Shown here in pieces: positions 1 to 64,000 of a DNA stretch of 64,000 bases. Where the stretch lies: the NCBI GenBank assembly GCA_038228545.1, contig JBBRPE010000002.1, positions 22,426-86,425 of the forward strand. Direction: 5' to 3'. The DNA is from Minisyncoccia bacterium. Lineage in GTDB: Bacteria > Patescibacteriota > Minisyncoccia > Phycocordibacterales > Phycocordibacteraceae. Each line of letters opens with the position of its first letter. The first letter of the stretch is position 1. The notes under the pieces are model-generated. The model was not told where the DNA came from, did not search any database, and saw nothing but the letters and a program-made list of their open reading frames with translations. Position numbers and translations under genes: made by a program.

Positions 1-146
1 CGGGCACGAAGACGGCCGTCCCGACGCGAATGCAGCATCCCGGAGCGGGTCAGGCAGCAGGCAGTCAGCACGGGCGCTCGAAGCAAGGCTAGTGGCGAGG
101 AAAGCTGCCGCCAACACCAGAAGCACGTAAAGACCATAACGACGCA
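1..146 (-). CDS. partial CDS (N-terminus only), secreted or membrane protein; ATG at 146-144 preceded by AGGGAGAA SD; translates MRRYGLYVLLVLAAAFLATSLASSARA... (signal-peptide-like)
   Basis: Own reverse-strand translation; hydrophobic signal-like N-terminus; gene runs off window start. Confidence 0.35.
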
Positions 147-230
147 TGGCATGTTCTCCCTAGCCAGCGGACAGGATTGTCCTATATATAGACTACTCCT
201 CCTCTAACAAAGCGCACTCTGTGCAGGTGC

Positions 231-659
231 CTAAGAAATTGGTTTCGGATTATATACAGAACCAGCCAGCCAATTCTCAAGTACACGTTTGCTTGGAAGA
301 AATATATTCTCCGGGAGTTCGTTCTTTGGAAACCATGTCCAGTTCGCAGATTTCTCCGGTTCTGCCGGATAGGGCTTTCCCGATTTCCATTCAAGCAGAA
401 GGCCGATGGATACGAAATGCTTTTCGTACACACAGTCATTCGAAATAGAGATCAGGCCTTTGACCTCCAAATCGGTAAGGCCACACTCTTCCTCTGTTTC
501 GCGTAACGCTGTCTCTTCAAATGTTTCCCCGCATTCCAGATGTCCGCCAGGAATCGCCCAGGTACCGGCACCATGACTGACCAGCCGTTCACCAAGAAGA
601 ACGCTGTCACCTTTCATGACAACGACTCCTATTCCAACCTTGGGACGAATCTCTTCCAT
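231..659 (-). CDS. NUDIX hydrolase
   Basis: Nudix box [24 protein letters not shown] (GX5EX7REUXEEXGU) in 142-aa ORF. Confidence 0.85.
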
Positions 660-660
660 A

Positions 661-1146
661 TCAATTGGTTCCCTCTCGTCGATGCTTTTCCTTTATTTTC
701 CAGTAAACCTCCTCCGTGCCAGCTTCTGAAGCACGTATTTCCTTATTAAAAAATTCAACCGGATATTTAGCTTGCACTTTCGTAAGTTTATCGTTTACCG
801 CCTCATCCATATCTATTCCAAGAATAGACGCCATATCAAAACAATAAATCATAACGTCAGAGAGTTCCTTCCGAATCTTTTCCATTTTCTTTTCATCCGT
901 ACGTACTTCCTGTGGATGAAGATTGTCCCACTGAAATATCTCAAGCAGTTCCGCTGCCTCTATCGTGATTGACTTAGCAATGTCTGATGGACGCAGCTCG
1001 TCCCACCCGCGCTTTTCAAGATGTTTTCGTATTCGGTCCTGAAACGCCTCCATAGCGTCAGTATATAGCACTAAATACAGTTTCAAGTAAGTAATAATTT
1101 CTGTCTTTGTCACTATTGACTTTTCATAAGTAGTTGCTATAAACAT
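661..1146 (-). CDS. MazG-like nucleotide pyrophosphohydrolase (all-alpha NTP-PPase)
   Basis: [11 protein letters not shown] motif, acidic metal-binding helices typical of MazG/dCTPase-like; adjacent to NUDIX gene. Confidence 0.7.
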
Positions 1147-1219
1147 ATTGGAGTTTCCTCGGACTTCCGGGGACCGAACCGCGCGGTTACGGCGGGCACC
1201 TTGAAAGGATTAGACAACT

Positions 1220-1750
1220 ATGGAGCCGATTTTTTGGATCGCTCTTATCGCCGGCCTTGTCTGCCTCTCCCTGTCACACATCTTTGATATTGGCGGGCAT
1301 GATGCTGACTTCGGTCACGATCACGGAGGAGACGGCGAAAGCGATGGGCTCATGACGAATCTCTTCACGCTTCGCAATTTCTTCATCTTCGCTCTGGGCT
1401 TCGGGGCTAGTGGCGCTATCGCCGCTCGTCTCGGAGCAAACGACCTGATCGCGAGCATTTGGGGCCTCGTCGCCGGCGTGCTTCTTGCACTTCTGGGTTC
1501 CGCTCTGTACCGCGCGATGCGCGGTCAGCAAGCGAGTTCTCTGACGCACTCGAATGCGCTCGTCGGCAAACGGGCCAAGGTGCTCACCGCTATCCCTTCG
1601 GGGGGACGCGGTGAAATAACCACCACGAATGCTCAAGGCACGACGGTGGCTCTACCTGCTCGTTCCTCTTCGGGGGAAATCGTGCAGAACACCATCGTCA
1701 ACATCACGGCCATGGATGGCGATACCGCCACCGTGGAACCCATCGTCTAA
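1220..1750 (+). CDS. NfeD-like membrane protein (TM helices + C-terminal OB-fold beta domain)
   Basis: 3 hydrophobic helices, His/Asp-rich loop, C-terminal G/V-rich OB-like segment; immediately upstream of flotillin gene (classic NfeD-SPFH operon). Confidence 0.65.
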   Translation: MEPIFWIALIAGLVCLSLSHIFDIGGHDADFGHDHGGDGESDGLMTNLFTLRNFFIFALGFGASGAIAARLGANDLIASIWGLVAGVLLALLGSALYRAMRGQQASSLTHSNALVGKRAKVLTAIPSGGRGEITTTNAQGTTVALPARSSSGEIVQNTIVNITAMDGDTATVEPIV

Positions 1751-1776
1751 ATAGACCGAGAAAGGGTCAAACTCAG

Positions 1777-3501
1777 ATGCAGATTCCAAGCTTTGTGATT
1801 CCGGTGGGGGTAGCAATTTTGTTCCTCGTGGCCGGTTTCTTCATGGTGATGGGAACGATTTCCCGTTACTACAAGAAGATCTCGCCCAACACCGTGGCCG
1901 TCATCACCGGCCGGAAGAACAAGATCAAGATGATGATCGACGGCGAGGAAAGGGTCGTCGAGAAGGGCTATCGCTTCGTCTCGGGCGGCGGCGCACTTAT
2001 CGTGCCGCTCCTCGAGAAGATGGAGGAGATGAGTCTCAACACCATCTCCACCACAGTGACCGTGACCGACGTTCCCTCGAAGGAGGGCGTGAAGGTGACG
2101 GTCGTGGCGATCGCCAACGTCAAGATCCAATCCGACGAGGCTTCCCTGCCGCTCGCCATTGAGCGATTCCTGGGGAGCTCCGAAGCTCAGATCCGCGGCG
2201 TCATCGACTCCACACTGGAGGGCGACCTCCGTGGCATCGTCGGCACCATGACGGTTGAAGGCCTGGTCAACGATCGGCAAACCTTCACCCAGCATGTACT
2301 CGAAGAAGCCGGCACCGACCTGGCCAAGATGGGCCTGTCGGTGGACGTGGTGAAAATCCAGTCCATCTCGGACGAACACGGCTATATCGATGCCCTGGGC
2401 AAGAAGCGCACCGCCGGCGTCGTCCGCGACGCCAGCATCGGTGAAGCCGAAGCTCAGCAGGAGACCGACGTCAAGACGGCGGCGGCCCGCCAAACTGGCG
2501 CCACTGCGCAAGCGGTCGCCGAGCAGGCAATCTCGACTGCCAACCGCGATCGTGACATGGCCATCGCCGACAACGAGGCGCAGGTCAAAGCCCAGCAGGC
2601 CCAGATCCCGATTGCCGCGGAAATTGCCGCGGCCAATCGGACCAAAGAGCTGAACGTCGCGACCGTTGATGCCAAAAAGGCGGAAATCACCGCCGGCATC
2701 GCGCTGCAGCAAGAAGAAGCCAAGCGTGTCGCGGCCGAACAGCAGGCCACCGTCGTGGTGCCGGCTGAAAAGGCCAAGGAAGCGCGTATCATCGCCGCCG
2801 ACGCCGGCCAAGCGGCGGCCGAACGTGAAGGTGAAGCCTTCCGCATCAAGGCCTCCAAGGAGGGCGAGGGCGAACGAGCGAAGCAGGAAGGTGTTGCGGC
2901 GGGCCGTAAGGCTCTCGCAAGCGCCGACCAAGCTGAGCGCGAGGCTCTGGCCGCAGGTAACAAGGCCCAGCTGCTCGCCACTGCGGCGGGTGTGCAGGCC
3001 GACCTGGAAGCCAAGGCTGCTGGTGAGATGGCGATGGCGAATGCCATTCGCGCTCGCCTGCTAGCCGAAGCCGAAGGCACCGAAAAGCGTGCCGAGGCGT
3101 TCGCCAAGCTCGACCAAGCCGGTCGCTTCCTGATGATTCTCGAGGCTCTGCCTCCGGTCATCGCGGCGTGCGGCGAAGCGGGTGAACGGATCGTGCGTCC
3201 GGCGGCGGAAGCCATCGGAACCGGTCTGGGCAACGTCAAAGAGATCCGCATCGTGGATCTCGGTGGTGGGAAAGACGGAGGCCAGTCCCTCGTCAGCCGG
3301 TTCGCTTCGACGCCGGTTCAGGCTTTCTTCGGGCTCTTTGAACAGGCGAAGGCGGCGGGTTTTGGTCCGCTCATCGACGAGCTCACGAAGCGCTTCGGCA
3401 TCAATCTCGACGAGATCATTCCGTCAGTTGCTCCGGCAGCTGCGGAACCTCCAATCGAAGGCGAAGCGAAGACGGTCACGCCAGCCGAAGCGAAGGCCTA
3501 A
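1777..3501 (+). CDS. flotillin-like SPFH/Band-7 protein (YqiK/FloA-like)
   Basis: N-terminal TM, SPFH core, long Ala/Glu-rich coiled-coil (EA-repeat) region; 574 aa. Confidence 0.85.
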   Translation: MQIPSFVIPVGVAILFLVAGFFMVMGTISRYYKKISPNTVAVITGRKNKIKMMIDGEERVVEKGYRFVSGGGALIVPLLEKMEEMSLNTISTTVTVTDVPSKEGVKVTVVAIANVKIQSDEASLPLAIERFLGSSEAQIRGVIDSTLEGDLRGIVGTMTVEGLVNDRQTFTQHVLEEAGTDLAKMGLSVDVVKIQSISDEHGYIDALGKKRTAGVVRDASIGEAEAQQETDVKTAAARQTGATAQAVAEQAISTANRDRDMAIADNEAQVKAQQAQIPIAAEIAAANRTKELNVATVDAKKAEITAGIALQQEEAKRVAAEQQATVVVPAEKAKEARIIAADAGQAAAEREGEAFRIKASKEGEGERAKQEGVAAGRKALASADQAEREALAAGNKAQLLATAAGVQADLEAKAAGEMAMANAIRARLLAEAEGTEKRAEAFAKLDQAGRFLMILEALPPVIAACGEAGERIVRPAAEAIGTGLGNVKEIRIVDLGGGKDGGQSLVSRFASTPVQAFFGLFEQAKAAGFGPLIDELTKRFGINLDEIIPSVAPAAAEPPIEGEAKTVTPAEAKA

Positions 3502-3549
3502 CCGCCCTTCGACGCTCCTGACTATCTAGTACCACGTGCTTACAACTTG

Positions 3550-3590
3550 CTCGCCGTAGTCCCACCTTGGGATTGCGGCGAGTTTTTATA
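3550..3590. terminator. intrinsic terminator hairpin (CTCGCCG...CGGCGAG) followed by TTTTTAT; convergent between flotillin and FNR-like gene
   Basis: Inverted repeat plus T-tract read directly. Confidence 0.5.
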
Positions 3591-5100
3591 CAAATCCCGG
3601 GAAATAGTCGGATTTTATGTGCGACAGTGGCAATCCGAGTTCATGTAGTGTTTTTTGAAACGCGACCACCATAGCGCGCGGACCGGAAATGTAGAACATG
3701 CGCTCACGATAGTCAGGTATCTCACGCTTAATGAGTTCAGCGTCAATGAGTCCGGCATAGGACCCCGGGAATGTTTGCGTATCGTTTGAAAGAGCGTAGA
3801 TGGTCTTCATACCAAGTTCGATACGAGCTCGCTCAAATACGTCATAGTACGCAACTTCCTCGACTGTTTTATTTGAGTAGAGCAAAACCGCATCGCGCTT
3901 CTGTTTGCGGTCGAGCATCGAGCCCACCATAGCTCGGAACGGTGTAACACCGATACCACCTGCAATAAAAGCAACTTTCCTTGACTCTTTTTCAGGAAGC
4001 GTAAAGTCCCCCGCAAGGTGCGCAGCCGTAATCGTATCCCCTGCCCTAAGTTCCATGAGTTTCTGTTTGAAACTCGAGAGCTGTGCTCCGGTCTTCACCG
4101 CAAGACGCAAATTCTTTTCTGTCGGGGAAGACGCGATGGTGAAGTAGCGTCGATTTCCTTTATTGTCCGTTCCTTTTCCTTCAGGAATAGTCCACTCAAG
4201 GTATTGGCCCGGGTAGAATGAATGTTTTATGGCGGGTGCAAATACAAACTCAACTGTATCTTTCGCCAACTGATTCTTTTCTGTGAGCGTGAGCATGAAA
4301 CGGCCTTTTGGACTGATTGCGTACACGAACACATTACCAAGAAGAAGAGCGAGTTCCGGTGTGAAATAGAACGAACCTATATGTATAGCGGGTGCAAACC
4401 AAATACCGACGAGTATGCCGTATGCGATACGCATCGAACGAGTCGGTGGCATGGTAGCCGGCTCCGTAAGCATGGCAAACGCCAGGAAGAAGAACGAGGA
4501 ATGTATGAGTGTGGTCCACACCGCATGGAGCGGATCGGTGTTTGTCGTGAACGCAATAGTGAGGAGCGAGGCTGCGGTAAAGGATAGGAACAAATCGAAT
4601 CGCTGAATCTTACGGACAATGAGAAGACCACCGAGAACAATGACAGCCATAAGAGGTAGGTTTCCAGCGACCCACCAGCTTGCGCCGTGCATGAACACGA
4701 GCGAAGAGACAACGACAGCAAACGCTGCAGGATTAAATACGTGTTTCCCGTTAATCGCGAAGATGTACTTCGACGCCATGCCCCACACACCTATGAGCGC
4801 GAGAAGCAGTGAACCCATGAGATCGCCCGGAGTAACCGGTGTCACGATGAGAGCCAAAATGAGTGCCGTTATGTAAAGTGAGGCAGTACCCGGAACGGCG
4901 TGCCAGACACGCGCAAATATAAAATTAGTCAGCCAGGAAGAAGCAATGAGTATCGCAACTGAGTACCCGATAGCAAACGGCGAATACGAGAGAATATGGA
5001 AAAGACCGAGAGTACCCGCAAGCACAAGAAGCGCAATGAGGTAATACAAAACGACGCGATACATCGTTATACGGTTCAAGATTGAGTCTATGTAATTCAT
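3586..5100 (-). CDS. membrane-bound FNR-type oxidoreductase: N-terminal polytopic membrane domain (~8 TM) fused to FAD/NAD(P)-binding ferredoxin-reductase-like domain
   Basis: RRYFTIAS (RxYS FAD motif), GGIGVTPF (NAD(P) motif), multiple hydrophobic helices N-terminally; last gene of ApbE/FMN-bind operon. Confidence 0.7.
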   Translation of the reverse strand: MNYIDSILNRITMYRVVLYYLIALLVLAGTLGLFHILSYSPFAIGYSVAILIASSWLTNFIFARVWHAVPGTASLYITALILALIVTPVTPGDLMGSLLLALIGVWGMASKYIFAINGKHVFNPAAFAVVVSSLVFMHGASWWVAGNLPLMAVIVLGGLLIVRKIQRFDLFLSFTAASLLTIAFTTNTDPLHAVWTTLIHSSFFFLAFAMLTEPATMPPTRSMRIAYGILVGIWFAPAIHIGSFYFTPELALLLGNVFVYAISPKGRFMLTLTEKNQLAKDTVEFVFAPAIKHSFYPGQYLEWTIPEGKGTDNKGNRRYFTIASSPTEKNLRLAVKTGAQLSSFKQKLMELRAGDTITAAHLAGDFTLPEKESRKVAFIAGGIGVTPFRAMVGSMLDRKQKRDAVLLYSNKTVEEVAYYDVFERARIELGMKTIYALSNDTQTFPGSYAGLIDAELIKREIPDYRERMFYISGPRAMVVAFQKTLHELGLPLSHIKSDYFPGFV

Positions 5101-5846
5101 ATAGTTGTATACGCGCTAAATCCACTCGTTTGGGTGGCAATGCCATCCTTGGTAATACTGTACCCCTCAAATCCGTCAGTGCGTTCAAGAAAGTCGATTC
5201 CTTTCTCTCCCATGGCGAACGCTGCAGTCGCTAGAATGTCCGATTCAAGCACGTCGCCGCCAATGACGGTGACGCTCACCACAGTGTCGAGTGCATCGCC
5301 TGCATCGTGTGGGTTATAGATATGTGCGCCCCGCACGTACGAGCCTGACGTCGCAATTCCCTTTCCTTTCGGATACACCACTTTGACTATCTCTTCGCGA
5401 TTAAAGGGATTACGAATACCAATACTCCACTCGCCTCCCCCCGCATTCATTCCTGAAACAGCGATGTCGCCAGCTGCCTCGACCATAAAATTCTGGTGTC
5501 CACGTTGTGCAAGAAGAGCTGCAGTGTTCTTAATAGCCCATCCTTTTACAACACCTGAGGGGTCAATCGTCCTGTTCGGTTGATGTATGTCAAAGTATCC
5601 TTCCGTTTCCCTTCTTGCCTTCTCTGCGAGAGCGAAGACTACTTTCACGGGCTCGCTCCAGTTCGATTCTTTTATTTCTCCACGATTAATGCGAGATATC
5701 TCACTATCAAATTTGTAGGTACTGAAGCGAGTATCTATTTCACTCAGATACTCGAAGGCCGCAGTGAAGGATTCTTCGGAAAGATTCGCATCAACTATTT
5801 CTATGGATATGGGCATTCCCATAATGTCGGTGCGAGTCTGTTTCAT
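5097..5846 (-). CDS. apbE: FAD:protein FMN transferase ApbE (no signal peptide evident)
   Basis: ApbE family motifs (MGMPISIEI..., SGVVKGWA, ATSGSY.R); starts directly with conserved core, no lipoprotein signal. Confidence 0.85.
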   Translation of the reverse strand: MKQTRTDIMGMPISIEIVDANLSEESFTAAFEYLSEIDTRFSTYKFDSEISRINRGEIKESNWSEPVKVVFALAEKARRETEGYFDIHQPNRTIDPSGVVKGWAIKNTAALLAQRGHQNFMVEAAGDIAVSGMNAGGGEWSIGIRNPFNREEIVKVVYPKGKGIATSGSYVRGAHIYNPHDAGDALDTVVSVTVIGGDVLESDILATAAFAMGEKGIDFLERTDGFEGYSITKDGIATQTSGFSAYTTI

Positions 5847-5854
5847 GACAGGTG

Positions 5855-6361
5855 TTAGGCTTTTGCTTTTGCGAGTGCACTTGCGAGCGACTGATTAAAT
5901 GCGGGACTGGTATCAGAAGCTCCGGAAATAGCATTCACATTCGCGTTTTGTGCTGAGATTGCCTCACGAATAAGCATGGGGAGTGCTTGCTGATTTATTT
6001 CGACGGAAGTATCACGGTCGTTTGGATACTGCAGAACCTTCACGTTCGTAAGCTTACCGCCTGAGATAACCGCAGCGACCTGAATATTTCCATAGTAGGC
6101 ATCTGCAACGCTTCCCGTGTAGGTGCCATCACTATACTGACCAGCATGCTTTGGTTTCGTTGCTACGGGTGTAGGTGACACCGGTTTAGAAGTAGGAGTA
6201 CTTGTCGTGGTATTCGCTTGCGCGGCAGTCGAAGACGTTTTAATCGAAGTAGTAACACTATCAGTAAATGCGGCATCTACGGGCGTAGTGTTTGAACGCT
6301 GCAGGAATACATAGCCGACAGAAGCCACAATAAGGACTGCTGCGAGTAGGAACTTCTTCAT
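5855..6361 (-). CDS. FMN-binding domain protein with N-terminal TM anchor/signal and Thr/Ser/Pro-rich linker; flavinylation-type motif ISGASDT
   Basis: FMN_bind-like segment GTYTGSV...NAISGASDTS (xGA[ST] motif as in NqrC/RnfG); start chosen at MKKF (6361). Confidence 0.75.
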   Translation of the reverse strand: MKKFLLAAVLIVASVGYVFLQRSNTTPVDAAFTDSVTTSIKTSSTAAQANTTTSTPTSKPVSPTPVATKPKHAGQYSDGTYTGSVADAYYGNIQVAAVISGGKLTNVKVLQYPNDRDTSVEINQQALPMLIREAISAQNANVNAISGASDTSPAFNQSLASALAKAKA

Positions 6362-6371
6362 ATACCTTCTA

Positions 6372-7124
6372 TTACGGTTGTGGTGGAAGGAGTATTTCAC
6401 CGCTCATCGGGAGTGGATGCACACCGAATGCACGGATAGTACTCGTCCCGTCGTCCATATCGCCGGCTACATATACCTTCTCTCCAGCAGAGAATTGGGT
6501 TATGTCGAAATTGGACGGAAGGATAACGATGTATCCGCTCTCGTCTTGATCCGTATCCAAATCGTCGTGCTGCATACGAATTGTGGACGTACCGATTTCA
6601 GTTATCGTGCCCCGGAAAATACCACGGTCATGCGGTGCGGGTACGCGCATGTGTTCGTAGATTTCTCCGAATGGCGACGGGAGTCCTCCGTGGTCAGCCT
6701 GGTAAAGCAGACGATCGTTGACGGACGTGCCCCGATCAAGCGCGAGGCCTGCACTTGTCGCAAGCGCAAGCAAAGCAAGAAGCAGATACAGAACTGGGCT
6801 TCGGTAACCAAACTTAAACCGGCGCAACAGCGTCTCAAGAAATAGAACGAGCAGCACATCAAGGATCAAGAGTGGCCACGGGAACACGACGAAGAACGCA
6901 AGGAGCCCACGAGGACCGAACCCGAGCAGCGACTCGTGACCATTGAGCCTGAGTCCGAACAGTATGAAATTAACAAGAGCGATGGAGACTACCAGAATTA
7001 CCACCGCGACAAGACCTGCGAGAATCGTCTCGAAAGTGAAGAACAACTTGGGCCGCATATGGACACTCTTCTCACGAATTTTCGCAAGAACCGTTTCCTT
7101 TGAGCTGTGTGAGTTATGTTCCAT
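6372..7124 (-). CDS. polytopic membrane protein, putative anti-sigma factor partner of ECF sigma
   Basis: Overlaps stop of ECF sigma gene by ~10 nt; several TM helices; no recognisable catalytic motif. Confidence 0.45.
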   Translation of the reverse strand: MEHNSHSSKETVLAKIREKSVHMRPKLFFTFETILAGLVAVVILVVSIALVNFILFGLRLNGHESLLGFGPRGLLAFFVVFPWPLLILDVLLVLFLETLLRRFKFGYRSPVLYLLLALLALATSAGLALDRGTSVNDRLLYQADHGGLPSPFGEIYEHMRVPAPHDRGIFRGTITEIGTSTIRMQHDDLDTDQDESGYIVILPSNFDITQFSAGEKVYVAGDMDDGTSTIRAFGVHPLPMSGEILLPPQP

Positions 7125-7743
7125 AGGGATTGGGAGTGTCTTTATAAACCGCCGCTAGTGCGTCCTTGCCGCGCTTCAAGCGAATACCGACAGTTGAAAC
7201 CGGTACCTGAAGAATGTCGGCTATTTCTCGATAGGAAAGTTCTTCAAGGTAGTAGAGCACCAATACTTCGCGATACTTCGAGCTCACCTTCTCAAGTCCC
7301 CTATCGATAAGAATTCGCATTTCCCTTTGCTCACGCTCGGCCGGGGCCGGATCGTCATACGCCGGATGCGAAACGAGAGCATCAAAATCTATGCTAATGA
7401 CTTTCGAGCGTGAGCGCTTCCTAACCGCCGACACGAATTCATTATGAGTAATCCGATACATCCATGGAGAAAAGCGCATAGAGGTGTCAAAGCTCTGAAT
7501 GTTCTGGTAGGCGCGGAGAAACGCGTCCTGAACCAAGTCGGTAATGTCATCACGATCTGCAAGGAACTTCGTTCCGTATCGCTTAAGTTTTGCTTCGTAA
7601 CGTTCCATAAGGACACCGAATGATTCCGTATCTCCTTGCTGGACGCTACGCGCAAGCACCTCATCCGTTAGTTCGGTTGGAGTCACAGATTCTATAGTAC
7701 TAGGCGAGCTATCCATGCGCTTCTTTTCTAGTACCCCGCGCAC
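7114..7743 (-). CDS. ECF-type sigma-70 family RNA polymerase sigma factor
   Basis: Region 2 (DLVQDAFLRAYQ) and region 4 HTH (LSYREIADILQVPVSTVGIRLKRGK). Confidence 0.85.
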   Translation of the reverse strand: MRGVLEKKRMDSSPSTIESVTPTELTDEVLARSVQQGDTESFGVLMERYEAKLKRYGTKFLADRDDITDLVQDAFLRAYQNIQSFDTSMRFSPWMYRITHNEFVSAVRKRSRSKVISIDFDALVSHPAYDDPAPAEREQREMRILIDRGLEKVSSKYREVLVLYYLEELSYREIADILQVPVSTVGIRLKRGKDALAAVYKDTPNPYGT

Positions 7744-7758
7744 CTGCTGAATATTTCA

Positions 7759-8400
7759 CTATTGTCCGACAAGGAGAGAGAACAAAAAAGAGATAAGTAC
7801 TGAAAACGGCGCGGAGAAGAAGTAGCTAAAGGCGAACAGGACCGCCACAAAGGTAATAAGACCACCTTGCGCAAGGCGTGCTTCGAAATTCCGGAAGGAC
7901 ATGGCGTATTTATACGGAAGCAAACCGCGCAGGAAGGTGAAGCCGTCGAGGGGTGGAAACGGAATGAGATTGAAAAGACCGAGCGAGAGATTTACGAGCG
8001 CTATGATGCCAGCCGCCTGAGCAAAGCTCGTCATACCTGCCGAAAGCGCGATGCGCGTCACAAGTCCGAACACGAGTGCAAGGGCGAGATTCGTTGCAAC
8101 GCCCGCTATTGCAACCAAAGACTCCCCATAGCGCTGATTACGGAGGTTGTAGGGGTTATAGGGTACCGGCTTTGCCCAGCCAAAGAAGAAATGTCCGGGT
8201 GAGAGCACACCAATGAGGGGCACAATGATGGAGCCAATGGGGTCTATGTGCGGTATCGGATTGAGAGTCAGGCGCCCTGCAAGCCGTGCTGTCGGGTCTC
8301 CAAGGGCATTTGCAGCATAGCCATGAGCTACCTCGTGGATAATGATGGAGATGATAAGGGCCGCAAAGTAGAAGATTTCGATTCCAGTACCTAATTGCAT
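7759..8400 (-). CDS. site-2 protease family zinc metalloprotease (peptidase M50-like)
   Basis: HEVAHG zinc motif in TM helix, LDG motif (PPLDGF), polytopic membrane; directly upstream of ECF sigma. Confidence 0.8.
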   Translation of the reverse strand: MQLGTGIEIFYFAALIISIIIHEVAHGYAANALGDPTARLAGRLTLNPIPHIDPIGSIIVPLIGVLSPGHFFFGWAKPVPYNPYNLRNQRYGESLVAIAGVATNLALALVFGLVTRIALSAGMTSFAQAAGIIALVNLSLGLFNLIPFPPLDGFTFLRGLLPYKYAMSFRNFEARLAQGGLITFVAVLFAFSYFFSAPFSVLISFLFSLLVGQ

Positions 8401-8432
8401 ACGATTTCAGCCCATGCTAGCATGGCGGAACT

Positions 8433-8675
8433 ATGGCACGAAGCTGCGAAGTAACGGGAAAGAGCACACAAATCGGCGGACGGTACTCAAACCGTGTGCG
8501 TGCTACTCAGTACAACCCTACCGGAAAGGTCCGTCGTAAGGCTAATCTTCAGAAGCGCCGCATTTTCGTAGCAGAGCTTGGTACAACCGTACTCGTCGAT
8601 ATTTCGGCAAACGGCATGCGCCACATCAAGAAGAACGGTGCTCACAAGACCCTCAAGAAAGCGGGGATTATTTAA
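8433..8675 (+). CDS. rpmB: 50S ribosomal protein L28
   Basis: MARSCEVTGKS...GGRYSNRVRATQYNPTGKVRRKANLQKRRIFV. Confidence 0.85.
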   Translation: MARSCEVTGKSTQIGGRYSNRVRATQYNPTGKVRRKANLQKRRIFVAELGTTVLVDISANGMRHIKKNGAHKTLKKAGII

Positions 8676-10167
8676 ACGAGGCGGAATGCTTCGGAGAGGC
8701 GGCGCCAGCAGGCGCCGTTTTTCGTATGTGCCACACGAACCACGCAATGCCGGCGTAGGGAATAACGAGAAAGACAAAAGGAAATGCGGGAACGATAACG
8801 TTTGCGAGCGGCAGCTGCGCAAAACTTTCCGCGGCAAAAATAATGTACGAGAGTACAGCGTACGCAGGTAGACCAACGTAGGTAGCAAGGAACGGAATGA
8901 GGAGCGCAATGAAACCTCCCACGGTAGAGAGACCCATGGCAAGAGGGACGAACGGAAGTACAAGAATATTGGCCGGTACTGCAACTAGCGAAAAATTACC
9001 GGTTTGGTAGAGAAGAATAGGCAGCACAAAAAGCTGCGCAGCCAGCGTAGTAGCAATGATGTCACGCATAAACGCCCACCGAATAAACATGAGTCGTAGC
9101 TCGAACGCGTTCGATGCGAGTAACAGACCGAGTGTTGCCATGAATGAAAATTGGAATCCTGGGTCATACGCAAGTGAAAACGGCGAAAGAAGAAGCATCG
9201 CGACAAACACAACAATAAGTGCTCTAAGTGCATCATAGGTTCGTCCTGTTGAGCGAGCGAACAGAGCGAGGCCTGCCATGAGACCCGCACGCACTGCGGA
9301 CGAACCGCTTCCTGCAGCGACCACGAACAGTAGCACCGACACAGCTGCGATACCGAGTGCGAAACGTTTCGGAAGCCACGAGAGTCCTGCGAGGACTGAT
9401 TCAGCCACAATCATCACGTTGTACCCCGAGAGCACGATGATGGGCAGTAAGCCCGCGACCGTAAACGCATCTAAAAGTTTTTTTCCAAGTCCTTGTTTAC
9501 CGCCGATTATAAGACCTTCTGCAAGCGATGCGCTCGGCTCGGGAAGAGCATTCTCCAGCGCAGACGCAAACGCGTGTTTCGCACCAAAGAGTGCGCCGAG
9601 CGTCTTTGTTTCAATATCTGTACGCCGCCCCGTTACTTCCACACGCGCCAAAGGAACAAGTGCAAATATTCCGTCCTTCGCAAGAAATGTATCGTACGCA
9701 AATGTGCGACCGCCCTCCGTATCAAACGGCTGTGGAAGTCCGAGTACACCGGTAACGCGCACCGTATCGCCATAGGTGAGCGCGGGAAAGCGATCTGCGA
9801 CGGCGATGATTTTTGTACGTACGGTTCCCTTCGAAATTTCGACCGTCACACGCTGATTATTTTCACGAACATCCGGATCAGCGATTATGGTTCCGTTAAA
9901 CGAAGTAGGTTGACCGAGGTCGTGACTAAAAGCAGCTGGCAACGTCCGTGGCACGATACTGGCGCGTGCGCATCCAAGCGAGAGCACAAGGAGAAGTACG
10001 CACGGAATAAGATAGGCGTCACGTCTACCGAAAAACCAGGCACAGAAAAATCCAACAGAAAGTAGGAGCACGAAAAGCGAACAGGAGAGTGGGAGCGGAT
10101 AAAGCGTGCCGAGAAGAATTCCTCCAGCAAAACCGACGATACTAATGAGCGCGAGCGAGCTCTTCAT
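8668..10167 (-). CDS. comEC: ComEC/Rec2-family competence membrane protein (DUF4131 + competence domain; no fused MBL domain)
   Basis: N-terminal OB-like DUF4131 region, polytopic domain with LSGYNV motif. Confidence 0.8.
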   Translation of the reverse strand: MKSSLALISIVGFAGGILLGTLYPLPLSCSLFVLLLSVGFFCAWFFGRRDAYLIPCVLLLVLSLGCARASIVPRTLPAAFSHDLGQPTSFNGTIIADPDVRENNQRVTVEISKGTVRTKIIAVADRFPALTYGDTVRVTGVLGLPQPFDTEGGRTFAYDTFLAKDGIFALVPLARVEVTGRRTDIETKTLGALFGAKHAFASALENALPEPSASLAEGLIIGGKQGLGKKLLDAFTVAGLLPIIVLSGYNVMIVAESVLAGLSWLPKRFALGIAAVSVLLFVVAAGSGSSAVRAGLMAGLALFARSTGRTYDALRALIVVFVAMLLLSPFSLAYDPGFQFSFMATLGLLLASNAFELRLMFIRWAFMRDIIATTLAAQLFVLPILLYQTGNFSLVAVPANILVLPFVPLAMGLSTVGGFIALLIPFLATYVGLPAYAVLSYIIFAAESFAQLPLANVIVPAFPFVFLVIPYAGIAWFVWHIRKTAPAGAASPKHSASFK

Positions 10168-10178
10168 GTGATGCGTGT

Positions 10179-10610
10179 TCAGCGATTCCTTTGTCCCGCG
10201 TCCATAGCTTTATTCGCGAGTGCATCGGCATCTTTATTAAATTCACGAAGCACATGTATGTATTCCACGTGCGGAAAGGACCGGGCAATAATATTCTTTA
10301 CCTCCATATACCGCGGAACAAGGTTCGGGTGTTTCACTTTGTAGTTCCCTTTCAGCTGCTCGATGACGAGCTTGCTGTCCATCTTTATGGTGAGCTTCGA
10401 TTCTTGCAGATGTTCAGCGAGATATTCGTCGCGCAGTTTCGTAAGGCCACGCAGTATCGCTTCGTACTCCGCAATATTGTTCGTAGCAACTCCGAGATAG
10501 TCTGCAACTTCGATAACGCGTTTCCCAAGGTTATCGAATACCACCGCTCCAGCCCCGGCTGGCCCCGGGTTCCCGCGCGAACCGCCATCGGCATAGAGGG
10601 TGAAATGCAT
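10179..10610 (-). CDS. rnhA: ribonuclease H (RNase HI-like)
   Basis: YADGGSRGNPGPAG...EYEA...D motifs; start trimmed to MHFTLYADGG because longer ORF overlaps recJ. Confidence 0.8.
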   Translation of the reverse strand: MHFTLYADGGSRGNPGPAGAGAVVFDNLGKRVIEVADYLGVATNNIAEYEAILRGLTKLRDEYLAEHLQESKLTIKMDSKLVIEQLKGNYKVKHPNLVPRYMEVKNIIARSFPHVEYIHVLREFNKDADALANKAMDAGQRNR

Positions 10611-10629
10611 GTAGGAAGTATACCTGGGG

Positions 10630-12363
10630 CTACGTAATGGCAACCAGTCGAAGACGAACGGGTCGGCCTTTCGTAAACATATCGCGTTCAAGGTTTGCGA
10701 GTATGTTCGCCGTCTTCCCTGCTTCGAGCGTGTCGCATATTTTCCCGAGCTCACGATGTGCATAGAATGCAATGCCCTCCATCGGTCGTTCCGTGAAATC
10801 TTCTACGGCAGGCTGGACGCGTATACGAAGGTGTTCGTTCGACTTCCCAAACCAGGAAACTTCTTTGAGAACCACGCCCCTGAATGCAAAAGACGGCTTT
10901 GGATTACCCATGCCGTAGGGAGCAAGGCGCTCTATTTTACCGAGAAGTGTGTGCGTTGCCTCGTGTGTACCGAGGTGTGCGTCAGCGGTTGAGAATAAGT
11001 CACTCGCTTCGCGCTTGGGCAACCGAGCAAGCGCCTCGCACAAACGTTCGCCAAACGTAAACACTGCATCCGGAGCAACGGTGAAGCCGCCCGCTGCTGC
11101 GTGGCCCCCGAACTGACTGAACGTATCTCCTGCTTCGGTCATAAGTTCCACGACATGGATATTACCGGGACCTCCTCGACACGAACCCTTCAGTACACTG
11201 CTGCCTTCACGCCCCCATAAGAAAACTGGACGGTCATACTCTTCCGAAATACCGCTGGCAACAAGACCAAGAAGCCCCGGCCGCCAATCAGGATCACCGA
11301 GCGCAATCACGCTCGGTATCGCTCCTTCCGTTTTCAGTACGTCGAGCTTCTCGTGTACGGCGCGCGTAATAGCACCTGCAGCCGCGCGACGTGAACGATT
11401 AACACTTTCGAGTTTCTTTGCGAGCATATCCGCTTCAACTTCATCACTCGTCGTGAAAAGAGTAAACGCATCGCGCGGGTCGCCCATGCGTGACGCGGCA
11501 TTCACTCGAGGAGCAATCATAAACGCCACATCGTCTTCCGTAATTGAGCGTTGTTCCACACGTGCACTTTTGCAGAGTTTTTGAAAACCGAGACGCGGTG
11601 ATTTACGCATGACCATGAGTCCATACTTTGCGATGACACGGTTCTCACCCGTAAGTGGAACCATGTCCGCAATAGTCGCGAGCCCTGCCATATCAAGTAA
11701 CCACTTCTCCCAACCCTCCGGAATATCCGCACGTCCGGTGAAGCCATGCGCGAGAACTGCACACGCCGTCTTCCATGCGAGTCCGGCTCCGCACAACTCT
11801 CGGTACTGATACGTTTCTCCGTCCTGCTTCGGGTCAACAACTGCGAACGCGGGCGGAAGTGTTTCTCCGGGAAGGTGATGATCCGTCACGATAACTTCCA
11901 TACCAAGCTCGTTAGCACGCGCCACTGCTGCAACGTCGGTGATACCTGAATCCACAGTGATGATGAGTTTCGTTCCTTCACTAGCTAGCTTTTCAATTCC
12001 CATGACATTCACGCCATACCCTTCGTTGTGACGATGCGGTATGTAATTCGTAAAATTCGCTCCAGCTTTCTTAAAGAAGTCATGGAGTATGACGCCACCG
12101 GGAATGCCATCACAGTCATAGTCGCTCCAAACCGTGATACGTTCAGTGTCATTTATTGCGCGAGCAATCCGCTCTGCAGCTTTCGGCATATTGAGTATGC
12201 CCATAGGGTCATGAATATGGTCGTCGTACGACGGAGTAAGAAAGGCCTCGGCCGCTTCGGCGGTGATGATGCCACGACGTGCAAGAAGTCCTGCAGTAAA
12301 ATCATCGTGCTCTTTGAGAGCATCGCGCGTCGCGTCGTCTAAGGCATCGTGGAGTGGGAACAT
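10630..12363 (-). CDS. recJ: single-stranded-DNA-specific exonuclease RecJ
   Basis: DHH motifs (DYDCDGI, DHH), DHHA1 domain, OB C-terminus. Confidence 0.9.
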   Translation of the reverse strand: MFPLHDALDDATRDALKEHDDFTAGLLARRGIITAEAAEAFLTPSYDDHIHDPMGILNMPKAAERIARAINDTERITVWSDYDCDGIPGGVILHDFFKKAGANFTNYIPHRHNEGYGVNVMGIEKLASEGTKLIITVDSGITDVAAVARANELGMEVIVTDHHLPGETLPPAFAVVDPKQDGETYQYRELCGAGLAWKTACAVLAHGFTGRADIPEGWEKWLLDMAGLATIADMVPLTGENRVIAKYGLMVMRKSPRLGFQKLCKSARVEQRSITEDDVAFMIAPRVNAASRMGDPRDAFTLFTTSDEVEADMLAKKLESVNRSRRAAAGAITRAVHEKLDVLKTEGAIPSVIALGDPDWRPGLLGLVASGISEEYDRPVFLWGREGSSVLKGSCRGGPGNIHVVELMTEAGDTFSQFGGHAAAGGFTVAPDAVFTFGERLCEALARLPKREASDLFSTADAHLGTHEATHTLLGKIERLAPYGMGNPKPSFAFRGVVLKEVSWFGKSNEHLRIRVQPAVEDFTERPMEGIAFYAHRELGKICDTLEAGKTANILANLERDMFTKGRPVRLRLVAIT

Positions 12364-12409
12364 AGTCCGCTGATTGTATCAAACTGGGCCGTCCTGGTAT
12401 TCTCTGTAT

Positions 12410-12871
12410 ATGAAAGACTGTCTTTTTTGCTCCATCGTCGCGGGAACCATCCCATCCCATCAGATCTGGGAGAGCGACACACACCTCGCATTCCTCACCA
12501 TTTTTCCAAACACCGAAGGTGTGACGGTGGTAATCCCAAAAGAACATTACCCAAGTTATGCCTTCGCTCTGTCCGACGTTGCACTTACTGAGCTTATGCT
12601 TGCAACAAAAAAAGTAGCGCAATTACTCGACAAAGCACTTACTGACGTAGGTCGCACTGCACTAGTATTTGAGGGATTTGGTGTCGACCATGTGCACGCA
12701 AAACTGTACCCCATGCACGGAACAGAAAATATGGAGCATTGGAAACCAATCGAGTCGAGCATTGATAAATATTTCTTAACGTACGAAGGCTACGTCTCGT
12801 CACACGACTACAGACGAGCCGATGATGCAGAGTTGGCCGCACTAGCTGAAAAGATTCGTTCGGCTAGTTAA
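12410..12871 (+). CDS. HIT-family (histidine triad-like) protein
   Basis: CLFCSI N-terminus and HIT-like fold; start set to MKDCLF. Confidence 0.7.
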   Translation: MKDCLFCSIVAGTIPSHQIWESDTHLAFLTIFPNTEGVTVVIPKEHYPSYAFALSDVALTELMLATKKVAQLLDKALTDVGRTALVFEGFGVDHVHAKLYPMHGTENMEHWKPIESSIDKYFLTYEGYVSSHDYRRADDAELAALAEKIRSAS

Positions 12872-13997
12872 GTGCATCGATTCCCGGCAAGCTTCCATTC
12901 GCAAGGAAGTCGAGCATTGCGCCACCGCCTGTTGAGACGAATGAAAATTTGGAAAGGAGGCCGAGTGCATCGACGGCAGCCACAGTATCGCCTCCGCCGA
13001 GAATGCTGTGTGCTTTTGAATTCGTAACCGCGTCTGCAAGTTGTTTGGTTCCTTCCGTAAATCCGTTTTCGTATCTGCCAAGAGGGCCATTCCAGAGAAT
13101 AGTTTTTGCCTTCTGAATCAACGGCAGGAGTTCGCGTATCGTCTCTGGTCCGACATCGAGCATCGCTTCGTTATCAGCGACCCCACCAATAGCGACCGCG
13201 TGTCCTTCGTCTTTTTTTCCGTCTCGCGGGGCGACAATGACATCATGAGGAAGCAGTAGTTCCGGCATACGTACCAGTTTCTTAATCTCGGTAGCATCCG
13301 CATCTGAAACGAGCGACGTTCCGACTGCATACCCCTGTGCATGAATGAAATCGTTCGCGAGGGCACCTCCCACAAACACGTGTGTGTATTTTTTAAGGAG
13401 CGCCACAAGCACAGGCTCTTTAGTAGAAAACTTCGCACCGCCTATTATTGCGAGGGCAGGACGCTTGGGAAGAAGTGCTTTCTTAAGCTGTTTCACCTCT
13501 TCTTCCACGAGGAATCCTGCGTAGGAAGGTAAGAGCTTCGGAACGCCTACGACGGACGCATGTGTGCGGTGACACACATCAAACGAATCCTCAACGAACA
13601 CGTCCGCAAGCGATGCGAGGTCTGCGGCAAACTCAGCATTATTCATTACTTCCCCCCGATGCCGACGCAAATTCTCGAGCAGGAGTACGTCGCCCGGCTT
13701 CATGGCACGCACCGCTTCACGAGCTTCCTTTCCTATGGAATAGGAACAGAACTCGAGAGTTGGCACGAATGTCTTAAGCGCTCGATACACCGGCTCGAAT
13801 GTTTCTGTTCCTTTCTCGCCAATGTGGCCACAGAGTATTACGCGGGCACCTTTTTTCTGCAGGTACTCAATGGTCGGGAGAGCTTGTCGAAGGCGAAATG
13901 TATTCGTTACCGTATTGTTTTCAATCGGTGCGTTAAGCGCAGCGCGCACCAACACCGGTACGTTCTTGAGCTTTGGTATCTTGCGAACGCTTCGCAT
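12864..13997 (-). CDS. pgk: phosphoglycerate kinase
   Basis: Full-length PGK motifs. Confidence 0.9.
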   Translation of the reverse strand: MRSVRKIPKLKNVPVLVRAALNAPIENNTVTNTFRLRQALPTIEYLQKKGARVILCGHIGEKGTETFEPVYRALKTFVPTLEFCSYSIGKEAREAVRAMKPGDVLLLENLRRHRGEVMNNAEFAADLASLADVFVEDSFDVCHRTHASVVGVPKLLPSYAGFLVEEEVKQLKKALLPKRPALAIIGGAKFSTKEPVLVALLKKYTHVFVGGALANDFIHAQGYAVGTSLVSDADATEIKKLVRMPELLLPHDVIVAPRDGKKDEGHAVAIGGVADNEAMLDVGPETIRELLPLIQKAKTILWNGPLGRYENGFTEGTKQLADAVTNSKAHSILGGGDTVAAVDALGLLSKFSFVSTGGGAMLDFLANGSLPGIDALN

Positions 13998-14001
13998 GTC
14001 T

Positions 14002-14748
14002 CTAGGAAGTAACTGCTTTTACTATTCCTCCGAATGAGAGTGCATCCGTACTAGCTCGTCCAATGAGAAAACCGTCTATGCCGGTTGCACCAGCAAGTAC
14101 ACGTGCATTACCGGGCTCTACTGAACCTCCGTAGAGAATGCGGATTTTTTCCGCTCCCGTGCCGGGCAAATACTCACCGAGAATCTTTCGTATATAAAGC
14201 ACCATTTCTTGTAAATCTTCTGGTGTAATGGCCTCCGCAGCTGACTTTCCAATCGCCCAAATTGGCTCATAGGCAATAACTAGCCGCATGCGTTCTTTCT
14301 GAGACAGTGGTTCCAGAACCGTTGCAAGTTCCGCACGTAATTCATTCAAATAGTGCGCTTCTGCATCGCGCTCGCGCTCACCGATACACACGATAGGCGT
14401 AAGTCCGTGCGCAAGCGCACGCTTCACCTTTTCGAGCACCATCATGTTCGTCTCGCCCACTGCACGTCGTTCGGAGTGGCCGATAATCGTGTACTGGACT
14501 CCCATACCAGCTATGGTTGCTGCGGTGACTTCTCCCGTAGCTGCTCCGCCCAGAGAAGCTGAGACATCCTGCGCAGCAAATTCAACACTTGAACGGTTAC
14601 CGCCAGCAAGAAAGCCAAGATGTGGCGAGGAAGGAGCGAGCACGATGTCGTGATGGCCTGCCGCAGAAAGACGCTTTCCAACGGCATAGAGACGTTTTGC
14701 TTTTTCGAGTGTTTCTACGTAGGCTTTCCAGTTTCCGACGATAAGCAT
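14002..14748 (-). CDS. tpiA: triosephosphate isomerase
   Basis: GNWKAY..., IAYEPIWAIG, GGSV motifs. Confidence 0.9.
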   Translation of the reverse strand: MLIVGNWKAYVETLEKAKRLYAVGKRLSAAGHHDIVLAPSSPHLGFLAGGNRSSVEFAAQDVSASLGGAATGEVTAATIAGMGVQYTIIGHSERRAVGETNMMVLEKVKRALAHGLTPIVCIGERERDAEAHYLNELRAELATVLEPLSQKERMRLVIAYEPIWAIGKSAAEAITPEDLQEMVLYIRKILGEYLPGTGAEKIRILYGGSVEPGNARVLAGATGIDGFLIGRASTDALSFGGIVKAVTS

Positions 14749-14878
14749 ACGAGCATGATACCACTGGGGCCACCTACTCTACCCGACCGTAAAACTCTTA
14801 GAGAGAAGGTGTGAACAACCGAGGAGTGCAGACGACGATAGGGGGCTATAACACGGGATTTAAGAGATGTACTGATAT

Positions 14879-16303
14879 TTACTTCTGACGCCAATCAATG
14901 AACTTATAGTCTGTCGACGTGTACGGCGTAAAGGGCGGAGGGTCAGTAGCTATGCGCCTGTCGTAGGAGTCGATACGGGTCTGGTAGCCACCATCCGAAC
15001 CTCCACAGCCGTTTATCCATTTGGTTCCTGTGCGTTTATTGGAAACCGTCGTCCCAAGAATGGTAAGAGTGCCTCGTGGTTCATAGGTTCCAGGGCAGTT
15101 ATACAAGTTTCTTCCGAAGGCACCGCCCTGAGCTATAAAAATGCCGTTCATGGTCATGTTGTTCGGTGAATCGGCTGTGACGAGAACATCATTTTCAGCA
15201 ATAAGCGTGAGACCGGCCGTGCCATTGTAGGCTGAATATATAACGTTTCCGCGCACATTCGCGTTCGGTGCGATTCCGGCATGCGTAACGTCAGCAGCGA
15301 CGAGAGTAACTTTGCTGTTAATGGTTCCTTCCACCCACACATCGTCTTCAACAAAAATGAGTCCGCAACCGGAAGGAATGGTGTAGACACCGGTCGGGTG
15401 GGTACCGTCGTTATAAATAGCCTCGCTTGAAATGACCGTGTAGTCGGTGACTTGGCCACCGCTTGAGTTATCGACTGGATACGATTGTATATTGCTGGTG
15501 CTATTTACCTTTTTTACCGTCACGGTTCCATTGCCGTTAAAAATGAGGTGATAGCCACGGCTCGCATTGGTTGTTCCGTTAGTCGCAAAGAAAAGTCCGG
15601 TTGCACTTGCCGTTGTTTTAAGCGAAGTGAAATTTGCAGAAATGGCACTGAAGTCGACTTGCGGCGACGGAAAATTCCAGAGGTTTTGATTGGGACCGGC
15701 GCCGAAGACACCATTCTTAGTCGCGGTCGGACTACAACCATACGACGAAGTGCAGGACCACGTAGCAAGTGAGCTGGTGACAGGTGAGTTTGCCGTACCG
15801 TCCATGCGAATACCGCCGTTGGAGTGATAGGGTCCGTTAATAACACGGTCGGATCCGGCCCATACGGAGTCGTTGATGATGTAGGAGTACTGCCCCACCG
15901 TTGGGCGAGCATAGCGCGCCGAAACCGTCGCTGAGCTATTGCTTCCGGCAGGCGTCCCGGTGGAGCGCATGTCGACGGACGTTAGTGTTCCGCACGAAGA
16001 GTTTCCCGTTATGGAAAGGGATATGGTTCCGGCCGGTCCTCCTTCCGGGTCGTTGTAAGCAAGTGAGTAGGGGCCCGGTTGTCCCGTTCCGTTTTGCATG
16101 TCATTCGGATAATGAGCAAGGAACCAGCGGTAATATTCAATACCTGCCTCTGCAATGGTGAGCGCCTTACTCTTGTCGGTCTGCGATGTCTGCAGTTTGT
16201 TTTCTGTAAGTACAAAACTTGAGAGCGCAAATATAACAGTAAGAAATATAGAGCCAAACACGATGGCAAGAAGCATGAGGTAGCCGCGAGGTTCAGTAGT
16301 CAT
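14879..16303 (-). CDS. PilX-like type IV pilus-associated secreted protein
   Basis: N-terminal TM then AEAGIEYYRW (PilX_N-like), large Thr/Gly/Ser/Asn-rich beta domain; last gene of pilus cluster. Confidence 0.5.
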   Translation of the reverse strand: MTTEPRGYLMLLAIVFGSIFLTVIFALSSFVLTENKLQTSQTDKSKALTIAEAGIEYYRWFLAHYPNDMQNGTGQPGPYSLAYNDPEGGPAGTISLSITGNSSCGTLTSVDMRSTGTPAGSNSSATVSARYARPTVGQYSYIINDSVWAGSDRVINGPYHSNGGIRMDGTANSPVTSSLATWSCTSSYGCSPTATKNGVFGAGPNQNLWNFPSPQVDFSAISANFTSLKTTASATGLFFATNGTTNASRGYHLIFNGNGTVTVKKVNSTSNIQSYPVDNSSGGQVTDYTVISSEAIYNDGTHPTGVYTIPSGCGLIFVEDDVWVEGTINSKVTLVAADVTHAGIAPNANVRGNVIYSAYNGTAGLTLIAENDVLVTADSPNNMTMNGIFIAQGGAFGRNLYNCPGTYEPRGTLTILGTTVSNKRTGTKWINGCGGSDGGYQTRIDSYDRRIATDPPPFTPYTSTDYKFIDWRQK

Positions 16304-16304
16304 G

Positions 16305-16904
16305 TTATTGAGCGCGTAGGTTACGAAGAGTCGCTGTCTCTTGGAGAGTAAGGATATCCGGAGCGCGGAGCGGGTTTAAATCAACCATAACGGATGTCGA
16401 GATGGAAGAAATTTGTGACACGTCCACGGTTGTTGTAGTCGCCAATTCACTGCCATCACTATCATAGTAACGGAACAGTGGCGTCGTGGAACTGTTCCGG
16501 ACGTACGTAGCTATCGTCGTCGTGGCTTCCTTCTGGCCTGTGTACGTTGGCGGACTCGACGTGGAATCCGTCACGCCTCGATAAAATGTGGTACCGAGCA
16601 CATAGAGTCGTATGCGTTCTACCGTTCCGTCTCCATCCACGTCGCTATAGAACGTAATGGTCGACGTTGCTGCACTGGCAATCGGATATGAGCCGTCATC
16701 TCCATACGATGCCTCACGTAAATCCTGAAACGAGGTACGCAGACCACGATGCGCACTGTCGATAGCGGAAGATTGTTGTAATAAGTACGCATTGTCTTTA
16801 TAGAAATTGGCGATAAGCGTGTTGATGGTTAAACCGAGCATGGCCGTAACCGCCACAACGACGATTGATTCAATGATAGTGAAGCCTCGAAGTGAAGTGT
16901 GCAT
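16305..16904 (-). CDS. type IV pilin-like protein (prepilin-type N-terminal methylation motif)
   Basis: RGFTIIESIVVVAVTAML prepilin N-terminus; start set to MHTSL. Confidence 0.65.
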   Translation of the reverse strand: MHTSLRGFTIIESIVVVAVTAMLGLTINTLIANFYKDNAYLLQQSSAIDSAHRGLRTSFQDLREASYGDDGSYPIASAATSTITFYSDVDGDGTVERIRLYVLGTTFYRGVTDSTSSPPTYTGQKEATTTIATYVRNSSTTPLFRYYDSDGSELATTTTVDVSQISSISTSVMVDLNPLRAPDILTLQETATLRNLRAQ

Positions 16905-16905
16905 A

Positions 16906-18639
16906 CTACGGGAAGGAAGCGAGGTAGAACGTATCGCCGGAAATTGAAATGTTTGCGAAGGCAGTTGTCGTATAGCCGCTTTTAGCAATGGTAACGGTGT
17001 AGGTACCGGATGAGAGTGCACCGAAGTACGATGCTCCACACGAGGAGGTGTCGACATCTTGTGTGAATCCGGATTTAGAAAGCGTTACCGTAGCACCGGT
17101 CACGATAGCTCCGGTACTGTCGTGAACGGTCACCAAGATTGCGTTCGAGGTGTTCGGTCCTAGGTACAGAAGATTCGTACTACTCGATCCAGAAGCAAGC
17201 GAATACGGTGGAGCGGTACAGGCATCGATGACGTCATAGCCAGAAAGCGTGAACGCATACGAATCCCACTCGAGCGGAAGTGTGCTCGTACCCACGCCGT
17301 TGGTTGTCGTTGCGATACTAGTCTTATAAATAGGAGCACCACCGCCCGTTGAGCCAACCGTCTTGTTCCCGGTAAGGGCGAAGGAGACGTTCGGCACCGG
17401 TATAGGCCCTACGAGAGAATTGATGCTCCAGTCGGCAATAGAAGGCGTGGTGGTGGTTGCATTCGTTGCAAGCTCCGCCGAGAGACCGAGCGATGGATAC
17501 GTGGTGGTGGAAATTCCCGAGAGAGTAATCGAACTCCCGGAGAAGCCCGTTGCATTGCCGGCAAGCGCGCTGTCCGGTAGAAGGGTCCCCGTGCCGTCGG
17601 TAACGTGCACAAGTACGCTTGTGCCGGACGGAGTTGAGATGGTCGTGCTTGCACTCGTCCATCCTGCGAGATACCCCGGTGTAAACGCGGTCGAGCGGGC
17701 AGTTCCGGCGAGAGAATACCCACTTCCCCCGCTCGCAAGAACTAACGAGCCACCGGAGACTACCGTGTTCGACTGATTTGCGAGCATCGTCGCATTCGCA
17801 AAGGTATCGAGTGTTGTTGTTGCCTTAATTGGATACAGCGTTGTAAGCGTCATGGATGCGAGCATATCGATAGCAAACGTACTTGCGGTGGTTTGATTCT
17901 TTACCACGGTGAGATAGCCCGGTGTTGGGTTCTGATTTGTACCATCGCGCACGTAGGTTTGTGCACTTGAGTAGCCTGTTTTAGAAACATAGATTTGATA
18001 CTGCGTCGACGTTGTGGCACCCCCAAGGAAGACTACCCCACTTGAGTCGCTGAATGTCGTTAGGTCGACGGTCGGAGAGCTACTGGCATTTACTACATGC
18101 ACCGCAGCGCCCGCTACCCCGACACCTCCTGAATTAACGACGAGTATCTTGAGTGTTCCGCCGTTGGTGGTTGTTTCTATGGAAAGCGGTGCGTAGTTTG
18201 AGACCAAGTCCACCTCTCGAGTCGTATTACGTATCGTGTACGTCACCGCAACTTTTATACGTTTGTAGTCTGTCGTAATGCCGTTGGTGTCGGATGTTGA
18301 CGTGCCGTCAGCCGGGTCGTCGACATATTCTATGAAGGTTCGCACTCCATAAGGAATGGAATTTTCAGTTGTGGTTGAGTACTGGGGAATAGCCCCTGAA
18401 GGAATACCGCCAACAGTTCCTACTGAGTCGTAGGGCAACGAGCGAATATATTCCATTTGATTATTGGCGACGGCCGTTCCGCCCGCCTTTGCTTTTGCGA
18501 GCGACGAGACGAGAAGGGTCGCTCGGAGAAGTCCGATGAGCGAAAGAAATATAACCAGCACGAGTGCGGAGCCGACAACGACATCGATGAGAGAAACGCC
18601 TCGCAGAGGACGAAATGTCATACCAGCATGATAGCGCAC
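16906..18639 (-). CDS. giant type IV pilin-like protein (prepilin N-terminus + ~540-aa Thr/Ser/Gly-rich beta-rich domain)
   Basis: RGVSLIDVVVGSALVLVIF prepilin-like N-terminus; true start possibly MTFRPL at 18621. Confidence 0.6.
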   Translation of the reverse strand: MRYHAGMTFRPLRGVSLIDVVVGSALVLVIFLSLIGLLRATLLVSSLAKAKAGGTAVANNQMEYIRSLPYDSVGTVGGIPSGAIPQYSTTTENSIPYGVRTFIEYVDDPADGTSTSDTNGITTDYKRIKVAVTYTIRNTTREVDLVSNYAPLSIETTTNGGTLKILVVNSGGVGVAGAAVHVVNASSSPTVDLTTFSDSSGVVFLGGATTSTQYQIYVSKTGYSSAQTYVRDGTNQNPTPGYLTVVKNQTTASTFAIDMLASMTLTTLYPIKATTTLDTFANATMLANQSNTVVSGGSLVLASGGSGYSLAGTARSTAFTPGYLAGWTSASTTISTPSGTSVLVHVTDGTGTLLPDSALAGNATGFSGSSITLSGISTTTYPSLGLSAELATNATTTTPSIADWSINSLVGPIPVPNVSFALTGNKTVGSTGGGAPIYKTSIATTTNGVGTSTLPLEWDSYAFTLSGYDVIDACTAPPYSLASGSSSTNLLYLGPNTSNAILVTVHDSTGAIVTGATVTLSKSGFTQDVDTSSCGASYFGALSSGTYTVTIAKSGYTTTAFANISISGDTFYLASFP

Positions 18640-18648
18640 CGTCTTCGG

Positions 18649-19866
18649 TTAAATCTTCGAGGAAAGGGAGTAAATCGGGGTAATCATCGCGAGTGCAAAT
18701 ATACCGACGGCCACACCAATAACGAGCATGAGCATTGGTTCGATGATGGTCGAGAGATCCTTGGTACGCTCTTCCACATCATTCTCGTAGTACTCGGCAA
18801 CCTGCGAAAGCATATCGGCAACTTTTCCGGTCTCCTCGCCCACAGATATCATGTCAGCAATAAAGAAGGGATACAGCTTGGGATGATTCTCAAAGGCCTT
18901 TGAGAGTGCCTCACCTTTCTTTACGAGTACACCTGCCTCGCCAATAACTTTTCCGAAGACATTATCCCCTACCACCTCTTCTGCGATCTCTATTGCAGAG
19001 AGCATCTCAACGCCGGAAGAAAGGAGCGAGGCGAGTGCACGTGCGGCACGTGCTCCGAACGTTTCTCGCACGAGTTCACCTATGACCGGCAGGTGGAGTG
19101 CCACGGTTAGAATAATTCGCCCGCCTATTTTCGAGTGGGTGAATGCATATATAACACCAAAAAAGACACCGAGAATCACGAACACAAGAGGGGCATTGTG
19201 TGCTGTGAAGTCGGAAGCGCCGATAATAACGCGTGTTGCCAGTGGGAGAGCGACATTAAGAGATTTAAAGGTGGCAGAAAGCGTTGGCACCACATACATA
19301 AGCATGAGAACACCGATGATAAGAATGGCAGAAAGGATAATACCCGGATAAATCATCGCTCCTTTGATTTTCTTCTCGAGCGTAAACGAACGGTCCATCT
19401 GGCGCGCCACCACTTTGAGCGCATCGGCAAGTGTTCCTGATTCTTCCCCCGCCTTTGTCATCGCAATGAAGAGTTTCGAGAAAATCTTGCTGTGTAGCAT
19501 GAGTGCCTCATGGAAGCCGGTGCCTTTTTTCACCTGTTCTTCGAGGTCATTCACTATTTTCTTGAGATTTTTGTTTCTAGACTGACGCTCAATAACCGAA
19601 AGCGCGCGCGAAAGCGTAAGGCCTGCCGCGAGCATGGCTGAAAGATTCTTAGTGAATGTGATGCGCTCTTCGGTCTTGATTCCAGTGCCGATATTGAATG
19701 ACGCGAGTTTGCGAAGTGAAAAGCCCTTCCCTCCCCCCTCTTCTATAGAGAGGACCATTGCGCCCTCTTTTTCAGCATCGCCGTATACCGCAAAGCGTGA
19801 TGGCGCTTCCATCTCGCGTGTCTCTTCGCTTCCATCTTCCTTCTTGAGTTTTACTTTGAATTTCAT
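18649..19866 (-). CDS. pilC: type IV pilus assembly protein PilC / T2SS F family
   Basis: Two GspF repeats, 3 TM segments. Confidence 0.85.
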   Translation of the reverse strand: MKFKVKLKKEDGSEETREMEAPSRFAVYGDAEKEGAMVLSIEEGGGKGFSLRKLASFNIGTGIKTEERITFTKNLSAMLAAGLTLSRALSVIERQSRNKNLKKIVNDLEEQVKKGTGFHEALMLHSKIFSKLFIAMTKAGEESGTLADALKVVARQMDRSFTLEKKIKGAMIYPGIILSAILIIGVLMLMYVVPTLSATFKSLNVALPLATRVIIGASDFTAHNAPLVFVILGVFFGVIYAFTHSKIGGRIILTVALHLPVIGELVRETFGARAARALASLLSSGVEMLSAIEIAEEVVGDNVFGKVIGEAGVLVKKGEALSKAFENHPKLYPFFIADMISVGEETGKVADMLSQVAEYYENDVEERTKDLSTIIEPMLMLVIGVAVGIFALAMITPIYSLSSKI

Positions 19867-19870
19867 AGTG

Positions 19871-21661
19871 TTATCCGTCGTTCACGGCACGCAACACCTC
19901 TTCAAGACTCGTCACACCCTTCGCCGCCTTATAAATACCGTCTTCAAGCATAGTAAGCATGCCTTCTTTACGTGCCTGTGCCTCGAGCTGGTCAGGAGAT
20001 GCGCTATGGAGTATCAGGTCCCGGATAGTAGGAGTAACCGTAAGGATTTCATGGATACCCATACGACTCTTATATCCGTCTTCGCATTCTGCAGATGGCT
20101 TCGGGTGATAAAACGGAATCGAGTCGAGTTTCGCGGTATCTTTCGCAAGTTTTTCGTCCTGAAGCGCCTTCATGGCCGCGTCGAAGTGGTCACTCGTCGC
20201 AACTTTGTCGCGTTCTTTTCCGTCGAGCGTGTATTCTTCCTTGTCGTCACAAAGCCGTCGTGTAAGACGTTGACCAACAATAAGACGAAGCGTCGAAACA
20301 AGAAGGAATGGCTCAACACCCATATCAAGTAGACGCGGAATTGCGCCGACGGCTGAGTTCGTGTGAATAGTTGAAAGCACAATGTGTCCCGTGAGCGCAG
20401 CGTTAATGGCGAGGGACGCTGTTTCGTTATCGCGGATTTCACCAACCATGATGACATTCGGGTCCTGACGAAGAAGCGCGCGTAGTCCGGCGGCAAATGT
20501 CATACCGATTTGCGGGTTCACCTGCGTCTGATTCACCCGCTTCATCTGATACTCAATCGGGTCTTCAATAGTCGAAATGTTCACGTCAGGGCGATTCAAA
20601 ATATCGAGTACGGTATAGAGTGTCGTCGTCTTTCCGGAACCTGTTGGACCTGAAATAAGAATGATTCCCGTCGTAGTCTTGGTAGCTTGATGGATGCGCT
20701 CCAAACTTTCTCCATGAAAGCCAAGGCCTTCGAGCGTGAAGCCCTCCCCTGTTTCGCGCAAAAGACGCATGACGATTTTTTCACCATAGTAGGTCGGCAG
20801 GAGCGATACACGGAACGACACCTTGTCGGCTTCCGTTTCCATTTTGAATCGTCCGTCTTGCGGCAGACGTTTCTCGTCGAGTTTCAGGTTTGCAAGAACT
20901 TTGATGCGCGCGGTAATGCCCGGGCCGGCGTTCTTCGGGAGTGTCATAGCGTCATGCAAAATACCATCAATGCGGTATCGCACGAGTGTGGCTTCCTCCA
21001 TCGGCTCTATGTGGATGTCGGATGCGTCCTGGATGATTGCGTGACGCAGGAGCGTATCCACAATGCGCACGATAGGCAGGTCTTCTGCCATTTTTTTAAG
21101 CTCGTCTCCCGTTACGTCCCCGCCGTCAGCATCCTTAACGAGATTAATCTTCCCCGCCTCAGTCGTAATGAGATCGCCGAATTCTTCTTTGAGAGACTTC
21201 TGATACTGCAAGAGCACGTGCTTAAGTGACTCGTCGTCCGTGAGACGCGGAGCAATTTTCAGACCAGTCTTCTTACGAACGGAATCGATTGCAACCAAGT
21301 CCTGTGTGTCGAGCATGGCGACCTCAAGCTGCGTCGCGTCCTTGCGGAACGCAACAATACTGTGTGTACGTGCTATCGGCTCAGGAATAAGCGAAAGGAC
21401 ATCGAGTGCAATTTTCTTATCTTTCAAATTCACGAACGGGATTCCAAGAACATAGGCCTTAATGCGACGAAGTGCGTCCTGTGTGAGTGCTCCGGATGAT
21501 ACCAGAATGTCACCAATGGATTGTTTTCGCTTCTTTGCTTCTTCGTCTGCAGCCTCCACGTCTTTACGTGGAACAAGCCCCGAGTCGAGGATGAATGTTT
21601 TTAGTTCAGTTTCAGATACCTGCATAGCCGTACGTACTAAAAGTATAACGCGCAACTGCAT
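19871..21661 (-). CDS. pilB: type IV pilus assembly ATPase PilB / GspE family
   Basis: T2SSE N-domain, Walker A GPTGSGKTT, Asp/His boxes. Confidence 0.9.
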   Translation of the reverse strand: MQLRVILLVRTAMQVSETELKTFILDSGLVPRKDVEAADEEAKKRKQSIGDILVSSGALTQDALRRIKAYVLGIPFVNLKDKKIALDVLSLIPEPIARTHSIVAFRKDATQLEVAMLDTQDLVAIDSVRKKTGLKIAPRLTDDESLKHVLLQYQKSLKEEFGDLITTEAGKINLVKDADGGDVTGDELKKMAEDLPIVRIVDTLLRHAIIQDASDIHIEPMEEATLVRYRIDGILHDAMTLPKNAGPGITARIKVLANLKLDEKRLPQDGRFKMETEADKVSFRVSLLPTYYGEKIVMRLLRETGEGFTLEGLGFHGESLERIHQATKTTTGIILISGPTGSGKTTTLYTVLDILNRPDVNISTIEDPIEYQMKRVNQTQVNPQIGMTFAAGLRALLRQDPNVIMVGEIRDNETASLAINAALTGHIVLSTIHTNSAVGAIPRLLDMGVEPFLLVSTLRLIVGQRLTRRLCDDKEEYTLDGKERDKVATSDHFDAAMKALQDEKLAKDTAKLDSIPFYHPKPSAECEDGYKSRMGIHEILTVTPTIRDLILHSASPDQLEAQARKEGMLTMLEDGIYKAAKGVTSLEEVLRAVNDG

Positions 21662-21696
21662 TCACGCGTGTGCGTTATTTTTTTCGCGGGGAAAAG

Positions 21697-21734
21697 AAAA
21701 TACCTACGCACCACCGGTGGTGCGTAGGTATTTT
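21697..21734. terminator. bidirectional intrinsic terminator: perfect 17-bp palindrome AAAATACCTACGCACCACC/GGTGGTGCGTAGGTATTTT
   Basis: A-tract, perfect stem, T-tract; follows small minus-strand ORF and precedes pilB start. Confidence 0.6.
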
Positions 21735-21754
21735 CGTCTCACGTCCTTTGACGG

Positions 21755-21946
21755 TTAGTTCCTGGCGGCAGCGACATGGTGTTGTGACTGCCTGTGACTG
21801 ACCGAGTAGGTGATGCCGAGGCCGATGATGATGAACACCACCACGAAAGCAGCGAGGATGCGTCTGAACGCAGGGTCGCGCAGCCACAGACGTTCCTCGT
21901 CTGACTTTGACGGTTGTGGGTCGTGGCGAACAGGAAGTGGCGACAT
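21755..21946 (-). CDS. small single-pass membrane protein (63 aa)
   Basis: Hydrophobic helix AAFVVVFIIIGLGITY; ends 20 nt before the strong terminator. Confidence 0.35.
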   Translation of the reverse strand: MSPLPVRHDPQPSKSDEERLWLRDPAFRRILAAFVVVFIIIGLGITYSVSHRQSQHHVAAARN

Positions 21947-22198
21947 GAGAATCCTTCTCCAAGAAGTATGAGACGACGCAAAGAACTACTGTTCTGCGTC
22001 GCTCAAGGGGTTTCCACTGAGTGCGCAAAGCACATTACTGAATAACTATACGTATATATAGCGTATAGTCAATATTTCCGCATTCCCCGAATTGACTACC
22101 TACACCTATATATGGTAGATTTGGGCTATCTGATATGTCCGCACCCGCGGGCATTTCTTTATAAAATGGGCGTGTGCGAACAATTAAATATCGGAAGT

Positions 22199-23599
22199 AT
22201 GTTGGATCTCAAAACAATCAACCTGGTGCTCGGCGAGTTTGAAGAGCGTGGAATCACAAAAGAAGTCATGGTTGATGCTATCGAAAGCGCCATGGCGACT
22301 GCCTACAAGAAGGAATACGGAAAGCGCGGCCAAGTGGTCCGTGGCAAACTTGATATGAATTCAGGCACCGTCACCTTTGAGCAGATTAAGACCGTTGTGG
22401 ACGACACCATGGTTCGTTTCCCCGAGGAAGGCGAAGAGATTGATGAACTTCCAGCGCATCATCCGCACCACGATCGTGAGGAGGTGGTCGCCGAGGGCGA
22501 ACTTCCTCGCTACGACGCTGAGAAGCATATGCTTATTGATGACGCGCGTCGCATCAAGAACGCAGTAGCACTCGGTGACGAAATCATCTTCCCTCTCGAG
22601 CCGCAGGACGACTTCGGCCGCATTGCTGCGCAGACGGCAAAGCAAGTGGTTATCCAGAAAATTCGCGAAGCGGAGAAGCTCTCTATTCTCGATGAATTCG
22701 GCCACAAGAAAGGTGAAATCGTTTCCGGTGTAGTGCAACGCGTTGAACGCGGCGCTATTTTTATCGATCTTGGCCGTGCGACCGGCATCATTCCGTACGA
22801 GGAACAGATTCCCGGCGAACGGTATCGTCCAGGTGAGCGCATCCGTGCGTATCTCTACGCTGTAGATGAGGGATTCCGTGGAGTCTATCTTCGCCTTTCT
22901 CGTAGCCATCCTCGTTTCGTTATTAAACTCTTCGAAATGGAAGCTCCTGAACTCGCTTCAGGCGCTATTGAAGTGAAGGGTCTTGCACGCGAGCCAGGAA
23001 GCCGCACGAAGATTGCTATCTTGTCAGTTGATTCGCACGTTGATCCCGTCGGTTCACTCGTGGGCCAGAGGGGTGTACGTGTTTCGACCGTTATGAGCGA
23101 ACTCGGCGGCGAGCGCATCGACATCATTGAATGGTCCGAGGACCAAACCAACTTCATCAAGGAAGCTCTCTCTCCTGCTTCCGTTTTGAGTGTTGAGCTT
23201 GATGAAGCAGACCACCGTGCAAAAGTAACCGTGTCCGATGATCAGCAGTCCCTTGCCATTGGACGCGGAGGACAGAATGTACGACTTGCGGCAAAACTCA
23301 CAGGCTGGAACATCGACATCAACTCGACAGGTGGAGCTACGGGAAGCGCGTCTCCTGCAATCGAAGCGCCTGAAGGTGCTAGCGATGAAAGCGTTGCGGA
23401 GATTGAGGCTGAGGACCAGGACCCTGCAATTGCTGCCGGTATCGACCCAACGGAAACAGAGTCGACGGTCACTGAGGATGATGCTCAGAACAATACTCTT
23501 CCTGCTGAAGAAGAAAGTACCCTTTCCGAGAATGTATCTATCGCTGATTCACAGGAGTCTCGCGACGAGTCTTCTGAAAGCGTTGCTGATAACGCATAA
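22199..23599 (+). CDS. nusA: transcription termination/antitermination factor NusA with acidic C-terminal extension
   Basis: NusA N-domain, S1, two KH domains; start set to MLDLKTINLV (RBS GGAAG). Confidence 0.9.
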   Translation: MLDLKTINLVLGEFEERGITKEVMVDAIESAMATAYKKEYGKRGQVVRGKLDMNSGTVTFEQIKTVVDDTMVRFPEEGEEIDELPAHHPHHDREEVVAEGELPRYDAEKHMLIDDARRIKNAVALGDEIIFPLEPQDDFGRIAAQTAKQVVIQKIREAEKLSILDEFGHKKGEIVSGVVQRVERGAIFIDLGRATGIIPYEEQIPGERYRPGERIRAYLYAVDEGFRGVYLRLSRSHPRFVIKLFEMEAPELASGAIEVKGLAREPGSRTKIAILSVDSHVDPVGSLVGQRGVRVSTVMSELGGERIDIIEWSEDQTNFIKEALSPASVLSVELDEADHRAKVTVSDDQQSLAIGRGGQNVRLAAKLTGWNIDINSTGGATGSASPAIEAPEGASDESVAEIEAEDQDPAIAAGIDPTETESTVTEDDAQNNTLPAEEESTLSENVSIADSQESRDESSESVADNA

Positions 23600-24126
23600 T
23601 GACGCGTATGAATCTTCTACACGACATTGCTCCAGGAACGGCTGATGAGATGAACGTTATCGTGGAAATCAATAAGGGCTCGAAGAATAAGTACGAAATA
23701 GACAAGGAAACGGGCATGATTGCGCTCGACCGCGTCATGCATAGCGCGCAGGACTATCCATTCGATTATGGCTTCGTTCCACAGACGCTCTGGGACGACG
23801 GTGACGCGCTCGACGTTGTGCTCCTCACTACGTATCCGCTCTTCCCGGGATTACTCGTACGCGCTCGCCCGGTCGGCATCATGCATATGATTGACGGCGG
23901 TGAAGCTGACGAGAAAGTTATCGCTGTTCCGGTGGACGACCCGCGTTTCAAGGAAGTGCAGGACCTGAAGGATGTGAATTCTCATACCCTTAAGGAAATC
24001 TCTCACTTCTTTGCAACCTACAAGCAGATTCAAAACAAGGCGGTGGAAGTCGGCGAGTTCGAAGACGCTGCCGCTGCTAAGGCCGCATTCGCACGGGGTG
24101 TACAACTCTACGCCGACAAGAAATAA
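23599..24126 (+). CDS. ppa: inorganic pyrophosphatase (family I)
   Basis: EINKGSKNKYEIDKETG...DGDALDV motifs. Confidence 0.9.
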   Translation: MTRMNLLHDIAPGTADEMNVIVEINKGSKNKYEIDKETGMIALDRVMHSAQDYPFDYGFVPQTLWDDGDALDVVLLTTYPLFPGLLVRARPVGIMHMIDGGEADEKVIAVPVDDPRFKEVQDLKDVNSHTLKEISHFFATYKQIQNKAVEVGEFEDAAAAKAAFARGVQLYADKK

Positions 24127-24136
24127 TATGTGCAGA

Positions 24137-24173
24137 GGAAACAGCCCCGAGACAAAAGTCTCGGGGCTGTTTC
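24137..24173. terminator. hairpin GGAAACAGCCCCGAGAC-AAAA-GTCTCGGGGCTGTTTCC after ppa
   Basis: Perfect 17-bp inverted repeat. Confidence 0.5.
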
Positions 24174-24218
24174 CATATCCCCTTTCCTCATACAGGCGCC
24201 CGGACATATACTGAAGCT

Positions 24219-24437
24219 ATGGATATGACACCAAGTGTTGAAGAGGACAGCAACGACACACCTATTCCGGTCATTGCTCCGTCGCCCGTACCACCCACAC
24301 ATGAGAAAGGGTCGGCAGGAAGCGTCATTGCGATTCTTCTTATCGTCGCGCTTTTGGTATTCGGTGCGTTCTATGTGTGGGGCCAGCGTCTCTCGGAACA
24401 GCACGCGGACCAAGTCGTACGGGCTGTCGGCCAATAA
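24219..24437 (+). CDS. small membrane protein (72 aa, Pro-rich N-terminus, one TM)
   Basis: Hydrophobic helix SVIAILLIVALLVFGAFYVW; between two terminators/genes. Confidence 0.35.
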   Translation: MDMTPSVEEDSNDTPIPVIAPSPVPPTHEKGSAGSVIAILLIVALLVFGAFYVWGQRLSEQHADQVVRAVGQ

Positions 24438-24498
24438 TCGCTCGCGTGCGAAGCCGTTGGCTTTTTGGTACCATGCCCTCACCTAACGCCTCTTTCGT

Positions 24499-25107
24499 AT
24501 GAAAAAAAATTCAATCCCAAGCGCATCCATGCTCGTCCCGATGGTTATCGAGAAATCTCAGTTCGGTGAGCGTGCCTATGACATTTACTCCCGTCTACTC
24601 CGCGAACGCATCATTTTCCTCGGCGGAGGCATCGATGATGACAGTGCAAACCTCATCATTTCGCAACTTCTCTTCCTTGAAGCTGAAGACCCGAAGAAAG
24701 ACATCTATCTCTACGTAAACTCTCCAGGTGGTCATGTGCACTCTGGTCTCGCTATCGTTGACGCCATGAATCACATCAAGCCTGACGTCGCGACCGTCGC
24801 TATGGGCATGGCCGCTTCGATGGGCTCTATCATTCTTGCCTCCGGAGCCAAGGGAAAGCGATTCGCACTCCCGAATGCGGATATCATGATTCACCAGCCG
24901 CACGGTGGAGCTGAAGGCCAAGCTGCCGATATCGAAATCAGCGCGAAGCGCATCCTCTCTCTACGCGACCGTCTTAATAAGATTCTCGCAAAGACCACGG
25001 GCCAGGAGCTCTCGAAGATTGAACGTGATGTCGATCGTGACTTCTTCCTCACTGCTGACGAAGCGAAGAAATACGGCATTGTGGACGTCGTCTACAAGAC
25101 TCGTTAG
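24499..25107 (+). CDS. clpP: ATP-dependent Clp protease proteolytic subunit
   Basis: Ser-His-Asp triad context ([11 protein letters not shown]), full length. Confidence 0.9.
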
Positions 25108-25120
25108 GTGTTTTTATGGG

Positions 25121-25152
25121 AAAACGGCCGCAACAGCGGCCGTTTTCCTTTT
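25121..25152 (+). terminator. intrinsic terminator AAAACGGCCGC-AACA-GCGGCCGTTTT + CCTTTT
   Basis: Stem-loop + T-tract after clpP. Confidence 0.6.
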
Positions 25153-25266
25153 GTGATAGGCTGTTTTTGTACCGTTACGATTGAACGACAGACTACTACT
25201 GAATTCCTGTTTTCCCTTTGAAATCGATTTAATCCGCTTCCTTTCGGGGACTGCGGCACACTGTGT

Positions 25267-26796
25267 ATGTCTATAAAACTGATACTGAGTTTACTCGCAC
25301 TTTCCGGCCTTGCCGGTATAGCGCTCGGCTACGTGCTTCGTCTTCTCATCGCGCTTGGCCAGCGTGGCTCGCTCGAACTCGAAATCAAGCAGCAAATGCT
25401 TGAGGCTAAAGAGCGTGCCAATAAAATTCTTACTGAAGCGGAAGACCGAGCAGAGAAGGCAGTTGAGGAACTCGAACGTCCACTCAAAGAACGTGAGGAC
25501 ACTATCCGCAAAACTACTGAACGCCTCGGCAAGCGCGAGGAATTTCTGGATGAACGCGAACGAGCTATCGCAGACGAGGTCGAGGACGTAAAAAACAGAG
25601 AGAACGAAGCGGCAAATGTGAAGCGTGAAGCAGAGAAGCTTCGTGACGAGCGCCGTCTTGAACTTGTGCGTCTCGGTCGTCTTTCGGAAACCGAAGCGAA
25701 AGATGCCCTTATGAAGGACCTTGAGGAAAGTCAGTCTGAGGCACTTCTTGCCAGGCTTCAGAAGCTTGAGGCACACGGACGCACCCAGCTCGAAGAAAAG
25801 GCTCGTTCGATTCTACTTTCGAGTATTCACCGCATGGCAGCTAGTGTAAGCAATGAAGTTATGACGCTTTCAGTCGCCATTCCGTCTGAAGAGATAAAAG
25901 GAAAAGTTATCGGCAAAGAAGGCCGTAACATTAAGGCATTTGAACGTGCCACTGGTGTCGACGTCATCATAGATGATGCTCCTGACAAGATTACACTCTC
26001 TTCGTTTGACCCGCTTCGTCGCCACATCGCCAAGATTGCTCTTGAGCAGTTGATCCAGGATGGACGCATACAACCAACGAAGATTGAGGAAGTTGTTGAA
26101 AAGACACGCCAGAACGTAAACGATATGGTGAAACAAAAGGGTGAAGAAGCGGCCTACGAAGTGGGTGTAGCGGGTCTTGACCCCCGCCTTATTACCCTTT
26201 TGGGTCGCCTCTACTTCCGTACGAGCTACGGCCAGAACGTACTTCAGCATTCAGTTGAGATGGCACACCTGGCTGGAATGCTTGCTGACCAGCTCGGCGC
26301 AGATGCTGACGTCGCCCGCACCGGTGCACTGCTTCATGACATCGGTAAGGCTGTTGACCACGAAGTGCAGGGTACACACGTTGAGATTGGACGGCGTATT
26401 CTGGAGAAATTCGGCATCGGGAAGCCGGTTATCCAAGCAATGCAATCGCATCACGAGGAATATCCGTATGAAACGCCGGAATCTATAATCGTACAGGTTG
26501 CAGATGCTATCTCAGCAGGTCGTCCTGGAGCACGTCGCGACACCGTGGAGCGCTATCTTGAGCGTCTTGGGGACCTTGAGCGCATTGCAAGTGGTTTCGA
26601 AGGTGTAGAAAAGACGTATGCGATACAGGCCGGCCGTGAGATTCGCATTTTTGTGAATCCAGGCAAGGTGTCAGACCTTGCTATGCATAAACTCGCTCGT
26701 GACATTGCTGAGCGTGTGCAAAAAGAGCTTAAATACCCTGGAGAAATAAAAGTTAACGTTATTCGCGAGAACAGAGTCGTCGAATTCGCCCGGTAA
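25267..26796 (+). CDS. rny: ribonuclease Y
   Basis: N-terminal TM, coiled coil, KH domain, HD domain (HDIGKA). Confidence 0.9.
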   Translation: MSIKLILSLLALSGLAGIALGYVLRLLIALGQRGSLELEIKQQMLEAKERANKILTEAEDRAEKAVEELERPLKEREDTIRKTTERLGKREEFLDERERAIADEVEDVKNRENEAANVKREAEKLRDERRLELVRLGRLSETEAKDALMKDLEESQSEALLARLQKLEAHGRTQLEEKARSILLSSIHRMAASVSNEVMTLSVAIPSEEIKGKVIGKEGRNIKAFERATGVDVIIDDAPDKITLSSFDPLRRHIAKIALEQLIQDGRIQPTKIEEVVEKTRQNVNDMVKQKGEEAAYEVGVAGLDPRLITLLGRLYFRTSYGQNVLQHSVEMAHLAGMLADQLGADADVARTGALLHDIGKAVDHEVQGTHVEIGRRILEKFGIGKPVIQAMQSHHEEYPYETPESIIVQVADAISAGRPGARRDTVERYLERLGDLERIASGFEGVEKTYAIQAGREIRIFVNPGKVSDLAMHKLARDIAERVQKELKYPGEIKVNVIRENRVVEFAR

Positions 26797-26813
26797 TATA
26801 TTCTGAGAACATC

Positions 26814-26850
26814 GAAGCGCCCCTCCTTTCGTGGGGCGCTTTCGTGTTTG
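26814..26850 (+). terminator. intrinsic terminator GAAGCGCCCC...GGGGCGCTTTC + GTGTTTG
   Basis: Stem-loop + T-rich tail after rny. Confidence 0.5.
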
Positions 26851-27066
26851 CGTGGTGAGCACGATTCTTATTCCTCGCGGTCGACAGTCGGTCGCTTATG
26901 ACTGCCGTACACACATAAATCTATATACGCGCAGAGCGCCTTTTGCCACCAGACGGGGCCGAGAAACCAGGGATACTCAGGATCATAGAAAGAAAACACG
27001 GCTGTACTCCTTCTGCTACAGATAAGTATAGGTCTGCTTGTGAATTGGTTATGCCGTTATCCTCTT

Positions 27067-27355
27067 CTACGCGGCTTCTTTGCCTTCGACCAGTTCGAAT
27101 AAGTGCTGCAACTCCGGATACAGCTCGTCGTACTGTTCTTGGCTAATTACCCGTTCTTTAAGGGCCTTCGAAAGGTCGTCAAAAACTACTTGAAACTCGT
27201 ACCGTGCCAATCCTTCCTGCCCATTAGCGATGCGTTGCGTGACATCAGCGATACCTTCCTTGACTGATTCAATAGCTTTTTGGGCCTCTATTTGCTTATG
27301 TTCTAAGGAATTGTGTGCGTTCGCGTGAGCATCGAGCCGGTGTCCTTCAGTCATA
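27067..27355 (-). CDS. hypothetical small acidic helical protein
   Basis: ORF only; start trimmed to MTEGHRLD; no recognised motif. Confidence 0.25.
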
Positions 27356-27416
27356 GGGTCAGTATGGGTCTCAAAAAACCCTGAAAATACGCTATCCCCA
27401 GGTATTTCCTGCCCTA

Positions 27417-27444
27417 TTGCACAATATGGCTCATTTCCTATACT
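27417..27444 (+). promoter_or_regulatory. candidate sigma-70 promoter for hup: TTGCAC-16 nt-TATACT
   Basis: Hexamers read directly; followed by ~70-nt structured leader. Confidence 0.3.
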
Positions 27445-27515
27445 TTTTGGGTAGCCCTCCATCGGGGCTGTGCGCCCCGAAAGGGATTAACCCTCATTGT
27501 TTACAAAACAATTCT

Positions 27516-27788
27516 ATGAACAAAGCAGATATCGTAACGAAGGTGCAGGACGTTCTTGGTGGTACGAAGGCAGACGCAGACCGCGCTGTTGAGACCGTTA
27601 TCGAAGCAATCACGTCAGGCCTCAAGGGTGGTGACGAAGTATCGATTGCAGGACTTGGTATCTTCCAGGCAAAGGCTCGCCCAGCTCGTACTGGTCGCAA
27701 CCCACGCACAGGAGAGACTATCAAGATTGCAGCTACTCGCACACCAAAGTTCCGCGCTGCTAAGGCACTTAAGGACGCTGTAAAGTAA
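27516..27788 (+). CDS. hup: DNA-binding protein HU
   Basis: MNKADIV...GFGIFQAKARPARTGRNPRTGE (HU arm), 90 aa. Confidence 0.85.
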   Translation: MNKADIVTKVQDVLGGTKADADRAVETVIEAITSGLKGGDEVSIAGLGIFQAKARPARTGRNPRTGETIKIAATRTPKFRAAKALKDAVK

Positions 27789-27804
27789 TCTTCAGTTTTC
27801 TTTG

Positions 27805-27840
27805 AAAACACCCCGCTTCTGCGGGGTGTTTTCATTTATT
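27805..27840. terminator. bidirectional terminator AAAACACCCCGC-TTCT-GCGGGGTGTTTT between hup and rarA
   Basis: Perfect 12-bp stem flanked by A- and T-tracts. Confidence 0.6.
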
Positions 27841-29005
27841 CCTTCGTTTTCTTAGTCGAACGCTTTGGAAAGTAGGAATGCTTCTGTATTTTCTCGGGAA
27901 GATAGCTTTCTTCGTCGTATTTCTTATAGCCTTTGCCGTAGCCCAAGTCTTTCATGAGTTTTGTGGGTGCGTTCCGTATATTCATAGGCACCTTGAGGTT
28001 TCCAAAAGCTTTCACGTCCTCTTGAGACTTACCGAGAGCATCCGTAACTGAACGGTCCTTTGCGGCGTTCGCAAGATACGCAACGCCATGTGCGAGATTG
28101 AGTGAGCATTCAGGATAGCCAATCGTTTCGCATGCGCGAAAGACCGCATTGGCGACAACGAGCGCAGTGGGCTGAGCGAGGCCCACATCTTCGGAAGCAA
28201 AGATAACCATACGTCGAGCAATGAAAAGTGGGTCTTCCCCAGCTTCTATCATACGAGCGAGGTAATACATGGCCGCATCCGGCTGCGAAGCACGCATGCT
28301 TTTTATAAACGCACTTATGATGTCGTAGTGCTCCTCTCCTTTTTTGTCGTAGCGCAGATGCGGCGACTCAAGCGATTTATTTAAATTCGTGACGGTAATC
28401 TTCTTTCCATACAGTGCGATAGCGCCCTCAAGCATGCCAAGTGCCTTACGTGCGTCGCCATTGGCGTAGCCCATAAGCCACTCAAACGCCCCGTCACCGA
28501 GCGTAACCTCAGCACGCGCTACGATGGCTCGTAGTGCTTCTTCCGAGAGTGGTTCAAGTACGAATACACGACTGCGAGAAAGGAGCGCAGGAATAACTTC
28601 AAACGATGGGTTCTCCGTCGTTGCTCCAATGAGCGTGAGTTCGCCGCTTTCTACATACGGCAACAGAAAATCTTGCTGTGCTTTATTAAAACGGTGTATC
28701 TCGTCGAGAAATAGGAGTTTCGGTTTAAATTCGAGCGTTTTGTTCTTTGAATCACCAAGTATTTTGCGTATATCGTCCTTACTTGCAGAGACTGCAGAGA
28801 GTTCAAAAAGTTCCGCATCTAACGCGCGAGCATAAATGCGAGCAATGGTCGTCTTTCCCGTCCCGGGCGGGCCCCAAAGAATAAACGAGAAAAGATGTTT
28901 CTTCTCTATGGCCACACGTAGCGGCTTCCCCTTCCCCACCAGATGCTCCTGTCCGACCACGTCGTCGATATTCGTAGGTCGTATGCGGTTAGCGAGAGGC
29001 TCCAT
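27836..29005 (-). CDS. rarA: replication-associated recombination protein A (AAA+ ATPase RarA/MgsA)
   Basis: Walker [10 protein letters not shown], Walker B LFLDEIHRF, MgsA C-terminal domains. Confidence 0.9.
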   Translation of the reverse strand: MEPLANRIRPTNIDDVVGQEHLVGKGKPLRVAIEKKHLFSFILWGPPGTGKTTIARIYARALDAELFELSAVSASKDDIRKILGDSKNKTLEFKPKLLFLDEIHRFNKAQQDFLLPYVESGELTLIGATTENPSFEVIPALLSRSRVFVLEPLSEEALRAIVARAEVTLGDGAFEWLMGYANGDARKALGMLEGAIALYGKKITVTNLNKSLESPHLRYDKKGEEHYDIISAFIKSMRASQPDAAMYYLARMIEAGEDPLFIARRMVIFASEDVGLAQPTALVVANAVFRACETIGYPECSLNLAHGVAYLANAAKDRSVTDALGKSQEDVKAFGNLKVPMNIRNAPTKLMKDLGYGKGYKKYDEESYLPEKIQKHSYFPKRSTKKTKE

Positions 29006-29037
29006 ACAAAAATTCTACGCTTCTCTACATAAAGTGA

Positions 29038-29060
29038 AAGCGCGGTCAGAGACCGCGCTT
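29038..29060 (-). terminator. hairpin AAGCGCGGTC-AGA-GACCGCGCTT at 3' end of small-gene array (upstream of rarA)
   Basis: Perfect 10-bp stem; moderately U-rich downstream on minus strand. Confidence 0.4.
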
Positions 29061-29279
29061 ATTGAAGTACAACCCTCCGCGTTCACCTAGAGGACGGATC
29101 CCGAGGAAACGCAGCAACGGTCCGAAACGACCGGTAAGTAGCAGGTCGCGCTCGAAGCGCCGGCGACGCTCGCGCATGAAGTCGGCGAGTGCCGTCATGC
29201 CATCGAGACGGGCTGCCAGTTCCATTTCATGGGCGACCTTGATGCGGAAGCGGGCGCGCTTGATTTCATTATTCATCAT
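29046..29279 (-). CDS. small ORF A (77 aa, Arg-rich), hypothetical; preceded by hairpin motif copy 1 and AAGGGA SD
   Basis: ORF + RBS + conserved leader motif. Confidence 0.45.
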   Translation of the reverse strand: MMNNEIKRARFRIKVAHEMELAARLDGMTALADFMRERRRRFERDLLLTGRFGPLLRFLGIRPLGERGGLYFNKRGL

Positions 29280-29284
29280 GTGAC

Positions 29285-29476
29285 CTATTCCCTTTCAGCC
29301 AAGGAACCATTTCCCGGGCTGAATAGAGAGAGCAAATCGTACTTGGTGTCGTACTTGCCCTGTTTGAGTTGTGCACGAGTCACCACTCGGTTTCGTTTCT
29401 TGGTCTTATCCGCGACGACCCGCGGACGCAGGTGCGGGCTCCGTAGAGCCTTCGCAATCGGATTACGTCGTTTCAT
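29285..29476 (-). CDS. small ORF B (63 aa, very basic: MKRRNPIAKALRSPHLRPR...), hypothetical nucleic-acid-binding-like; 3' end encodes hairpin motif copy 1
   Basis: AGGGAGAA SD 5 nt before ATG; overlaps ORF C by 14 nt (coupled). Confidence 0.4.
   Translation of the reverse strand: MKRRNPIAKALRSPHLRPRVVADKTKKRNRVVTRAQLKQGKYDTKYDLLSLFSPGNGSLAERE
29295..29322 (-). promoter_or_regulatory. leader hairpin motif copy 1 (minus-strand RNA: UUCAGCC-CGGGAAAUGGUUCCUU-GGCUGAA)
   Basis: Outer stem TCAGCC/GGCTGA + inner palindrome GGAA-ATGG-TTCC, ~15 nt before SD of ORF A. Confidence 0.55.
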
Positions 29477-29789
29477 TAGGTTCTCCCTGTTTGTGTCGTG
29501 CCTGGATGAAGTTCAAGAAGTCTTTCAGCTCGACTCGAGCCAGGTTTGCCTCGTCACGAATGTCTTTGGGGACATTCCGGAACCAGGTCGCGCGACGGTC
29601 GCCGACCCGCATGGCGACTGCCTTGAGCCTCGCCTCCATCTCCTGGAACTTCACCGAATCCGTGAGCGGGCTGTGCGAATCCTTGGCGTAGATGGCAACG
29701 AGCACGAGGTCCCCACTGATCTTCGCAGCACGCGCGAGGTCAAAGACCACCGCAACCGTCGTGACTTTATTTCCGTAGAAATCGTTCAT
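29463..29789 (-). CDS. small ORF C (108 aa), hypothetical
   Basis: AGGAGA SD; hairpin motif copy 2 just upstream. Confidence 0.5.
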   Translation of the reverse strand: MNDFYGNKVTTVAVVFDLARAAKISGDLVLVAIYAKDSHSPLTDSVKFQEMEARLKAVAMRVGDRRATWFRNVPKDIRDEANLARVELKDFLNFIQARHKQGEPNETT

Positions 29790-29809
29790 TACATTCTCCT
29801 AAACCTCTG

Positions 29810-29836
29810 TCAGCCAACGAACCATTCGTGGGCTGA
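29810..29836 (-). promoter_or_regulatory. leader hairpin motif copy 2 (TCAGCC-CACGAATGGTTCGTT-GGCTGA)
   Basis: Same outer stem; inner palindrome changed to CGAA-TGG-TTCG (compensatory). Confidence 0.55.
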
Positions 29837-29909
29837 ATAAAGTGGAGGACCGAAATCCTCCGAGTTTACAGATTCTGTTGCCAGGCTCTGCGAGCCCCGT
29901 CCGCCATCC

Positions 29910-30269
29910 CTAGGCCGCAGCGATGAATCGCGTTACCGCGATGACGTGACCATCCTTATCTCGAATGGATCCGTCCATCGGCCCCGTTCCCGGAGCGATG
30001 ACATCGGGGCGTCCCGACACGTGTCCGAGCACAAGGCTCGAAACAATGAAGAACGTATCCGGGATGGGCTCCGGAAGGTTCTCCACCACCCCCCAGACGG
30101 GCGACGCGTGAATCGGGATGCCGCCGTGTTCGGCACAGCCAGTGGCGATTTGCTCGCCAGGAGTGCTTGAGACTCGGACCACCGTCCCGCAGGGCGGGAC
30201 GGTGACATCTTCATTATCCAGCTTGCGGAACGTGATCGGATGCGGAGTGAGATTGCGCCAGTAGCTCAT
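29910..30269 (-). CDS. small ORF D (119 aa), hypothetical
   Basis: Start trimmed to MSYWRN (AAGGGG SD); hairpin motif copy 3 just upstream. Confidence 0.45.
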   Translation of the reverse strand: MSYWRNLTPHPITFRKLDNEDVTVPPCGTVVRVSSTPGEQIATGCAEHGGIPIHASPVWGVVENLPEPIPDTFFIVSSLVLGHVSGRPDVIAPGTGPMDGSIRDKDGHVIAVTRFIAAA

Positions 30270-30290
30270 ATTCAGTACCCCTTGTGCTTT

Positions 30291-30319
30291 TTGAGTCCAC
30301 GAACCATTCATGGACTCAA
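30291..30319 (-). promoter_or_regulatory. leader hairpin motif copy 3 (TTGAGTCCA-TGAATGGTTCG-TGGACTCAA)
   Basis: Outer stem fully replaced (GAGTCC/GGACTC) but still base-pairs; loop GAATGGTTCG conserved. Confidence 0.55.
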
Positions 30320-30604
30320 TGAAGCGGTGGACTTGAGAGGTCCACCGGAGGTGCCGGCCTTTTTGAGGCCGGCCTCCTGGAACTTTTCAGCCCAGAAGTT
30401 TTGCGCGTCACGTTCGCGACGCTCTTTGGCCCACTGCTCGCGCAGAGCCGGCGAGGGGTAAACCTTGGCGGTCACTCCTTCCGGCGCCTGCTCGCAGACG
30501 CGGGTACCGCACGGCTTGTGAGTCGTGAAGTGGTTGCTCCCGACCTGGAGCATCCATTGCGCGCCTGCGCGACGGCAGACGGTGCAGGTAATGATGTCGG
30601 TCAT
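30308..30604 (-). CDS. small ORF E (98 aa), Cys-rich zinc-ribbon-like (CTVCRR...CGTRVC)
   Basis: Start trimmed to MTDIITCTVC (GAAGGAAA SD); hairpin motif copy 4 upstream; 3' end contains two additional strong hairpins. Confidence 0.45.
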   Translation of the reverse strand: MTDIITCTVCRRAGAQWMLQVGSNHFTTHKPCGTRVCEQAPEGVTAKVYPSPALREQWAKERRERDAQNFWAEKFQEAGLKKAGTSGGPLKSTASLSP

Positions 30605-30621
30605 GAGAGTTTCCTTCTCTA

Positions 30622-30649
30622 TCAGCCAAGGAACCATTTCCCGGGCTGA
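30622..30649 (-). promoter_or_regulatory. leader hairpin motif copy 4 (identical core to copy 1)
   Basis: TTTATTCAGCCCGGGAAATGGTTCCTTGGCTGA, 20 nt before SD of ORF E. Confidence 0.55.
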
Positions 30650-30779
30650 ATAAAGGAGCTGACGTATTTGTCAGCTCTTGGTGCGAATTTGTGGCAATCG
30701 CGGCCTCCCTGCTTTTTCGCTCTAAGGAAATTGTGAGCAACCTGTGGAATGACCCCGCCACAGGACAAGGGGTGAATGG

Positions 30780-30947
30780 CTACACGCGCCAGCCGGGCTT
30801 ACCGCCGGAGGGCGTGGAGATCAGGCGGGCTTCAAACCCGCACTGACCCCCATCAACCTCCCGGCGCAAGCGGCCGGCGGGCGTGTAGCCCTTGCTCTGG
30901 AGGAGCAAGGTTGCGGCCTTCACCAGCTCGCGTTGACGGTCGGTCAT
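30780..30947 (-). CDS. small ORF F (55 aa, MTDRQRELVKAATLLL...), hypothetical
   Basis: GGGAGA SD 6 nt upstream; degenerate AGCCC-N-GGGCT hairpin upstream. Confidence 0.35.
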   Translation of the reverse strand: MTDRQRELVKAATLLLQSKGYTPAGRLRREVDGGQCGFEARLISTPSGGKPGWRV

Positions 30948-31346
30948 GACGTTTCTCCCAAAGCCCGGGATGGGCTCTTTTTTGATTCTTAAAGAACTGT
31001 CTGGAAACGTACGAGGTGCGCACCCTCGCTTACCCGTTTCCTTGTATGCACTCGTCCTGGTTTTACCGAACTTCGTCAAAACTTGACGTAAGTACCAGAT
31101 ACGATGCACATGGCGCGACGGACACCACCCCTCTTCCCCATCGGGGACTGGCCCGAGAGCAGGCTTCATTTTTTGGGAATTGCTTTCGCAATCCCTCTCC
31201 CAAGCGGAAACGGGCCGCAGGTACGGCATTAAGTGCGCCGGATGAATCCTGCTGAGTCCCCTTCCCGTTCAGGGAGGAATCACGAATTAACTTTTCACTA
31301 TGGAAATCTTTCAATGACCCTTGCCGTCAATGACGACTGACAAAAG

Positions 31347-31375
31347 CTGTATACACCCGTTCTCTTTTTTTGTCA
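31347..31375 (-). promoter_or_regulatory. candidate sigma-70 promoter for small-gene array (minus strand: TTGACA-17 nt-TATACA)
   Basis: Consensus -35, 17-nt spacer, 5/6 -10; points toward ORFs F-A. Confidence 0.4.
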
Positions 31376-31382
31376 AGACATT

Positions 31383-31468
31383 CTGACTTATTTAGTCAAT
31401 TTATAACAAAAATGCCTATAAAATAGGCTATTTTACTAGTATTAAACGACATTATCAGCTGACTAAAT
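31383..31468. promoter_or_regulatory. operator-like repeat set between divergent promoters: TGACT-TATTT-AGTCA inverted repeat (31383-31397), palindrome GCCTATAAAATAGGC (31413-31427), TGACTAAAT (31460-31468); further CTGAC(T) copies at 31336 and 31503
   Basis: Repeats read directly in ~70% AT spacer. Confidence 0.4.
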
Positions 31469-31489
31469 TTGAATTCGTGACAATAAACA

Positions 31490-31518
31490 TTGACAAATCT
31501 TTCTGACTTTGCTACGAT
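31490..31518 (+). promoter_or_regulatory. candidate sigma-70 promoter (TTGACA-17 nt-TACGAT) driving noncoding transcript
   Basis: Perfect -35, 17-nt spacer, 4/6 -10. Confidence 0.45.
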
Positions 31519-31524
31519 ATGACG

Positions 31525-31778
31525 GTCTGGCTAGCCCCTTTGGGACTGCCTAATTCATTGGAGGAATCCATGAGAATGCGGCTTCATTGAGGTCGTCAGT
31601 CGGACGACCGCCCGGGTGTAACCGGGCAAAAAAGTAGGAAAGGTCATTCATGACCAGAATTTTCTCTCCAGGCGACGGCGAGTAGCCGACCGAAGTGCCT
31701 GTCTTGCGACGTAAGATGACGTCGCGACGAAGCAACCAGTACCGGGGCCGGGGACACAACGTCTCCGGCCCTTTTTTA
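31525..31778 (+). ncRNA. candidate ~255-nt noncoding or leader RNA bounded by promoter and intrinsic terminator; contains two SD-preceded micro-ORFs (MRMRLH, MTRIFSPGDGE) and several internal hairpins; antisense partner region of TrmB-like gene 3' end
   Basis: Promoter 31490-31518, terminator 31745-31778, no plausible protein gene between. Confidence 0.35.
31745..31778 (+). terminator. intrinsic terminator GGGCCGGGGAC-ACAAC-GTCTCCGGCCC + TTTTTT
   Basis: 11-bp GC-rich stem + U6. Confidence 0.65.
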
Positions 31779-32537
31779 CGCCTCTTTTTTCTTAGGCTCT
31801 TCGGAGTTGAGCCACAAGAAGTCAAAAATACTTCGCATATTCTCGGCTATCTCCTCACTTTCTATAATGACGCCGAATGGTTCATTACTGTATGAACGAA
31901 TTACCGTTTTGTTATCGAAAATCGACAAATCGATGCTTAGAGCGAGCACATCCGGCGCGATGAATCGTCGTTCGGTGAGAGCATCGAACTCAACTCGCTC
32001 GAAATGAGGTTTATGGAGTTGGATACCTTTTGAATACACACCCTTACCCCTCCGTCGCTCCGAGTATTCATCGAGCTCTTTTTCTGAAAAAAGATTTGCG
32101 AGATGCTCGTATGAAAAGATGGTGTAAATTTTCTTAGACTTGGTCATGAGGGCCTCCTCCCTTGTCGCTGACACACCCTCCTTTCCCGGAAAAAAACGAA
32201 CAACGGGACGTTCTCCTGCCCCTTCAAACTGAAGGAGTAGCGCTGGAAGCAAAGTTTGCAACAAACTCTCATTCGTTCGTAAATTTTCTTTTTGCTTTTC
32301 GAGTACTCGCTTAAGAGCCTCCGGGGACTCCGGCGCGAAATACGTTTTCTTCCCCTCCTCATACGTACTCATCAGTCCTTTTTCCATAAGGGACTTTATC
32401 TGTACGTACGTCGTGGGACGTACTATCTTCGCGTGTTTAGCGAGCTGGTCGGCGGTCGCGCGACCGATTTCAATTGATGCAAGATACACTCGGGCCTCTT
32501 TTTCAGATAGACCAAAATCCTGAAGTTCTTTTAGCAT
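31776..32537 (-). CDS. TrmB-family transcriptional regulator (N-terminal wHTH + C-terminal effector-like domain)
   Basis: MLKELQDFGLSEKEARVYLASIEIGRATADQLAKHAKIVRPTTYVQIKSLMEKGL matches TrmB HTH pattern; start trimmed to MLKELQ. Confidence 0.7.
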   Translation of the reverse strand: MLKELQDFGLSEKEARVYLASIEIGRATADQLAKHAKIVRPTTYVQIKSLMEKGLMSTYEEGKKTYFAPESPEALKRVLEKQKENLRTNESLLQTLLPALLLQFEGAGERPVVRFFPGKEGVSATREEALMTKSKKIYTIFSYEHLANLFSEKELDEYSERRRGKGVYSKGIQLHKPHFERVEFDALTERRFIAPDVLALSIDLSIFDNKTVIRSYSNEPFGVIIESEEIAENMRSIFDFLWLNSEEPKKKEA

Positions 32538-32557
32538 GTACACAGAATAGCATTCGG

Positions 32558-32710
32558 TGGTGCGGGATAGGAGAAGTGTCCAGCGAAGACGCAGGCACGC
32601 ATCGGTCACAGATATTTTCCTGCTGGAAAATTCCGCGACCCCGCCTCAGCGCCGACGCGCTTCCGGCTTCCGATTCTCCTATCCCAGCCATTACACACGC
32701 TTCGCGTGTT
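32558..32710. repeat. tRNA-linked conserved element, copy 1 (downstream of tRNA-Gly-UCC on minus strand): partial direct copy of the tRNA 3' end (32558-32574), ~70-nt conserved core (32595-32666), inverted copy of the tRNA T-loop/3' end (32667-32685), hairpin ACACGC-TTC-GCGTGT (32694-32708)
   Basis: Compared by eye with copies at 34905-35250 and 35942-36154; core about 90% identical to copy 3. Confidence 0.55.
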
Positions 32711-32715
32711 ACATG

Positions 32716-32786
32716 TGCGGGATAGGAGAATCGGACTCCTGCTCTCAGTTTGGAAAACTGATGTTCTACCATTAAACTAATCCCGC
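32716..32786 (-). tRNA. tRNA-Gly (anticodon UCC)
   Basis: Manual fold: GCGGGAT/ATCCCGC acceptor, D-arm GTTT-AATGGTA-GAAC, anticodon loop TTTCCAA, T-arm AGGAG-TCCGATT-CTCCT, discriminator A; no encoded CCA. Confidence 0.8.
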
Positions 32787-32854
32787 TGTAGGCCAGAGAA
32801 TACCATATCTTGGCCCTCTCTGTCTTTTTTCGAGCTTCACGGTAGCATTGCCGT

Positions 32855-34072
32855 ATGCGCGAGCACATTGAACATCTCCTGGCCGCCCTCGGTGCCGTCG
32901 GCTTCGCACTTTTCGTTTCCTATTTCAATACGGGCCCCGTACACGTCGCTCCCCTTGAGCGTACGACGCCAACACTAGTGCCTATTTCGCCTGGTGCAGC
33001 AACATACGCGGTGAACACATTCCCATCACTCGCTCTTTCCACATCAACGATTGACCAGATGTTTCCGTCTGGTACTTCTGCACCGAGCGAAAAGAAAACC
33101 AAAACGCCAGCACCGGTAGCTACTCCGGCACCTGTCCCTGTAAAACCTGCCGCTCCGGTGGTTAGCGTAAAACCTAAGCCTGTTCCTAGTGTTGCCACAC
33201 CTACGGTCGCTACGACGACCACTCCCCCAGTAACCTCACCAGTCCTATCCGGACTCGGTAGTGCAGTGGTCAATATTCTATGTACGTCTCGAACAGGAAC
33301 GACACAAGGTCTGTCTGGCTCAGGTACAATCATCGACTCACGCGGCGTAATACTCACTGTTGCTCACGTCGCGCAAGCAGAGCTCCTTGAGCAGGCGTAC
33401 GGACCGGAAACGATGTCGTGTGTTGTTCGTACGGGAAGTCCGGCACACACCGCATACAAAGCAAAAGTTATGTACCTTTCAGAAAATTGGCTAAGAAATA
33501 ATTCAACGACACTGATTAGCTCACACCCGACAGGAAACGGTTCAGATGATTTTGCCCTTCTGGCGATTACTGCATCGGCAACAGGTAGGCCACTCCCTTC
33601 TTCCTTTCCTTCAGTCCCACTTGCAAACATCGTGCCAAACGCCGGTAACACCGTTCAAATTGCTGGCTACGGCGCTGAGCACCTTACCAATACACAAGTG
33701 TTTACATCGCTCACACAAACTCTTATCCAGGGCGCTGTGTCCAAAGTACACAGCTTCCGCGGCGGGACGGCAGACGCACTCTCAGTTGATGGCGGGGACT
33801 CGGCACAGGAAGGTGCGTCCGGAGGCGCAGTAGCAACTTCAAACGGCGCGCTCACCGGCGTAATTACCGGAAGCGAAATTACGAGTACCAGCAGTACCCC
33901 GCTCGTATGGGCTATAACTGTTGACTACATTCGCCGTACGTTCACCGATGCTACGGGTAAAGATTTTGATTCATTCTACCAAGGAAGCATTCCTGACCTC
34001 GTGAATAGTTACGCACCAACCGCTCAGACGCTGGGCACATTCCTCGGTAAAGCTATTGGGCTACAGAGTTAA
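32855..34072 (+). CDS. membrane-anchored trypsin-like serine protease with Pro/Thr-rich linker
   Basis: N-terminal TM; His (TVAHV), Asp (DFALLAI), Ser (GASGGAV) triad contexts. Confidence 0.65.
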   Translation: MREHIEHLLAALGAVGFALFVSYFNTGPVHVAPLERTTPTLVPISPGAATYAVNTFPSLALSTSTIDQMFPSGTSAPSEKKTKTPAPVATPAPVPVKPAAPVVSVKPKPVPSVATPTVATTTTPPVTSPVLSGLGSAVVNILCTSRTGTTQGLSGSGTIIDSRGVILTVAHVAQAELLEQAYGPETMSCVVRTGSPAHTAYKAKVMYLSENWLRNNSTTLISSHPTGNGSDDFALLAITASATGRPLPSSFPSVPLANIVPNAGNTVQIAGYGAEHLTNTQVFTSLTQTLIQGAVSKVHSFRGGTADALSVDGGDSAQEGASGGAVATSNGALTGVITGSEITSTSSTPLVWAITVDYIRRTFTDATGKDFDSFYQGSIPDLVNSYAPTAQTLGTFLGKAIGLQS

Positions 34073-34834
34073 CTCGGCTGCAATCAAGCAATGGTCTGAG
34101 CCATGTCGCTCGGTCTCGACTGAAACACCTTCCACGACAACATCAGCGGACACCAAGATGTGATCGAGTTGGGAACGCGAGAACGGATGTGTTGTAAGCG
34201 AACGGAGCGGATTCTTCATACCGGCCTCGGCAAACTTTTCCTCGATAATATCTCGCTCGGGATACCAAGGCATCGCTTCGGTAAGCGTAGAGCCGAGTAG
34301 CCAATTCAGAACCTTAAGCGGCGGGTATTCAATAATATTAAAATCTCCGCATACAACTGAAGGTACGCCCGGCTGCATGTGCCCCACGACTGCATCGAAT
34401 TCTTTCTGTCTGTTCCCGGGCCCCCACAGCGTGAAGTGAACTGAGAAAATGCGCACGACTTCAGTTCCTCTTCGTATATCTGCGTACACGGCACCGCGTT
34501 CAGTAACGAATGACCACTTGAAAAGAGACATGAACGTTACGAATGCACGAGTATGCGCAGGAAACGGAAAATCGAGAAACTGAAGCGTGCCGGTATGTTC
34601 AAATGGAATCTTCGAAAGTAATGCAACGTAGTTATATTCGCTTCTGCCTTTTCCAAAAAGTCTGAGGACATCAACATGATACGTAAGATGAAACGGCATC
34701 TTCTTAAGTTCTTCGAGAAGCGCAGGTGTTACCTCCTGAAGACACAACACGTCAAAATCTGCCTCGCGAATATACTTCGCAACCTGCGACATCTTCTTAT
34801 TGAAACAGTACACGTTCCAAGACTTGATAATCAT
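34061..34834 (-). CDS. endonuclease/exonuclease/phosphatase (EEP) family protein
   Basis: NVYCFN..., LCLQEV, GDFN, SDHCLI motifs. Confidence 0.75.
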   Translation of the reverse strand: MIIKSWNVYCFNKKMSQVAKYIREADFDVLCLQEVTPALLEELKKMPFHLTYHVDVLRLFGKGRSEYNYVALLSKIPFEHTGTLQFLDFPFPAHTRAFVTFMSLFKWSFVTERGAVYADIRRGTEVVRIFSVHFTLWGPGNRQKEFDAVVGHMQPGVPSVVCGDFNIIEYPPLKVLNWLLGSTLTEAMPWYPERDIIEEKFAEAGMKNPLRSLTTHPFSRSQLDHILVSADVVVEGVSVETERHGSDHCLIAAELTL

Positions 34835-34904
34835 TTCGGAAGTATACGGGTCGATGATGAAGACTTGAAATACGACACTTAGTTAGAAGCCCCATCGTCC
34901 GGAT

Positions 34905-35250
34905 GGCTCCTATTTTTTGCAAATCATTGTCGGGGTGCGCGCCATTGTTTCGTTGCGAGTGTAACGAGTTAGGAAACAACTAGTGCCTTAGGGGTGGAGA
35001 TTGAACTCCGTCATCCGGATGTCTCCCAGACATCCGATTACATGCTGATTCTTTTCTGCAAATCATTGTCGGGGTGCGGAGAAGCTTCGCGCATTGGTCA
35101 CGCATCACTAAGTCGTTTCGCTCCTAAGTAGCGCGACCCCGTCTCGCCGTTTTCGGGAGGACCCGAAAACATGCTCCGGCTTTCAATTCTCCGGAGCAGG
35201 CCAGAGCAGTCTGGCCTGCTCACCACTCCTTCACTCACTTCGTTCATTCA
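34905..35250. repeat. tRNA-Pro trailer repeats: two direct copies of TGCAAATCATTGTCGGGGTGCG (34913-34940, 35058-35085; antisense of tRNA-Pro acceptor 3' strand + trailer), a partial tRNA-Pro 3'-half copy (34990-35022), and a family-type core (35095-35250) with hairpin TTTTCGGG-AGGA-CCCGAAAA and inverted T-arm copy TTCAATTCTCCGGAG
   Basis: Direct sequence comparison with tRNA-Pro gene at 35252-35322 and with Gly-linked elements. Confidence 0.5.
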
Positions 35251-35251
35251 G

Positions 35252-35322
35252 TCGGGGTGCGGAGAATTGAACTCCGTCATCTACTTCCCAAAAGTAGCGT
35301 ACTACCGGTATACGACACCCCG
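35252..35322 (-). tRNA. tRNA-Pro (anticodon UGG)
   Basis: Manual fold: CGGGGTG/CACCCCG acceptor, anticodon stem CTACT/AGTAG loop TTTGGGA (G37), T-arm CGGAG-TTCAATT-CTCCG, discriminator A; no CCA. Confidence 0.7.
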
Positions 35323-35376
35323 TTACGTCTTGTGGGCGTTCCTTGCGGAAACGCCCGTCAGAGCATCCTAGCAGAT

Positions 35377-35772
35377 TTATAGAATTTGGGGGAGATAGCG
35401 TACTCGGGCCTTCCCATCCCTCGTTCGTAGCCACACCAGGACCGCATCCACCTGCCACTCCCCTTCCCAGTCTGTGTTGGCCACATACCACTCGCTTGTA
35501 CGAGCCACTCGCCTAATCTTCGCCTCATGAAGGTTTACAGACGGGTCATAGCGGTCGTTGTTGTCAGCGTCATCAGGAAACTGCACGCAAAGTATTGATT
35601 TAACCTCGACGAAATGAAGGCAATCTCGTTTTCGAGCGACAATATCAATCTCACCCGTCTTACGTGCGACATTCTTCGCGACTATTTTCATTCCCTGTCG
35701 TCGCAGGTATTCGGCAGCAACTTTTTCGCCTAGATTTCCGATGTCCTTTGTTGAAAAAAGGGAGAGGTCCAC
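35377..35772 (-). CDS. YraN-family (UPF0102) endonuclease-like protein
   Basis: AAEYLRRQGMKIVAKNVARKTGEIDIVARKRDCLHFVEVKS matches UPF0102 core. Confidence 0.75.
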   Translation of the reverse strand: MDLSLFSTKDIGNLGEKVAAEYLRRQGMKIVAKNVARKTGEIDIVARKRDCLHFVEVKSILCVQFPDDADNNDRYDPSVNLHEAKIRRVARTSEWYVANTDWEGEWQVDAVLVWLRTRDGKARVRYLPQIL

Positions 35773-35941
35773 GGCTTTAAAGTATAGCTCCGAAATACAC
35801 TCTTTCTCACCGACATTAATGAAAACTACCTAAAGGTCGCCTGTCCTTTATCCCCAGTGTTAACAGGTTTGTCCACTGTTTGAAAATACAAAATGGCCTA
35901 GATACAACGTTTTGTATTTTCACTTTTCTGCATGAGTGTAT

Positions 35942-36154
35942 AGGTGCGGATGGGGAGAATGGAGGGGAGAAGTGTCCTGAGATTATTCAGGCACGCATCG
36001 GTCACAGATATTTCCCTGCTGGGAAATTCCGCGACCCCGCCTCGGCGCCGTCGCGCTTGCGGCTTCCGATTATCCACGCACGGCGTCCCACGCCGTGCTC
36101 TATCCGCCCGTCGACAATGCAAAAACGCCCCAGAGGGGCGTTTTTGCTCGACGG
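35942..36154. repeat. tRNA-linked conserved element, copy 3 (downstream of tRNA-Gly-GCC): partial direct tRNA 3'-end copy GGTGCGGATGGGGAGAA (35942-35958), conserved core (35990-36070), inverted partial CTCTATCCGCC (36097-36107), long hairpin CGTCGACAATGCAAAAACGCCCC-AGA-GGGGCGTTTTTGCTCGACG (36108-36152)
   Basis: Aligned by eye to copy 1; stem TTTTCC/GGAAAA of copy 1 becomes TTTCCC/GGGAAA here (compensatory). Confidence 0.55.
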
Positions 36155-36225
36155 TGCGGATAGGGAGAATCGGACTCCCGCCTCGTCCTTGGCAAGGACG
36201 CGTTCTACCACTAAACCATATCCGC
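36155..36225 (-). tRNA. tRNA-Gly (anticodon GCC)
   Basis: Manual fold: GCGGATA/TATCCGC acceptor, anticodon loop TTGCCAA, T-arm GGGAG-TCCGATT-CTCCC, discriminator A; no CCA. Confidence 0.8.
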
Positions 36226-36266
36226 TTCGCGAGGCATCATAGCATACGCCTCGCTACTCTAACCAG

Positions 36267-36338
36267 TGCCTCCGCCAGGATTCGAACCTGGAACGACAGT
36301 TTCGAAGACTGTTGTGATATCCATTTCACTACAGAGGC
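36267..36338 (-). tRNA. tRNA-Arg (anticodon UCG)
   Basis: Manual fold: GCCTCTG/CGGAGGC acceptor, anticodon loop CTTCGAA, T-arm CCAGG-TTCGAAT-CCTGG; no CCA. Confidence 0.8.
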
Positions 36339-36394
36339 AATACCGAAATACTACGCGAGACCTCAGAGAAAGGCTACGTGGTAGTATTTTCTCG

Positions 36395-37855
36395 ATGCAC
36401 TTCTCCATTCCGCTTGAGGTACGCACGGTTACCGATGCCCTGAGAAAGGCCGGCTACGAGGCATATTTGGTCGGTGGCTGCGTCCGTGACCTACTTATAG
36501 GACGAACGCCTAAGGATTGGGATGTAACCACGAACGCGAAGCCAGGGGAGATTCAGGCCATCTTTCCCGAATCCTTTTATGAAAATGATTTTGGAACCGT
36601 TGGTGTAAAGACCGATTCAGAAGATTCAACACTTTCAATCATCGAGGTAACTCCCTATCGAACCGAGACAGGCTACTCAGACAAGCGTCGTCCAGACTCC
36701 GTCGCATTTGGAAATAGCCTCACGGACGATCTGGCCCGGAGAGACTTCACCATTAACGCGATTGCCCTTGATGATTCTAAAGGACAACTTCTTGACCCGT
36801 ATAAAGGACAGGAGGACATTACGGCTAGGGTACTCCGCACCGTTGGCTCCCCTACTGAGCGTTTTGAAGAAGACGCGCTTCGCCTTATGCGTGCAGTCCG
36901 TCTTGTCGCCGAGCTCGGATTTGCCCTTGATGCTGACACTGCAGCTGCAATTAAAGAAAAGGGTCCTAATCTACGATACATTTCACGTGAAAGGATTCGC
37001 GACGAGTTTGTACGTATATTGAATTCAAAAGAGCCTATGATGGCCCTGGTTCTCTGCCAACAGCTTGGAATTCTTGAATATATAGCCCCTGAGCTCACTC
37101 AGGGTATCGGAATCGACCAAAACCAAGCTCACAGTTATGACGTTTTTGGACACCTCATGCGTTCCCTACAACACGCCGCAGATAAGGACTGGGACTTTGA
37201 CACGCGCCTTGCTGCTGTATTTCACGATGTCGCCAAGCCCGAGACACGTCGCTGGTCTGACGAAAAGAAAGATTGGACCTTCCACGGTCACGAGGTTGTA
37301 GGAGCCCGTATGACAAGAAAGGCTTTGGAGGGGCTCAAGTTTCCACGTGAAACTATAGAGCGAGTGAGTAAACTGGTGCGCTGGCACATGTTCTTCTCAG
37401 ACCCTGATCAGATAACCCTTTCGGCGGTTCGACGCATGATTCGGAATGTGGGAGAGGAAAACATTAACGACCTGTTGAATCTGCGTATTTGCGACCGAAT
37501 TGGAACCGGTAGGCCTAAGGAGCAGCCGTTTCGCTTCCGTAAGTACAAAGCCATGGTGGACGAGGCACTTCGCGACCCGATATCAGTTGGTATGCTCAAA
37601 ACTGATGGAAATCGGCTTATGAACGTGTTTCATGTGGCACCCGGCCCACGCATTGGAAATGTACTTAATGCCCTTCTCGAGGAGGTTCTGGAGAGCCCGA
37701 AGTTGAATACGGAGTCTTATTTAGATACCCGAACACATTCCTTGCTAGAACTCAGCGACGACGAATTAAAGAAATTGGGAGATTCAGGTAAGAAGAAGAA
37801 AGAAGCTGAGGAGGAAAAGGAAATAAAGGAAATAATGAGGAAACACCACGTATAG
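36395..37855 (+). CDS. cca: CCA-adding tRNA nucleotidyltransferase with HD domain
   Basis: GGCVRD...DWDV polymerase-beta head, HD motif (HDVAKP); start trimmed to MHFSIPLE to clear tRNA-Arg. Confidence 0.85.
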   Translation: MHFSIPLEVRTVTDALRKAGYEAYLVGGCVRDLLIGRTPKDWDVTTNAKPGEIQAIFPESFYENDFGTVGVKTDSEDSTLSIIEVTPYRTETGYSDKRRPDSVAFGNSLTDDLARRDFTINAIALDDSKGQLLDPYKGQEDITARVLRTVGSPTERFEEDALRLMRAVRLVAELGFALDADTAAAIKEKGPNLRYISRERIRDEFVRILNSKEPMMALVLCQQLGILEYIAPELTQGIGIDQNQAHSYDVFGHLMRSLQHAADKDWDFDTRLAAVFHDVAKPETRRWSDEKKDWTFHGHEVVGARMTRKALEGLKFPRETIERVSKLVRWHMFFSDPDQITLSAVRRMIRNVGEENINDLLNLRICDRIGTGRPKEQPFRFRKYKAMVDEALRDPISVGMLKTDGNRLMNVFHVAPGPRIGNVLNALLEEVLESPKLNTESYLDTRTHSLLELSDDELKKLGDSGKKKKEAEEEKEIKEIMRKHHV

Positions 37856-37858
37856 TTC

Positions 37859-38108
37859 CGTTTCACGTGGAATTTAAGGTCAAAATGGTCTTTTTGGGCC
37901 GTTTTCACGTGAAAAGTACTTAAGACACAAAGAGGCCCTGCACAATGGGCATAAGTTGGTACTTACGTGCATTGGGCAGGGCCTCTGACTATGTTGATGG
38001 TCGACCTCGGTTGAGAGTCTAAAATGGAGCTGGGGCTATGTTTGGTGGCTCTCTGGGGAATTGAGGTCGAATCAACTTCTACTGAACGGTGCGTTTTCAC
38101 GTGGAACT
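37859..38108. repeat. three copies of palindromic motif CGTTT(T)CACGTGRAA (37859-37873, 37900-37916, 38091-38108) plus long imperfect hairpin 37932-37985 in 470-nt convergent intergenic region
   Basis: Repeats read directly; TTTCACGTGAAA is a perfect 12-bp palindrome in copy 2. Confidence 0.45.
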
Positions 38109-38325
38109 CTCCGGGAGGACTCACTTATTTTTCGGGAGATACGCTCCGGTTACGTTAGCCACCGGTTTTTCTACGCTATTCGCTTGATCGAAAGAGCTAT
38201 CAAAGAACTACTTTCCGGGGCACCGTATGAGTCTCACGACCATGCTGCTGCCCCGCTAGAATCCAGTATATTCCTGTCACGGACATTGTAAAGGACAGTA
38301 TAGGTGGATAACTGTCCTTTATGTC

Positions 38326-39120
38326 CTAGAGAGTAATCGAGACAGGGCAGTGGTCTGAGCCCATAGCCTCAGGATGAATTTCGGCAGTCTTTACATGCTT
38401 TGCAAGCTTGTTGGAGACAAATATGTAATCAATACGCCACCCCACATTACGTTCACGTGCGCCACCGAAGTTACTCCACCACGTATATAAGCCGTTTCCT
38501 TCCTTAAACAGGCGAAGTGTATCTTTGAAACCGCCAGCAATTATCTGATCAATACCTTCGCGTTCTTCGCTCGTAAAGCCTTTCTTTCCTTCGTTTTCTT
38601 TGGGGCGCGCAAGGTCTTCCGGAAGGTGAGCTACATTTAAGTCACCGCAAAAAATGACGGGTTTTTCTTCCTCAAGACGCTTCATGTATTCGAGAAATGC
38701 AGGGTCCCAATGCTTGTGGCGAAGATCGAGACGTGACAAATCATCTTTTGCATTTGGTGTATATACCGACACTACATAGAAATCATGCATGTCTGCTGCG
38801 ATAATACGCCCTTCTTCGTTCGGGTCTCCGTAGCTATCGTCCGACAAACCCCATTTCTTTGCGATATCTTCCGGCATGCCGAAGAGCACGTCCTCTGGCG
38901 TCATCTTGCTAAAAATGGCCGTGCCACTGTAGCCCTTACGAGCCTTTGAGGAGCTCCAGAATTCCTCATAGTCAGGAAGATCGAGAGGGGACTGCTCCTG
39001 CTCTGCCTTTGTTTCCTGCAGGCAGAGAATATCGGGCTTATATTTCTTCATAAACGGCATAAAGAGGTCTTTTTTGTGGACCGCCCGAATACCGTTTACA
39101 TTCCATGACACGATACGCAT
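38326..39120 (-). CDS. xth: exodeoxyribonuclease III
   Basis: MRIVSWNVNGIRA..., LCLQET, GDLNVAH, SDHCPV. Confidence 0.9.
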   Translation of the reverse strand: MRIVSWNVNGIRAVHKKDLFMPFMKKYKPDILCLQETKAEQEQSPLDLPDYEEFWSSSKARKGYSGTAIFSKMTPEDVLFGMPEDIAKKWGLSDDSYGDPNEEGRIIAADMHDFYVVSVYTPNAKDDLSRLDLRHKHWDPAFLEYMKRLEEEKPVIFCGDLNVAHLPEDLARPKENEGKKGFTSEEREGIDQIIAGGFKDTLRLFKEGNGLYTWWSNFGGARERNVGWRIDYIFVSNKLAKHVKTAEIHPEAMGSDHCPVSITL

Positions 39121-39141
39121 GCCACTATTCTACGCTATCGA

Positions 39142-40059
39142 CTATTGCTGACGCGAGTGGAAACGTTTATGTACTTCACGTAGATGCGCGTCGGTAACGT
39201 GCGTGTAAATCTGGGTGGTATTGATAGAGGCATGGCCCAGGAGAGCCTGAACACTGCGTATATCAGCACCATTTGAAAGGAGGTCGGTAGCGAATACGTG
39301 ACGAAGCGTATGAGGGCTTACCTTATTGGTTATTCCGGCTTGTGCAGCGTACTTCTTAATGTGACGCTGGATATCACGTGGTGTGATGCGATGCGGTTTG
39401 GTATCGCGGCCATCTACAAAAAGTGCTTCCTCCATGTCCTTACGGGCCTTCAAATAGGCCGTAACAGAGTCCTTGGCAGCAGGCGAGAGAAATACGACCC
39501 GTACTTTCTCGCCTTTTCCGCGTACCGAAAGGTCGTCGCGAGTGAGATCGATGTCTGAATTGAGTGCACAGAGTTCCGCCACACGAAGCCCTGTTGAGAA
39601 AAGGAGCTCGAGAATGGCGGTATCACGCAGTGCTACTTGCTGTTTGCGCGGCTCATCACTTTTCTTAGCTACGTCTTCCGGTGCTTTCATGAGACGTTCG
39701 AGCTCCGCGGAAGTGATGATATCAATTTGGCGCTCCGGAAGCTTGGCGAGCTCAATTCGTTCGGGATTCAGGCCCTCTACACCGCGTTTACGTAAATACT
39801 TAAGGAAAGCGCGTAGGGCAATGAGGTAGTAATTCTGTGTGCGGCGCTTCATGGTCGCGTTTCCCGTACCTGGCTGGCGGTTAAGCCAAAGGCGGAATTC
39901 ACGGATTTTGTCCTCTGAGATGTCTCCAACGCCCTGAATCTTCATTTGTTCAAAGAAAACCGATAGGTAATGGTCGTAATTTTCGACTGTTTTTACCGCA
40001 CGACCACGCTCAATTTCCGTATATTCGAGGAATTCACGCTTCATCTGTACCGCGTCCAT
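39142..40059 (-). CDS. tyrosine site-specific recombinase, XerC/XerD-like
   Basis: N-terminal SAM-like core-binding domain; catalytic R..HxxR..Y context (TLRHVFATDLL...GHASINTTQIYTHV). Confidence 0.8.
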   Translation of the reverse strand: MDAVQMKREFLEYTEIERGRAVKTVENYDHYLSVFFEQMKIQGVGDISEDKIREFRLWLNRQPGTGNATMKRRTQNYYLIALRAFLKYLRKRGVEGLNPERIELAKLPERQIDIITSAELERLMKAPEDVAKKSDEPRKQQVALRDTAILELLFSTGLRVAELCALNSDIDLTRDDLSVRGKGEKVRVVFLSPAAKDSVTAYLKARKDMEEALFVDGRDTKPHRITPRDIQRHIKKYAAQAGITNKVSPHTLRHVFATDLLSNGADIRSVQALLGHASINTTQIYTHVTDAHLREVHKRFHSRQQ

Positions 40060-40252
40060 ACATGAAGTATATCAGCCAGAGTGCGCACAATAAGTCGTTG
40101 TTGCGAGCAAAATCCTAAGGATTTAGTCGCAAAACGCGTGCCAGGTTGTGCAAACGAACAAGCCTACGCACAATCTGGCTTAGAGCCCGTAGATACTACC
40201 CCTGACCAGGCAACACTTGCGTATATTGGCAAGGTGTGGTAAGGTACATCCA

Positions 40253-40519
40253 ATGCTTACGAAACGAGTGAAGACGTCCGTTATTAAGGACGCCGCACGC
40301 CACGATACGGATTCCGGCTCTGCCGATGTCCAGGTGGCGCTTTTGAGCCGTCAGATTGAAGAGCTTACGAAGCACCTCAAGAAGAATCACAAAGATTTTC
40401 ATAGTCGTCGTGGTCTTCTTCAGATGGTTGCCGACCGTCGCTCACATCTTCGCTACCTAGAGAAGAATGACAAGCGTCGTTACACCTCGCTTATCAAGAA
40501 GCTCGGACTCAAGAAGTAA
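40253..40519 (+). CDS. rpsO: 30S ribosomal protein S15
   Basis: MLTKRVKTSVIK...HSRRGLLQMV..RRSHLRYL; start trimmed to MLTKR. Confidence 0.9.
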   Translation: MLTKRVKTSVIKDAARHDTDSGSADVQVALLSRQIEELTKHLKKNHKDFHSRRGLLQMVADRRSHLRYLEKNDKRRYTSLIKKLGLKK

Positions 40520-40556
40520 ATCCGGAGAAAATCTCCGGATACTTCGTTTCTCGTTT
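40520..40556 (+). terminator. intrinsic terminator ATCCGGAGA-AAA-TCTCCGGAT + T-rich tail after rpsO
   Basis: Stem-loop + U-rich. Confidence 0.6.
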
Positions 40557-40722
40557 CGGCGCTCGCTCACCGTATACCATATACGGCTCGCGTAGCTCCT
40601 CACCCGTGCCTCGTCTCCAAAGGTTTTCTCCTAGGATTTGAGCACCAGTGGGGTAAGCAGGTGCTACCATTCTATTCAGACCACTAGTTTGAGTACGAAT
40701 TTAATAAGTTAGTTTATTTTTT

Positions 40723-41235
40723 ATGCCTGTAATCAAGCATCCAGCGCAACGCGTTGGGGTTTTCATAGATACGCAAAACCTCTACCACAGCGCTAAACAC
40801 CTCTATAAATCACGCGTTAACTTCCAGAAGGTCCTCGAAGAGGCCGTGGGAGACCGCATTCTTGTACGCGCCATTGCCTATGTCATATCGACGGAAAGTG
40901 GTGACGAGACAGCATTCTTTGAGGCTCTGACCAAAATCGGTATCGAAACCAAGGTAAAAGGTCTTCAGATATTCTCTGACGGCGCCAAGAAAGCCGATTG
41001 GGACGTTGGTATCGCTATTGATGCCGTTAAACTTTCACCGAAACTCGATACGGTCATCATTGCGTCGGGCGATGGCGACTTCATCCCGCTCATCGAATAC
41101 CTCGATATGCACGGAGTCCAGGTGGAGGTCATTTCTTTCGGAAAGTCATCTTCAGCGAAACTCAAAGAGGCTGCACACGCATTCACTGATATGTGCGACG
41201 ACCCAAAGAAGTTTCTCATCGGTAGTCGCGGATAA
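40723..41235 (+). CDS. NYN-domain (LabA-like) protein
   Basis: VGVFIDTQNLYHS...IIASGDGDFIPLIEYL pattern of NYN/LabA nucleases. Confidence 0.7.
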   Translation: MPVIKHPAQRVGVFIDTQNLYHSAKHLYKSRVNFQKVLEEAVGDRILVRAIAYVISTESGDETAFFEALTKIGIETKVKGLQIFSDGAKKADWDVGIAIDAVKLSPKLDTVIIASGDGDFIPLIEYLDMHGVQVEVISFGKSSSAKLKEAAHAFTDMCDDPKKFLIGSRG

Positions 41236-41320
41236 TTGCTGTCGCGCAAAATCCCGCATACACGTGTATGCGGGATTTTGTAGTTGAGAGGAGCATGAAG
41301 CGGTTATACTTTTACTATCT

Positions 41321-42784
41321 ATGGCCGACGTACCGTCACCAAATCCGTACATTCGCACCTACGCAAAAGACGTGGCAGAACTTTCCGGAAAAGAGCCGCC
41401 TCCTTCGACTATGCCGGCACCAACAGTAACGGCATCGGCGCCCACAATTTCTACACCTCCACCAACTCCTGTGGAAGCACCCGCACCAAAAGTCGAAGTC
41501 GACCCTCAAGAGGTCGAGCGCGAAGCTGTTCTTGCACGCCTACGCGAGCGTGCCCTGAAAGACCCTGTGCACCAAGCACCAATGCTTCCGCCGACTCTTC
41601 CGATGCCACTTCCTATTGCTGACTCGACAGACGAACAAATCCCCGTGACTCCTGCTCCCGAACCAGTTCCCGTTGTGGAACCAGTACAGGTACCAGCTGC
41701 TGTTGTCATACCACCACCACTTCCACCCCCAGTCATACCGGAGCCTTCAACACTTCCACCCCCACCACAGCCCGAACCGCTTGTGGAAGAGCGACCCATT
41801 CTTCCTATCCCAGAACCCGAGCCCCAAAAGCCCGTATCGCTTGATGGTGTGTCTCCAATACACACCTACAAGAGTGATTTCTCCGACCGCATCGATGTAC
41901 AAGGAGCATCTACATTCTCCGTTCTTGCCGCTCAATCAGACGCAGGAACGCTCTCCGCTACACGTGGGGCAGCTCCCACAAAGAAACGTGGACGCGGAAT
42001 TCTTATAGCGGCAGGCGGTCTCATTCTGATTCTTCTTGGGGGAGCGGGCGCGTATGCAGCGTACCGCTATGTCTCAACACGTTCCGTTGTTGCGATTACT
42101 GCTTTGAACGTGCCCTCGCTCATATTCGCTGACGAGCGCACAGCACTTACTGGCGAGGGGACACAGCTTGTACAGGCTATGGCTGCCTCTGCCGAGACTC
42201 CGCTCCCTGATGGGCAGGTGCGCGTGCTCTACCTCACAGAATCGTCCACCACACCGGACAGGAAGACGACGACCATACCACTTGCCGGAGGAAGGCTTGT
42301 TGGGTCACTGCAACTTTCGGCACCGGACATTCTTCTTCGGAATGTGGCTCCGGAAAGCACCGTCGGCATAGTTCACGCCGGCTCTGAGACACGTGCTTTC
42401 TTTATATTAAAAGTCCTCTCGTACGAACGAACGTTTGCGGGCATGTTGCAGTGGGAAGGAACAATGGAATCGGCACTTGCTATTCTCTACCCTGAATATC
42501 CGGCAGCACCGCTTCCTGCGCCGACGATAGCTACGACAACGACACTTATAAAAGGTAAGCGCGTTGTGGCAACAACGACCGTGCAAGCGGCTCCAGTAGC
42601 CACCATTGCTCCGCGCTTTATAGACGAGGTGGCGTCAAACAATAATGTTCGTGCACTCAAGGATGGGGCAGGGAGAACGATTTTACTCTACGGCTACAAG
42701 GACAAGGACACGCTCGTCATCGCGCGCGACGAGCAGGCGTTTGCGGAGATAGTAAATCGTCTGAGTGCGACAAAGCAACAATAA
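41321..42784 (+). CDS. Pro-rich, single-pass membrane-anchored hypothetical protein
   Basis: N-terminal Pro/Val/Glu-rich ~190 aa, TM ILIAAGGLILILLGGAGAYAAY, C-terminal globular region without known motif. Confidence 0.45.
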   Translation: MADVPSPNPYIRTYAKDVAELSGKEPPPSTMPAPTVTASAPTISTPPPTPVEAPAPKVEVDPQEVEREAVLARLRERALKDPVHQAPMLPPTLPMPLPIADSTDEQIPVTPAPEPVPVVEPVQVPAAVVIPPPLPPPVIPEPSTLPPPPQPEPLVEERPILPIPEPEPQKPVSLDGVSPIHTYKSDFSDRIDVQGASTFSVLAAQSDAGTLSATRGAAPTKKRGRGILIAAGGLILILLGGAGAYAAYRYVSTRSVVAITALNVPSLIFADERTALTGEGTQLVQAMAASAETPLPDGQVRVLYLTESSTTPDRKTTTIPLAGGRLVGSLQLSAPDILLRNVAPESTVGIVHAGSETRAFFILKVLSYERTFAGMLQWEGTMESALAILYPEYPAAPLPAPTIATTTTLIKGKRVVATTTVQAAPVATIAPRFIDEVASNNNVRALKDGAGRTILLYGYKDKDTLVIARDEQAFAEIVNRLSATKQQ

Positions 42785-42822
42785 CGTTGCTCGCGACTGC
42801 CCGCGTGCTACAGTAGGGGCCA

Positions 42823-43173
42823 ATGGAAACAACACATTTTCGCGAGCTTTTGGAGGACGAAAAACGCGTACTCGAAGCAGAACTTTCAACTATTGGCCGT
42901 AGGAACCCCAGCAACCCCGCAGATTGGGAAGCGGTACCAAACGAAACGGGACAGGAAGCCGATCCAAACGACCGTGCAGATATCCTCGAGGGCTATGTGG
43001 AAAATGTAGCGATACTGAACGACCTTGAGATTCGTTACAACGATGTGCTCGGCGCACTTGAGCGAATTGAGAAGGGGACCTACGGAGTTTGCACCGTGAG
43101 TGGGGAGACCATAGAACCCGAACGTCTCGCTGCAGATCCTGCGGCGAAAACATGCAGAGCACACATGCAGTAA
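42823..43173 (+). CDS. DksA/TraR-family C4 zinc-finger protein
   Basis: Coiled-coil N-terminus, C-terminal C-x2-C...C-x2-(C/H) context (GTYGVCTVSGETIE...AAKTC). Confidence 0.7.
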   Translation: METTHFRELLEDEKRVLEAELSTIGRRNPSNPADWEAVPNETGQEADPNDRADILEGYVENVAILNDLEIRYNDVLGALERIEKGTYGVCTVSGETIEPERLAADPAAKTCRAHMQ

Positions 43174-43187
43174 CAACAAAAAATACT

Positions 43188-43844
43188 ATGACTACACTCA
43201 CTATTAAGGAATGTCTCGGATTCGGGTGGCGCACTTTCAGGGCACGCCCCTGGTTCTTCGTTCAGGTCGGCGTCGCACTACTTATCGTAAGCATACTCTC
43301 CGGTGTTGTGCAGAGCTTTATTACACAACTACTTGGAACACATACGGGCGGATTCATATCGTTTGTGATTGCCATGGTGATAGACACATTCGTTGCAATG
43401 GGAATTCTTGCGGTATACCTGAAGGCACACGACTCTGTCATGTCACCCTCACTTCAAGAACTCTGGAACCCGGACCCATTCTGGAAATTTCTCGGCGCGA
43501 CCCTCGTGCTCTGTATTATTCTCATGGTCGGATACGTCCTGTTTATCGTTCCAGGACTCATTCTTACGACGATGCTCTACTTCACAACAACACTCGTTAT
43601 TGATAAGAACCTCGGTGCGATTGACGCCCTAAAAGAAAGCGCGCGCATGACGAAAGGGCACCGCTGGCAAATACTCTTCCTCATCCTCGCTATCATCGGG
43701 ATTAACTTACTCGGTGTTGCGGCTCTCGTTGTCGGACTGTTTGTGAGTGTTCCGGTTTCGATACTCGCGATGATTCATGCGTACCGACATCTGGCAGGTG
43801 GGACAGCACAGTCAGCCGACCCCGGCGTAGCCGAAGTCGTATAG
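43188..43844 (+). CDS. polytopic membrane protein (DUF975-like topology)
   Basis: 5-6 TM helices; start set to [14 protein letters not shown]; no catalytic motif. Confidence 0.5.
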
Positions 43845-43878
43845 CTTCAAAAAACAGTCTCCGCACGGAGACTGTTTT

Positions 43879-45444
43879 TTGATACGGTACACTGGTGAGG
43901 TGGCAGCTCGCACCACTCCACGCATAGTTGAAACACATGGCTACGGCACTCTTGTCGCAGCGCAACCACTCGGTTCCTCTGCAGAACTCGTTACTATCGA
44001 GGCAGATCTCACGCGCGGGCTTCATTCATTTTCAGTTGTCGGACTGGCGGACAAAGCGATGGAAGAGGCGCGCGACCGTATTAGTGCGGCAATACGCCAT
44101 AGCGGTTTCAAGTCGCCCAAAGCTGAAAACCGCAGGATTGTACTCTCACTCTCTCCGGCCGATTTAAAGAAGGAAGGTTCACACTATGACGTTCCACTTG
44201 CACTCTGCTATCTCGTGGCAAGTGGCAATCTCGTGCTCCCCACTGAGCCAACACTCTTTGCAGGCGAGCTCGCGCTCGATGGAACACTGCGTACGGTACG
44301 TGGCATTTTGCCGCAAGTGATAGCCGCTAAGGCCGCCGGGTTTACTACGGTCTACGTTCCCCCCGGTAACGCAGAGGAAGCCCTGCTCGCAAGCGGTGTC
44401 ACAGTGTATACGCCAGTCTCACTCACTGAACTCGTACACCACCTTACAGGTGAAACACTTCTTGCGCCCCGTGTGCCAACACCGCGTCAGGATTGTTCTG
44501 ATTCGACTACGGACATGTCGCACGTGAAGGGGCAGGAAAGCGCAAAACGAGCGCTTGAGATAGCGGCGGCGGGACGCCATAACATTGTCTTGTACGGTCC
44601 GCCGGGCACCGGAAAGACGATGCTCGCACGAGCACTCGCGAGTATTCTCCCGCCACTTACACCCGACGAAGTGCTTGAGGTGACGGCAATACACTCGACG
44701 GCAGGCATGCTCAAAGGTGGGGCAGTATTCGAGCCTCCGTTCCGCTCGCCGCACCACACTGTTTCTCATACTGCGATGGTAGGAGGAGGTGCATACCCGA
44801 AAGCAGGGGAGGTGACTCTTGCTCATAAGGGTGTCTTATTTCTCGACGAATTTCCTGAATTTGATGTACGCACGCTCGAGGCGCTTCGACAACCACTTGA
44901 AGATAAGACAGTTACCGTCTCCCGGGCCCGTGCGACGATAACATTTCCTGCAGACTGTATGATTGTTGCCGCTATGAATCCGGCAGATACGCTCTCTGCC
45001 GATGCTGAGGTTGCCGTGCGACAAGCTTTGAAACAATCCAGGAAGATTTCACGACCTATAGCAGACCGGCTGGATTTGTGGATAGAAGTCCCGCACGTTC
45101 CACATGAGACTCTCGCAAAGAAAGGAGAAGGTGAGTCTTCAGCCACCGTGCGTGCACGAGTTGCACAGGCACGCTCGCGGGCTGTAGAGCGCACTGCTAA
45201 TCCAAACGCATCAAACGCTTGTCTTTCTGGAAAGGAGCTCGACGAAGCGAGTGGGTTTTCCGGAGAGGCAAAAGAGACTCTCTTGCGTGCAAGTTCGAAA
45301 CTCGACCTTTCTCCGCGTGCGTACCATAGAGTTATGCGCGTTGCCCGAACTATTGCCGACCTTGCTGGGTCGGATTCAGTCGAACCGTCTCACGTCTTAG
45401 AAGCGTTGCAGTACCGTCCGCGCGGTATGTTTGGTTTTGAATAG
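43879..45444 (+). CDS. comM: YifB/ComM-family Mg-chelatase-like AAA+ ATPase
   Basis: Lon-like N-domain, Walker [10 protein letters not shown], Walker B VLFLDEF, C-terminal ChlI domain. Confidence 0.8.
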
Positions 45445-45456
45445 TAAAAGAACTGC

Positions 45457-46335
45457 ATGACTACGAAGCGCGAATGGATATATACAGGAATAGTCCTTGT
45501 GTTGGCGATACTTACGGTGACCGTTGCGTTCGTACGTATCCTTCCACCTACGCTCGCAGATACGCATGCGCTCAAGGTTTCTTTTCTCGATATCGGCCAA
45601 GGAGATTCAATTCTCATACAGGGTCCGACTGGAATAAAAATGCTCGTTGATGGTGGACCCGATCGCTCCGTACTCCGCGAACTGTCTCACCAGCTTGCCC
45701 CTTGGGATAGACATTTCGATGTACTCGTCGAAACACATCCGGACAAGGACCACATCAGTGGACTCGGGGATGTATTCGAGCGCTACTCAGTTTCAAATTT
45801 TCTTGAGCCCGGAATACCGGATACCACAGCAGTATCGAAACACGTCTTTGACGATGCTATGCACGAGCCTGGTCTCCACCACATCATCGCTCACCGAGGC
45901 ATGCGCATCCATTTAGGCGGCGGGGCGTTCGCAGATGTTTTGTTCCCCGACCGAGATGAGTCAACACAGAAGGCAACCAATGACGGCTCTATCGTCTTGC
46001 ATATCGTGTACGGCTCTACATCGTTCATGCTCACCGGAGATTTGCCGAGTCCGTACGAAGACTACCTAGTGGGACTCGATGGAAACGATGGGGAACTACC
46101 AAGCACTGTCCTTAAGGCCGGGCATCACGGGTCGAAATATTCGAGTGACAGTCTGTGGCTTTCCGCAGTGCATCCGAGTATCGTCGTTATCTCAGCAGGA
46201 AAGGGCAACACGTATGGTCATCCGAATCCTGATGCACTCGCGCGCATTCGAGCAGAAGGCGCGACGATATTTTCAACAATAGACAGTGGAACTATTACGT
46301 TCGTAAGCGATGGCACGAACGTAACGAAGCACTAG
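45457..46335 (+). CDS. MBL-fold metallo-hydrolase (ComEC C-terminal-domain-like, standalone), membrane-anchored
   Basis: N-terminal TM; DIGQGDS, HPDKDH metallo-beta-lactamase motifs. Confidence 0.75.
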   Translation: MTTKREWIYTGIVLVLAILTVTVAFVRILPPTLADTHALKVSFLDIGQGDSILIQGPTGIKMLVDGGPDRSVLRELSHQLAPWDRHFDVLVETHPDKDHISGLGDVFERYSVSNFLEPGIPDTTAVSKHVFDDAMHEPGLHHIIAHRGMRIHLGGGAFADVLFPDRDESTQKATNDGSIVLHIVYGSTSFMLTGDLPSPYEDYLVGLDGNDGELPSTVLKAGHHGSKYSSDSLWLSAVHPSIVVISAGKGNTYGHPNPDALARIRAEGATIFSTIDSGTITFVSDGTNVTKH

Positions 46336-46961
46336 GCGACAGCAGCGAAGCGCTTTTCGACGACGGTCCAGTTTACGTTATCGAGAAAAGCTTGGACGTA
46401 TGTTTTTTTGTCGGCAGGTGCGTAATCAACCATGTATGCGTGCTCCCACATGTCGAGTGCGAGTATGATAGGTAACCCCGAGAGTTGGCCAAGCTGATGA
46501 TCATCAACCCATGCAGTGTGCAACATTTTTACCGTAGGGTCGTAGTACACAATCGTCCATCCGATACCGCGCGTTCCAGCGACTTCTTGTATGTGTGCAA
46601 TAAAAGCATCTCCACTTCCATAACGTTCTGCTGCTGACTTCGCGAGTGCAGACTCAGAATCACCACCCTTTTCCCCTTCGAACTGCTCGAAATAGTATTC
46701 ATGCATGCGCATGCCATCGAATTCAAAGCCGAGACGGCGTCGCATCTCCGCGATTGCATACGCATTTCCTTCGGCGTCCGCTTCTTTGTACGCGGATATT
46801 TTTTCCATAATAAGATTCACGTGCTTCACGTACCCCTCGTAGAGAGCGAGGTGCACATCAATTTGCTTCTGTGAAAGGCCGGCGAGTTCTGGGAGATTGA
46901 ATTTTTTTGCTTGGTACTGCATATACGGATGATTAGTAGTCTCAGTATACTCCTCGTGCAT
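46332..46961 (-). CDS. sodA: Fe/Mn superoxide dismutase
   Basis: DMWEHAY motif and Fe/Mn-SOD fold signatures. Confidence 0.85.
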   Translation of the reverse strand: MHEEYTETTNHPYMQYQAKKFNLPELAGLSQKQIDVHLALYEGYVKHVNLIMEKISAYKEADAEGNAYAIAEMRRRLGFEFDGMRMHEYYFEQFEGEKGGDSESALAKSAAERYGSGDAFIAHIQEVAGTRGIGWTIVYYDPTVKMLHTAWVDDHQLGQLSGLPIILALDMWEHAYMVDYAPADKKTYVQAFLDNVNWTVVEKRFAAVA

Positions 46962-47017
46962 AGAGAGTGGGCGTGGGAAAGAAAGCGCCCCAATACTCGG
47001 GGCGCTTTCTTTCCTGG

Positions 47018-48109
47018 TTATCTGCAGAACGGGTTAACGCCCTTATGAACTTCAAAATGAAGGTGATTTCCGGTAGCTTTTCCGGTCTCCCCAACGTACC
47101 CGATAATGGTACCTTTATTCACTTCTTCTCCGACTTCAGCCCCCACCTTCGACATATGAGCATAGAGTGTTTGTTCGCCATTCGGATGATTGATGACGAC
47201 GTAGTAGCCCCAACCGTGACCCCATGTATCAGTGTCATTAGCAATAATGACTGAACCACCAAGAGCAGCATAAATAGGTGTTCCTGAAGGAGCGCCAATA
47301 TCTATACCATTGTTATCGTGAATACCTTGCGTACAGCGACCAGCCGGGAGGGGATTCCCTAGACTTGTTGAAAGTGTAGCCGTACCTGCATTCTTCGAGG
47401 AAGTTGAGCTACGCGACGTGGTGGTCTTCGTGGGAGCAGAAACAGCAGGCTCTCCGTCGGGAATCAGGATAGAGTCGCCGACAATAAGGCCCTGTCCCTC
47501 ATCAATACCATTATAGGTAAGAATATCCTGTGCATTACCGCTGTACTTCTTAGCAAGTGACGCTACCGTGTCGCCCTTTCGAACAGTGTACTGAATACCG
47601 GTGATAGGAAGGATTTCGAGCTTCATTCCTGGCTTAAGTAAACTCTTCGCAGTCAAATTATTAGCCCAGCGGACCGTATTTATGGAAATGCCGTTCTTAG
47701 CTGCGATTGAGGAAAGCGTGTCACCATCGACCACCGTATAGGTGGTGATGAAAGCGTCTGGCGTCGATGATTTGGGTCCGTCAGCGAGCGTACCGTCCGG
47801 CCCTGCATTAGCCAAAAGAGCTGACCCTTCTGTTACAGGAATACCACTATCGCCCTTTTCCGGGTTCGGGTCCGGATTTGTGGCCGCTTCAAGAAGTGCC
47901 AAACTGCTGTCGTGCACCATAGGAGGGTCTCCGGCGGTATTGTCCGCATGAGCGATAGGCGAAAGAGGCCAGAATGCTCTGGTAGCGATAGGTACGAAAA
48001 GGAGAGAACCTCCCGCAAGGGTAGCCGCGACCGTAGTGACGATAGCGAGCCGATATGCATTCCGATTCAGAGCACGCTTCTTGGAATCGGAAGATAAATT
48101 GAAAGACAA
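47018..48109 (-). CDS. LysM-domain M23 family peptidoglycan metallo-endopeptidase
   Basis: Two LysM repeats (YTVVDGDTLSSIA..., YTVRKGDTVASLAKKY), C-terminal M23 (HxxxD, GNHLHFEVH). Confidence 0.8.
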   Translation of the reverse strand: MSFNLSSDSKKRALNRNAYRLAIVTTVAATLAGGSLLFVPIATRAFWPLSPIAHADNTAGDPPMVHDSSLALLEAATNPDPNPEKGDSGIPVTEGSALLANAGPDGTLADGPKSSTPDAFITTYTVVDGDTLSSIAAKNGISINTVRWANNLTAKSLLKPGMKLEILPITGIQYTVRKGDTVASLAKKYSGNAQDILTYNGIDEGQGLIVGDSILIPDGEPAVSAPTKTTTSRSSTSSKNAGTATLSTSLGNPLPAGRCTQGIHDNNGIDIGAPSGTPIYAALGGSVIIANDTDTWGHGWGYYVVINHPNGEQTLYAHMSKVGAEVGEEVNKGTIIGYVGETGKATGNHLHFEVHKGVNPFCR

Positions 48110-48346
48110 AATAGGGAAGCAGAGGGCGATTCAGACAATCTTCAGAATACAAAAATGGCCTACATAAGCCATCTCTTGAGTTTCAGGGTATCAAGTGACC
48201 TGGCCAGTATACCCCGGCCACAGGGCCGGTCAACGCGTAAAAACAGCACCTGTTGAGAGCATGAAGTTTGGCTGAAGTGTCAATTATGTGTCGTAATATA
48301 TGGCGAAAATAGCATGCTCAGAGCGTCGCGCGGTATAGTGGGAGCA

Positions 48347-50272
48347 ATGCAGTACCTCGATGGTCTCAACGAACAGCAGAAGGAAGCAGTCCTTACCACT
48401 CTGGGGCCGATTTCGGTCTTGGCAGGCGCGGGTTCAGGCAAAACTCGGGTTCTTACTACCCGTATTCTCCATCTTATTCGCGAAGGGACTCCGCCAGAGA
48501 AGATTCTTGCCGTCACCTTTACCAACAAGGCGGCGCGTGAAATGAAAGAGCGCCTTGCACTCTTGCTTGGCGATGGATCGCTCCCGTTTGTGGCGACTTT
48601 TCATGGACTTGGGCGAGAATTGCTTCAGCAGTATGGGCGGGCAGTGGGCGTACCGCGGTATTTCAGCGTCTACGACCGTGATGACTCTGAGCGTGCAATA
48701 AAGGAAGCGCTTAAGGAAATGGACATCGACCCAAAAGAAGTTCCAGCTCGAGCTATTCTCTCTCGCATAAGTAAGGCGAAAGGAGAAGGCATGACTGCAG
48801 AAGACTTCCGAAAGCGTCACGGTGGCGAGGGTTTTCGTTCGCGTATTGCTTCTGAAGTCTGGTTTAAATACGACGCGACACTCCTAAAGGAAAAGGCTCT
48901 CGATTTCGACGACCTTATTACGAAGCCCGTACAACTTCTTGAAGAGCATGCGGACGCACGTGAGCTCGTACAAAATCGTTTCTCGTATGTGCACGTTGAT
49001 GAGTATCAAGACACCAACGAGCTACAAGGACGCCTTTCAAACATACTTGCCCAAAAGCATCGAAATCTTTTTGTTGTCGGTGATATTGATCAGACTATAT
49101 ACACGTGGCGTGGCGCAACTATAGATAATCTTCTCTCGTTCGATGTAACCTACCCGGAAGCAAAGACCATAGTCCTTGAGCACAACTATCGTTCAACCAA
49201 AACAATTGTTGCCGCGAGTAATGCAATCATTGAGAAGAACAGAAACAGAAAAGAGAAGCGCGCCGTGACCGACAATCCCGATGGCTCACCCATACGTCTG
49301 CATGTTTCAGACACTGCGGAAGAGGAGGCACGGTACATTGCACGCGAAGCTATGCAGTTCATTCGTACCGGACTCGAGCCTGAAGAAATCGCCGTGTTGT
49401 ACCGAACTAATTTCCAATCGCGTGTGCTGGAAGAAGCGTTCCTGTCCTATGGTGTGCCGTATAAGCTCTTAGGTACGCGCTTTCTAGACAGAAAAGAAGT
49501 GAAGGATGTGCTCTCGTGGGTTAGACTCGCGCTTGAGCCGTCGCGTGAGAGCGACCGCGTGCGAGCAGTACAAGCACCACCGCGCGGTATAGGAAAAGTT
49601 ACGGTTGCAAAAATGGCAGCAGGGAAAATTGATGGCCTCGCTCCCGCAGTCCGCGCAAAAGTTGATGCCTTTGAATCTCTCGTACAGACACTGCATGAAG
49701 AAAGTAAGTCAGCAGCGCCGTCGGCATTCGTACGACGCGTCATTCAACTTTCAGGACTTGAGGACACCCTTGCGAAGGGAGGGGAAGACGACCATGAGCG
49801 ACTGGAAAATGCGAAAGAGCTCGCAACGCTTGCCAGTCGTTATGATGCGACACCGGGCGAAGAGGGAATCGCAGCGTTCCTTGCCGAAACTGCTCTTGCC
49901 GGAGACCAAGATGAACTCGACCGGCCACAAACAAACGATAAAGGAAATAAAAAAGGCGTAACACTCATGACGGTGCATGCCGCAAAAGGACTCGAGTTCG
50001 AGGCAGTGTTTGTTACTGGACTGGAGGAAGGATTATTCCCGCACGAAGGTATGAACCAGGACGAAGAACGAGACGAGGAAGAAGAGCGCCGACTTTTTTA
50101 TGTCGCTATGACACGCGCCAAACAACATTTGATACTAACCATGGCGCGTGTACGACGAATCTACGGCACTGATTATATGTCCGAGCCGTCGTCGTTCCTC
50201 CATGATATTGATGCGGGCCTCATGCAGGTGAACTACGGGGAAGAGGAGCACGAGGAAACTATCCATATATAG
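48347..50272 (+). CDS. pcrA: ATP-dependent DNA helicase PcrA/UvrD
   Basis: Walker A AGAGSGKTRVL, helicase motifs II-VI; start set to MQYLDGLN. Confidence 0.9.
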   Translation: MQYLDGLNEQQKEAVLTTLGPISVLAGAGSGKTRVLTTRILHLIREGTPPEKILAVTFTNKAAREMKERLALLLGDGSLPFVATFHGLGRELLQQYGRAVGVPRYFSVYDRDDSERAIKEALKEMDIDPKEVPARAILSRISKAKGEGMTAEDFRKRHGGEGFRSRIASEVWFKYDATLLKEKALDFDDLITKPVQLLEEHADARELVQNRFSYVHVDEYQDTNELQGRLSNILAQKHRNLFVVGDIDQTIYTWRGATIDNLLSFDVTYPEAKTIVLEHNYRSTKTIVAASNAIIEKNRNRKEKRAVTDNPDGSPIRLHVSDTAEEEARYIAREAMQFIRTGLEPEEIAVLYRTNFQSRVLEEAFLSYGVPYKLLGTRFLDRKEVKDVLSWVRLALEPSRESDRVRAVQAPPRGIGKVTVAKMAAGKIDGLAPAVRAKVDAFESLVQTLHEESKSAAPSAFVRRVIQLSGLEDTLAKGGEDDHERLENAKELATLASRYDATPGEEGIAAFLAETALAGDQDELDRPQTNDKGNKKGVTLMTVHAAKGLEFEAVFVTGLEEGLFPHEGMNQDEERDEEEERRLFYVAMTRAKQHLILTMARVRRIYGTDYMSEPSSFLHDIDAGLMQVNYGEEEHEETIHI

Positions 50273-50274
50273 GT

Positions 50275-51045
50275 ATGCGCGCAAAACAATCACTCGGGCA
50301 GAACTTCCTTATGCACCAGGCGACCGCTGACCGCATTGCGGACGCCGCTGGGCTTACCGAGAAGTCGGTTGTTCTCGAGATAGGCCCGGGAACCGGCATG
50401 CTTACGCGTTCTCTTCTGGAGCGAGCAAGGAAGGTATACGCCGTGGAAACGGACAGCGAACTTCTTCCACAGCTCGAGGAAACATTTACAGTCGAAATAA
50501 CTGCAGGAAAACTCCGTCTCGCGAATGGAGATATACGCACCTACGACCTGTCTAGAATGCCAAAGGGCTACACGGTAGTGGCCAATATTCCGTATTACAT
50601 AACGGGAGAAATCATACGAACCGTGCTTTCGGCAAAGAATAAGCCGTCATCGGTGACGTTTTTAGTGCAAAAAGAGGTCGCAACGCGCATAGTGCGGAGT
50701 CCAAAAGAAAGCCTTTTGTCGCTCTCGGTGAAGATTTATGGCACCCCGAGCTACAAATTTACCGTTCCGAAAGGGGCTTTTCGCCCCGCACCGAAAGTAG
50801 ATTCGGCAGTTCTTCATATTGCGGCCATCGCCGCTCCATTCAAGACACCCAAGCAGGAGCAACGTTTTTTTCAAGTACTACATGCTGGTTTCGCCCATAA
50901 AAGAAAACGATTAGCTAAAAACTTGGAAGATATCGCACAGACTGGGGCAATTACACAGGCATTTGGCGAGCTTGGGCTTGATACGAATGCGCGAGCAGAA
51001 GACGTTTCGCTGCCTGACTGGAAAAAACTTTCAATAACACTTTGA
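50275..51045 (+). CDS. rsmA: 16S rRNA (adenine1518/1519-N6)-dimethyltransferase
   Basis: SLGQNFL, EIGPGTG, NIPY motifs. Confidence 0.9.
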   Translation: MRAKQSLGQNFLMHQATADRIADAAGLTEKSVVLEIGPGTGMLTRSLLERARKVYAVETDSELLPQLEETFTVEITAGKLRLANGDIRTYDLSRMPKGYTVVANIPYYITGEIIRTVLSAKNKPSSVTFLVQKEVATRIVRSPKESLLSLSVKIYGTPSYKFTVPKGAFRPAPKVDSAVLHIAAIAAPFKTPKQEQRFFQVLHAGFAHKRKRLAKNLEDIAQTGAITQAFGELGLDTNARAEDVSLPDWKKLSITL

Positions 51046-51133
51046 CGACGCTTCGGAGTCATACACAATGCACACGTAAGCGTGTGTTTTTCCTATGAAA
51101 TAAAGCCTGCGTGCTACTATTTCAGTACGTACC

Positions 51134-52138
51134 GTGACTTATTCTACCCGCACCACTTTAATAGCTATCGCATCTTTTGCAGCGCTCTTTTTTATTGTCG
51201 TGGCCGTCCTTATTTCAGGACCTCTTCCATTTCATCTGAACGCAGCGAACGCAGAATCCACGCACGAGTTGCTTGTTTCGTATGCGGCCAAAGATTCCGA
51301 CAGTGATGGACTTCCGGATTGGGAAGAGGCACTCTATGGCACTGATCCAAACAATCCTCATTCGGTGAATGCAGACGTAACGGACGGACAGGCAGTTGCT
51401 CAGGGTCTCGTGAAGCCTAAATTCTCAACAGCAACGACAACCCCGGTCGACGCAAGTTCAATTCCTGGTGCGGCAGTTGGACCCCAGACGGTGACCGACC
51501 AATTCGCACGGACACTTTTCTCCGATTATCTTTCGAGTCACGGAAGTACTCAACCAACGCCTGAGGAAATTGCGACCTTCGTAGAAAGAAAGCTCTCTAC
51601 GCTCAAGGCGGACCAGCAGGTTGCTACCGCATTTAATGTGGGTCAGGTGCGTGTAGCCGGGACTGGCAGCGATGCTCTGCTTGCATACGCAGCAAGTGTT
51701 GAGCAGCTCTACCTTCGCTACCAAACAAACGACACCGAAAACGAGATAGAGTACCTATCTGACGCATCAACGAAGAGCGACCCGAAAGCACTCGTACGAA
51801 TTGCAGTAATAGGGAAGGCTTACACATCAATCGGGCAGGGACTTATGAAGCTTTCGGTTCCAAAGGAACTGGCGACGGCGCATCTTCAGCTTGCAAATTC
51901 CATGGTTCGTTTGGGAGGACTGATTACCGACATGTCGTATCTTGATGCAGATCCATTCCGTGCAGTGCTCGCGTTCCAGCAATACCAGGATGCGAGCACT
52001 GCCATGTATCAGGCGTTGAGTTATTTGAACAACAGCTACAGCGCGGAAGGTGTCACGATTAATCAGAACGTCCCCGGCTCGCGTTTCTACGCGACGATGG
52101 TTCTTGGAAGCAGTGTGGTCGCGAAACCGCAACAATAA
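51134..52138 (+). CDS. membrane-anchored secreted hypothetical protein (first gene of T4SS-like cluster)
   Basis: N-terminal TM, no known motif. Confidence 0.45.
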   Translation: MTYSTRTTLIAIASFAALFFIVVAVLISGPLPFHLNAANAESTHELLVSYAAKDSDSDGLPDWEEALYGTDPNNPHSVNADVTDGQAVAQGLVKPKFSTATTTPVDASSIPGAAVGPQTVTDQFARTLFSDYLSSHGSTQPTPEEIATFVERKLSTLKADQQVATAFNVGQVRVAGTGSDALLAYAASVEQLYLRYQTNDTENEIEYLSDASTKSDPKALVRIAVIGKAYTSIGQGLMKLSVPKELATAHLQLANSMVRLGGLITDMSYLDADPFRAVLAFQQYQDASTAMYQALSYLNNSYSAEGVTINQNVPGSRFYATMVLGSSVVAKPQQ

Positions 52139-52142
52139 TTCT

Positions 52143-53648
52143 ATGAAACGAACCCTATCGGAATTCACAGTTTCTCTTGCACGAGTGGTTGCTGTTGCGC
52201 TCACAGTTGTACTCTTTCTTCTTCCTGCTGCTCCACTAGCTCGTGCGGCAGACTGGAACAGTCCACTTCAGGTTAGTGCGGCTGGGCACTCTTCCGTTGC
52301 CAACGGTCTTACTTCGATAACACAAATAAAGGTCTTTTCGAATCCAATTTTCTATCACATAGCGCAGGCTGCCATACAATCGATGGTTCGTAGCACGGTC
52401 ACCTGGATTAATAGTGGATTCCAAGGTTCTCCTGCCTACGCAACCGATTTAAAAGCAACGCTCCAAGATGCAGCTGATCAAGAAGCAGAACGATACCTCA
52501 CTACACTCCTTGATAGTTCGGCTATTAATTCTCCGTTCCGAGATCCGGTCGCACGGGAGGTGCTTGCGGCTTACTACGTAGCAACGAGTCGTGATGGGTT
52601 CACCATTCAAAATCCATATACGCTCAACCAGGTGAGTCCGAATGATGCAGCTTTTCAACGAGGAGATTTTTCGCAAGGAGGTTTTCCTGCATGGCTTTCC
52701 GAAACAATAAACCCATCGAATAATTGGTTCGGTGCTGAGCAACTTCAGAAGGCGGCCCTCGATAGTCGTATCGGCCAAACGGTAGGGCAAATAAATTCAG
52801 AGCTTGCGCAAGGAAATGGATTCTTTTCGTATCGTAAGTGCGATAAACAGGTCACTACTCTAGAAGGGAGCGGCACCACTGTACAGACCATTAATGGTGC
52901 GCAGGTCGACCTCACTCCACGCCAGACCTGTCTTAACAGTCGCATAGAGACGCCGGGTTCGGTCATAGCAAACTCTCTTAATAAGTCCCTGGGGCTCGGT
53001 GCCGACTCGCTTGTGCAGGCAAAAGAATTTGATGAAATAGTAAACGCCCTGATGGGACAGCTTCTGCAAAACGTTATCGGATCAAATGGTCTAGGAGGTG
53101 TATCGCGTAGCTCCACAGCAACCGCTGGACGAGCATACTTCGACCAAACGACGACTTCTTCGTCAGCAACAACATCTGCCTCAGTTTCCCTCGTTACGTC
53201 ATTCCTCCAAGTAGTTTCTACACAGTCTACCCAGCTCCAAACCTATCTAACAAGCTGGCAGACTATAAACTCTGCTGCACAAGCTGCAAAGACAGCGCTC
53301 CAGCAAAGTACCTGCCTCCCGAACGCAAGCGCACTCATTACTACGCAGGTAGACCCGGTCATCATTCAAGCGTCGACGGTGAGCGGCTCGATTCCTCCGC
53401 TCCTAGCACAGCTCGATACAATTAATACCAACGCACTTGATGCTTCAACCCAAACAAGCACCGAGCGGTCAACAACACTCAGTACAGCTTCTACTGACTA
53501 CCAGACTGTGACGTCCTCGACTAATTTCCCGTCAGCAAGCGATTTCACCTTTGCAGCACAGCAGTCCCAAGACTCAGGAACTACGTCTCCACCTTCACTA
53601 CTTACGCAAATGAATCAACTTACCGCTCAAGCAAGGTGCGGACAATAG
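52143..53648 (+). CDS. secreted Ser/Thr/Gln-rich hypothetical protein
   Basis: Signal/TM VVAVALTVVLFLLPAAPLARA; start set to MKRTL after upstream stop. Confidence 0.45.
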   Translation: MKRTLSEFTVSLARVVAVALTVVLFLLPAAPLARAADWNSPLQVSAAGHSSVANGLTSITQIKVFSNPIFYHIAQAAIQSMVRSTVTWINSGFQGSPAYATDLKATLQDAADQEAERYLTTLLDSSAINSPFRDPVAREVLAAYYVATSRDGFTIQNPYTLNQVSPNDAAFQRGDFSQGGFPAWLSETINPSNNWFGAEQLQKAALDSRIGQTVGQINSELAQGNGFFSYRKCDKQVTTLEGSGTTVQTINGAQVDLTPRQTCLNSRIETPGSVIANSLNKSLGLGADSLVQAKEFDEIVNALMGQLLQNVIGSNGLGGVSRSSTATAGRAYFDQTTTSSSATTSASVSLVTSFLQVVSTQSTQLQTYLTSWQTINSAAQAAKTALQQSTCLPNASALITTQVDPVIIQASTVSGSIPPLLAQLDTINTNALDASTQTSTERSTTLSTASTDYQTVTSSTNFPSASDFTFAAQQSQDSGTTSPPSLLTQMNQLTAQARCGQ

Positions 53649-56329
53649 ACTCTATGGTGTACGTTCCACAAAAGGGGGAGCTCGTGTGCAGGAGCTGGAA
53701 GTTGTTTTTTGGTGCTGTTTTCACACTTTTTCTCCTATCAATCGCTCCATCTCTCGTTCATGCAAGTACTGCGTATGATACGGCTCACCAAGCTTCGATT
53801 GCGGCGGCGGCGGCGGCTACTGCAGCAGACACAAAATTTAATAACGATGGTCTGCTTACGAGTGCAGCGACCACAGATCAGGACGCGGTAAGTGCATCGC
53901 GTGCCCAAGCGCAATACGCTGCCGCTCTCTCGAGAGAGGCAAGCGCTGCTGCAGCTGATGCTCAAGCTGCTAACGGTACGCCCGCAGCAACTACGGCATA
54001 CAACAATGCAAACGCAGCAACACAAGCCATCTCGCCGATTGTCAATACAGTTAACGGATATCTTACTGGTAATAAACTTGTCGGTTCTCCAGCTCAAGTT
54101 GCACCTATTGCCGCAAGCATCCAGGCAGATAAGGCAAGCATACAGTCGTCCTTGGCAAGCGCAAACACTTATTTAGCTTCTGCTGCAACCTCAGCAAACA
54201 ACAGCGCTGCTGCAGCTACCGCGACAGCAACAGCAGCTTCTGCAACAACTGCTGCAACACAGACAAACACCGCTGCGGCACAGACCGCTGCAAATCCGGA
54301 GCCTAATGCGTGTAATATCGGCATTCTTGGGGGAGGGAACTTATGGGCTTGTATTCAGGGCGTAATATACGGCTTTATAAAGCTCATTGCGCTCTTTTTC
54401 CTCTCGCTCTCAACCTTCTTTCTTGGTATTGTCGGTCTCCTGTTCAATTGGACTATTTATATCACCGTCTTCCAGTTCGGAAATTTAATAGGTAACAACC
54501 CAGGCATGCTTGCTGCATGGGGTGTGCTCCGGGATGTTGGAAATATTCTACTTCTGTTTGGATTCATATTCATGGGGGTTAGTACCATTTTGAACTTACC
54601 GGGGAGCGAGTTCACTGCTCGTCGAGCATTGCCAACTCTCATAATTTTCGCGATTTTAATGAATTTCAGTCTGTTTGCGGCTGAGGTAATTATCGACACA
54701 AGTAATGCTCTTGGTAGTACGTTTTACCGACAGGCAGGTACCGGCCTCTGTACAAGTGATGCGGTTACTGACCTACTACGTTGTGCGACAGAATACGGTG
54801 TTGCGGGAGCAGTTATGCAGCTAAGTGGTATCACGTCTATTTTTAGTTTTGATGGAGGCGCCCACTTCTTGGCCGCAAACGACATGGGCTATGCGATAGC
54901 ACTCATTGGTCTTACTATATTCGCGTTTACTCTTGCCTTTGTCCTTCTTGCTGCAGTATTTATGCTGGCAACACGAGCGGTCACACTCGCTTTCCTTATG
55001 GCGGTTTCACCAATAGGCTTCGCTGGCATGGCAGTGCCATTCCTACATAAGTTTGCGAAGATGTGGTGGGAACAACTTTTAAAACAAGCATTCTTTGCCC
55101 CAATTTACTTACTTTTAGTTCTGGTGAGTGTGAAGTTTATGGATGGCGTACGTACAGCACTCGGTGATAGTAACCAGACCCTTTTAGCAGCCTTTAGTGG
55201 TGGTGGTGTCTCAAACTTAAGTATGGTGGTTTTATTTGTTCTGTTGGTTGGTTTCCTACTTGCGGCGACGCAATCTGCAAAAGATATGAGTGCCATAGGC
55301 TCAAGTACGGCAACTAAGTTTGCGGGTGCGGCCACGTTCGGGACGATTGGATTTGTTTCTAGGCGTACGGTGGGCGCAGCAGCAAGTCATGCTTCTCGTG
55401 CAATACGCAGTTCACCAATCGGTACGACCGAGTTTGGTCGCTCGCTTGCAGGTGTTGCCGATAAGGGAGCACGGGCAAGCTTCGACTTTCGTACTACAGC
55501 AGGCGGCAAGGCACTTGCAGGTCGCACTGGCGACCTTGGTAAGCCAAGTAAGGCCGCTTCGCATGGTATGCACGGTATAGAAGAGAAGGCTGAGAAGGAG
55601 CGTGTTGACTATGCTAAGAGTCTTAAAGATGTAAAAGCCAAGAAGGACGGCGAACGCACGGAATCGGACCAGGAATTTGATACCCGTCGCCAAAAGGAGG
55701 CAGAGAACAGCGAGAAAACAATTGAGGAGGCAACTGCAGCGTCTGAGCTCGTCGATAAGGCTACTGAGGGCCTAAACACAGCAAAAGATGAGCTCAACGG
55801 CACCGAGGAACGTGTCGCCGTGCTTCGTGCTCAGGCTGCAGATAAGCCTGGGGACGCGAGTATCCAGCGCCAGCTTTTGGAGGAAGAACGCATACTTAAG
55901 TCACGGGAGGCACTTGCCGGAAATGCCGAGCTGAAACATAAGGAGGCTCTTGAGAAGCTTACCGCAGCTGAGAAAGCTAGGGCAGAAGCAGAGAAAGTTA
56001 AAACCGAAGGAGCGGAAAAGAAAGTGCTTACCTTTAAAAAGGGAGATGTTTTAGATTCTAAGAAGCAACGACAAGAAAAATACGGACATAACCTTGAGCG
56101 TGAGACGTTCCTGAATGCTCCAATAATTAAAAACTTTACGGCGACAGGTATAGCAAACGCAGACGCCGCGCACCATATAATTCACAACGCTGGTAGGACT
56201 AAACTGGAAGAATCGTTGGATAACCTTAAAAAATCAGTTGAGGAAGGGACTGAAAAGGTCACTGAGGAGGTGCATGCGAACGATCAGAAGCCTGCTGGAA
56301 ATAAAGCTCCTGCAGATGCACATCATTAA
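53636..56329 (+). CDS. VirB6/TrbL-like polytopic membrane protein with Ala-rich N-terminal ectodomain and charged coiled-coil C-terminal domain
   Basis: >=8 TM helices in central region, T4SS gene context (PrgI, VirB4, VirB2-like). Confidence 0.5.
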   Translation: MRTIDSMVYVPQKGELVCRSWKLFFGAVFTLFLLSIAPSLVHASTAYDTAHQASIAAAAAATAADTKFNNDGLLTSAATTDQDAVSASRAQAQYAAALSREASAAAADAQAANGTPAATTAYNNANAATQAISPIVNTVNGYLTGNKLVGSPAQVAPIAASIQADKASIQSSLASANTYLASAATSANNSAAAATATATAASATTAATQTNTAAAQTAANPEPNACNIGILGGGNLWACIQGVIYGFIKLIALFFLSLSTFFLGIVGLLFNWTIYITVFQFGNLIGNNPGMLAAWGVLRDVGNILLLFGFIFMGVSTILNLPGSEFTARRALPTLIIFAILMNFSLFAAEVIIDTSNALGSTFYRQAGTGLCTSDAVTDLLRCATEYGVAGAVMQLSGITSIFSFDGGAHFLAANDMGYAIALIGLTIFAFTLAFVLLAAVFMLATRAVTLAFLMAVSPIGFAGMAVPFLHKFAKMWWEQLLKQAFFAPIYLLLVLVSVKFMDGVRTALGDSNQTLLAAFSGGGVSNLSMVVLFVLLVGFLLAATQSAKDMSAIGSSTATKFAGAATFGTIGFVSRRTVGAAASHASRAIRSSPIGTTEFGRSLAGVADKGARASFDFRTTAGGKALAGRTGDLGKPSKAASHGMHGIEEKAEKERVDYAKSLKDVKAKKDGERTESDQEFDTRRQKEAENSEKTIEEATAASELVDKATEGLNTAKDELNGTEERVAVLRAQAADKPGDASIQRQLLEEERILKSREALAGNAELKHKEALEKLTAAEKARAEAEKVKTEGAEKKVLTFKKGDVLDSKKQRQEKYGHNLERETFLNAPIIKNFTATGIANADAAHHIIHNAGRTKLEESLDNLKKSVEEGTEKVTEEVHANDQKPAGNKAPADAHH

Positions 56330-56334
56330 CGTCT

Positions 56335-57159
56335 ATGGACCCTCGAACACTACCTTCGGACGACCAGCAACTTGAGAACGCAATGGCGTATCTGCTCAAC
56401 ACGCTACCAAAACCCTTACAAGATTTTCTTTTGAGTGATGAGCGTAATCAGATTGCTCTCTCGCTCTCTCAAAAATATGGTCTGCATGTCGACCAGGCAG
56501 GGGAGTTTGAGCGTGGTTTCCTCTATCTACTTATGGGTTCCATCACCCCGGGAGAATTCGCCAGCATGCTTGAGACCGCCGGCATTTCTAAAGAGAGCAC
56601 TATGGGGCTTATGGCAGACGTAAATGAGCAAGTCTTTAAGCGCTTGCGTGATGCTGAAAAATTACAGCAACATTCTGCTGTATCGGCACCTGACATACAA
56701 CGATCTAACGCAGTCGATGCTATCCTTGCCGCTCCGGCACCGATTGCACCTCCCGCTCCAGTACCACTTATTCCTGCCGCTGAGCTGGTCACTCCTCAGC
56801 CCGCTACCACAGCTCCTCTGTATGCTACTCCGACAGTGCCTCAGCGGGTAACGCTCCCGACACCAACACCAGTTTATACTCCTCAAGCAGCGACGGTTCC
56901 TGCCTACAGCGAACATTCTTCTATGCGTACCATGGCAACCGATATGCAGGCTGTGAAAGAAAACCGTCCAGCGATGCCTGTCTTCGAGCAGGTCGCAGTT
57001 ACTCAGGTTGCGAGCACGACTGTTACTACAGCACCGATACCCGTCGCACAGCCAGTGATGGAAACATCAGGAAAGACCGCTCCTGCTCCTGTAAATCTTC
57101 CTGGTGCTCCGATGATTAAGCAGTACGGTGTTGACCCATACCGAGAAGCTATCCAATAG
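56335..57159 (+). CDS. hypothetical Pro/Ala-rich protein in T4SS-like cluster
   Basis: ORF only. Confidence 0.4.
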   Translation: MDPRTLPSDDQQLENAMAYLLNTLPKPLQDFLLSDERNQIALSLSQKYGLHVDQAGEFERGFLYLLMGSITPGEFASMLETAGISKESTMGLMADVNEQVFKRLRDAEKLQQHSAVSAPDIQRSNAVDAILAAPAPIAPPAPVPLIPAAELVTPQPATTAPLYATPTVPQRVTLPTPTPVYTPQAATVPAYSEHSSMRTMATDMQAVKENRPAMPVFEQVAVTQVASTTVTTAPIPVAQPVMETSGKTAPAPVNLPGAPMIKQYGVDPYREAIQ

Positions 57160-57191
57160 AAACTCGATGTCAGTCGGTTATACTGATAGCA

Positions 57192-57605
57192 ATGGAGTAT
57201 CAGGTACCGCAGTTCATCGAGGTTGAAGACAAGATATTCGGCCCCTTCACACTCAAGCAATTTATATATATTGCGGGTGGTGTTGGAGTATCCGTTGCTA
57301 TCTTTCTGTACACCCCTCTTTTCATTGCCGTCCTTCTCATTATCCCGATTGCAGCTCTTACTGCGGCGCTGGCGTTTTACAAAATAAACAACAAGACTTT
57401 TATCGAAGTACTTGAAGCGGGATTCAATTACTACACGAAAGGGAGACTCTACCTTTGGCACAAAGATACGTCTGAGCGCTCGCAAACACCCGCCGCTCCG
57501 GCTCCTATAGTAGTGACACGCCAGAAACTCGGCCTTACGCAGGGAAAGTTGCAGGAGCTCGCATGGTCGCTCGATATCAAGGACCAGAACCAGCCTCCCG
57601 TATAA
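57192..57605 (+). CDS. PrgI-family (VirB3-like) small membrane protein
   Basis: YQVPQFIEVEDKIFGPFTLKQFIYIAGGVGVSVAIFLYTPLF matches PrgI/VirB3-like N-terminus + 2 TM. Confidence 0.65.
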   Translation: MEYQVPQFIEVEDKIFGPFTLKQFIYIAGGVGVSVAIFLYTPLFIAVLLIIPIAALTAALAFYKINNKTFIEVLEAGFNYYTKGRLYLWHKDTSERSQTPAAPAPIVVTRQKLGLTQGKLQELAWSLDIKDQNQPPV

Positions 57606-57608
57606 CGT

Positions 57609-58262
57609 ATGGCACTACCACAAGCAACTCAGGATTTTGTACCAGTTCGGGAAGTGCGCAATGGCGTCATTATTCTTAAGGACGATGGCTACCGCGCTGT
57701 AATGATGTGTTCATCACTCAATTTCTCTTTGAAATCAGAAGACGAACAGGCGGCAATCGTCGGAGGCTTCCAGTCTTTCCTTAATACGCTCGATTTTTCG
57801 GTGGAGATAGTGGTGCATTCCCGAAAAATGGACATCCGTCCGTATCTAACTCTTTTGGAGCAGCGCATCGATTTACAGCAGAGTGAGCTCATGCGTATTC
57901 AGTTACGAGAGTATATCCAATTCGTTCGGGGGTTTATGGATTCTGCCGAGATAATGACAAAACTTTTCTATGTCGTTGTTCCGTACACACCAGCAATAGC
58001 ATTACAACTTTCCAAGGCACTTCCTTTTACAGGGAAGAAACACCCTGAGGCCAAGGGTGGTATCGTCGACAACTTCGAGGAGGACCGTATACAACTTGAG
58101 CAACGTATGTCACTTGTTGCGGCGGGACTTCAGTCAGCCGGTATACGCGCAGTCCCACTGACAACTGAAGAAACTATCGAACTGCTGTACCGCTCCTTTA
58201 ATATTGGCCAGATTGAAAGCCCTATCCATCTTGATGGTGGCGCACCTTCCGCGCGTACATAA
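57609..58262 (+). CDS. VirB4/TraC N-terminal-domain-like protein (standalone)
   Basis: Resembles N-terminal region of following VirB4-like ATPase; sits between PrgI-like and VirB4 genes. Confidence 0.4.
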   Translation: MALPQATQDFVPVREVRNGVIILKDDGYRAVMMCSSLNFSLKSEDEQAAIVGGFQSFLNTLDFSVEIVVHSRKMDIRPYLTLLEQRIDLQQSELMRIQLREYIQFVRGFMDSAEIMTKLFYVVVPYTPAIALQLSKALPFTGKKHPEAKGGIVDNFEEDRIQLEQRMSLVAAGLQSAGIRAVPLTTEETIELLYRSFNIGQIESPIHLDGGAPSART

Positions 58263-58265
58263 CAT

Positions 58266-60089
58266 ATGGCACTACTCGACTTCCTCGGACGAAATAGAAA
58301 AGAGACAGTGGCAATGACTCCTGTGTTGCCAAAAGATATATATGCGCAAGGGGCGCTCCAGCTTACAGATGCGATTGCCCCGGCCGCACTTAAGGTAAGT
58401 GCAAAGGAAATTGAGCTTGGAGAGAAATTTTCTCGCTCGTTCTACACTATTTCTTACCCGCGTTTCCTTACGGACGGTTGGTTCATACAGGTAATTAACC
58501 TCGCGCGTCAGCTTGATATCGCCATATTCATACATCCAGTTGAGACCGGCCTAGCGCTTCGGAACTTCCAGAAAAAAGTCGCAGAGGTGCAAAGTCAGAT
58601 TTCCGACCGTGAACAGAAAGGTCTCGTCCGTGACCCACTTCTCGATACTGCCTACCAAGACCTTGAAACACTTCGCGACCGGTTGCAACAGGCGGAAGAA
58701 AAACTCTTTGATGTCGGACTGTATCTCACACTCTATGGAGACACCAAGGAGGAGCTCGACAAGATAGAAGGAGAGGTACGCGGTCTTCTTGACGCGAAAC
58801 TTGTCTATACAAAGCCTGCACTCTTCCAGCAAGAACAGGGATTCCGCTCTACACTTCCGCTTGCACTCGATGAACTCCAAGTCAATTCCAAACTGAATTC
58901 CTCGCCCCTCTCTTCCATATTCCCATTCGTTTCGTTCGACCTCACAAGCGACCACGGCATTCTTTATGGCATCAACCGCCACAACGCTTCTCTCATCCTC
59001 TTTGACCGTTTCTCGCTTGAGAACTACAACTCGGTTGTGTTTGCGAAGTCGGGCTCCGGTAAGTCATACGCTGTGAAGCTCGAAATCTTGCGTTCGCTTA
59101 TGTTCGACACTGATGTCATTGTTATCGACCCTGAGCAGGAATATGAGTACTTGGCGAACGCTACAGGCGGACGTACTTTTAATATTTCGCTTTCGAGTGA
59201 GCACCATATCAATCCGTTTGATTTACCGCCAGTGAAGGAAGACGAGGAGCCGGGTGATATTCTTCGCTCGAACATCATTAACCTGGTTGGTCTTTTCCGT
59301 ATTATGCTCGGTGGTCTATCCCCGGAAGAGGACGCTATTATCGATCGCGCAATTACGGAAACCTACGCCCTTAAGGACATTACGGGCGATAACGATTTCA
59401 CGGGTGTTGAGCCACCCCTGCTTTCTGATTTTGAGAACGTTCTTTCTGGCATGGAAGGAAGTGAGTCACTTCTCCAGCGACTTTCGAAGTACACACATGG
59501 CACCTGGGCGGGATTCATAAATCGTCCGACTAATATCGACATCAAGAAACAGTTTATTGTCTTCTCGGTCCGTGACATGGAAGATGAACTCAAGCCGGTC
59601 GCCATGTACATCATTACGCATTTTATTTGGAATGCGGTACGTCATGAGCTTAAAAAACGCCTTCTGGTAATCGATGAAGCGTGGTGGATGATGAAGTCGG
59701 AAGATACTGCATCGTTCCTCTTCTCGCTTGCAAAACGCGGACGTAAATACTTCCTTGGCCTTGCGACTATTACTCAGGACGTCGAAGACTTCTTGAAGAG
59801 TCCGTATGGCCGTCCTATTCTTACCAACTCTTCGATTCAGCTTCTCCTCAAGCAATCGCCGACAACGATTGACGTGCTCAAGGAGACCTTCAATCTCACG
59901 GAACAGGAGAAATACTTACTTCTTGAATCAGGGGTGGGGGAGGGACTTTTCTTTGCTGGTCTTAAGCATGTGGCGATTAAAATCGTCTCTTCGTATACGG
60001 AGGACCAAATCATCACGTCTGACCCGTCTCAGTTGCTTTCCATAAAGCAGGAGAAAGACCGTCTCGACAGCCAAGCTGCGGGCGCCTAA
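58266..60089 (+). CDS. VirB4/TrbE/PrgJ-like type IV secretion ATPase
   Basis: Walker A AKSGSGKSY, Walker B LLVIDEAWWM, CagE/TrbE/VirB domain order. Confidence 0.8.
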   Translation: MALLDFLGRNRKETVAMTPVLPKDIYAQGALQLTDAIAPAALKVSAKEIELGEKFSRSFYTISYPRFLTDGWFIQVINLARQLDIAIFIHPVETGLALRNFQKKVAEVQSQISDREQKGLVRDPLLDTAYQDLETLRDRLQQAEEKLFDVGLYLTLYGDTKEELDKIEGEVRGLLDAKLVYTKPALFQQEQGFRSTLPLALDELQVNSKLNSSPLSSIFPFVSFDLTSDHGILYGINRHNASLILFDRFSLENYNSVVFAKSGSGKSYAVKLEILRSLMFDTDVIVIDPEQEYEYLANATGGRTFNISLSSEHHINPFDLPPVKEDEEPGDILRSNIINLVGLFRIMLGGLSPEEDAIIDRAITETYALKDITGDNDFTGVEPPLLSDFENVLSGMEGSESLLQRLSKYTHGTWAGFINRPTNIDIKKQFIVFSVRDMEDELKPVAMYIITHFIWNAVRHELKKRLLVIDEAWWMMKSEDTASFLFSLAKRGRKYFLGLATITQDVEDFLKSPYGRPILTNSSIQLLLKQSPTTIDVLKETFNLTEQEKYLLLESGVGEGLFFAGLKHVAIKIVSSYTEDQIITSDPSQLLSIKQEKDRLDSQAAGA

Positions 60090-60092
60090 CCT

Positions 60093-61199
60093 ATGGCAGA
60101 ACCAGCCCGCCGGCCGGATGGGGAAGAGGGACAGGAGCGGAAACCGCTTAATCTTCGACAGAAGGTGAGTGATGGAGCCGATCTCATTCCTTTCGTAGGA
60201 GGAGTAAAGATGATGGGCGAGTCAGTCGCCGGCAAGGATGTGGCTGGGCGAACTCTTTCTGGAAGAGAGCGTGTGGCACACGGTGCCATGGGGGCGGGTA
60301 GTCTTGCACTCGATTTTACTGGTGTAGGGGAGGTGGAGAAAGCAGGCCTCGCGGCCGAGAAGGCGGCGATTGGCTTTACTGAGAAAGAAGGGGCGGAATC
60401 ACTCGGTAAGGATACTGTCCGTCCTCAGGAGGAAAGTGCTCAACGTCATTTTGTTGAACGAGGAGCATCCGACGCACGTAAGAATATTGAAGTACTACGA
60501 CGTCAACGCGATCGTGTGCCGGGAGAAGGGCAGAGGCGTCGTGAAGTACCAGGCCAGGAGCAACTGCGACCAGGCGATCCTGACGACGAAAAGACGCAAA
60601 AGAAACAGCGTGCTCGAACAAAGGCCAAGGAGGAGCGTGGTCAACGTAGACGAGGAGTCCGTTCGACGAACGATATCCTTGCAAACAAGGGAGATTTGAA
60701 TGATGCCCAGGCAATCGGTATGGTGCGTCAGGCAATACGCTCGACGTTTGAGAATATTGAAACGAGCTTCAGTAAAGCCGGCGAGCACTTTGATACCGAG
60801 GATGTAGAGAAAATAGTGAACGATACGCCACCTCCACCATCATTCCCGTATTTCATGGTAGTGATTGCACTTATTAAGGATTTGATTGACATCCCGGGAG
60901 ACCTTCTTGTTGTTGGTGTTATTTTAACGACTATTTTGGCCATTGTAGCCGATCTTATTATTTTTATGTGGTCGTGGCATAAAATGGGTGGGTGGTGGTG
61001 GAAGAAAATGATTTTCACCTGGTTTTGGAAACGTTTTATATTTGAAGTTATTATTGAAATCATTCCCTTTGCTCAGATTATCCCCGCAACCACAATCCTG
61101 GTACTCATGACCCATTACCGCGAAACAAAAATAGTAAAACTTCTTAACGGAGCTCTGGAAGAGATACACGAGGCAGGAATTCTCAAATATATTACGTAA
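60093..61199 (+). CDS. hypothetical protein, charged disordered N-terminus + C-terminal Trp-rich TM region
   Basis: ORF in T4SS-like cluster. Confidence 0.4.
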   Translation: MAEPARRPDGEEGQERKPLNLRQKVSDGADLIPFVGGVKMMGESVAGKDVAGRTLSGRERVAHGAMGAGSLALDFTGVGEVEKAGLAAEKAAIGFTEKEGAESLGKDTVRPQEESAQRHFVERGASDARKNIEVLRRQRDRVPGEGQRRREVPGQEQLRPGDPDDEKTQKKQRARTKAKEERGQRRRGVRSTNDILANKGDLNDAQAIGMVRQAIRSTFENIETSFSKAGEHFDTEDVEKIVNDTPPPPSFPYFMVVIALIKDLIDIPGDLLVVGVILTTILAIVADLIIFMWSWHKMGGWWWKKMIFTWFWKRFIFEVIIEIIPFAQIIPATTILVLMTHYRETKIVKLLNGALEEIHEAGILKYIT

Positions 61200-61253
61200 T
61201 TTTGTGCCCAGGTATGATGGTTTTGGTAGGTAGGGTGGCGGTATACTACTCAT

Positions 61254-62240
61254 ATGCGAATCTACGGCAAGATGTTCGTGCCGCTCCTTGTGGCTTCTTT
61301 ATTTTTTGTGACATATCCAGCACATGCGCAATTTGATACGGGTCAATCGCTCTCAATTATCGTGTCTCCGCAGAACCCTCGTCCATACGACACAGTGACT
61401 ATCACTCCTGACAGTAACGCTATTGATCTCATTGCGAGTCTGGTGACTGTAAGTGTTAACGGAAAGGTAGTCGAAACAGGTACAGGAGCTCAGAGCATTC
61501 CGGTAACTATTGGAGGACCGGGAGAGACAACTAAAATAAGTGTAACTGCTAAAATAGGGGGTGCCAGCTATACCAGTACTGTTTTGCTTAAGCCGGCAGA
61601 TGTTTCACTTGTGATCGAGCCAGTCTCGATCACCCACCCGTTTTATTTGGGTGGGGGACTCGTCGCACCGTCCGGACGTGTCCGCATTATAGCTCTACCA
61701 GATTTGCGTACGACACCAAATGTACGATTGAATCCGTCCACTCTTATCTACACATGGAAGCTGGGCGATCAGATACTCAAAGGAGATTCCGGAATCGGAC
61801 GTTCAATGCTTGTGGCGACAGCGCCTGTGCGATACCGTGACGCACAAGTTTCTGTGACGGTTACCAATTCGGATTCTACGCTTGTAGCCCAGAGTGCCAC
61901 TACCATTTCACCCGTTGACCCTGTTTCTCGGGTTTACCATAATGACGCACTCATGGGTCCAGATTTTGACCATGCACTTTCAGCTTTTATTATGACGACC
62001 CAAGAAGAGGCGTTCCGGGTCGTTCCGTATTATTTCGCAACCCTGCCGTCGCTCTCGTGGGCAGTAAACGGACAATCAGCAAGTAATGATGCCGATGTAA
62101 CGGTGCGAACTACCGGGTCAGGGAAGGGGACTGCGACCCTTTCGCTCACTGCTATCGACAGTGCGACTCGACAGAGTTCATCTGCAAGCCTGCCGATAAC
62201 ATTCGGGGCACGAAAGTCGGTTAATATATTTGGATTCTAG
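61254..62240 (+). CDS. secreted beta-rich hypothetical protein (signal peptide MRIYGKMFVPLLVASLFFVTYPAHA)
   Basis: Signal peptide + Thr/Ser/Val-rich. Confidence 0.45.
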   Translation: MRIYGKMFVPLLVASLFFVTYPAHAQFDTGQSLSIIVSPQNPRPYDTVTITPDSNAIDLIASLVTVSVNGKVVETGTGAQSIPVTIGGPGETTKISVTAKIGGASYTSTVLLKPADVSLVIEPVSITHPFYLGGGLVAPSGRVRIIALPDLRTTPNVRLNPSTLIYTWKLGDQILKGDSGIGRSMLVATAPVRYRDAQVSVTVTNSDSTLVAQSATTISPVDPVSRVYHNDALMGPDFDHALSAFIMTTQEEAFRVVPYYFATLPSLSWAVNGQSASNDADVTVRTTGSGKGTATLSLTAIDSATRQSSSASLPITFGARKSVNIFGF

Positions 62241-63201
62241 TATGCGTACGACTCACTATCTCCTACTCGGTGCGCTCCTGATTCTTCCTGTTGCTGCAGC
62301 GGCACAAGGAAGTGATACAACGGCCTTCGTTCCGCTTTTACCTCAACTTCCAGGGATTTCAACACTTGAGACGAGTACCACACTCGCACCATTTCTAAGT
62401 CAGATATATAAAATATGTATCGGTGCGGCGGCGGTACTAGCAGTGCTCCAACTCATGCGTGCTGGTGTTATGTATATGGGAGGTGACAGTATCACAGAAA
62501 AGAAGGAGGCTCGCGAACTTATAACTCTTTCGATAGTTGGCCTTATTCTTGTGCTCTCACCGGTAATTGTGTTCAGTATCATCAATCCAAAGATTTTGAA
62601 TCTTGATATTAATGCAGCATCGCTCAAGACGGAGATTCAGAATATACAAGCTATTCCAGGACAAACAACCGCTGCTGATGGAAGTGTGTCCCGCTCTGTG
62701 TCTGCTGGGCCGTCAAGTACCTGTACGCAAGCAACTTGTAGTGCAGTAAACGGAGAGTATAGCGAGGCAGTGTGCTATAACGCGTCTTCCGGAAGTGTTA
62801 CTGCATTTAACTCAAAATTTTGTTCGGCAGGTTATAGCCGTGCAAGTAGTTGTAGTGTTGCTGCGTCAGGCTGCACCCCTGCAACCCAACGGGTAAGTGG
62901 CCCCACAAGTAGTGCAACAGCATGTCCCATATACACAGCAGGACAAACAATTAGCGGGAACTGTGTGGATTCATGTAATGCCCAGCCGGGTTTCCAAGCT
63001 CAGATAAGACCAGCGCGTGGACAAGTTTGTAATCTGAAACCTGTGGCTACAACACCTGCAGCGGCCCCAACGGGACCAGCGAGGTATCCTCGTAATGCAA
63101 CTACTAACGTAGCTAATCCATACGACTTAGATCAGTGCCAACTTCAAGGATGTACACTGAACCGGTCTGGTAGGGGTGCTTCATGTACCTGTCCCACATA
63201 G
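62230..63201 (+). CDS. VirB2/TrbC-like T4SS pilin with long Cys-rich C-terminal extension
   Basis: Signal peptide, two hydrophobic segments ICIGAAAVLAVLQL / LITLSIVGLILVLSPVIVF typical of VirB2 pilins; 17 Cys in C-terminal 150 aa. Confidence 0.5.
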   Translation: MDSSMRTTHYLLLGALLILPVAAAAQGSDTTAFVPLLPQLPGISTLETSTTLAPFLSQIYKICIGAAAVLAVLQLMRAGVMYMGGDSITEKKEARELITLSIVGLILVLSPVIVFSIINPKILNLDINAASLKTEIQNIQAIPGQTTAADGSVSRSVSAGPSSTCTQATCSAVNGEYSEAVCYNASSGSVTAFNSKFCSAGYSRASSCSVAASGCTPATQRVSGPTSSATACPIYTAGQTISGNCVDSCNAQPGFQAQIRPARGQVCNLKPVATTPAAAPTGPARYPRNATTNVANPYDLDQCQLQGCTLNRSGRGASCTCPT

Positions 63202-63204
63202 CAT

Positions 63205-64000
63205 ATGCGACGTACCCTTCTGATTACCGCGGCAGTCGTTCTCCTCATCGCACTAGGTGTTGGAGTGTATTTTGTTTTCTTTACCAAGAAAGGAGGGCTT
63301 ACGGTGGGGCAGGGGACAAGCTTCCCGAGTTCAGACACAAATGGTGCAAATAGTGCGGTGGTGAGTGCCTCAACTCAAGAGCTTGGTGTACCGCTTGCAA
63401 ACGCCGGGACGGATATCGCACCAGGCTTGGTACGTATAACCAACACACCAGTTTCACTTGGAAGTGTCGCTACGTATGTTCCTGGACAAGTAGCGGGTAC
63501 AAGCACAGCCACGAGCGCCCCACTTACGTCCTACCAGCCGGATGTACGCGTCGAATATATTGAACGTGAAAGTGGAAACATATATGACTATCAGGCACAC
63601 GCACGCACCCTTACCAGGCTTTCAAACAAGACTCTCCCGGGTGTCGAAGAGGCCACTTGGCTACCGGATGGCTCGCTTGCATATGCGCGTTTCCTCGACA
63701 AAGGAAGCGGGAGCGAGCATATAGGGACCTATGCACTTCCTGCGACAGGCACTGGCGGATACTTTCTCGAGCCGGGCCTCGCCCAGGTAATCGCGCGTGG
63801 CACCAGCACGCTCGTAACGTTACTTTCCACTACAGACGGTTCTTCAGCGACCATATCAACTCCTTCAGGAGCGGGTGTTCGGACCCTCTTCACAACCGCA
63901 TTATCTGCCATTCGTGTCGCTTTTTCAGGAAATAATTATGTCGTAACGACAAAAGGCTCAGCCACGAGTGATGGATATGCTTTTCTTGTTGACGCGAAGA
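63205..64000 (+). CDS. partial CDS (3' end beyond window): N-terminally membrane-anchored secreted protein
   Basis: Own translation, ATG at 63205 (MRRTLLITAAVVLLIALGVGVYFVFF...), open to window end; absent from ORF track presumably because no stop. Confidence 0.45.
   Translation, partial: MRRTLLITAAVVLLIALGVGVYFVFFTKKGGLTVGQGTSFPSSDTNGANSAVVSASTQELGVPLANAGTDIAPGLVRITNTPVSLGSVATYVPGQVAGTSTATSAPLTSYQPDVRVEYIERESGNIYDYQAHARTLTRLSNKTLPGVEEATWLPDGSLAYARFLDKGSGSEHIGTYALPATGTGGYFLEPGLAQVIARGTSTLVTLLSTTDGSSATISTPSGAGVRTLFTTALSAIRVAFSGNNYVVTTKGSATSDGYAFLVDAK

What the first reader, a model, noticed from the sequence alone, without database searches (positions are those of the whole stretch)
31300..31790. 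Switch-like divergent promoter hub with operator-type repeats and a promoter-to-terminator bounded ~255-nt RNA
A ~70% AT spacer holds two near-consensus, back-to-back sigma-70 promoters.
- The minus-strand promoter (TTGACA-17-TATACA) feeds the small-gene array.
- The plus-strand promoter (TTGACA-17-TACGAT) drives a transcript that ends at a strong intrinsic terminator (31745-31778).
- Between the promoters lie a TGACT-N5-AGTCA inverted repeat, the perfect palindrome GCCTATAAAATAGGC, and further CTGAC(T) copies, including one inside the plus-promoter spacer. This layout resembles a phage or mobile-element immunity switch.
- The plus transcript has no credible protein gene. It carries two micro-ORFs with strong SDs (GGAGGAAtccATG MRMRLH; AGGAAAGGtcattcATG MTRIFSPGDGE) and several stem-loops.
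- It could be an sRNA, a leader-peptide attenuator, or an antisense regulator: read-through would run antisense to the TrmB-like regulator gene.
Basis: seen in the sequence. Interest (0 to 1): 0.6.

Follow-up and report, generated by a model that had tools for sequence, protein, structure and literature searches.

The report
Conserved micropeptide gene beside TrmB regulator
The ~255-base transcript is best read as a tiny, highly structured mRNA for an 11-residue glycine-rich peptide, which is conserved together with its promoter, its terminator and a set of repressor-type DNA sites next to a TrmB-family regulator gene in dozens of ultra-small (CPR/Patescibacteria) bacteria; what the peptide does is unknown.

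Summary
The interpretation needs three corrections.

1. **The plus transcript is not gene-less.** Its second micro-ORF (31650-31685, MTRIFSPGDGE) belongs to a conserved family. In 33 of 41 loci an SD-led ORF of 8-41 codons ends G-[D/G]-G-x-stop. Motif-codon variants are all synonymous, all three stop codons are used, and GC3 shows coding periodicity.

2. **The operator is GTCA-N8-TGAC, not TGACT-N5-AGTCA.** It occurs at fixed positions, about 500-fold enriched, and overlaps both promoters. This suggests co-repression rather than a toggle.

3. **It is not a phage immunity switch or an attenuator.**
   - The constant unit is a host TrmBL2-like regulator gene, the convergent peptide RNA and the operator region.
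   - The divergently transcribed small-gene array is variable cargo.
   - Ribosome-constrained folds never disrupt the terminator, and nothing lies downstream in cis.

My best reading is a new micropeptide-regulator module. The peptide probably acts in trans, possibly on the TrmB-like protein. This is inferred, not shown. No Rfam, Pfam, NCBIfam or literature match was found.

The parts
31326..31341 (.). Operator O1, GTCAATGACGACTGAC (GTCA-N8-TGAC). It covers about +1 to +16 of the minus-strand transcript.
   Evidence: Exact match. The same motif sits at -199 relative to the plus TSS in most relatives.
31348..31376 (-). Minus-strand sigma-70-type promoter: -35 TTGACA (31376-31371), 17-nt spacer, -10 TATACA (31353-31348). 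The inferred TSS is near 31341.
   Evidence: Read. Relatives keep TTGACAAAAA...TATACT or TATAAT at the same place.
31372..31387 (.). Operator O2, GTCAAGACATTCTGAC. Its left half is part of the -35 hexamer of the minus promoter.
   Evidence: Exact match. Conserved at about -154.
31414..31436 (.). Central A/T-rich box with GCC...GGC clamps: the palindrome GCCTATAAAATAGGC followed by TATTTTAC.
   Evidence: Conserved as GCCTTAaATAaGGCCATATTT at about -115 to -95 in roughly half of the relatives.
31448..31463 (.). Operator O3, GACATTATCAGCTGAC (1 mismatch), about 35 bp upstream of the plus -35 hexamer.
   Evidence: Relatives have an exact GTCA-N8-TGAC at -78.
31479..31507 (.). Two overlapping 1-mismatch operators: GACAATAAACATTGAC (31479-94) and GACAAATCTTTCTGAC (31492-31507). 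The second spans the -35 hexamer and spacer of the plus promoter.
   Evidence: The TGAC-N9-TGAC arrangement inside the plus promoter occurs 23 times across the 34 loci scanned.
31490..31518 (+). Plus-strand promoter: TTGACA, 17-nt spacer, TG-n-TACGAT (extended -10). The inferred TSS is near 31525.
   Evidence: A near-consensus equivalent lies upstream of the micro-ORF in most of the 41 loci scanned.
31525..31780 (+). Structured small mRNA of about 255 nt: a 5'UTR of about 125 nt, a 36-nt ORF and a 3'UTR of about 95 nt.
   Evidence: Fold z = -4.6. No Rfam family. Homologous units in relatives.
31570..31590 (+). Micro-ORF 1 (MRMRLH). It is not conserved and is probably a decayed duplicate of the peptide gene.
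   Evidence: Its SD-ATG context, TCATTGGAGGAATCCATG, is 17/18 identical to the SD-ATG of the GDG ORF in L007. No counterpart elsewhere.
31591..31627 (+). Two adjacent 5'UTR hairpins: GGTCGTC-AGTCG-GACGACC, and the conserved 'S2' hairpin GCCCGG-GTGTAA-CCGGGC, which ends 23 nt before the start codon.
   Evidence: A GC-rich hairpin ends 18-28 nt upstream of the start in 27/40 loci against 9.8 expected. Compensatory changes are seen in L004 and L044.
31650..31685 (+). Micropeptide gene: MTRIFSPGDGE plus the TAG stop, with SD AGGAAAGG at 31636-43. The start codon lies in a small hairpin, and the MFE fold pairs the SD with ORF codons.
   Evidence: The conserved G-[D/G]-G-x-stop family. Coding GC3 periodicity. 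It is the only such micro-ORF in the 64-kb window; the one other motif match lies inside an open frame of about 198 codons.
31669..31701 (+). Hairpin that pairs the GDG codons with the segment just after the stop, placing the last codon and the stop codon in the loop.
   Evidence: Duplex test across 41 loci: mean z = -0.81, p = 3e-4; displaced control not significant.
31704..31727 (+). 3'UTR hairpin TTGCGACGT-AAGATG-ACGTCGCGA. Its sequence is lineage-specific.
   Evidence: The 3'UTRs of relatives vary from 61 to 202 nt and carry different hairpins.
31744..31778 (+). Intrinsic terminator (12-bp stem with 9 GC pairs, then TTTTTT). The T-run overlaps the stop codon of the convergent TrmB-like gene.
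   Evidence: A strong terminator is present at the same place in the relatives inspected.
31776..32537 (-). TrmB-family (TrmBL2-like) regulator gene, 253 aa. It is the only protein gene invariably linked to the unit.
   Evidence: PF01978, E = 8e-13. AF2 model pLDDT 85. Best PDB fold match is TrmBL2 5bpd, E = 2e-14; the C-terminal domain resembles the TrmB effector domain (2f5t) and H. pylori NucT (6ehi). 445 homologues; every organism label attached to the listed hits or fetched loci is CPR or generic except two 'Gammaproteobacteria'-labelled MAGs.
31175..31292 (-). Conserved structured element in the 5' leader of the minus-strand (array) transcript.
   Evidence: Leader fold z = -4.5. 13 of 42 pairs show compensatory changes in 7 sequences. 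The covariance model finds it in 7 loci only. No Rfam match.

Best explanation
The window comes from a CPR bacterium of the Adlerbacteria/Kaiserbacteria type. The region is a conserved three-part module.

**(a) Control region.** An AT-rich control region holds two back-to-back sigma-70-type promoters.
- It carries four to five 16-bp GTCA-N8-TGAC operators at fixed positions.
- The operators lie over the minus TSS, over the minus -35, about 35 bp upstream of the plus -35, and over the plus -35 and spacer.

**(b) Peptide RNA.** A strongly promoted, terminator-bounded RNA of about 255 nt is the mRNA of a micropeptide, MTRIFSPGDGE in the window.
- Family signature: a basic/hydrophobic N-terminus of variable length followed by a C-terminal G-D/G-G-x.
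- The RNA has a conserved GC-rich hairpin about 20-25 nt upstream of the start codon, frequent SD/start sequestration, and a hairpin enclosing the stop codon.

**(c) Regulator gene.** A convergent TrmBL2-like transcription-factor gene completes the module.

**Shown by comparison**
- The promoters, operators, ORF, hairpins and terminator are conserved.
- They are always linked to the TrmB-like gene.
- The divergently transcribed small-gene array is variable cargo, partly phage-like.

**Inferred**
- A dimeric wHTH protein, most parsimoniously the adjacent TrmB-like protein, binds the operators and represses both promoters together.
- The peptide is translated at a high level and acts in trans rather than as a cis leader.
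- Its most likely role is as partner, ligand or signal of the TrmB-like regulator, giving feedback on the module. The regulator keeps a C-terminal effector-type domain but has no known ligand.

The exact biochemical role of the peptide is not established.
For: **Synteny and homology**
- nhmmer hits lie directly 3' of the TrmB-like gene in many loci.
- 28 genome loci and 45 metagenome loci were fetched.

**ORF**
- GGN-G[AG]Y-GGN-NNN-stop sits at a consistent position in 36 of 49 non-redundant loci. My estimate of the chance expectation is about 0.007 per locus.
- The ORFs are SD-led and 8-41 codons long, with 33 ATG, 4 GTG and 4 TTG starts.
- 33 of 41 end G-[DG]-G-x-stop.
- All motif-codon variants are synonymous third-position changes, apart from the D-to-G alternation that the motif allows.
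- The last residue is hypervariable, and stop codons are TAA 12, TAG 11, TGA 10.
- The variable N-terminal part has GC by codon position of 0.53/0.49/0.73, against 0.60/0.43/0.49 in long genes and 0.53-0.54 in the UTRs.
- A 41-aa member was independently called as a gene in JGI and ENA data.

**Trans-acting rather than cis**
- Distant members place the motif 2-4 residues before the stop (GPGGGWLK, GPGGGWIKTQ).
- One member carries the motif twice (…GDGSGWIKKRGDGSGWQK).
- Several have hydrophobic, signal-like N-termini.
- Still more distant TrmB loci carry 67-108-aa Gly-rich ORFs at the same position.
- The terminator is kept in the constrained (ribosome-at-stop) fold of every locus whose output was displayed; part of that output was cut.

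**Operators**
- 52 GTCA-N8-TGAC sites occur in 7.8 kb of intergenic DNA, against 4 in 306 kb elsewhere.
- Only spacing 8 occurs, and the positions cluster at about -199, -154 and -78.
- The only two exact sites in the 64-kb window are here.
- 5 of the 16 sites with up to 1 mismatch lie within 182 bp.

**Regulator**
- It has TrmBL2-like architecture.
- TrmB-family proteins bind inverted repeats, including TACT-N7-8-GAGTA, and repress when the site overlaps the promoter or TSS (PMC4158304).

**Cargo**
- The array is variable.
- ORF G has phage homologues.
Against: - There are no expression, ribosome-profiling or peptide data.
- The motif codons are 88% GGC against 30% genome-wide. Some nucleotide-level constraint, such as RNA structure or a specific tRNA, therefore acts as well, and the peptide need not be the only functional product.
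- Most peptides (8-13 aa) are too short for a signal sequence, so secretion is unsupported for them.
- Nothing shows that the TrmB-like protein binds these operators or the peptide.
- No operator is found upstream of the TrmB-like gene itself.
- About 8 of 49 loci lack a recognisable motif.
- The homology of the long Gly-rich ORFs in distant loci to the micro-ORFs rests on position only.
Confidence: 0.5

Rival explanations
1. Cis-acting regulatory (arrest or leader) peptide. The nascent ...G-D-G-x chain, or the GGC/GAC codons, slows the ribosome at the stop codon. That holds the stop-codon hairpin open and changes the fate of the RNA: its stability, Rho access, or read-through antisense into the TrmB-like gene.
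For: - The typical size is 8-13 codons, with a conserved C-terminus next to the stop and a variable N-terminus.
- The stop codon sits in a conserved hairpin.
- There is strong bias to particular Gly and Asp codons.
- The plus-strand terminator has no U-tract for the TrmB-like mRNA, so the convergent transcripts could overlap.
Against: - The terminator hairpin is intact in every displayed fold with a ribosome at the stop, so there is no antiterminator.
- The distance from ORF to terminator varies from 61 to 202 nt.
- No gene lies downstream in cis.
- The residue in the P site at termination is hypervariable.
- In distant members the motif is not adjacent to the stop, or is duplicated.
Confidence: 0.17
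2. The RNA is primarily a regulatory sRNA (or dual-function RNA). Its structured UTRs act by base-pairing or by protein sequestration, and the micro-ORF is secondary.
For: - The RNA is strongly structured (z = -4.6).
- It has a conserved positioned hairpin and is bounded by a promoter and a terminator.
- The ORF is only about 14% of the transcript.
Against: - UTR sequences are poorly conserved outside short hairpins. nhmmer with the RNA alone finds almost nothing.
- UTR lengths vary widely.
- The most conserved element of the transcript is the ORF end, in a codon-aware pattern.
- No Rfam family matches.
Confidence: 0.12
3. RiPP or antimicrobial-peptide precursor. The peptide is post-translationally modified by enzymes encoded elsewhere and exported. 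Comparison points are streptide KGDGW, the microcin C heptapeptide, and Gly/Cys-rich TOMM precursors.
For: - It is a tiny ORF on an abundant-looking terminated transcript, as for mccA (my knowledge).
- Some members end GDGW or GGGW, and one has a duplicated core.
- A distant locus encodes SSGCGGF repeats.
Against: - No conserved modifying enzyme or transporter lies next to the module, and the neighbours are variable.
- No NCBIfam precursor family matches the long members.
- The window peptide lacks Cys, Trp or Tyr cross-linking residues.
- The terminal residue is not fixed.
Confidence: 0.08
4. Phage or mobile-element immunity switch. The TrmB-like protein is the repressor of an integrated element whose early genes are the small-gene array.
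For: - Divergent promoters share operators.
- The array has higher GC than its flanks.
- ORF G has phage homologues.
- The array content varies between genomes.
Against: - No integrase, structural or replication genes were recognised among the ORFs inspected between the flanking RarA-like and HU-like ORFs and the TrmB-like gene.
- There is no DNA or protein match of the module in phage collections.
- The TrmB-like gene has host-like GC and a conserved chromosomal neighbourhood with HU, a trypsin-like protease and YraN.
- The regulator is not expressed from the hub.
- In some relatives the divergent gene is a PilB-like ATPase.
Confidence: 0.05

Closest known systems
Rgg/SHP (group III, convergent) and other RRNPP peptide-regulator pairs (PlcR/PapR, Rap/Phr, AimR/AimP)
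   Same: A very small SD-led ORF sits directly beside, here convergent to, a transcription-factor gene. Conservation is concentrated in the C-terminal few residues, and the N-terminal part is variable. (Properties of the RRNPP systems are from my knowledge; review PMC13361665 was listed but not read.)
   Different: The regulator is wHTH plus coiled coil plus a C-terminal domain matching the TrmB effector domain and NucT, not HTH plus TPR. The peptides are Gly-rich and polar at the C-terminus, not hydrophobic. Most are too short (8-13 aa) to carry an export signal. No exporter, protease or Opp link is seen.
pCF10 prgQ/prgX control region (Qs RNA encoding iCF10)
   Same: A promoter-proximal micro-ORF lies on a short terminated RNA, with a convergent regulator gene and operators at the peptide promoter (my knowledge).
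   Different: No operon continues beyond the terminator. No counter-transcript is evident. The regulator family is different, and the context is chromosomal in CPR bacteria.
Leader-peptide attenuators and arrest peptides (trpL, ermCL, catA86L, tnaC)
   Same: The ORF size is similar, the transcript is structured and ends in a terminator, and the ORF overlaps a hairpin.
   Different: There is no alternative antiterminator and no downstream gene in cis. The conserved motif is not always adjacent to the stop.
TrmB family regulators, especially TrmBL2 (PDB 5bpd; PMC4158304, PMC3031468)
   Same: The adjacent protein has the PF01978 wHTH and the same overall architecture and length as TrmBL2: 253 aa against 264 aa. 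The family binds inverted repeats such as TACT-N7-8-GAGTA and represses when the site overlaps the promoter or TSS.
   Different: It is bacterial (CPR) and only about 21% identical. The putative operator GTCA-N8-TGAC is new. Archaeal TrmBL2 binds DNA broadly as a chromatin protein, whereas here the sites are strictly local.
Dual-function small RNAs and tiny-ORF transcripts (RNAIII/hld, SR1/SR1P, SgrS/SgrT, mccA transcript)
   Same: A short, structured, terminator-bounded RNA has a small translated ORF occupying a minor part of it (my knowledge).
   Different: There is no evidence of base-pairing targets, and the UTR sequences are not conserved.

Membership tests
TrmB family transcription regulators (for the adjacent protein) | N-terminal winged-helix TrmB domain (PF01978) | tested here: met
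   PF01978 E = 8.1e-13, 48.5 bits against a cut-off of 25.6. All 120 listed homologues carry PF01978.
TrmB family transcription regulators (for the adjacent protein) | Overall fold: wHTH, long helix, C-terminal alpha/beta domain as in TrmB/TrmBL2 | tested here: met
   AF2 model pLDDT 85.2. Foldseek hits: TrmBL2 5bpd E = 2e-14, TrmB effector domain 2f5t E = 1.5e-5, NucT 6ehi. Profile against PDB: TrmBL2 E = 5e-4.
TrmB family transcription regulators (for the adjacent protein) | Binds a palindromic operator at the regulated promoter | not testable with these tools
   GTCA-N8-TGAC sites are conserved and local, but binding by this protein is inferred only.
RRNPP / Rgg-SHP-type peptide-regulator systems | Receptor is an HTH (or phosphatase) protein with a TPR peptide-binding domain | tested here: not met
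   The regulator has a TrmBL2-like fold and no TPR domain.
RRNPP / Rgg-SHP-type peptide-regulator systems | Small pro-peptide gene adjacent to the regulator gene, with the active part at the C-terminus | tested here: inconclusive
   Adjacency and C-terminal conservation are met. Whether a C-terminal fragment is active is unknown.
RRNPP / Rgg-SHP-type peptide-regulator systems | Export, processing and re-import of the peptide | not testable with these tools
   Only the longer members have hydrophobic N-terminal segments. No transporter is linked.
Leader-peptide transcription attenuator | Ribosome position on the leader ORF selects between terminator and antiterminator | tested here: not met
   The terminator pairs are retained in the constrained (ribosome-at-stop) fold of every locus whose output was displayed; part of the output was cut.
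Leader-peptide transcription attenuator | Regulated gene(s) downstream in the same orientation | tested here: not met
   The terminator T-run overlaps the stop codon of the convergent TrmB-like gene. The arrangement is the same in relatives.
Non-coding sRNA / known RNA family | Match to a described RNA family | tested here: not met
   Rfam at the gathering threshold finds tRNAs only. At the E-value threshold the best hit is SdsR, 23.5 bits against a gathering score of 38, on the terminator only. ARAGORN finds no tmRNA.
Non-coding sRNA / known RNA family | Absence of a conserved translated ORF | tested here: not met
   There is a conserved SD-led ORF with codon-aware conservation and GC3 periodicity.
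Phage CI/Cro-type immunity switch | Repressor gene transcribed from one of the two divergent promoters, within a prophage or mobile element | tested here: not met
   The regulator gene is convergent to the plus transcript, not driven by the hub. The module has no phage or viral relatives, and no integrase or structural genes were recognised nearby.
RiPP precursor | Co-located maturase or transporter, or membership of a known precursor family | tested here: not met
   The neighbours are variable small proteins or a PilB-like ATPase. No NCBIfam family matches the long members. Enzymes encoded elsewhere in the genome could not be checked.

The most novel reading that the evidence does not exclude
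CPR (Paceibacteria-type) bacteria possess a previously unrecognised peptide-regulator system. A ribosomally made Gly-rich micropeptide (…G-D/G-G-x; in some lineages a signal-bearing or tandem-core precursor) would be the cognate ligand or signal of a TrmB-family transcription factor. The complex would control a four-operator divergent promoter region that drives the peptide gene itself and a hot spot of horizontally acquired, partly phage-like cargo genes. That would be a peptide-sensing or quorum-like circuit built on a non-RRNPP receptor fold, in organisms where no cell-cell signalling system is known.
Probability: 0.2. Interest if true: 0.85.

Novelty: new variant of a known kind. Interest (0 to 1): 0.6.

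Why it matters
- Genes for 8-13-residue peptides are invisible to annotation pipelines. This one is conserved with its full regulatory apparatus across dozens of CPR genomes, organisms whose regulation and communication are almost unknown.
- It gives a concrete, testable hypothesis: a defined 16-bp operator, one candidate regulator and one synthesisable peptide.
- It concerns a bacterial TrmBL2-like protein, whose archaeal relatives are chromatin proteins and repressors without a known ligand.
- It marks a chromosomal site where variable, partly phage-derived small genes sit under one conserved promoter.
- If the peptide turns out to be a ligand of the TrmB-like protein, that would add a new receptor class to bacterial peptide sensing.

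Tried and rejected
1. **Known RNA families.** Rfam at the gathering and E-value thresholds on the window and on 12 loci gave nothing, and ARAGORN found no tmRNA.
2. **Classical attenuation.** Constrained folds with a ribosome at the stop never open the terminator.
3. **Replication origin.** The AT-rich repeats and the nearby HU gene prompted this idea. There is no DnaA-box excess, no box in the spacer and no GC-skew switch. A TGTGGATAA box does occur in distant loci.
4. **Phage or prophage origin of the module.** There is no DNA match in phages, no TrmB-like relative in IMG/VR or INPHARED, and no close ORF G relative in IMG/VR.
5. **TGACT-N5-AGTCA as the operator.** It is not conserved.
6. **Pairing between the minus-promoter region and loops of the plus RNA** (repeats I3, I15 and I17). 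The segments are collinear rather than antiparallel, and part of them is untranscribed, so I judged them chance.
7. **ArfA likeness of the DUF7230 protein.** phmmer against PDB found no ArfA.
8. **Exact-sequence look-ups** of the TrmB-like and RarA-like proteins found no contig.
9. **Literature searches** for CPR or Patescibacteria with TrmB, signalling peptides or micropeptides found nothing relevant.
10. **Database search with a peptide.** The 34-aa query was too short. The 41-aa member retrieved only itself.
Full report
**Observation.**
- The 200-bp spacer 31300-31499 is 32% GC.
- The plus promoter TTGACA-17-TACGAT (31490-31518, with an extended -10 TG) and the terminator (12-bp stem at 31744-31772, then TTTTTT) were found by the scanner.
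- The minus promoter TTGACA-17-TATACA (31376-31348) is visible in the sequence.
- The palindrome, TGACT-N5-AGTCA and both micro-ORFs are present.
- The 261-nt transcript folds with z = -4.6.
- No Rfam family, tRNA or tmRNA accounts for it.

**Origin and relatives.**
- The neighbouring 253-aa protein carries a TrmB wHTH domain.
- Searching with it returned 28 genome loci, from Candidatus Adlerbacteria, Kaiserbacteria, Paceibacterota and other Patescibacteria, and 45 metagenome loci.
- nhmmer with window 31300-31790 hits the stretch immediately 3' of the TrmB-like gene, on the opposite strand, in many of them.
- After removing duplicates, 49 intergenic regions were compared.

**The plus transcript encodes a conserved micropeptide.**
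- The end of the second micro-ORF, GGC GAC GGC GAG TAG, recurs as GGN-G[AG]Y-GGN-NNN-stop at a consistent position in 36 of 49 loci. By my estimate the chance expectation is about 0.007 per locus.
- Each has an in-frame ATG, GTG or TTG preceded by an SD.
- The peptides are 8-41 residues, with a median of about 12. Examples are MTRIFSPGDGE (window), MRLSRGDGG, MKKLKLFGDGW and MCRLGDGW.
- 33 of 41 end G-[D/G]-G-x. Every variant in the three motif codons is a synonymous third-position change or the D/G alternation. The last residue is hypervariable, and TAA, TAG and TGA are used 12, 11 and 10 times.
- The variable N-terminal part shows coding periodicity: GC 0.53/0.49/0.73 by codon position, against UTR GC of 0.53-0.54 and GC3 of 0.49 in long genes.
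- The strong GGC/GAC preference (88% GGC against 30% genome-wide) fits this general preference for C- and G-ending codons. It also leaves room for a nucleotide-level constraint.
- The first micro-ORF (MRMRLH) is not conserved. Its SD-ATG context is 17/18 identical to that of the GDG ORF of L007, so it looks like a decayed duplicate.
- No known family matches the longer members. One 41-aa member has been called as a gene in public data but has no detectable relatives.

**RNA structure.**
- A GC-rich hairpin ends 18-28 nt upstream of the start codon in 27 of 40 loci, against 9.8 expected from shuffles. The count peaks in that position bin.
- It shows compensatory changes: GCCCGG/CCGGGC in the window, GCCCAG/CUGGGC in L004 and GUCCGG/CCGGAC in L044.
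- From inspection of the sequences, the SD or start codon is often sequestered.
- The GDG codons tend to pair with the segment just after the stop, so the stop codon lies in a hairpin loop. Across 41 loci the mean z is -0.81 and p = 3e-4, and a displaced control is not significant.
- 3'UTR length varies from 61 to 202 nt.
- With a ribosome placed at the stop codon, the terminator stays intact in every displayed locus. Classical attenuation is therefore not supported, and the next gene is convergent anyway.

**Control region.**
- Aligning the upstream regions on the inferred plus TSS shows a fixed architecture.
- GTCA-N8-TGAC occurs 52 times in 7.8 kb of these regions and 4 times in the other 306 kb of the loci. 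Only spacing 8 occurs, and the sites cluster at about -199, -154 and -78.
- TGAC-N9-TGAC inside the plus promoter (23 occurrences in 34 loci) is a one-mismatch operator, GACA-N8-TGAC. I infer that its left half is forced by the -35 hexamer.
- In the window the only two exact sites in 64 kb are 31326-41 and 31372-87. Three one-mismatch sites lie at 31448, 31479 and 31492, so 5 of the 16 sites in the window fall within 182 bp.
- The sites cover the minus TSS, the minus -35 and the plus -35/spacer, with one more lying upstream of the plus promoter. The layout suggests joint repression of both promoters, not a toggle.
- The palindrome is the local form of a conserved central box.

**The regulator.**
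- The AF2 model (pLDDT 85) matches archaeal TrmBL2 over its whole length (E = 2e-14). Its C-terminal domain matches the TrmB effector domain and H. pylori NucT.
- The profile search against PDB agrees.
- TrmB-family proteins bind inverted repeats such as TACT-N7-8-GAGTA and repress when the site overlaps the promoter or TSS. TrmBL2 is 264 aa and lacks the sugar-binding part (PMC4158304). It is a chromosomal protein and global repressor that also has bacterial homologues (PMC3031468, abstract).
- The TrmB-like gene is the only protein gene always linked to the operators, and the operators are strictly local. It is therefore the most parsimonious binder. This is an inference.

**What varies.**
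- The array fed by the minus promoter differs between genomes. It holds recurring small proteins (an I_55-like protein, a CxxC…HKxCG protein, DUF7230), and in distant loci a PilB-like ATPase with or without what looks like a RelE/Phd-type toxin-antitoxin pair (by eye).
- In the window the array is GC-richer than its flanks, and ORF G has phage homologues.
- The TrmB-like gene has no relatives in viral or phage collections, and the region has no phage DNA match.
- An origin of replication was considered and rejected.

**Cis or trans?**
- In distant members the Gly-rich motif lies 2-4 residues before the stop. It is duplicated in one (…GDGSGWIKKRGDGSGWQK) and follows a hydrophobic, signal-like segment in several.
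- Still more distant TrmB loci have 67-108-aa Gly-rich ORFs at the same convergent position.
- This pattern fits a trans-acting product better than a stalling leader.
- The arrangement resembles peptide-regulator pairs (convergent Rgg/SHP, prgQ/prgX), but the receptor fold is different and most peptides are too short to carry export signals.
- Membership in those families is therefore not claimed. The idea that the peptide is a ligand or signal for the TrmB-like protein is a hypothesis, at about 0.2-0.3.

**Verdict.**
- The object is a conserved, previously undescribed module: a micropeptide mRNA, an operator region and a TrmBL2-like regulator in CPR bacteria.
- What the elements are is well supported. 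How the peptide works is not.
- Literature searches found nothing on it.

Noticed in passing
window 31175-31292 (- strand): The 5' leader of the minus-strand (array) transcript contains a conserved structured element of about 118 nt (UUCGUGAUUCCU … CGGCGCAnUUUAAUGCCGUACC … AGGGAUUGCGAAAGCAAUCC). 13 of 42 pairs show compensatory changes in 7 sequences, and a GNRA-capped hairpin is a possible alternative fold. No Rfam match. A covariance model finds it only in the window and in L004, L007, L033, L042, L043 and L044. It could be a second new cis-regulatory RNA.
   Followed up: partly
window 29285-29476 (- strand); also L004, L006, L009, L015, L035, L044, L063: A small basic protein (DUF7230; E = 8e-6, 26.3 bits, just under the 27-bit cut-off) recurs in the variable arrays. 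By eye, its motif RNPxAKALxxPxxRxRVVxDKKKYSRKGK looks like the ribosome-rescue factor ArfA. phmmer against PDB found no ArfA, so the resemblance is unconfirmed.
   Followed up: partly
window 29000-31300: The small-gene array is GC-richer (0.57-0.65) than its flanks (0.45-0.53), and its content differs between related genomes. ORF G (29910-30311) matches PHROG 21731 and hypothetical proteins of Bacillus, Paenibacillus, Microcystis and other phages. It looks like a hot spot of horizontally acquired cargo under a conserved host promoter.
   Followed up: partly
L017, L021, L045, L048, L054, L059 (and, by eye, L053, L055, L057) intergenic regions, about -125 relative to the plus TSS: A perfect DnaA-box sequence (TGTGGATAA, the reverse complement of TTATCCACA) sits between the operators in the more distant loci. 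It is absent from the window.
   Followed up: no
L022, L023, L024, L025 (downstream of, and convergent to, distant TrmB-like genes): These loci have longer Gly-rich ORFs instead of micro-ORFs. L022 encodes a 70-aa protein with two SSGCGGF repeats and an acidic tail, which looks like a TOMM/microcin-B17-type precursor. L023 and L025 encode proteins of about 108 aa with GGPDGG and GPLGISGPLGL repeats.
   Followed up: no
window 30955-30985: A hairpin (AGCCCGGGATGGGCT) was flagged as a plus-strand terminator. On the minus strand it lies directly upstream of the SD (GGGAGAA) and start codon of the first array gene (30947), preceded by an A-run. It may influence translation of that gene.
   Followed up: no
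window 31570-31590: The SD-ATG context of micro-ORF 1 (MRMRLH) is nearly identical to that of the GDG peptide gene of locus L007. This suggests a partial tandem duplication of the peptide gene in the window lineage, followed by decay of the upstream copy.
   Followed up: partly
window 32715-32786 (- strand): tRNA-Gly(TCC) lies immediately upstream of, and in the same orientation as, the TrmB-like gene, so the two may be co-transcribed. The peptide's Gly codons are GGC, which tRNA-Gly(GCC) at 36153-36225 would read, so no direct link is evident.
   Followed up: no

Follow-up and report, generated by a model that had tools for sequence, protein, structure and literature searches.

Three tRNA genes in a 64,000-nucleotide stretch of DNA from a Minisyncoccia bacterium (the window) are each followed by a member of a previously undescribed family of non-coding, protein-less cassettes, which are roughly 130–250 nucleotides long and found only in Patescibacteria. 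The unit has the order D-t-I-c followed by a second, displaced D, where D is the tRNA gene from the T-loop through the 3′ end (at times extended into the trailer and terminator), t is a hairpin serving as spacer or terminator, I is D in inverted orientation, and c is a conserved core made of hairpins P2, P3 and usually P4, which is optional. A further hairpin, P0, often splits I at the boundary between the acceptor and T-stem sequences. The best explanation, which we advance tentatively, is that these units are non-autonomous cassettes that recombine into the 3′ ends of tRNA genes.

We recovered 47 copies at E < 1e-7, every one of which resides on a Patescibacteria (CPR)-type contig. True matches numbered 22 in the genome scan and 17 in the metagenome scan; the remaining pattern matches were chance occurrences in high-GC genomes. 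Upstream sequence of 150 nucleotides or more is available for 40 copies, of which 35 lie within 400 nucleotides 3′ of a same-strand tRNA gene and 31 within 120 nucleotides. A check for copies away from tRNA genes, and for related genomes lacking them, left this linkage standing. The tRNA-linked copies span 15 isoacceptors, and the element is always on the strand of the tRNA. Searches of Rfam, of viral, phage and plasmid collections and of the literature gave no match to the family, in agreement with a preliminary description of the window that had matched it to no known RNA family.

Organization of the window copies

The three paralogous elements (130–250 nucleotides) lie on the minus strand, one each 3′ of tRNA-Gly(UCC), tRNA-Pro(UGG) and tRNA-Gly(GCC).

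32715–32786 (−): tRNA-Gly(UCC) (ARAGORN; Rfam, 68.9 bits)
32686–32714 (−): copy 1 spacer hairpin (t), acacGCGAAGCgtgt, without a U-tract (repeat analysis, I1)
32669–32685 (−): copy 1 inverted arm (I), gggataggagaatcgga (inverted repeat I6)
32576–32668 (−): copy 1 core (c) (CM, 144 bits; MFE fold, z = −5.55; covariation)
32558–32575 (−): copy 1 direct arm (second D), ttctcctatcccgcaCCA (native CCA in L149)
35251–35322 (−): tRNA-Pro(UGG) (ARAGORN; Rfam)
35194–35250 (−): copy 2 spacer, with a hairpin at 35194–35221 (inverted repeat I8)
35182–35193 (−): copy 2 inverted arm, cggagaattgaa (inverted repeat I2)
35084–35181 (−): copy 2 core (CM, 43 bits, E = 1.6e-11)
35069–35083 (−): copy 2 direct arm, ttctccgcaccccga
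34913–35068 (−): second small Pro-locus insertion or remnant, unlike copy 2 (direct repeats D5, 96% identity, and D7)
36153/36155–36225 (−): tRNA-Gly(GCC) (ARAGORN; Rfam)
36108–36154 (−): copy 3 spacer and terminator hairpin, the latter at 36119–36147 (inverted repeats I4 and I3)
36065–36107 (−): copy 3 inverted arm, interrupted by P0
35972–36064 (−): copy 3 core (CM, 127 bits; direct repeat D1)
35943–35971 (−): copy 3 direct arm, ttctcccctcc plus attctccccatccgcacc (direct repeat D3)

That three paralogous elements stand behind their own tRNAs, as previously described, is borne out by the ARAGORN and Rfam tRNA assignments, by an excess of the core motif CGCGACCCCGYCTC (3 occurrences in the window versus 0.03 expected) and by E values of 2e-45, 1e-39 and 2e-11 for the window copies with a covariance model (CM) built from other copies. 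The layout described for them (spacer hairpin, inverted copy, core and direct 3′-end copy) is present in each of the three.

The inverted arm of copy 1 is the complement of the T-loop, the T-stem 3′ strand and the acceptor 3′ strand, and is complementary at 12 of 12 positions to nucleotides 32564–32575 (repeat I6). Its core runs from P2, which contains a GGA/GA internal loop, through P3 with a conserved G·U pair, the junction GAUGCGUG and P4 to GACAC. Copy 2 has a core of a divergent subtype, in which the P2 and P3 stems are long and P4 is nearly absent. Its inverted arm is the complement of the T-loop ttcaatt and the T-stem, and its junction, CCAAUG, covaries with the Pro T-loop. In copy 3, the inverted arm consists of gcggatagag (the acceptor complement), P0 at 36079–36097 with a UGGGA loop, and cgtggataatcgga, a degenerate complement of the T-stem and T-loop; the same P0-split design recurs in L023, L018, L038 and L120. 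The copy 3 core falls in a 115-nucleotide repeat block (D1) with 88% identity to copy 1. The direct arm of copy 3 has decayed, and part of it is duplicated.

The additional Pro-locus insertion, or remnant of one (34913–35068), is flanked by 27-nucleotide direct repeats comprising the last 9 nucleotides of the tRNA and 18 nucleotides of flank. Within it are a hairpin whose loop is UGGGA and a T-arm fragment on the sense strand.

The arms match the cognate tRNA

The inverted copy spans the complement of positions 55–73 of the tRNA, at times together with the trailer; in several copies it is also partly complementary to the 3′ trailer of the gene. It follows lineage-specific T-loop variants, with aatcgga for tccgatt and aattgaa for ttcaatt. 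The direct copy begins at T-loop position 56; the junction CGAU corresponds to T-loop nucleotides 56–59 and hairpin P4 to an insertion at 59/60. The match to the cognate tRNA extends to T-loop nucleotides 55, 57 and 59–60, and pair 17:257 is AU in 35 copies, UA in 6, CG in 1 and GC in 1.

The arms had been proposed to close a long helix around the core. They do track the cognate T-loops, but the closing helix of the Pro copy comprises only 7 base pairs and the direct arm of copy 3 is degenerate. Moreover, the first copy of L052 and the L128 copy have well-kept cores and no usable inverted arm, indicating that the closing helix is dispensable for core preservation.

A conserved fold on the tRNA-sense strand

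The fold is strongly supported. In an alignment that was fitted to the model, 93.4% of cells are paired, compared with 35–47% when the partners are slid; in this same model-fitted alignment, the covariation check gave double changes in 33 of 41 pairs, and none of 500 shuffles reached the observed values. The previously noted difference between TTTTCC-TGCT-GGAAAA in copy 1 and TTTCCC-TGCT-GGGAAA in copy 3 is a genuine compensatory change. Highly conserved unpaired nucleotides include AAAG, the GGA/GA loop and GAUGCGUG, and the junction nucleotides and GGA/GA internal loop are highly conserved across subtypes. In the L120 copy, pairing extends beyond the discriminator, and the MFE fold of window copy 1 pairs CCA itself.

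Of 45 sequences, 44 carry the same invariant G·U pair, and another pair is split between GC (19) and GU (18). Both positions would be mismatched on the opposite strand, and the invariant G·U marks the tRNA-sense strand. On the sense strand, the hyperstable DNA mini-hairpin GCGAAGC was counted 21 times, roughly eight times background, and its reverse complement 2 times. Single-strand folding of D-t-I-c with DNA parameters yields z values of −8.5 and −12.9. The hairpins GCGAAAGC, GCGCAAGC and GCUUCGGC are absent from the copies, and no GNRA or UNCG tetraloops occur among the short apical loops tallied.

Occupied sites, empty sites and module exchange

Orthologous loci share the order YraN, tRNA-Pro, EEP, protease and tRNA-Gly. 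All three sites are occupied in the window and empty in L149; L120 has occupied Gly sites and an empty Pro site, and L124 carries no family copy at any of the three. At the empty tRNA-Gly(UCC) site of L149, CCA is encoded in the native end. In the window, the working left copy of this tRNA has no encoded CCA, and the native CCA is in the right-hand copy. Judging by sequence, the copy 1 direct arm ttctcctatcccgcaCCA is the native tRNA 3′ end in displaced form, and the CCA-less end of the working gene was probably supplied by the cassette.

In L120, 165 nucleotides of I, P0 and core lie between perfect 55-nucleotide direct repeats that comprise the T-loop end, the tRNA end, the trailer and the entire terminator; between this terminator and the inverted arm there is a five-nucleotide gap, cgtta. 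Strong intrinsic terminators stand between tRNA and element in L018, L120 and window copy 3. The copy 3 terminator hairpin (36119–36147) is borne by the cassette and is unlike the resident terminator at 35881–35922 (compare the L149 empty site). Tandem arrays are found in L026, L052, L089, L095 and L106.

Neither the tRNA nor the genome of origin explains how the cores cluster. The core of window copy 1 is identical at 90 of 95 positions (95%) to that of a tRNA-Arg(CCG) copy in a MAG labelled Paceibacterota. Modules have been exchanged as well: between the window and L120, the copy 1 spacer and inverted arm are 100% identical and P4 has one mismatch, whereas the P2–P3 module is different. Despite the identical spacer, identity in the flanking EEP protein reaches only 64%.

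Comparison with known systems

The cassettes resemble CTXφ-type IMEX elements, whose folded single-stranded attP is recombined by XerCD, in that two inverted target copies would anneal on one strand to create a duplex mimic of the chromosomal site, the order after integration is site, element, inverted copy, loop, site, and an element-encoded recombinase would be unnecessary. They differ in targeting a tRNA gene rather than dif, in being about 0.2 kb of non-coding DNA rather than a phage genome, in having a conserved multi-hairpin core as the ‘loop’, and in arms that vary over 15 tRNAs. Integron attC sites, which are recognized as folded single strands, and CALIN arrays likewise present imperfect, strand-specific hairpins in tandem beside a fixed site with variable terminal structure. 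However, the cassettes lack R/L boxes, the conserved AAC/GTT and cassette ORFs, and the arrangement is reversed: the stem copies the adjoining tRNA and the apical part is conserved.

Like the cassettes, tRNA-integrating islands and their integrase-less derivatives, CIMEs, insert near the 3′ end within a tRNA gene, rebuild the tRNA from a copy borne by the element, carry the tRNA end as a direct repeat and build up tandem accretions. Unlike them, the cassettes have no integrase relative or parent element, and carry an inverted target copy and one covarying, structured core family over many tRNAs. IS110 bridge RNAs, TnpB/IscB ωRNAs and group II intron EBS also combine a conserved scaffold with variable segments that match the target or its complement, and are retargeted through change of these segments. 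Nevertheless, Rfam indicates no homology, and the cassettes have no associated protein gene, pair their ‘guide’ intramolecularly and duplicate the target segment. Similarly, the tRNA-like domain of tmRNA, viral TLS and mascRNA share an acceptor/T-stem-like coaxial helix, sometimes CCA-ended, near tRNA genes, but the cassettes have no T-loop, pair the discriminator (and CCA in one copy), include gene trailer sequence in their arms and lack an Rfam match.

Alternative explanations

Recombination of cassettes into tRNA genes is favoured by the occupied and empty orthologous sites, the tandem arrays, the cassettes’ own terminators, the displaced CCA-bearing 3′ end and the near-identical cores that differing tRNAs share across MAGs with different lineage labels. 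The main rival, which we consider unlikely, holds that the element is a structured non-coding RNA whose transcription accompanies or closely follows that of the tRNA. A tRNA-like acceptor/T-stem helix would close this RNA, which tRNA enzymes would process; the conserved P2–P3 domain would act, for example, by binding a protein or by serving as antisense to, or a decoy of, the cognate tRNA; and the mobility-like features would stem from gene conversion and from the transfer of entire tRNA loci. Strong covariation, the strand-specific G·U, the nucleotides conserved across subtypes, the constant placement on the tRNA strand and the location of P0 where the tRNA body departs from the acceptor/T-stem stack all suit such an RNA, and read-through is plausible at window copy 1 because its spacer lacks a U-tract. 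Nonetheless, the element is dispensable, being missing at relatives’ orthologous sites, and strong terminators often precede it. A promoter signal for the element was looked for and none was found, which, with the lack of an Rfam match and of GNRA or UNCG loops among those tallied, also weighs against this rival, as does the match of the arms to the neighbouring tRNA and gene trailer, which has no RNA-function rationale. Pairing through the discriminator and, in the copy 1 MFE fold, of CCA counts against it too, since no free NCCA end is left. The co-transcribed RNA suggested in the preliminary description retains a real fold and strand asymmetry, but is opposed by the terminators and by dispensability. 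Its other suggestion, a free tRNA-minihelix mimic, is disfavoured: pairing extends beyond the discriminator in L120 and includes CCA in the copy 1 MFE fold, the inverted arms of several copies are partly complementary to the trailer, and some well-conserved copies lack the closing helix.

Of the candidates in that description, miniature mobilized elements or att-site arms are the best supported, although the suggested integrase link is missing: no integrase, recombinase, transposase or recurrent gene is linked to copies in 39 neighbourhoods. A Xer-like gene is present in the window at 39142–40059, about 3 kb from the elements. It is improbable that the copies are CIME-like scars, that is, att-site arms of double-stranded, integrase-encoding islands or prophages whose interior was later lost. 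The bracketing repeats and restored tRNA are those of classical tRNA-integrating elements, gene islands occupy the same tRNA sites (L028, L124 and downstream of window copy 1), and L031 has a plain 36-nucleotide tRNA-Pro duplication. Yet no copy is joined to an integrase or recurrent gene, the viral, phage and plasmid collections contain no matches, covariation, strand-specific G·U and an inverted target copy are unexpected for a double-stranded att arm, and one core with arms for 15 isoacceptors is not expected from a fixed integrase/att pair. We regard as very improbable a local origin without any mobile unit, in which replication snap-back at terminator and T-arm quasi-palindromes would produce a tandem inversion duplication, with the core captured at the second junction. 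This process would account for the two symmetry centres of D-t-I-(core)-D, one in the terminator loop and the other in the T-loop, for arms that always match the adjoining tRNA and trailer, and for the perfect 55-nucleotide duplication in L120. It offers no source for a foreign conserved core or for 95% identity between differently labelled MAGs, and the non-resident terminator of window copy 3 and the cgtta in L120 are at odds with simple snap-back.

Proposed mechanism

Recombining cassettes also face difficulties. The copies have no linked recombinase or transposase gene, neither excised circles nor free forms were seen, and the viral, phage and plasmid collections gave no match. The model gives no account of the matching of both arms to each new tRNA where near-identical cores occur at 15 isoacceptors, and some well-kept copies lack the closing helix. 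Homology of 17–20 nucleotides is short for RecA-type integration, the conserved unpaired nucleotides and G·U are equally typical of functional RNA, and the alignment behind the covariation counts was fitted to the model.

If cassettes do insert in this manner, I would pair with D on the tRNA-sense strand only, giving a single-stranded hairpin or dumbbell whose stem mimics a double-stranded tRNA-gene segment, with the conserved core as its cap. By analogy with CTXφ attP(+) and integron attC, this folded single strand, most likely DNA, may be the recombination substrate, presumably acted on by a host recombinase in trans, and the arms would be re-made for each new tRNA. The unit would recombine with the chromosomal tRNA gene within D; the cassette would then provide the working 3′ end of the tRNA as the resident end moves downstream to become the ‘direct copy’, and repeated insertion would build tandem arrays.

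An element with tRNA-derived arms follows three tRNA genes

The window contains four minus-strand tRNA genes (Rfam scores of 55–69 bits), three of which have a paralogous structured element on their 3′ side:

32715–32786, minus strand: tRNA-Gly(UCC), followed 3′ by copy 1
35251–35322, minus strand: tRNA-Pro(UGG), followed 3′ by copy 2
36155–36225, minus strand: tRNA-Gly(GCC), followed 3′ by copy 3

Read along the tRNA strand, each element has the layout set out in the preliminary description, wherein a spacer hairpin is succeeded by an inverted copy of the T-loop-to-3′-end segment of the tRNA, a core and a direct copy of that segment. Three occurrences of the core motif are present in the window, where 0.03 are expected. 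Copies 1 and 3 are 88% identical over 115 nt, and the Pro copy represents a divergent subtype. Alignment of the copies also confirms a compensatory change recognized earlier in a core hairpin (P3). An Rfam 15 cmscan of the window at E ≤ 5, covering tmRNA, tRNA-like families, group I introns, self-cleaving ribozymes and ωRNA/HEARO among others, returned the four tRNAs and spurious sub-threshold matches and left the element unmatched. Literature searches found no description of it.

The sequence of the inverted arm complements tRNA positions 55 to 73, with partial complementarity to the trailer also present in several copies. Even unusual T-loops are matched, the arm reading aatcgga for tccgatt in the Gly tRNAs and aattgaa for ttcaatt in Pro; further pairs are attcgaa for ttcgaat and agtcgaa for ttcgact. 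The first two bases of the direct arm match T-loop positions 59–60 (TT, AT or CT), and the conserved junction CGAU corresponds to T-loop positions 56–59. Pairing between the two arms forms a closing helix (P1), and the core contributes hairpins P2, P3 and an optional P4. In the copy behind tRNA-His at locus L040, which lacks P4, the direct arm is uninterrupted (CCGATTCCCTG). P4 is therefore an insertion at position 59/60, and P2–P3 sit at the tip of the helix made by the inverted and direct copies. P2 carries a conserved GGA/GA internal loop and P3 a conserved base, GGUCG/UGACC; the core junctions are AAAG, GG and GAUGCGUG, and the apical loops are mostly GNCG (P2) and AGCA (P3). In many copies the inverted arm is interrupted at or close to the acceptor/T-stem boundary by an extra hairpin (P0), with a loop that is often UGGGA. 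At L128, two P2–P3 modules stand in tandem with no inverted arm.

The tRNA-Gly T-loops of the window (UCCGAUU at 32729–32735 and 36168–36174, minus strand) have C at position 55, a site at which nearly all tRNAs have U (Ψ55). This variant recurs at L120, L031, L119 and L149 and is reproduced in the inverted arm of the element; L124 and L023 have the canonical UUCGAUU. A second small insertion lies behind the tRNA-Pro cassette (34913–35068). The 27-nt direct repeats at its edges consist of the tRNA end and 18 nt of flank, and within it are a hairpin with a UGGGA loop and a partial sense-strand copy of the tRNA-Pro T-arm.

Occupied and empty sites suggest an inserted unit

Orthologous loci, reached through homologues of the neighbouring EEP protein, share the order YraN, tRNA-Pro, EEP, trypsin-like protease and tRNA-Gly(UCC), and differ in which tRNA sites are occupied.

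Occupancy of tRNA sites in the window and at orthologous loci
Window: Gly(GCC) occupied; Pro(UGG) occupied; Gly(UCC) occupied
L120: Gly(GCC) occupied; Pro(UGG) empty; Gly(UCC) occupied
L124: Gly(GCC) empty; Pro(UGG) without a family copy, with a gene island after the tRNA; Gly(UCC) empty
L149: Gly(GCC) empty; Pro(UGG) empty; Gly(UCC) empty

Direct repeats of the tRNA 3′ segment bracket the element and an intact tRNA is restored. At L120, 165 nt comprising the inverted arm, P0 and core lie between perfect 55-nt direct repeats that span the T-loop end, the tRNA end, the trailer and the whole terminator. For copy 3, the terminator beside the working tRNA (36119–36147) differs from the resident one beyond the element (35881–35922), and the conserved region 'ggggataaaggacag' comes after the resident terminator in the window and immediately after the terminator at the empty site. 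The native end of tRNA-Gly(UCC) encodes CCA, as seen at L149; in the window, CCA resides on the right-hand copy and is missing from the working left one. Given this cassette-borne terminator and displaced CCA, the arriving unit is therefore D-t-I-c, in which D is the T-loop-to-3′-end segment, t the spacer or terminator hairpin, I the inverted D and c the core. Thus, the unit gives the tRNA a new 3′ end and displaces the old one. Tandem units are present at L052, L095 and L106, and are mixed with a different, CUGUAAG core type at L026, L076 and L089. If this reading holds, these comparisons show a cassette that recombines within the T-loop-to-3′-end segment, replaces the gene end and can build arrays.

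The CUGUAAG core type (L026 2160–2390, L076 150–330, L089 7060–7172) has a hairpin with that loop after GUAC. It lies in tandem with the main type, between inverted and direct arms of the same tRNA-derived kind. Unrelated cores therefore have one arm architecture in common.

Between copy 1 and RarA (27836–29005) lies a block of about 3.5 kb (29229–32609) encoding a TrmB-like regulator and five ORFs without a Pfam match. It looks like a gene island at the tRNA-Gly(UCC) site, because RarA directly follows that tRNA at L120, L124 and L149; no further tRNA fragment was found at the far end of the block.

The element has a conserved, strand-specific fold

Pairs were counted in 45 distinct sequences, using an alignment fitted to a covariance model. 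Standard pairs fill 93.4% of cells, compared with 35–47% when the 3′ partners are slid by 1–3 columns; both sides change in 33 of 41 pairs, and no shuffle among 500 equals any observed measure. The covariation that the preliminary description proposed as a check is present in P2, P3 and P4, and that of P1 is expected because both arms copy the tRNA. RNAalifold run on a plain MAFFT alignment of 13 copies recovers the same helices, with compensatory changes in 26 of 41 pairs. At one P3 pair, 44 of the 45 sequences have G·U; another pair is GC in 19 and GU in 18. On the opposite strand G·U pairs become A·C mismatches, so the fold is strand-specific; under the covariance model the antisense strand scores about 100 bits lower. 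The fold is thus real and belongs to one strand.

When folded with DNA parameters, the D-t-I-c single strand gives z-scores of −8.5 and −12.9. Within the element zones of 44 copies, GCGAAGC occurs 21 times in the sense orientation and twice as its reverse complement, roughly 8 times background, and CAGCAG occurs 30 times versus 2. GCGAAGC is said to be the classic hyperstable DNA mini-hairpin of the work of Hirao et al. The hairpins GCGAAAGC, GCGCAAGC and GCUUCGGC, representing GNRA and UUCG types, are absent from the same zones, and the tally of short apical loops contains no GNRA or UNCG member. The GCGAAGC excess and the lack of such loops are suggestive, as a hint only, of function as DNA rather than RNA.

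The family is found in Patescibacteria and follows many tRNAs

A scan of one genome per species with a two-block core pattern yielded 22 true matches, all in Patescibacteria (CPR) MAGs labelled Saccharibacteria, Paceibacteria/Paceibacterota, Minisyncoccia or 'Patescibacteria group'; the remaining matches are chance occurrences in high-GC genomes. Metagenomes added 17 true copies. A covariance model built from 13 compact copies recovers 47 copies at E < 1e-7 in the collected DNA. A scan of viral contigs gave two matches, both chance hits in high-GC coding sequence, and blastn against GenBank phages and PLSDB plasmids gave none.

The preliminary description had raised whether further copies also follow tRNA genes. 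Among the 40 copies with at least 150 nt of upstream sequence, 35 have a same-strand tRNA within 400 nt on the 5′ side; in 31 the distance is 120 nt or less, and the remaining four each stand second in a tandem array. These tRNAs represent 15 isoacceptors (three Gly, two Pro, Met, Ala, three Arg, Glu, three Ser and Trp), to which weaker matches add His and Val. Five copies have no detected tRNA: three of these (L016, L028 and L139) have an upstream tRNA-end fragment, and the other two are L070 and L083. L139 was considered as a chimeric tRNA, which would have proved a crossover in the T-loop, and was rejected on finding the tRNA-end fragment only. The island between tRNA and element at L028 encodes an RHH protein and unknowns, with no recombinase.

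Upstream of the element at L016 and L133, a T-arm and acceptor 3′ end are present, yet ARAGORN calls no tRNA; these may be intron-containing tRNAs of the Patescibacteria kind (PMC13011429), whose group I introns sit in the anticodon loop and are unrelated to the element (PMC13011429). At L137 (5441–6720), two different tRNA-Ser(GCU) genes enclose the cassette together with some 0.9 kb that contains one ORF, and the second gene may be part of an inserted island. A different, anticodon-side type of duplication, such as classical integrases leave, is seen at L031 (4925–5010, in the orientation of the element): a 45-nt spacer separates tRNA-Pro from a second copy of its final 36 nt, which span the anticodon stem to the 3′ end.

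Cores appear to move between tRNAs and genomes

The core of copy 1 is identical at 90 of 95 positions to the core found 3′ of tRNA-Arg(CCG) in a Paceibacterota-labelled MAG, and nearest core neighbours agree neither with tRNA type nor with genome. Between the window and L120, tRNA-Gly(UCC), the spacer and the inverted arm are 100% identical and P4 has one mismatch. The two loci have unrelated P2–P3 modules, and their flanking EEP proteins share 64% identity.

Within 2.5 kb on either side of 39 copies, syntenic housekeeping genes account for all recurrent proteins, and there is no recurrent integrase or transposase. The suggestion that these are integrase-mobilized elements or att-site arms stands in part: the direct repeats of tRNA ends and the restored tRNA agree with it, but no linked integrase was found in the 39 neighbourhoods. 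Several enzyme genes, all within 5 kb of the tRNA cluster, are encoded in the window; at least the first EEP and the CCA-adding enzyme are syntenic in relatives.

34061–34834 and 38326–39120, minus strand: two paralogous EEP-family nucleases, one with a Pfam match to the 'endonuclease-reverse transcriptase' subfamily
36400–37855, plus strand: CCA-adding enzyme
39142–40059, minus strand: Xer-like tyrosine recombinase, about 3 kb from the tRNA cluster and outside the cassettes
40723–41235, plus strand: NYN-domain RNase

Comparison with known elements

Classical tRNA-targeting elements of tyrosine integrases, which cross over in the T-loop, likewise leave tRNA 3′ direct repeats and a restored tRNA, but carry an integrase beside the att site, and none lies within 2.5 kb of the 39 copies. 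CIMEs, as integrase-less remnants of an ICE or island, keep attL and attR and stem from an identifiable autonomous parent; the element has att-like repeats, and viral contigs, phages, plasmids and the 39 neighbourhoods yielded no parent. The folded attP of IMEX such as CTXφ offers another likeness, in that inverted target copies on one strand form a duplex mimic, here the I:D helix. Such elements have a single-stranded replicative form and recombine at dif through Xer, whereas the target of the cassette is a tRNA gene, and no free form of it was seen. Integron attC sites have R″/L″–L′/R′ boxes, a conserved AAC/GTT, extrahelical bases and IntI, and no such boxes appear in the aligned consensus of the element. 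By these likenesses, the element appears to work most like the folded-att elements (CTXφ-type IMEX and attC) together with integrase-less tRNA-site elements (CIMEs). It departs from the defining features of those groups: it has no dif target, attC boxes or Rfam family, and no integrase or parent element was found. We file it as a tRNA-targeting non-autonomous integrative element.

Other assignments were rejected. IS200/IS605 derivatives (PATEs) have subterminal hairpins and insert, with no target duplication, on the 3′ side of a fixed tetra- or pentanucleotide; here duplications span 7–55 nt and no TnpA or TnpB is nearby, which also speaks against a TnpB ωRNA. MITEs, as derivatives of DDE transposons, have fixed terminal inverted repeats and a short target-site duplication of fixed length, whereas the arms of the element change with the host tRNA and its duplication length varies. 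A TnpB/IscB ωRNA or CAST homing guide would be accompanied by genes that are missing here, and the 'guide' is paired. A group I intron or small self-splicing ribozyme is contradicted by the lack of an Rfam match, the position outside an intact tRNA and the absence of a terminal G before the direct arm; hammerhead, HDV-like, twister-type and hairpin ribozymes have neither a consensus in the sequence nor an Rfam match. The tRNA-minihelix mimic offered in the preliminary description is disfavoured. A minihelix is a 12-bp acceptor/T-stem stack with a free discriminator–CCA end, whereas the discriminator is paired in the L120 copy, CCA is paired in the minimum free energy fold of copy 1, and the arms of several copies are 7 bp or shorter.

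A model for integration and its alternatives

In CTXφ attP(+) and attC, one strand is exchanged by a tyrosine recombinase that belongs to the host or acts in trans, and replication then finishes the integration. By analogy, we infer a similar course for the cassette. The D-t-I-c sense strand would fold into one extended stem, with the terminator closing one end and the core the other, and this stem could mimic the double-stranded tRNA-gene target as CTXφ attP(+) does and, more loosely, as integron attC does. A folded-att model predicts the integrated order site, rest of element, inverted copy, loop and site, and the same order is observed. Both arms might come to match a new tRNA through templated correction inside the hairpin, through guide-directed insertion with a long target duplication, or through snap-back synthesis arising locally at the palindromes of the terminator and T-arm. 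In an unlikely but more radical version, the inverted arm is a programmable guide: a structured single strand of DNA or RNA without a protein gene would pair with the T-loop-to-3′-end segment of a tRNA gene and direct its own insertion using host enzymes only, the direct arms being a long target duplication and a change of guide retargeting the core to any tRNA. Such a cassette would constitute a new class of guide-directed mobile element.

The main alternative, that the element is a structured RNA co-transcribed with the tRNA, is compatible with mobility, but the element is dispensable, terminators intervene between it and the tRNA, gene trailer sequence is found within the arms, and the discriminator and CCA are paired. 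Scars of ordinary integrase-borne islands would leave the covariation, the inverted copy and the association of one core with 15 arm sets unexplained. A purely local tandem-inversion duplication accounts for the matching of arms to tRNA, but not for a foreign conserved core or a terminator carried by the cassette.

Significance

The family is large and clean, and apparently undescribed. Its elements confuse the annotation of tRNA ends, create integration hot spots and provide a sequence marker of horizontal exchange among CPR lineages. The puzzle posed by a near-identical core with arms for at least 15 tRNAs is how the arms are templated. Under the RNA interpretation, the element would represent a structured RNA class that is new, specific to CPR and very strongly covarying, and either arms that act as guides or a tRNA-linked RNA class would be categorically new. 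To our knowledge, the principle of a folded single strand that mimics its target is known only from CTXφ-type phages and integrons. If instead the reading as an integrative cassette holds, Patescibacteria harbour a widespread family of miniature mobile cassettes that has so far gone undescribed and rewrites the 3′ ends of many tRNA genes, apparently via such a strand, and the principle would extend to hosts with tiny genomes and no linked recombinase.

Follow-up and report, generated by a model that had tools for sequence, protein, structure and literature searches.

In the Minisyncoccia genome considered here, the 3' end of a tRNA-Pro(UGG) gene is followed by further copies of itself, which raises the question what these copies represent and what lies between them. 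The window, i.e. the whole stretch of 64,000 nucleotides that was analysed, is part of a Patescibacteria chromosome, and the neighbouring genes encode an EEP-family nuclease, YraN, a CCA-adding enzyme, a second EEP-family protein and a Xer-like recombinase. The initial annotation had interpreted the copies as att-like scars, left behind by the repeated integration and excision of elements with tRNA-targeting tyrosine or serine recombinases. Our analysis supports the view that small units are arranged serially at the tRNA 3' end, but not that the region consists of empty recombinase scars, because the unit closest to the tRNA is an intact module.

The tRNA-Pro(UGG) gene is intact and located at positions 35251 to 35322 on the minus strand (ARAGORN; 54.7 bits with the Rfam tRNA model). 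A split, permuted or intron-containing tRNA-Pro was ruled out because this gene is complete. Its last 16 nucleotides (35251-35266) form the first copy of the repeated 3' end, and all other copies are located within 335 nucleotides downstream of the gene, in agreement with the limit of 350 nucleotides given previously. The two direct copies of a 22-nucleotide sequence that had been reported, TGCAAATCATTGTCGGGGTGCG, are exact and occur at two sites within the window (34918-34939 and 35057-35078). No match to this sequence was observed in any of 100 shuffled sequences, even when up to 3 mismatches were allowed. The repeat grows to 27 nucleotides with 26 identities when it is read from positions 34913 and 35052. 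On the tRNA strand, it consists of CGCACCCCGAC followed by AATGATTTGCA, where the first 11 nucleotides represent tRNA-Pro positions 62-72 plus one base, and the last 11 nucleotides a trailer that is common to these two copies only. The trailer of the intact gene is different (TGAATGAACG...), and has only AATGA in common with it. Two further matches are identical in 16 of 16 nucleotides, namely GTCGGGGTGCGGAGAA at 35068-35083, which equals the tRNA-Pro 3' end at 35251-35266, and ATTGAACTCCGTCATC at 35000-35015, which equals the T-arm and variable region at 35266-35281. The serial direct copies of the tRNA-Pro 3' end are thus genuine, and they are found on the tRNA strand.

Local alignment of tRNA-Pro with the 416 nucleotides downstream gave a highest score of 38 for the segment 34991-35015, which corresponds to tRNA positions 42-69 with two gaps. 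This is the partial copy of the T-arm and variable region that had been noted before. Other segments scored 35 (35063-35083) and 25 (34924-34939). Since 300 shuffles scored 16.6 on average, with 21 as the 95th percentile and 25 as the highest value, the similarity is above chance, and chance resemblance of the copies to tRNA-Pro was ruled out by the shuffles.

The view that no cargo remains between the copies does not apply to the DNA between the tRNA and the first of them. The 167 nucleotides that separate tRNA-Pro from the first downstream copy represent a conserved and strongly folded module, so that the first pair of tRNA-Pro tail copies flanks a folded RNA module of about 170 bases. This module belongs to a family that was found 179 times by tRNA or tmRNA genes. 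Including its leader, it occupies positions 35066-35250 on the minus strand. The leader TGAATGAACGAAGTGAGTGAAGGAGTGGT (35222-35250, minus) includes the motif ACGAAGTGAG that is also present in other modules, and the consensus of our alignment A1 at this place is nAnnCGAAnAnAGTGAG. The leader end GAGTGGTG, which reaches to position 35221 on the minus strand, repeats the acceptor 3' strand in an inverted, degenerate form, and its last G (35221) doubles as the first base of the following hairpin, P-alpha (35194-35221, minus). P-alpha has a perfect stem of 12 base pairs (GAGCAGGCCAGA/TCTGGCCTGCTC), which was detected both as inverted repeat I2 (12 nucleotides, 100% complementary) and in the predicted fold, and it is located at the junction of the inverted acceptor part and the inverted T-stem part, as is the case in other modules. 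The sequence CGGAGAATTGAA (35182-35193, minus) repeats the 3' strand of the T-stem and the T-loop in inverted orientation and forms the 5' strand of the closing helix P1. The corresponding inverted repeat I1 joins 35177-35193 to the tRNA T-arm at 35260-35276 with 88% complementarity. The conserved core (35084-35181, minus) is composed of the hairpin P2/P3 (GCCGGAGC...GGCGAGAC), GGG, the hairpin P4/P5 (GGTCGCG...CGTGACC) and a linker. It is followed by the second tRNA-Pro 3'-end copy TTCTCCGCACCCCGAC (35068-35083, minus; 16 of 16 nucleotides identical), which provides the 3' strand of P1 and marks the end of the module. The closing helix joins CGGAGAA with UUCUCCG, while its distal part is degenerate with 5 of 7 pairs; in the covariance model alignment, GGAGAA is paired with UUCUCC in P1. 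When folded as a single sequence, 35066-35232 reached -77.9 kcal/mol (z = -5.2) and reproduced the structure of the family. The covariance model of this family, R1, matched 35066-35196 with 89.6-89.7 bits (E = 1e-18 to 7e-22); this part begins 54 nucleotides past tRNA-Pro, and the gap is occupied by the leader. With high confidence, we regard 35066-35250 as a member of a structured family rather than as a set of scars.

This family became apparent from the comparison with related genomes. A scan for the CCA-adding enzyme yielded 80 related loci in Parcubacteria/Kaiserbacteria-type genomes, and additional copies of the resident tRNA were sought in every locus. In 24 of 81 sources, the last ~16 nucleotides of the tRNA recurred as a direct copy about 150-240 nucleotides behind genes for tRNA-Gly(UCC), Pro, Gly(GCC) or Arg, and often an inverted copy of the same stretch was present between the gene and the direct copy. 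The stretches behind these tRNAs are homologous by alignment, and 35066-35250 is one of them. On the tRNA strand, the consensus starts with a leader (..ACGAAGTGAG..), followed by the inverted copy, UCGAA, a hairpin GCCGGAGCG...CGCGAGGC, GGG, a long hairpin GGUCGCGG...CCGUGACC, GAAA, an optional hairpin with a UAAU loop, and the direct copy. The inverted copy is often split by a variable hairpin, exactly at the junction of its acceptor and T-stem parts. A core-pattern search of metagenomes identified at least 120 contigs, on which R1 was then run. Altogether, R1 matched 179 copies: 3 in the window, 32 in the 80 Patescibacteria loci and 144 in the metagenome contigs. The core pattern had 0 matches in viral contigs, and blastn searches against phages and plasmids gave no match; a phage or plasmid origin was ruled out on these grounds.

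The position of the modules is closely related to tRNA genes. The 35 copies from the window and the 80 loci are located 25-103 nucleotides behind a tRNA and on the same strand, with the exception of one copy in locus L051. After subtraction of 19 copies at contig edges from the total of 179, 160 copies could be assessed. Of these, 138 were positioned at most 400 nucleotides downstream of a tRNA (134) or tmRNA (4) gene, and all 138 were on the strand of that gene; 22 had no tRNA or tmRNA within 400 nucleotides. The host tRNAs have 37 different anticodons, and the median distance from the tRNA end is 52 nucleotides. The orientation of the modules follows that of the tRNA even where the tRNA gene has been inverted (loci L056 and L070), and tandem arrays of modules are found in L070, L116 and L190. 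In many members, an intrinsic terminator is positioned between the tRNA and the module, and read-through is therefore not guaranteed.

In the window itself, R1 found three copies, behind 3 of the 4 tRNA genes. The module behind tRNA-Gly(GCC) (35942-36110, minus; R1 match at 35942-36079 with 64.2 bits) is preceded by a hairpin resembling an intrinsic terminator, and it comprises an inverted acceptor copy GCGGATAG, a P-alpha hairpin, the core and a direct copy ATTCTCCCCATCCGCAC (17 of 18 nucleotides). The module behind tRNA-Gly(UCC) (32558-32685, minus; R1 match at 32558-32683 with 96.9 bits) has exact copies, i.e. a contiguous inverted copy GGGATAGGAGAATCGGA and, after the core, a direct copy TTCTCCTATCCCGCAC, which continues with CA to give position 73 and then CCA. 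The interiors of these two modules are 94% identical over 84 nucleotides. More generally, interiors beside different and unrelated tRNA species are 80-88% identical, and this conservation spans GC contents of 40-76% and includes unpaired nucleotides.

The fold is supported by covariation. RNAalifold predicted 27 base pairs from 15 sequences, 16 of them with compensatory changes. Among 93 distinct metagenome members, 94.7% of the alignment cells were paired, as compared to 69% in shuffles and 31-47% in slid controls; this alignment had been fitted to the model, but the margin is large nonetheless. In the same 93 members, both partners vary in 24 of the 27 pairs. One G.U pair is retained by 87 of the 93 members, and at another position G.U and G.C occur 51 and 34 times, respectively. 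These conserved G.U pairs imply that the fold is specific to the tRNA-sense strand. A second type of interior with the same ends was detected behind tRNA-Arg and tRNA-Tyr, and the design of the ends is therefore more general than any one core. Rfam 15 contains no family for the modules: in the whole window at gathering thresholds, and in 34700-35500 and 32400-36400 at permissive E-values, only tRNAs were found. The ideas that the modules might be a tmRNA, a permuted tmRNA, a group I intron, a ribozyme or an omega-RNA had no support, and a literature search retrieved no description of such elements in CPR bacteria. The family, with its 179 copies and host genes for 37 anticodons plus tmRNA, is thus absent from Rfam 15.

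The ends of the modules reflect the tRNA that precedes them. Each module ends in a direct copy of the last 16-21 nucleotides of its own tRNA and opens with an inverted copy of the same stretch, and both copies pair as the closing helix. The left boundary of the direct copy is sharp and located in the T-loop, at C56 (gtt/CGA in the gene and gtgac/CGA in the module, with the slash marking the boundary) or, in the subclass with the extra hairpin that includes this window, at U59. Its right boundary varies from the discriminator to 38 nucleotides into the trailer (+38). The inverted copy mirrors unusual T-loops (TCCGATT, TTCGATT, TTCAATT), and it corresponds to the complement of the 3' strand, not to the 5' acceptor strand itself, as is evident from one case (L100), where an A is found opposite U72 of a tRNA with a G1.U72 pair. 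In most copies, the bases past position 72 equal the gene's own trailer. Since the direct copies run into this trailer, they were copied from DNA; retro-copying from the mature tRNA was ruled out, because most direct copies continue into the trailer and not into CCA. In 12 of 66 cases, including the Gly(UCC) module of the window, CCA follows the direct copy although the gene lacks it, which suggests selection for a tRNA-like RNA end. In the closing helix, the 3' strand is identical in sequence to the 3' strand of the tRNA's T-stem and acceptor, so that the RNA would end like a tRNA.

The distal part of the region (34892-35067) is different in character. It is an unstructured, decayed repeat of 1.4 copies that includes a tRNA-Pro fragment, and its fold is no better than that of shuffled sequences (z = -0.58). 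Decayed unit 2 (34941-35067, minus; local alignment score 38) contains the trailer AATGATTTGCAGAAAA, a hairpin GGATGTCTGGGAGACATCC (35017-35035), a spacer of 50 nucleotides and the sense-strand fragment of tRNA-Pro positions 42-69 at 34991-35015 with its two gaps. R1 does not match in unit 2, and no relative of this unit was found in any locus searched. Its tRNA fragment is nearest to the tRNA-Pro(UGG) of the window itself, and a relic of tRNA-Pro(GGG) was ruled out for this reason. Beyond unit 2 follows the third 3'-end copy, CGCACCCCGAC at 34929-34939, together with the trailer of copy 2, AATGATTTGCAAAAAA (34913-34939, minus), and then the start of a truncated further unit, GGAGCCATCCGGACGATGG (34892-34910, minus), which matches GGAGACATCCGGATGACGG of unit 2 with 84% identity (direct repeat D3 with a spacing of 116). 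The most plausible reading of the distal part is an older unit or tRNA fragment that has decayed and was duplicated in part. The earlier description of relics or very small mobile units thus captures that the units between the copies are very small, while the appearance of a relic is restricted to 34892-35067.

One explanation for such a pattern would be that the tRNA-Pro gene was duplicated in tandem and that the duplicates decayed as pseudogenes, without any separate element. This is reminiscent of unit 2, with its sense copy of tRNA positions 42-57 (16 of 16 nucleotides) followed by a degenerate 3' end, with a preceding hairpin whose UGGGA loop is similar to the anticodon loop, and with the 22-27 nucleotide repeat that recurs with a period of 139 nucleotides. 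However, local alignment revealed no copy of the tRNA-Pro 5' half or D-arm in the 416 nucleotides downstream, and Tandem Repeats Finder detected no array in the region of the tRNA-Pro repeats. Moreover, pseudogenes would account for 34892-35067 at most, because the proximal unit belongs to the module family, with a core that is not a tRNA sequence, and this family is found behind 37 other tRNA species. Altogether, we consider this explanation very improbable.

The interpretation as att scars holds that elements with tyrosine or serine recombinases repeatedly integrated at the tRNA-Pro 3' end and were lost again, leaving nothing functional. An identity block from the T-loop to the gene end is typical of the T-loop class of integrase sites, and tmRNA genes are classic integration sites. 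Several features of the modules resemble such sites. The direct copies begin in the T-loop, as at sites of tRNA-targeting elements, and reach the gene end or beyond; the tRNA stays intact; tmRNA genes carry modules too; and serial arrays are formed at one tRNA. In addition, unit 2 is unstructured and contains a longer, displaced fragment (tRNA positions 42-69), and in loci L051 and L107 genes are present between the tRNA end and the distal module or copy. Nevertheless, the segment from the tRNA to copy 2 is a conserved, covarying module and not leftover DNA. Unlike att sites, the modules have neither an integrase nor gene cargo, but a conserved structured 'insert' of 125-200 nucleotides, an extra inverted copy of the target, and homologous interiors at dozens of tRNA species. 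The inverted copy, the covarying interior and the ends that match whichever tRNA precedes are left unexplained by the scar model, in which an inverted copy and two ends matching 37 different tRNAs would be unexpected. Furthermore, if an element carried a replacement 3' end, the near-identical interiors at different tRNAs would have resulted in chimeric, defective tRNAs.

The search for a recombinase did not favour scars either. No integrase is encoded between or next to the tRNA-Pro repeats, and the arrays examined neither contain nor adjoin an integrase gene. The Xer-like protein encoded at 39142-40059, at a distance of 3.8 kb, is the sole tyrosine recombinase in the vicinity, and its gene is present in 65 of the 80 relatives, with or without modules, which identifies it as a core gene. 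No recombinase is encoded in the inserts of L051 and L107. A recombinase linked to the modules was rejected on the basis of these two observations, and the involvement of a recombinase that had been deduced from the repeats is not borne out. The genes adjoining the tRNA-Pro repeats, which encode the EEP nuclease, YraN and a trypsin-like protease, are all core genes. The ORFs of 40-66 amino acids listed for the region all overlap the tRNA gene or the structured module, and none is credible between the repeats. An exact-protein look-up of YraN and EEP gave no recorded match. Taken together, these observations make att scars an improbable explanation.

The initial annotation had also pointed to the tRNA-Pro loci of relatives. 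The order Arg(UCG), Gly(GCC), YraN, Pro(UGG), (EEP), trypsin-like protein, Gly(UCC) is kept in all 80 loci, and the genes between the tRNAs are therefore core genes and not cargo. In six relatives, the tRNA-Pro and EEP genes are adjacent as in the window, but the distance from the tRNA to the EEP start codon is 0-55 nucleotides, as compared to 416 nucleotides here; in two of them (L042 and L063) the gap is 0. For this distance in relatives, a range of 0-11 nucleotides was also recorded. The orthologous sites in relatives are thus empty. The contrast between 0-55 and 416 nucleotides implies that material has been gained and lost, and that the extra DNA is dispensable and lineage-specific, although repeated precise loss, instead of gain, might also account for the empty sites. 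Judging from this spacing, the extra DNA is inserted within what in relatives must be one tRNA-mRNA transcription unit.

The known system with the closest architecture is RtT, the tyrT distal repeat of E. coli, with which the names rttR and tpr are associated. These repeats, with a repeat structure of 178 bp, were first described decades ago, and RtT is reported to be an RNA product that is processed from the tRNA transcript as a stable small RNA. The tyrT-tyrV locus of E. coli K-12 contains four copies of the corresponding Rfam family, RF00391. Each of them consists of a trailer, an inverted copy GGGGAAGGAU, GAGAA, hairpins and a direct copy AUCCUUCCCCCACCACCA that represents the last 19 nucleotides of tRNA-Tyr, and the Rfam consensus structure closes on the helix of the inverted and direct copies. 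The modules of the present family share with RtT the location right behind tRNA genes on the tRNA strand, and the succession of a trailer, an inverted T-stem/acceptor 3' strand, a GAGAA or UCGAA element, hairpins and a direct copy of about 19 nucleotides. In both, the helix of inverted and direct copies closes the unit, and units are arranged in tandem with partial ones at the end. Some metagenome modules even contain the variant ..GGGAUGAGAA... On the other hand, RtT has a nested stem around two small hairpins followed by a long single strand, whereas the present modules have two long hairpins in a multi-way junction. In E. coli K-12, RtT is restricted to tRNA-Tyr, whereas the present family, which occurs in Patescibacteria and unassigned metagenome contigs, is associated with 37 anticodons plus tmRNA. 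RtT has no known function, and the number or position of its copies varies between Erwinia strains (PMC7542023).

The Rfam RtT model, which has a gathering threshold of 45 bits and gave 133-138 bits for the E. coli control, had no match in 34700-35500 at E ≤ 10, in 32400-36400 at E ≤ 5, or in ten metagenome loci at E ≤ 10. Conversely, R1 gave only 8.7 bits on RtT. Homology can thus be demonstrated in neither direction, and the link between the families is their architecture. Since neither model detects the other family, we classified the modules as RtT-like and not as members of RF00391, although by analogy they would work like RtT. Overall, we favour the view that the downstream end of tRNA-Pro is occupied by a tRNA-linked small structured RNA element of the E. 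coli RtT/tyrT repeat design, and regard this as the probable explanation. Whether the module acts as a processed RNA, as the analogy with RtT would predict, is in our judgement evenly balanced.

A processed RNA has to be weighed against a role of the fold at the level of DNA. In the case of integron attC sites and CTX phage attP, a tyrosine recombinase acts on folded single-stranded DNA. Likewise, the module might be a miniature cassette whose folded single strand mimics the tRNA gene end and is recombined by a tyrosine recombinase, for example the host Xer. The modules have in common with attC and CTX attP the imperfect inverted repeats around a variable centre, with a one-strand hairpin that mimics a duplex, and the tandem arrays, of which those in L070, L116 and L190 resemble cassette arrays. 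The strand-specific fold fits with this possibility, as G.T pairs are tolerated in DNA, and so does the closing helix, in which 16-21 bp of the target duplex are reproduced. In addition, the module is often set apart from the tRNA transcript by a terminator. Furthermore, in stressed E. coli the exonuclease-resistant 'mobilome' DNA was enriched for the tyrT-rttR region (bioRxiv 10.1101/2024.07.17.603846). However, in the modules the helix is copied from the local target and is not a fixed core site, and the interior is far more conserved than that of attC, including unpaired nucleotides and invariant G.U pairs as in functional RNAs. CCA is enriched after the direct copy, which is indicative of an RNA 3' end, and the RtT unit is itself reported to be an RNA product. 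Moves between different tRNAs would give rise to chimeric tRNAs. Among the neighbours scanned, there is no integron integrase, and no attI was seen. A site acting as folded single-stranded DNA is therefore, in our opinion, an explanation with only a small chance of being correct. An integron cassette or attC was ruled out by the lack of IntI among the neighbours scanned and by the helix, which varies with the tRNA instead of having the conserved R'/R'' core GTTRRRY.

Other types of elements were rejected as well. A MITE was ruled out because the terminal inverted repeats differ for each host tRNA, and because the duplication is variable in length (16-56 nucleotides). A TnpB omega RNA or an IS110 bridge RNA was dismissed since no such ORF is adjacent in the window or the arrays, and the Rfam HEARO and IS605-orfB models gave no match. 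For a guide or bridge RNA, the guide segment should be unpaired, whereas in the conserved fold the 3' segment that matches the tRNA is base-paired. Lastly, tmRNA, the Y-RNA-like YrlA and mascRNA have a helix resembling the acceptor and T-stem that ends in the discriminator (+CCA), as do the modules. In analogy to these RNAs, the tRNA-like end of the module would likely be read by tRNA-processing enzymes. In contrast to these domains, the modules have no T-loop, D-arm analogue or coding part, their helix extends through the discriminator in many copies, and its sequence is that of the neighbouring tRNA. The Rfam models of the tmRNA, YrlA and mascRNA families gave no relevant match.

For the favoured RtT-like element, the following sequence of events can be envisaged. 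On the tRNA strand, the unit comprises the leader, the inverted copy of the last ~20 nucleotides of the tRNA, the core of two long hairpins, and the direct copy, in which the tRNA is repeated from its T-loop up to the discriminator. Its position, and the fact that EEP abuts the tRNA in relatives, suggest that the module is transcribed within the tRNA-Pro/EEP transcript. By analogy with RtT, it may then be trimmed by the tRNA 3'-processing machinery to a stable small RNA. The flanking direct repeats may permit precise loss and tandem amplification by slippage or recombination, which would account for the serial copies as well as for the empty sites. The spread to new tRNA genes could involve a T-loop-anchored step that copies target DNA into both ends. 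Such a step would account for the observations, but it is speculation; the analysis revealed no enzyme for the spread, and for any particular mechanism of spread our confidence is low.

The present findings have consequences for the annotation of Patescibacteria genomes, where tRNA 3'-end repeats should not be read as scars of prophages or islands, or as tRNA pseudogenes. They also provide a second and far more diverse family of the RtT design, so that the question of the function and origin of RtT becomes testable by comparative genomics. Across the modules, the closing helix that equals the host tRNA end, the T-loop boundary and the frequent CCA are constant, while the interior is free. We tentatively propose, as a possibility that is still rather unlikely, that the modules and E. 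coli RtT represent widespread, unrecognised miniature selfish RNA elements, which would target the T-loop/3' end of whatever tRNA or tmRNA gene, rebuild both strands of the closing helix from target DNA without a protein of their own and thereby retarget themselves, and mature via transcription and processing of the tRNA. Should the ends indeed be taken from the target when a module inserts, this would represent a novel means by which a mobile element recognises a universal safe site and uses it again.

Among the 80 related Patescibacteria loci (L001-L080), some were found in which a single tRNA gene, or the Arg-Gly pair, was inverted, with the rest of the tRNA array being conserved. Examples of such inversions concern tRNA-Pro (L015, L024, L053, L057, L058, L070, L076, L077 and L079), tRNA-Gly(GCC) (L014, L017 and L068) and the Arg-Gly pair (L056 and L059). 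Where there was a module behind the inverted tRNA gene, it was flipped together with that gene. Both tRNA-Gly genes of the window (32715-32786 and 36153-36225) have the T-loop TCCGATT, which is also present in L004 and L033 and has C at position 55 instead of the nearly universal U (pseudouridine 55) of tRNAs. This change is mirrored in the inverted copies of their modules.

In several loci, the modules were associated with intervening genes or partial tRNA copies. In L051 (4381-7005), a stretch of 2.4 kb with two hypothetical ORFs separates tRNA-Gly(UCC) from its module and direct copy; this stretch resembles a small island, with the tRNA end as one border and the module as the other. In the metagenome contig L107 (3076-4100), an ORF of 183 aa with partial similarity to indole-3-glycerol-phosphate synthase is flanked by two modules that are 100% identical to each other, together with a leader of about 40 nt and a trailer of about 30 nt. 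L139 (652-910) carries a partial tRNA-Lys copy, ending in its T-loop, that is fused directly to a module; behind them come a complete tRNA-Lys and another module.

With regard to protein-coding genes, two EEP (endonuclease/exonuclease/phosphatase) family paralogues flank the tRNA array of the window (34061-34834 and 38326-39120); of the 80 relatives, 75 retain the second and about eight the first. In L042 and L063, the spacer between tRNA-Pro and the start codon of the EEP nuclease is zero, which implies that tRNA-Pro and the EEP mRNA would be co-transcribed in these two loci. In addition, a candidate ATG ORF of 49 codons crosses the tRNA-Pro module of the window (35098-35247, minus strand), and may be likened to the tpr ORF inside the RtT of E. 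coli.

A second interior type, ..GAAGACCTTGCGAGC..GCAAGGTGTACTGATCCTGTAAGGATCGA..GCGTAATCGC.., shows the same inverted-plus-direct design of tRNA ends, and was not detected by R1, the covariance model of the module family. It was observed behind tRNA-Arg(UCG) (L008, L036, L043, L045, L049, L053, L070 and L073) and tRNA-Tyr (L127). Modules were also found behind tmRNA genes (L081, L129, L134 and L144); in the L129 module, only the inverted copy corresponds to the tmRNA 3' end, and the direct copy lacks this match. Lastly, one module (L160, about 500-660) lies behind a protein-coding gene, the C-terminal peptide of which presumably resembles ribosomal protein L7/L12. Since its inverted copy matches the final bases of this gene, the module design is not strictly confined to tRNA genes.
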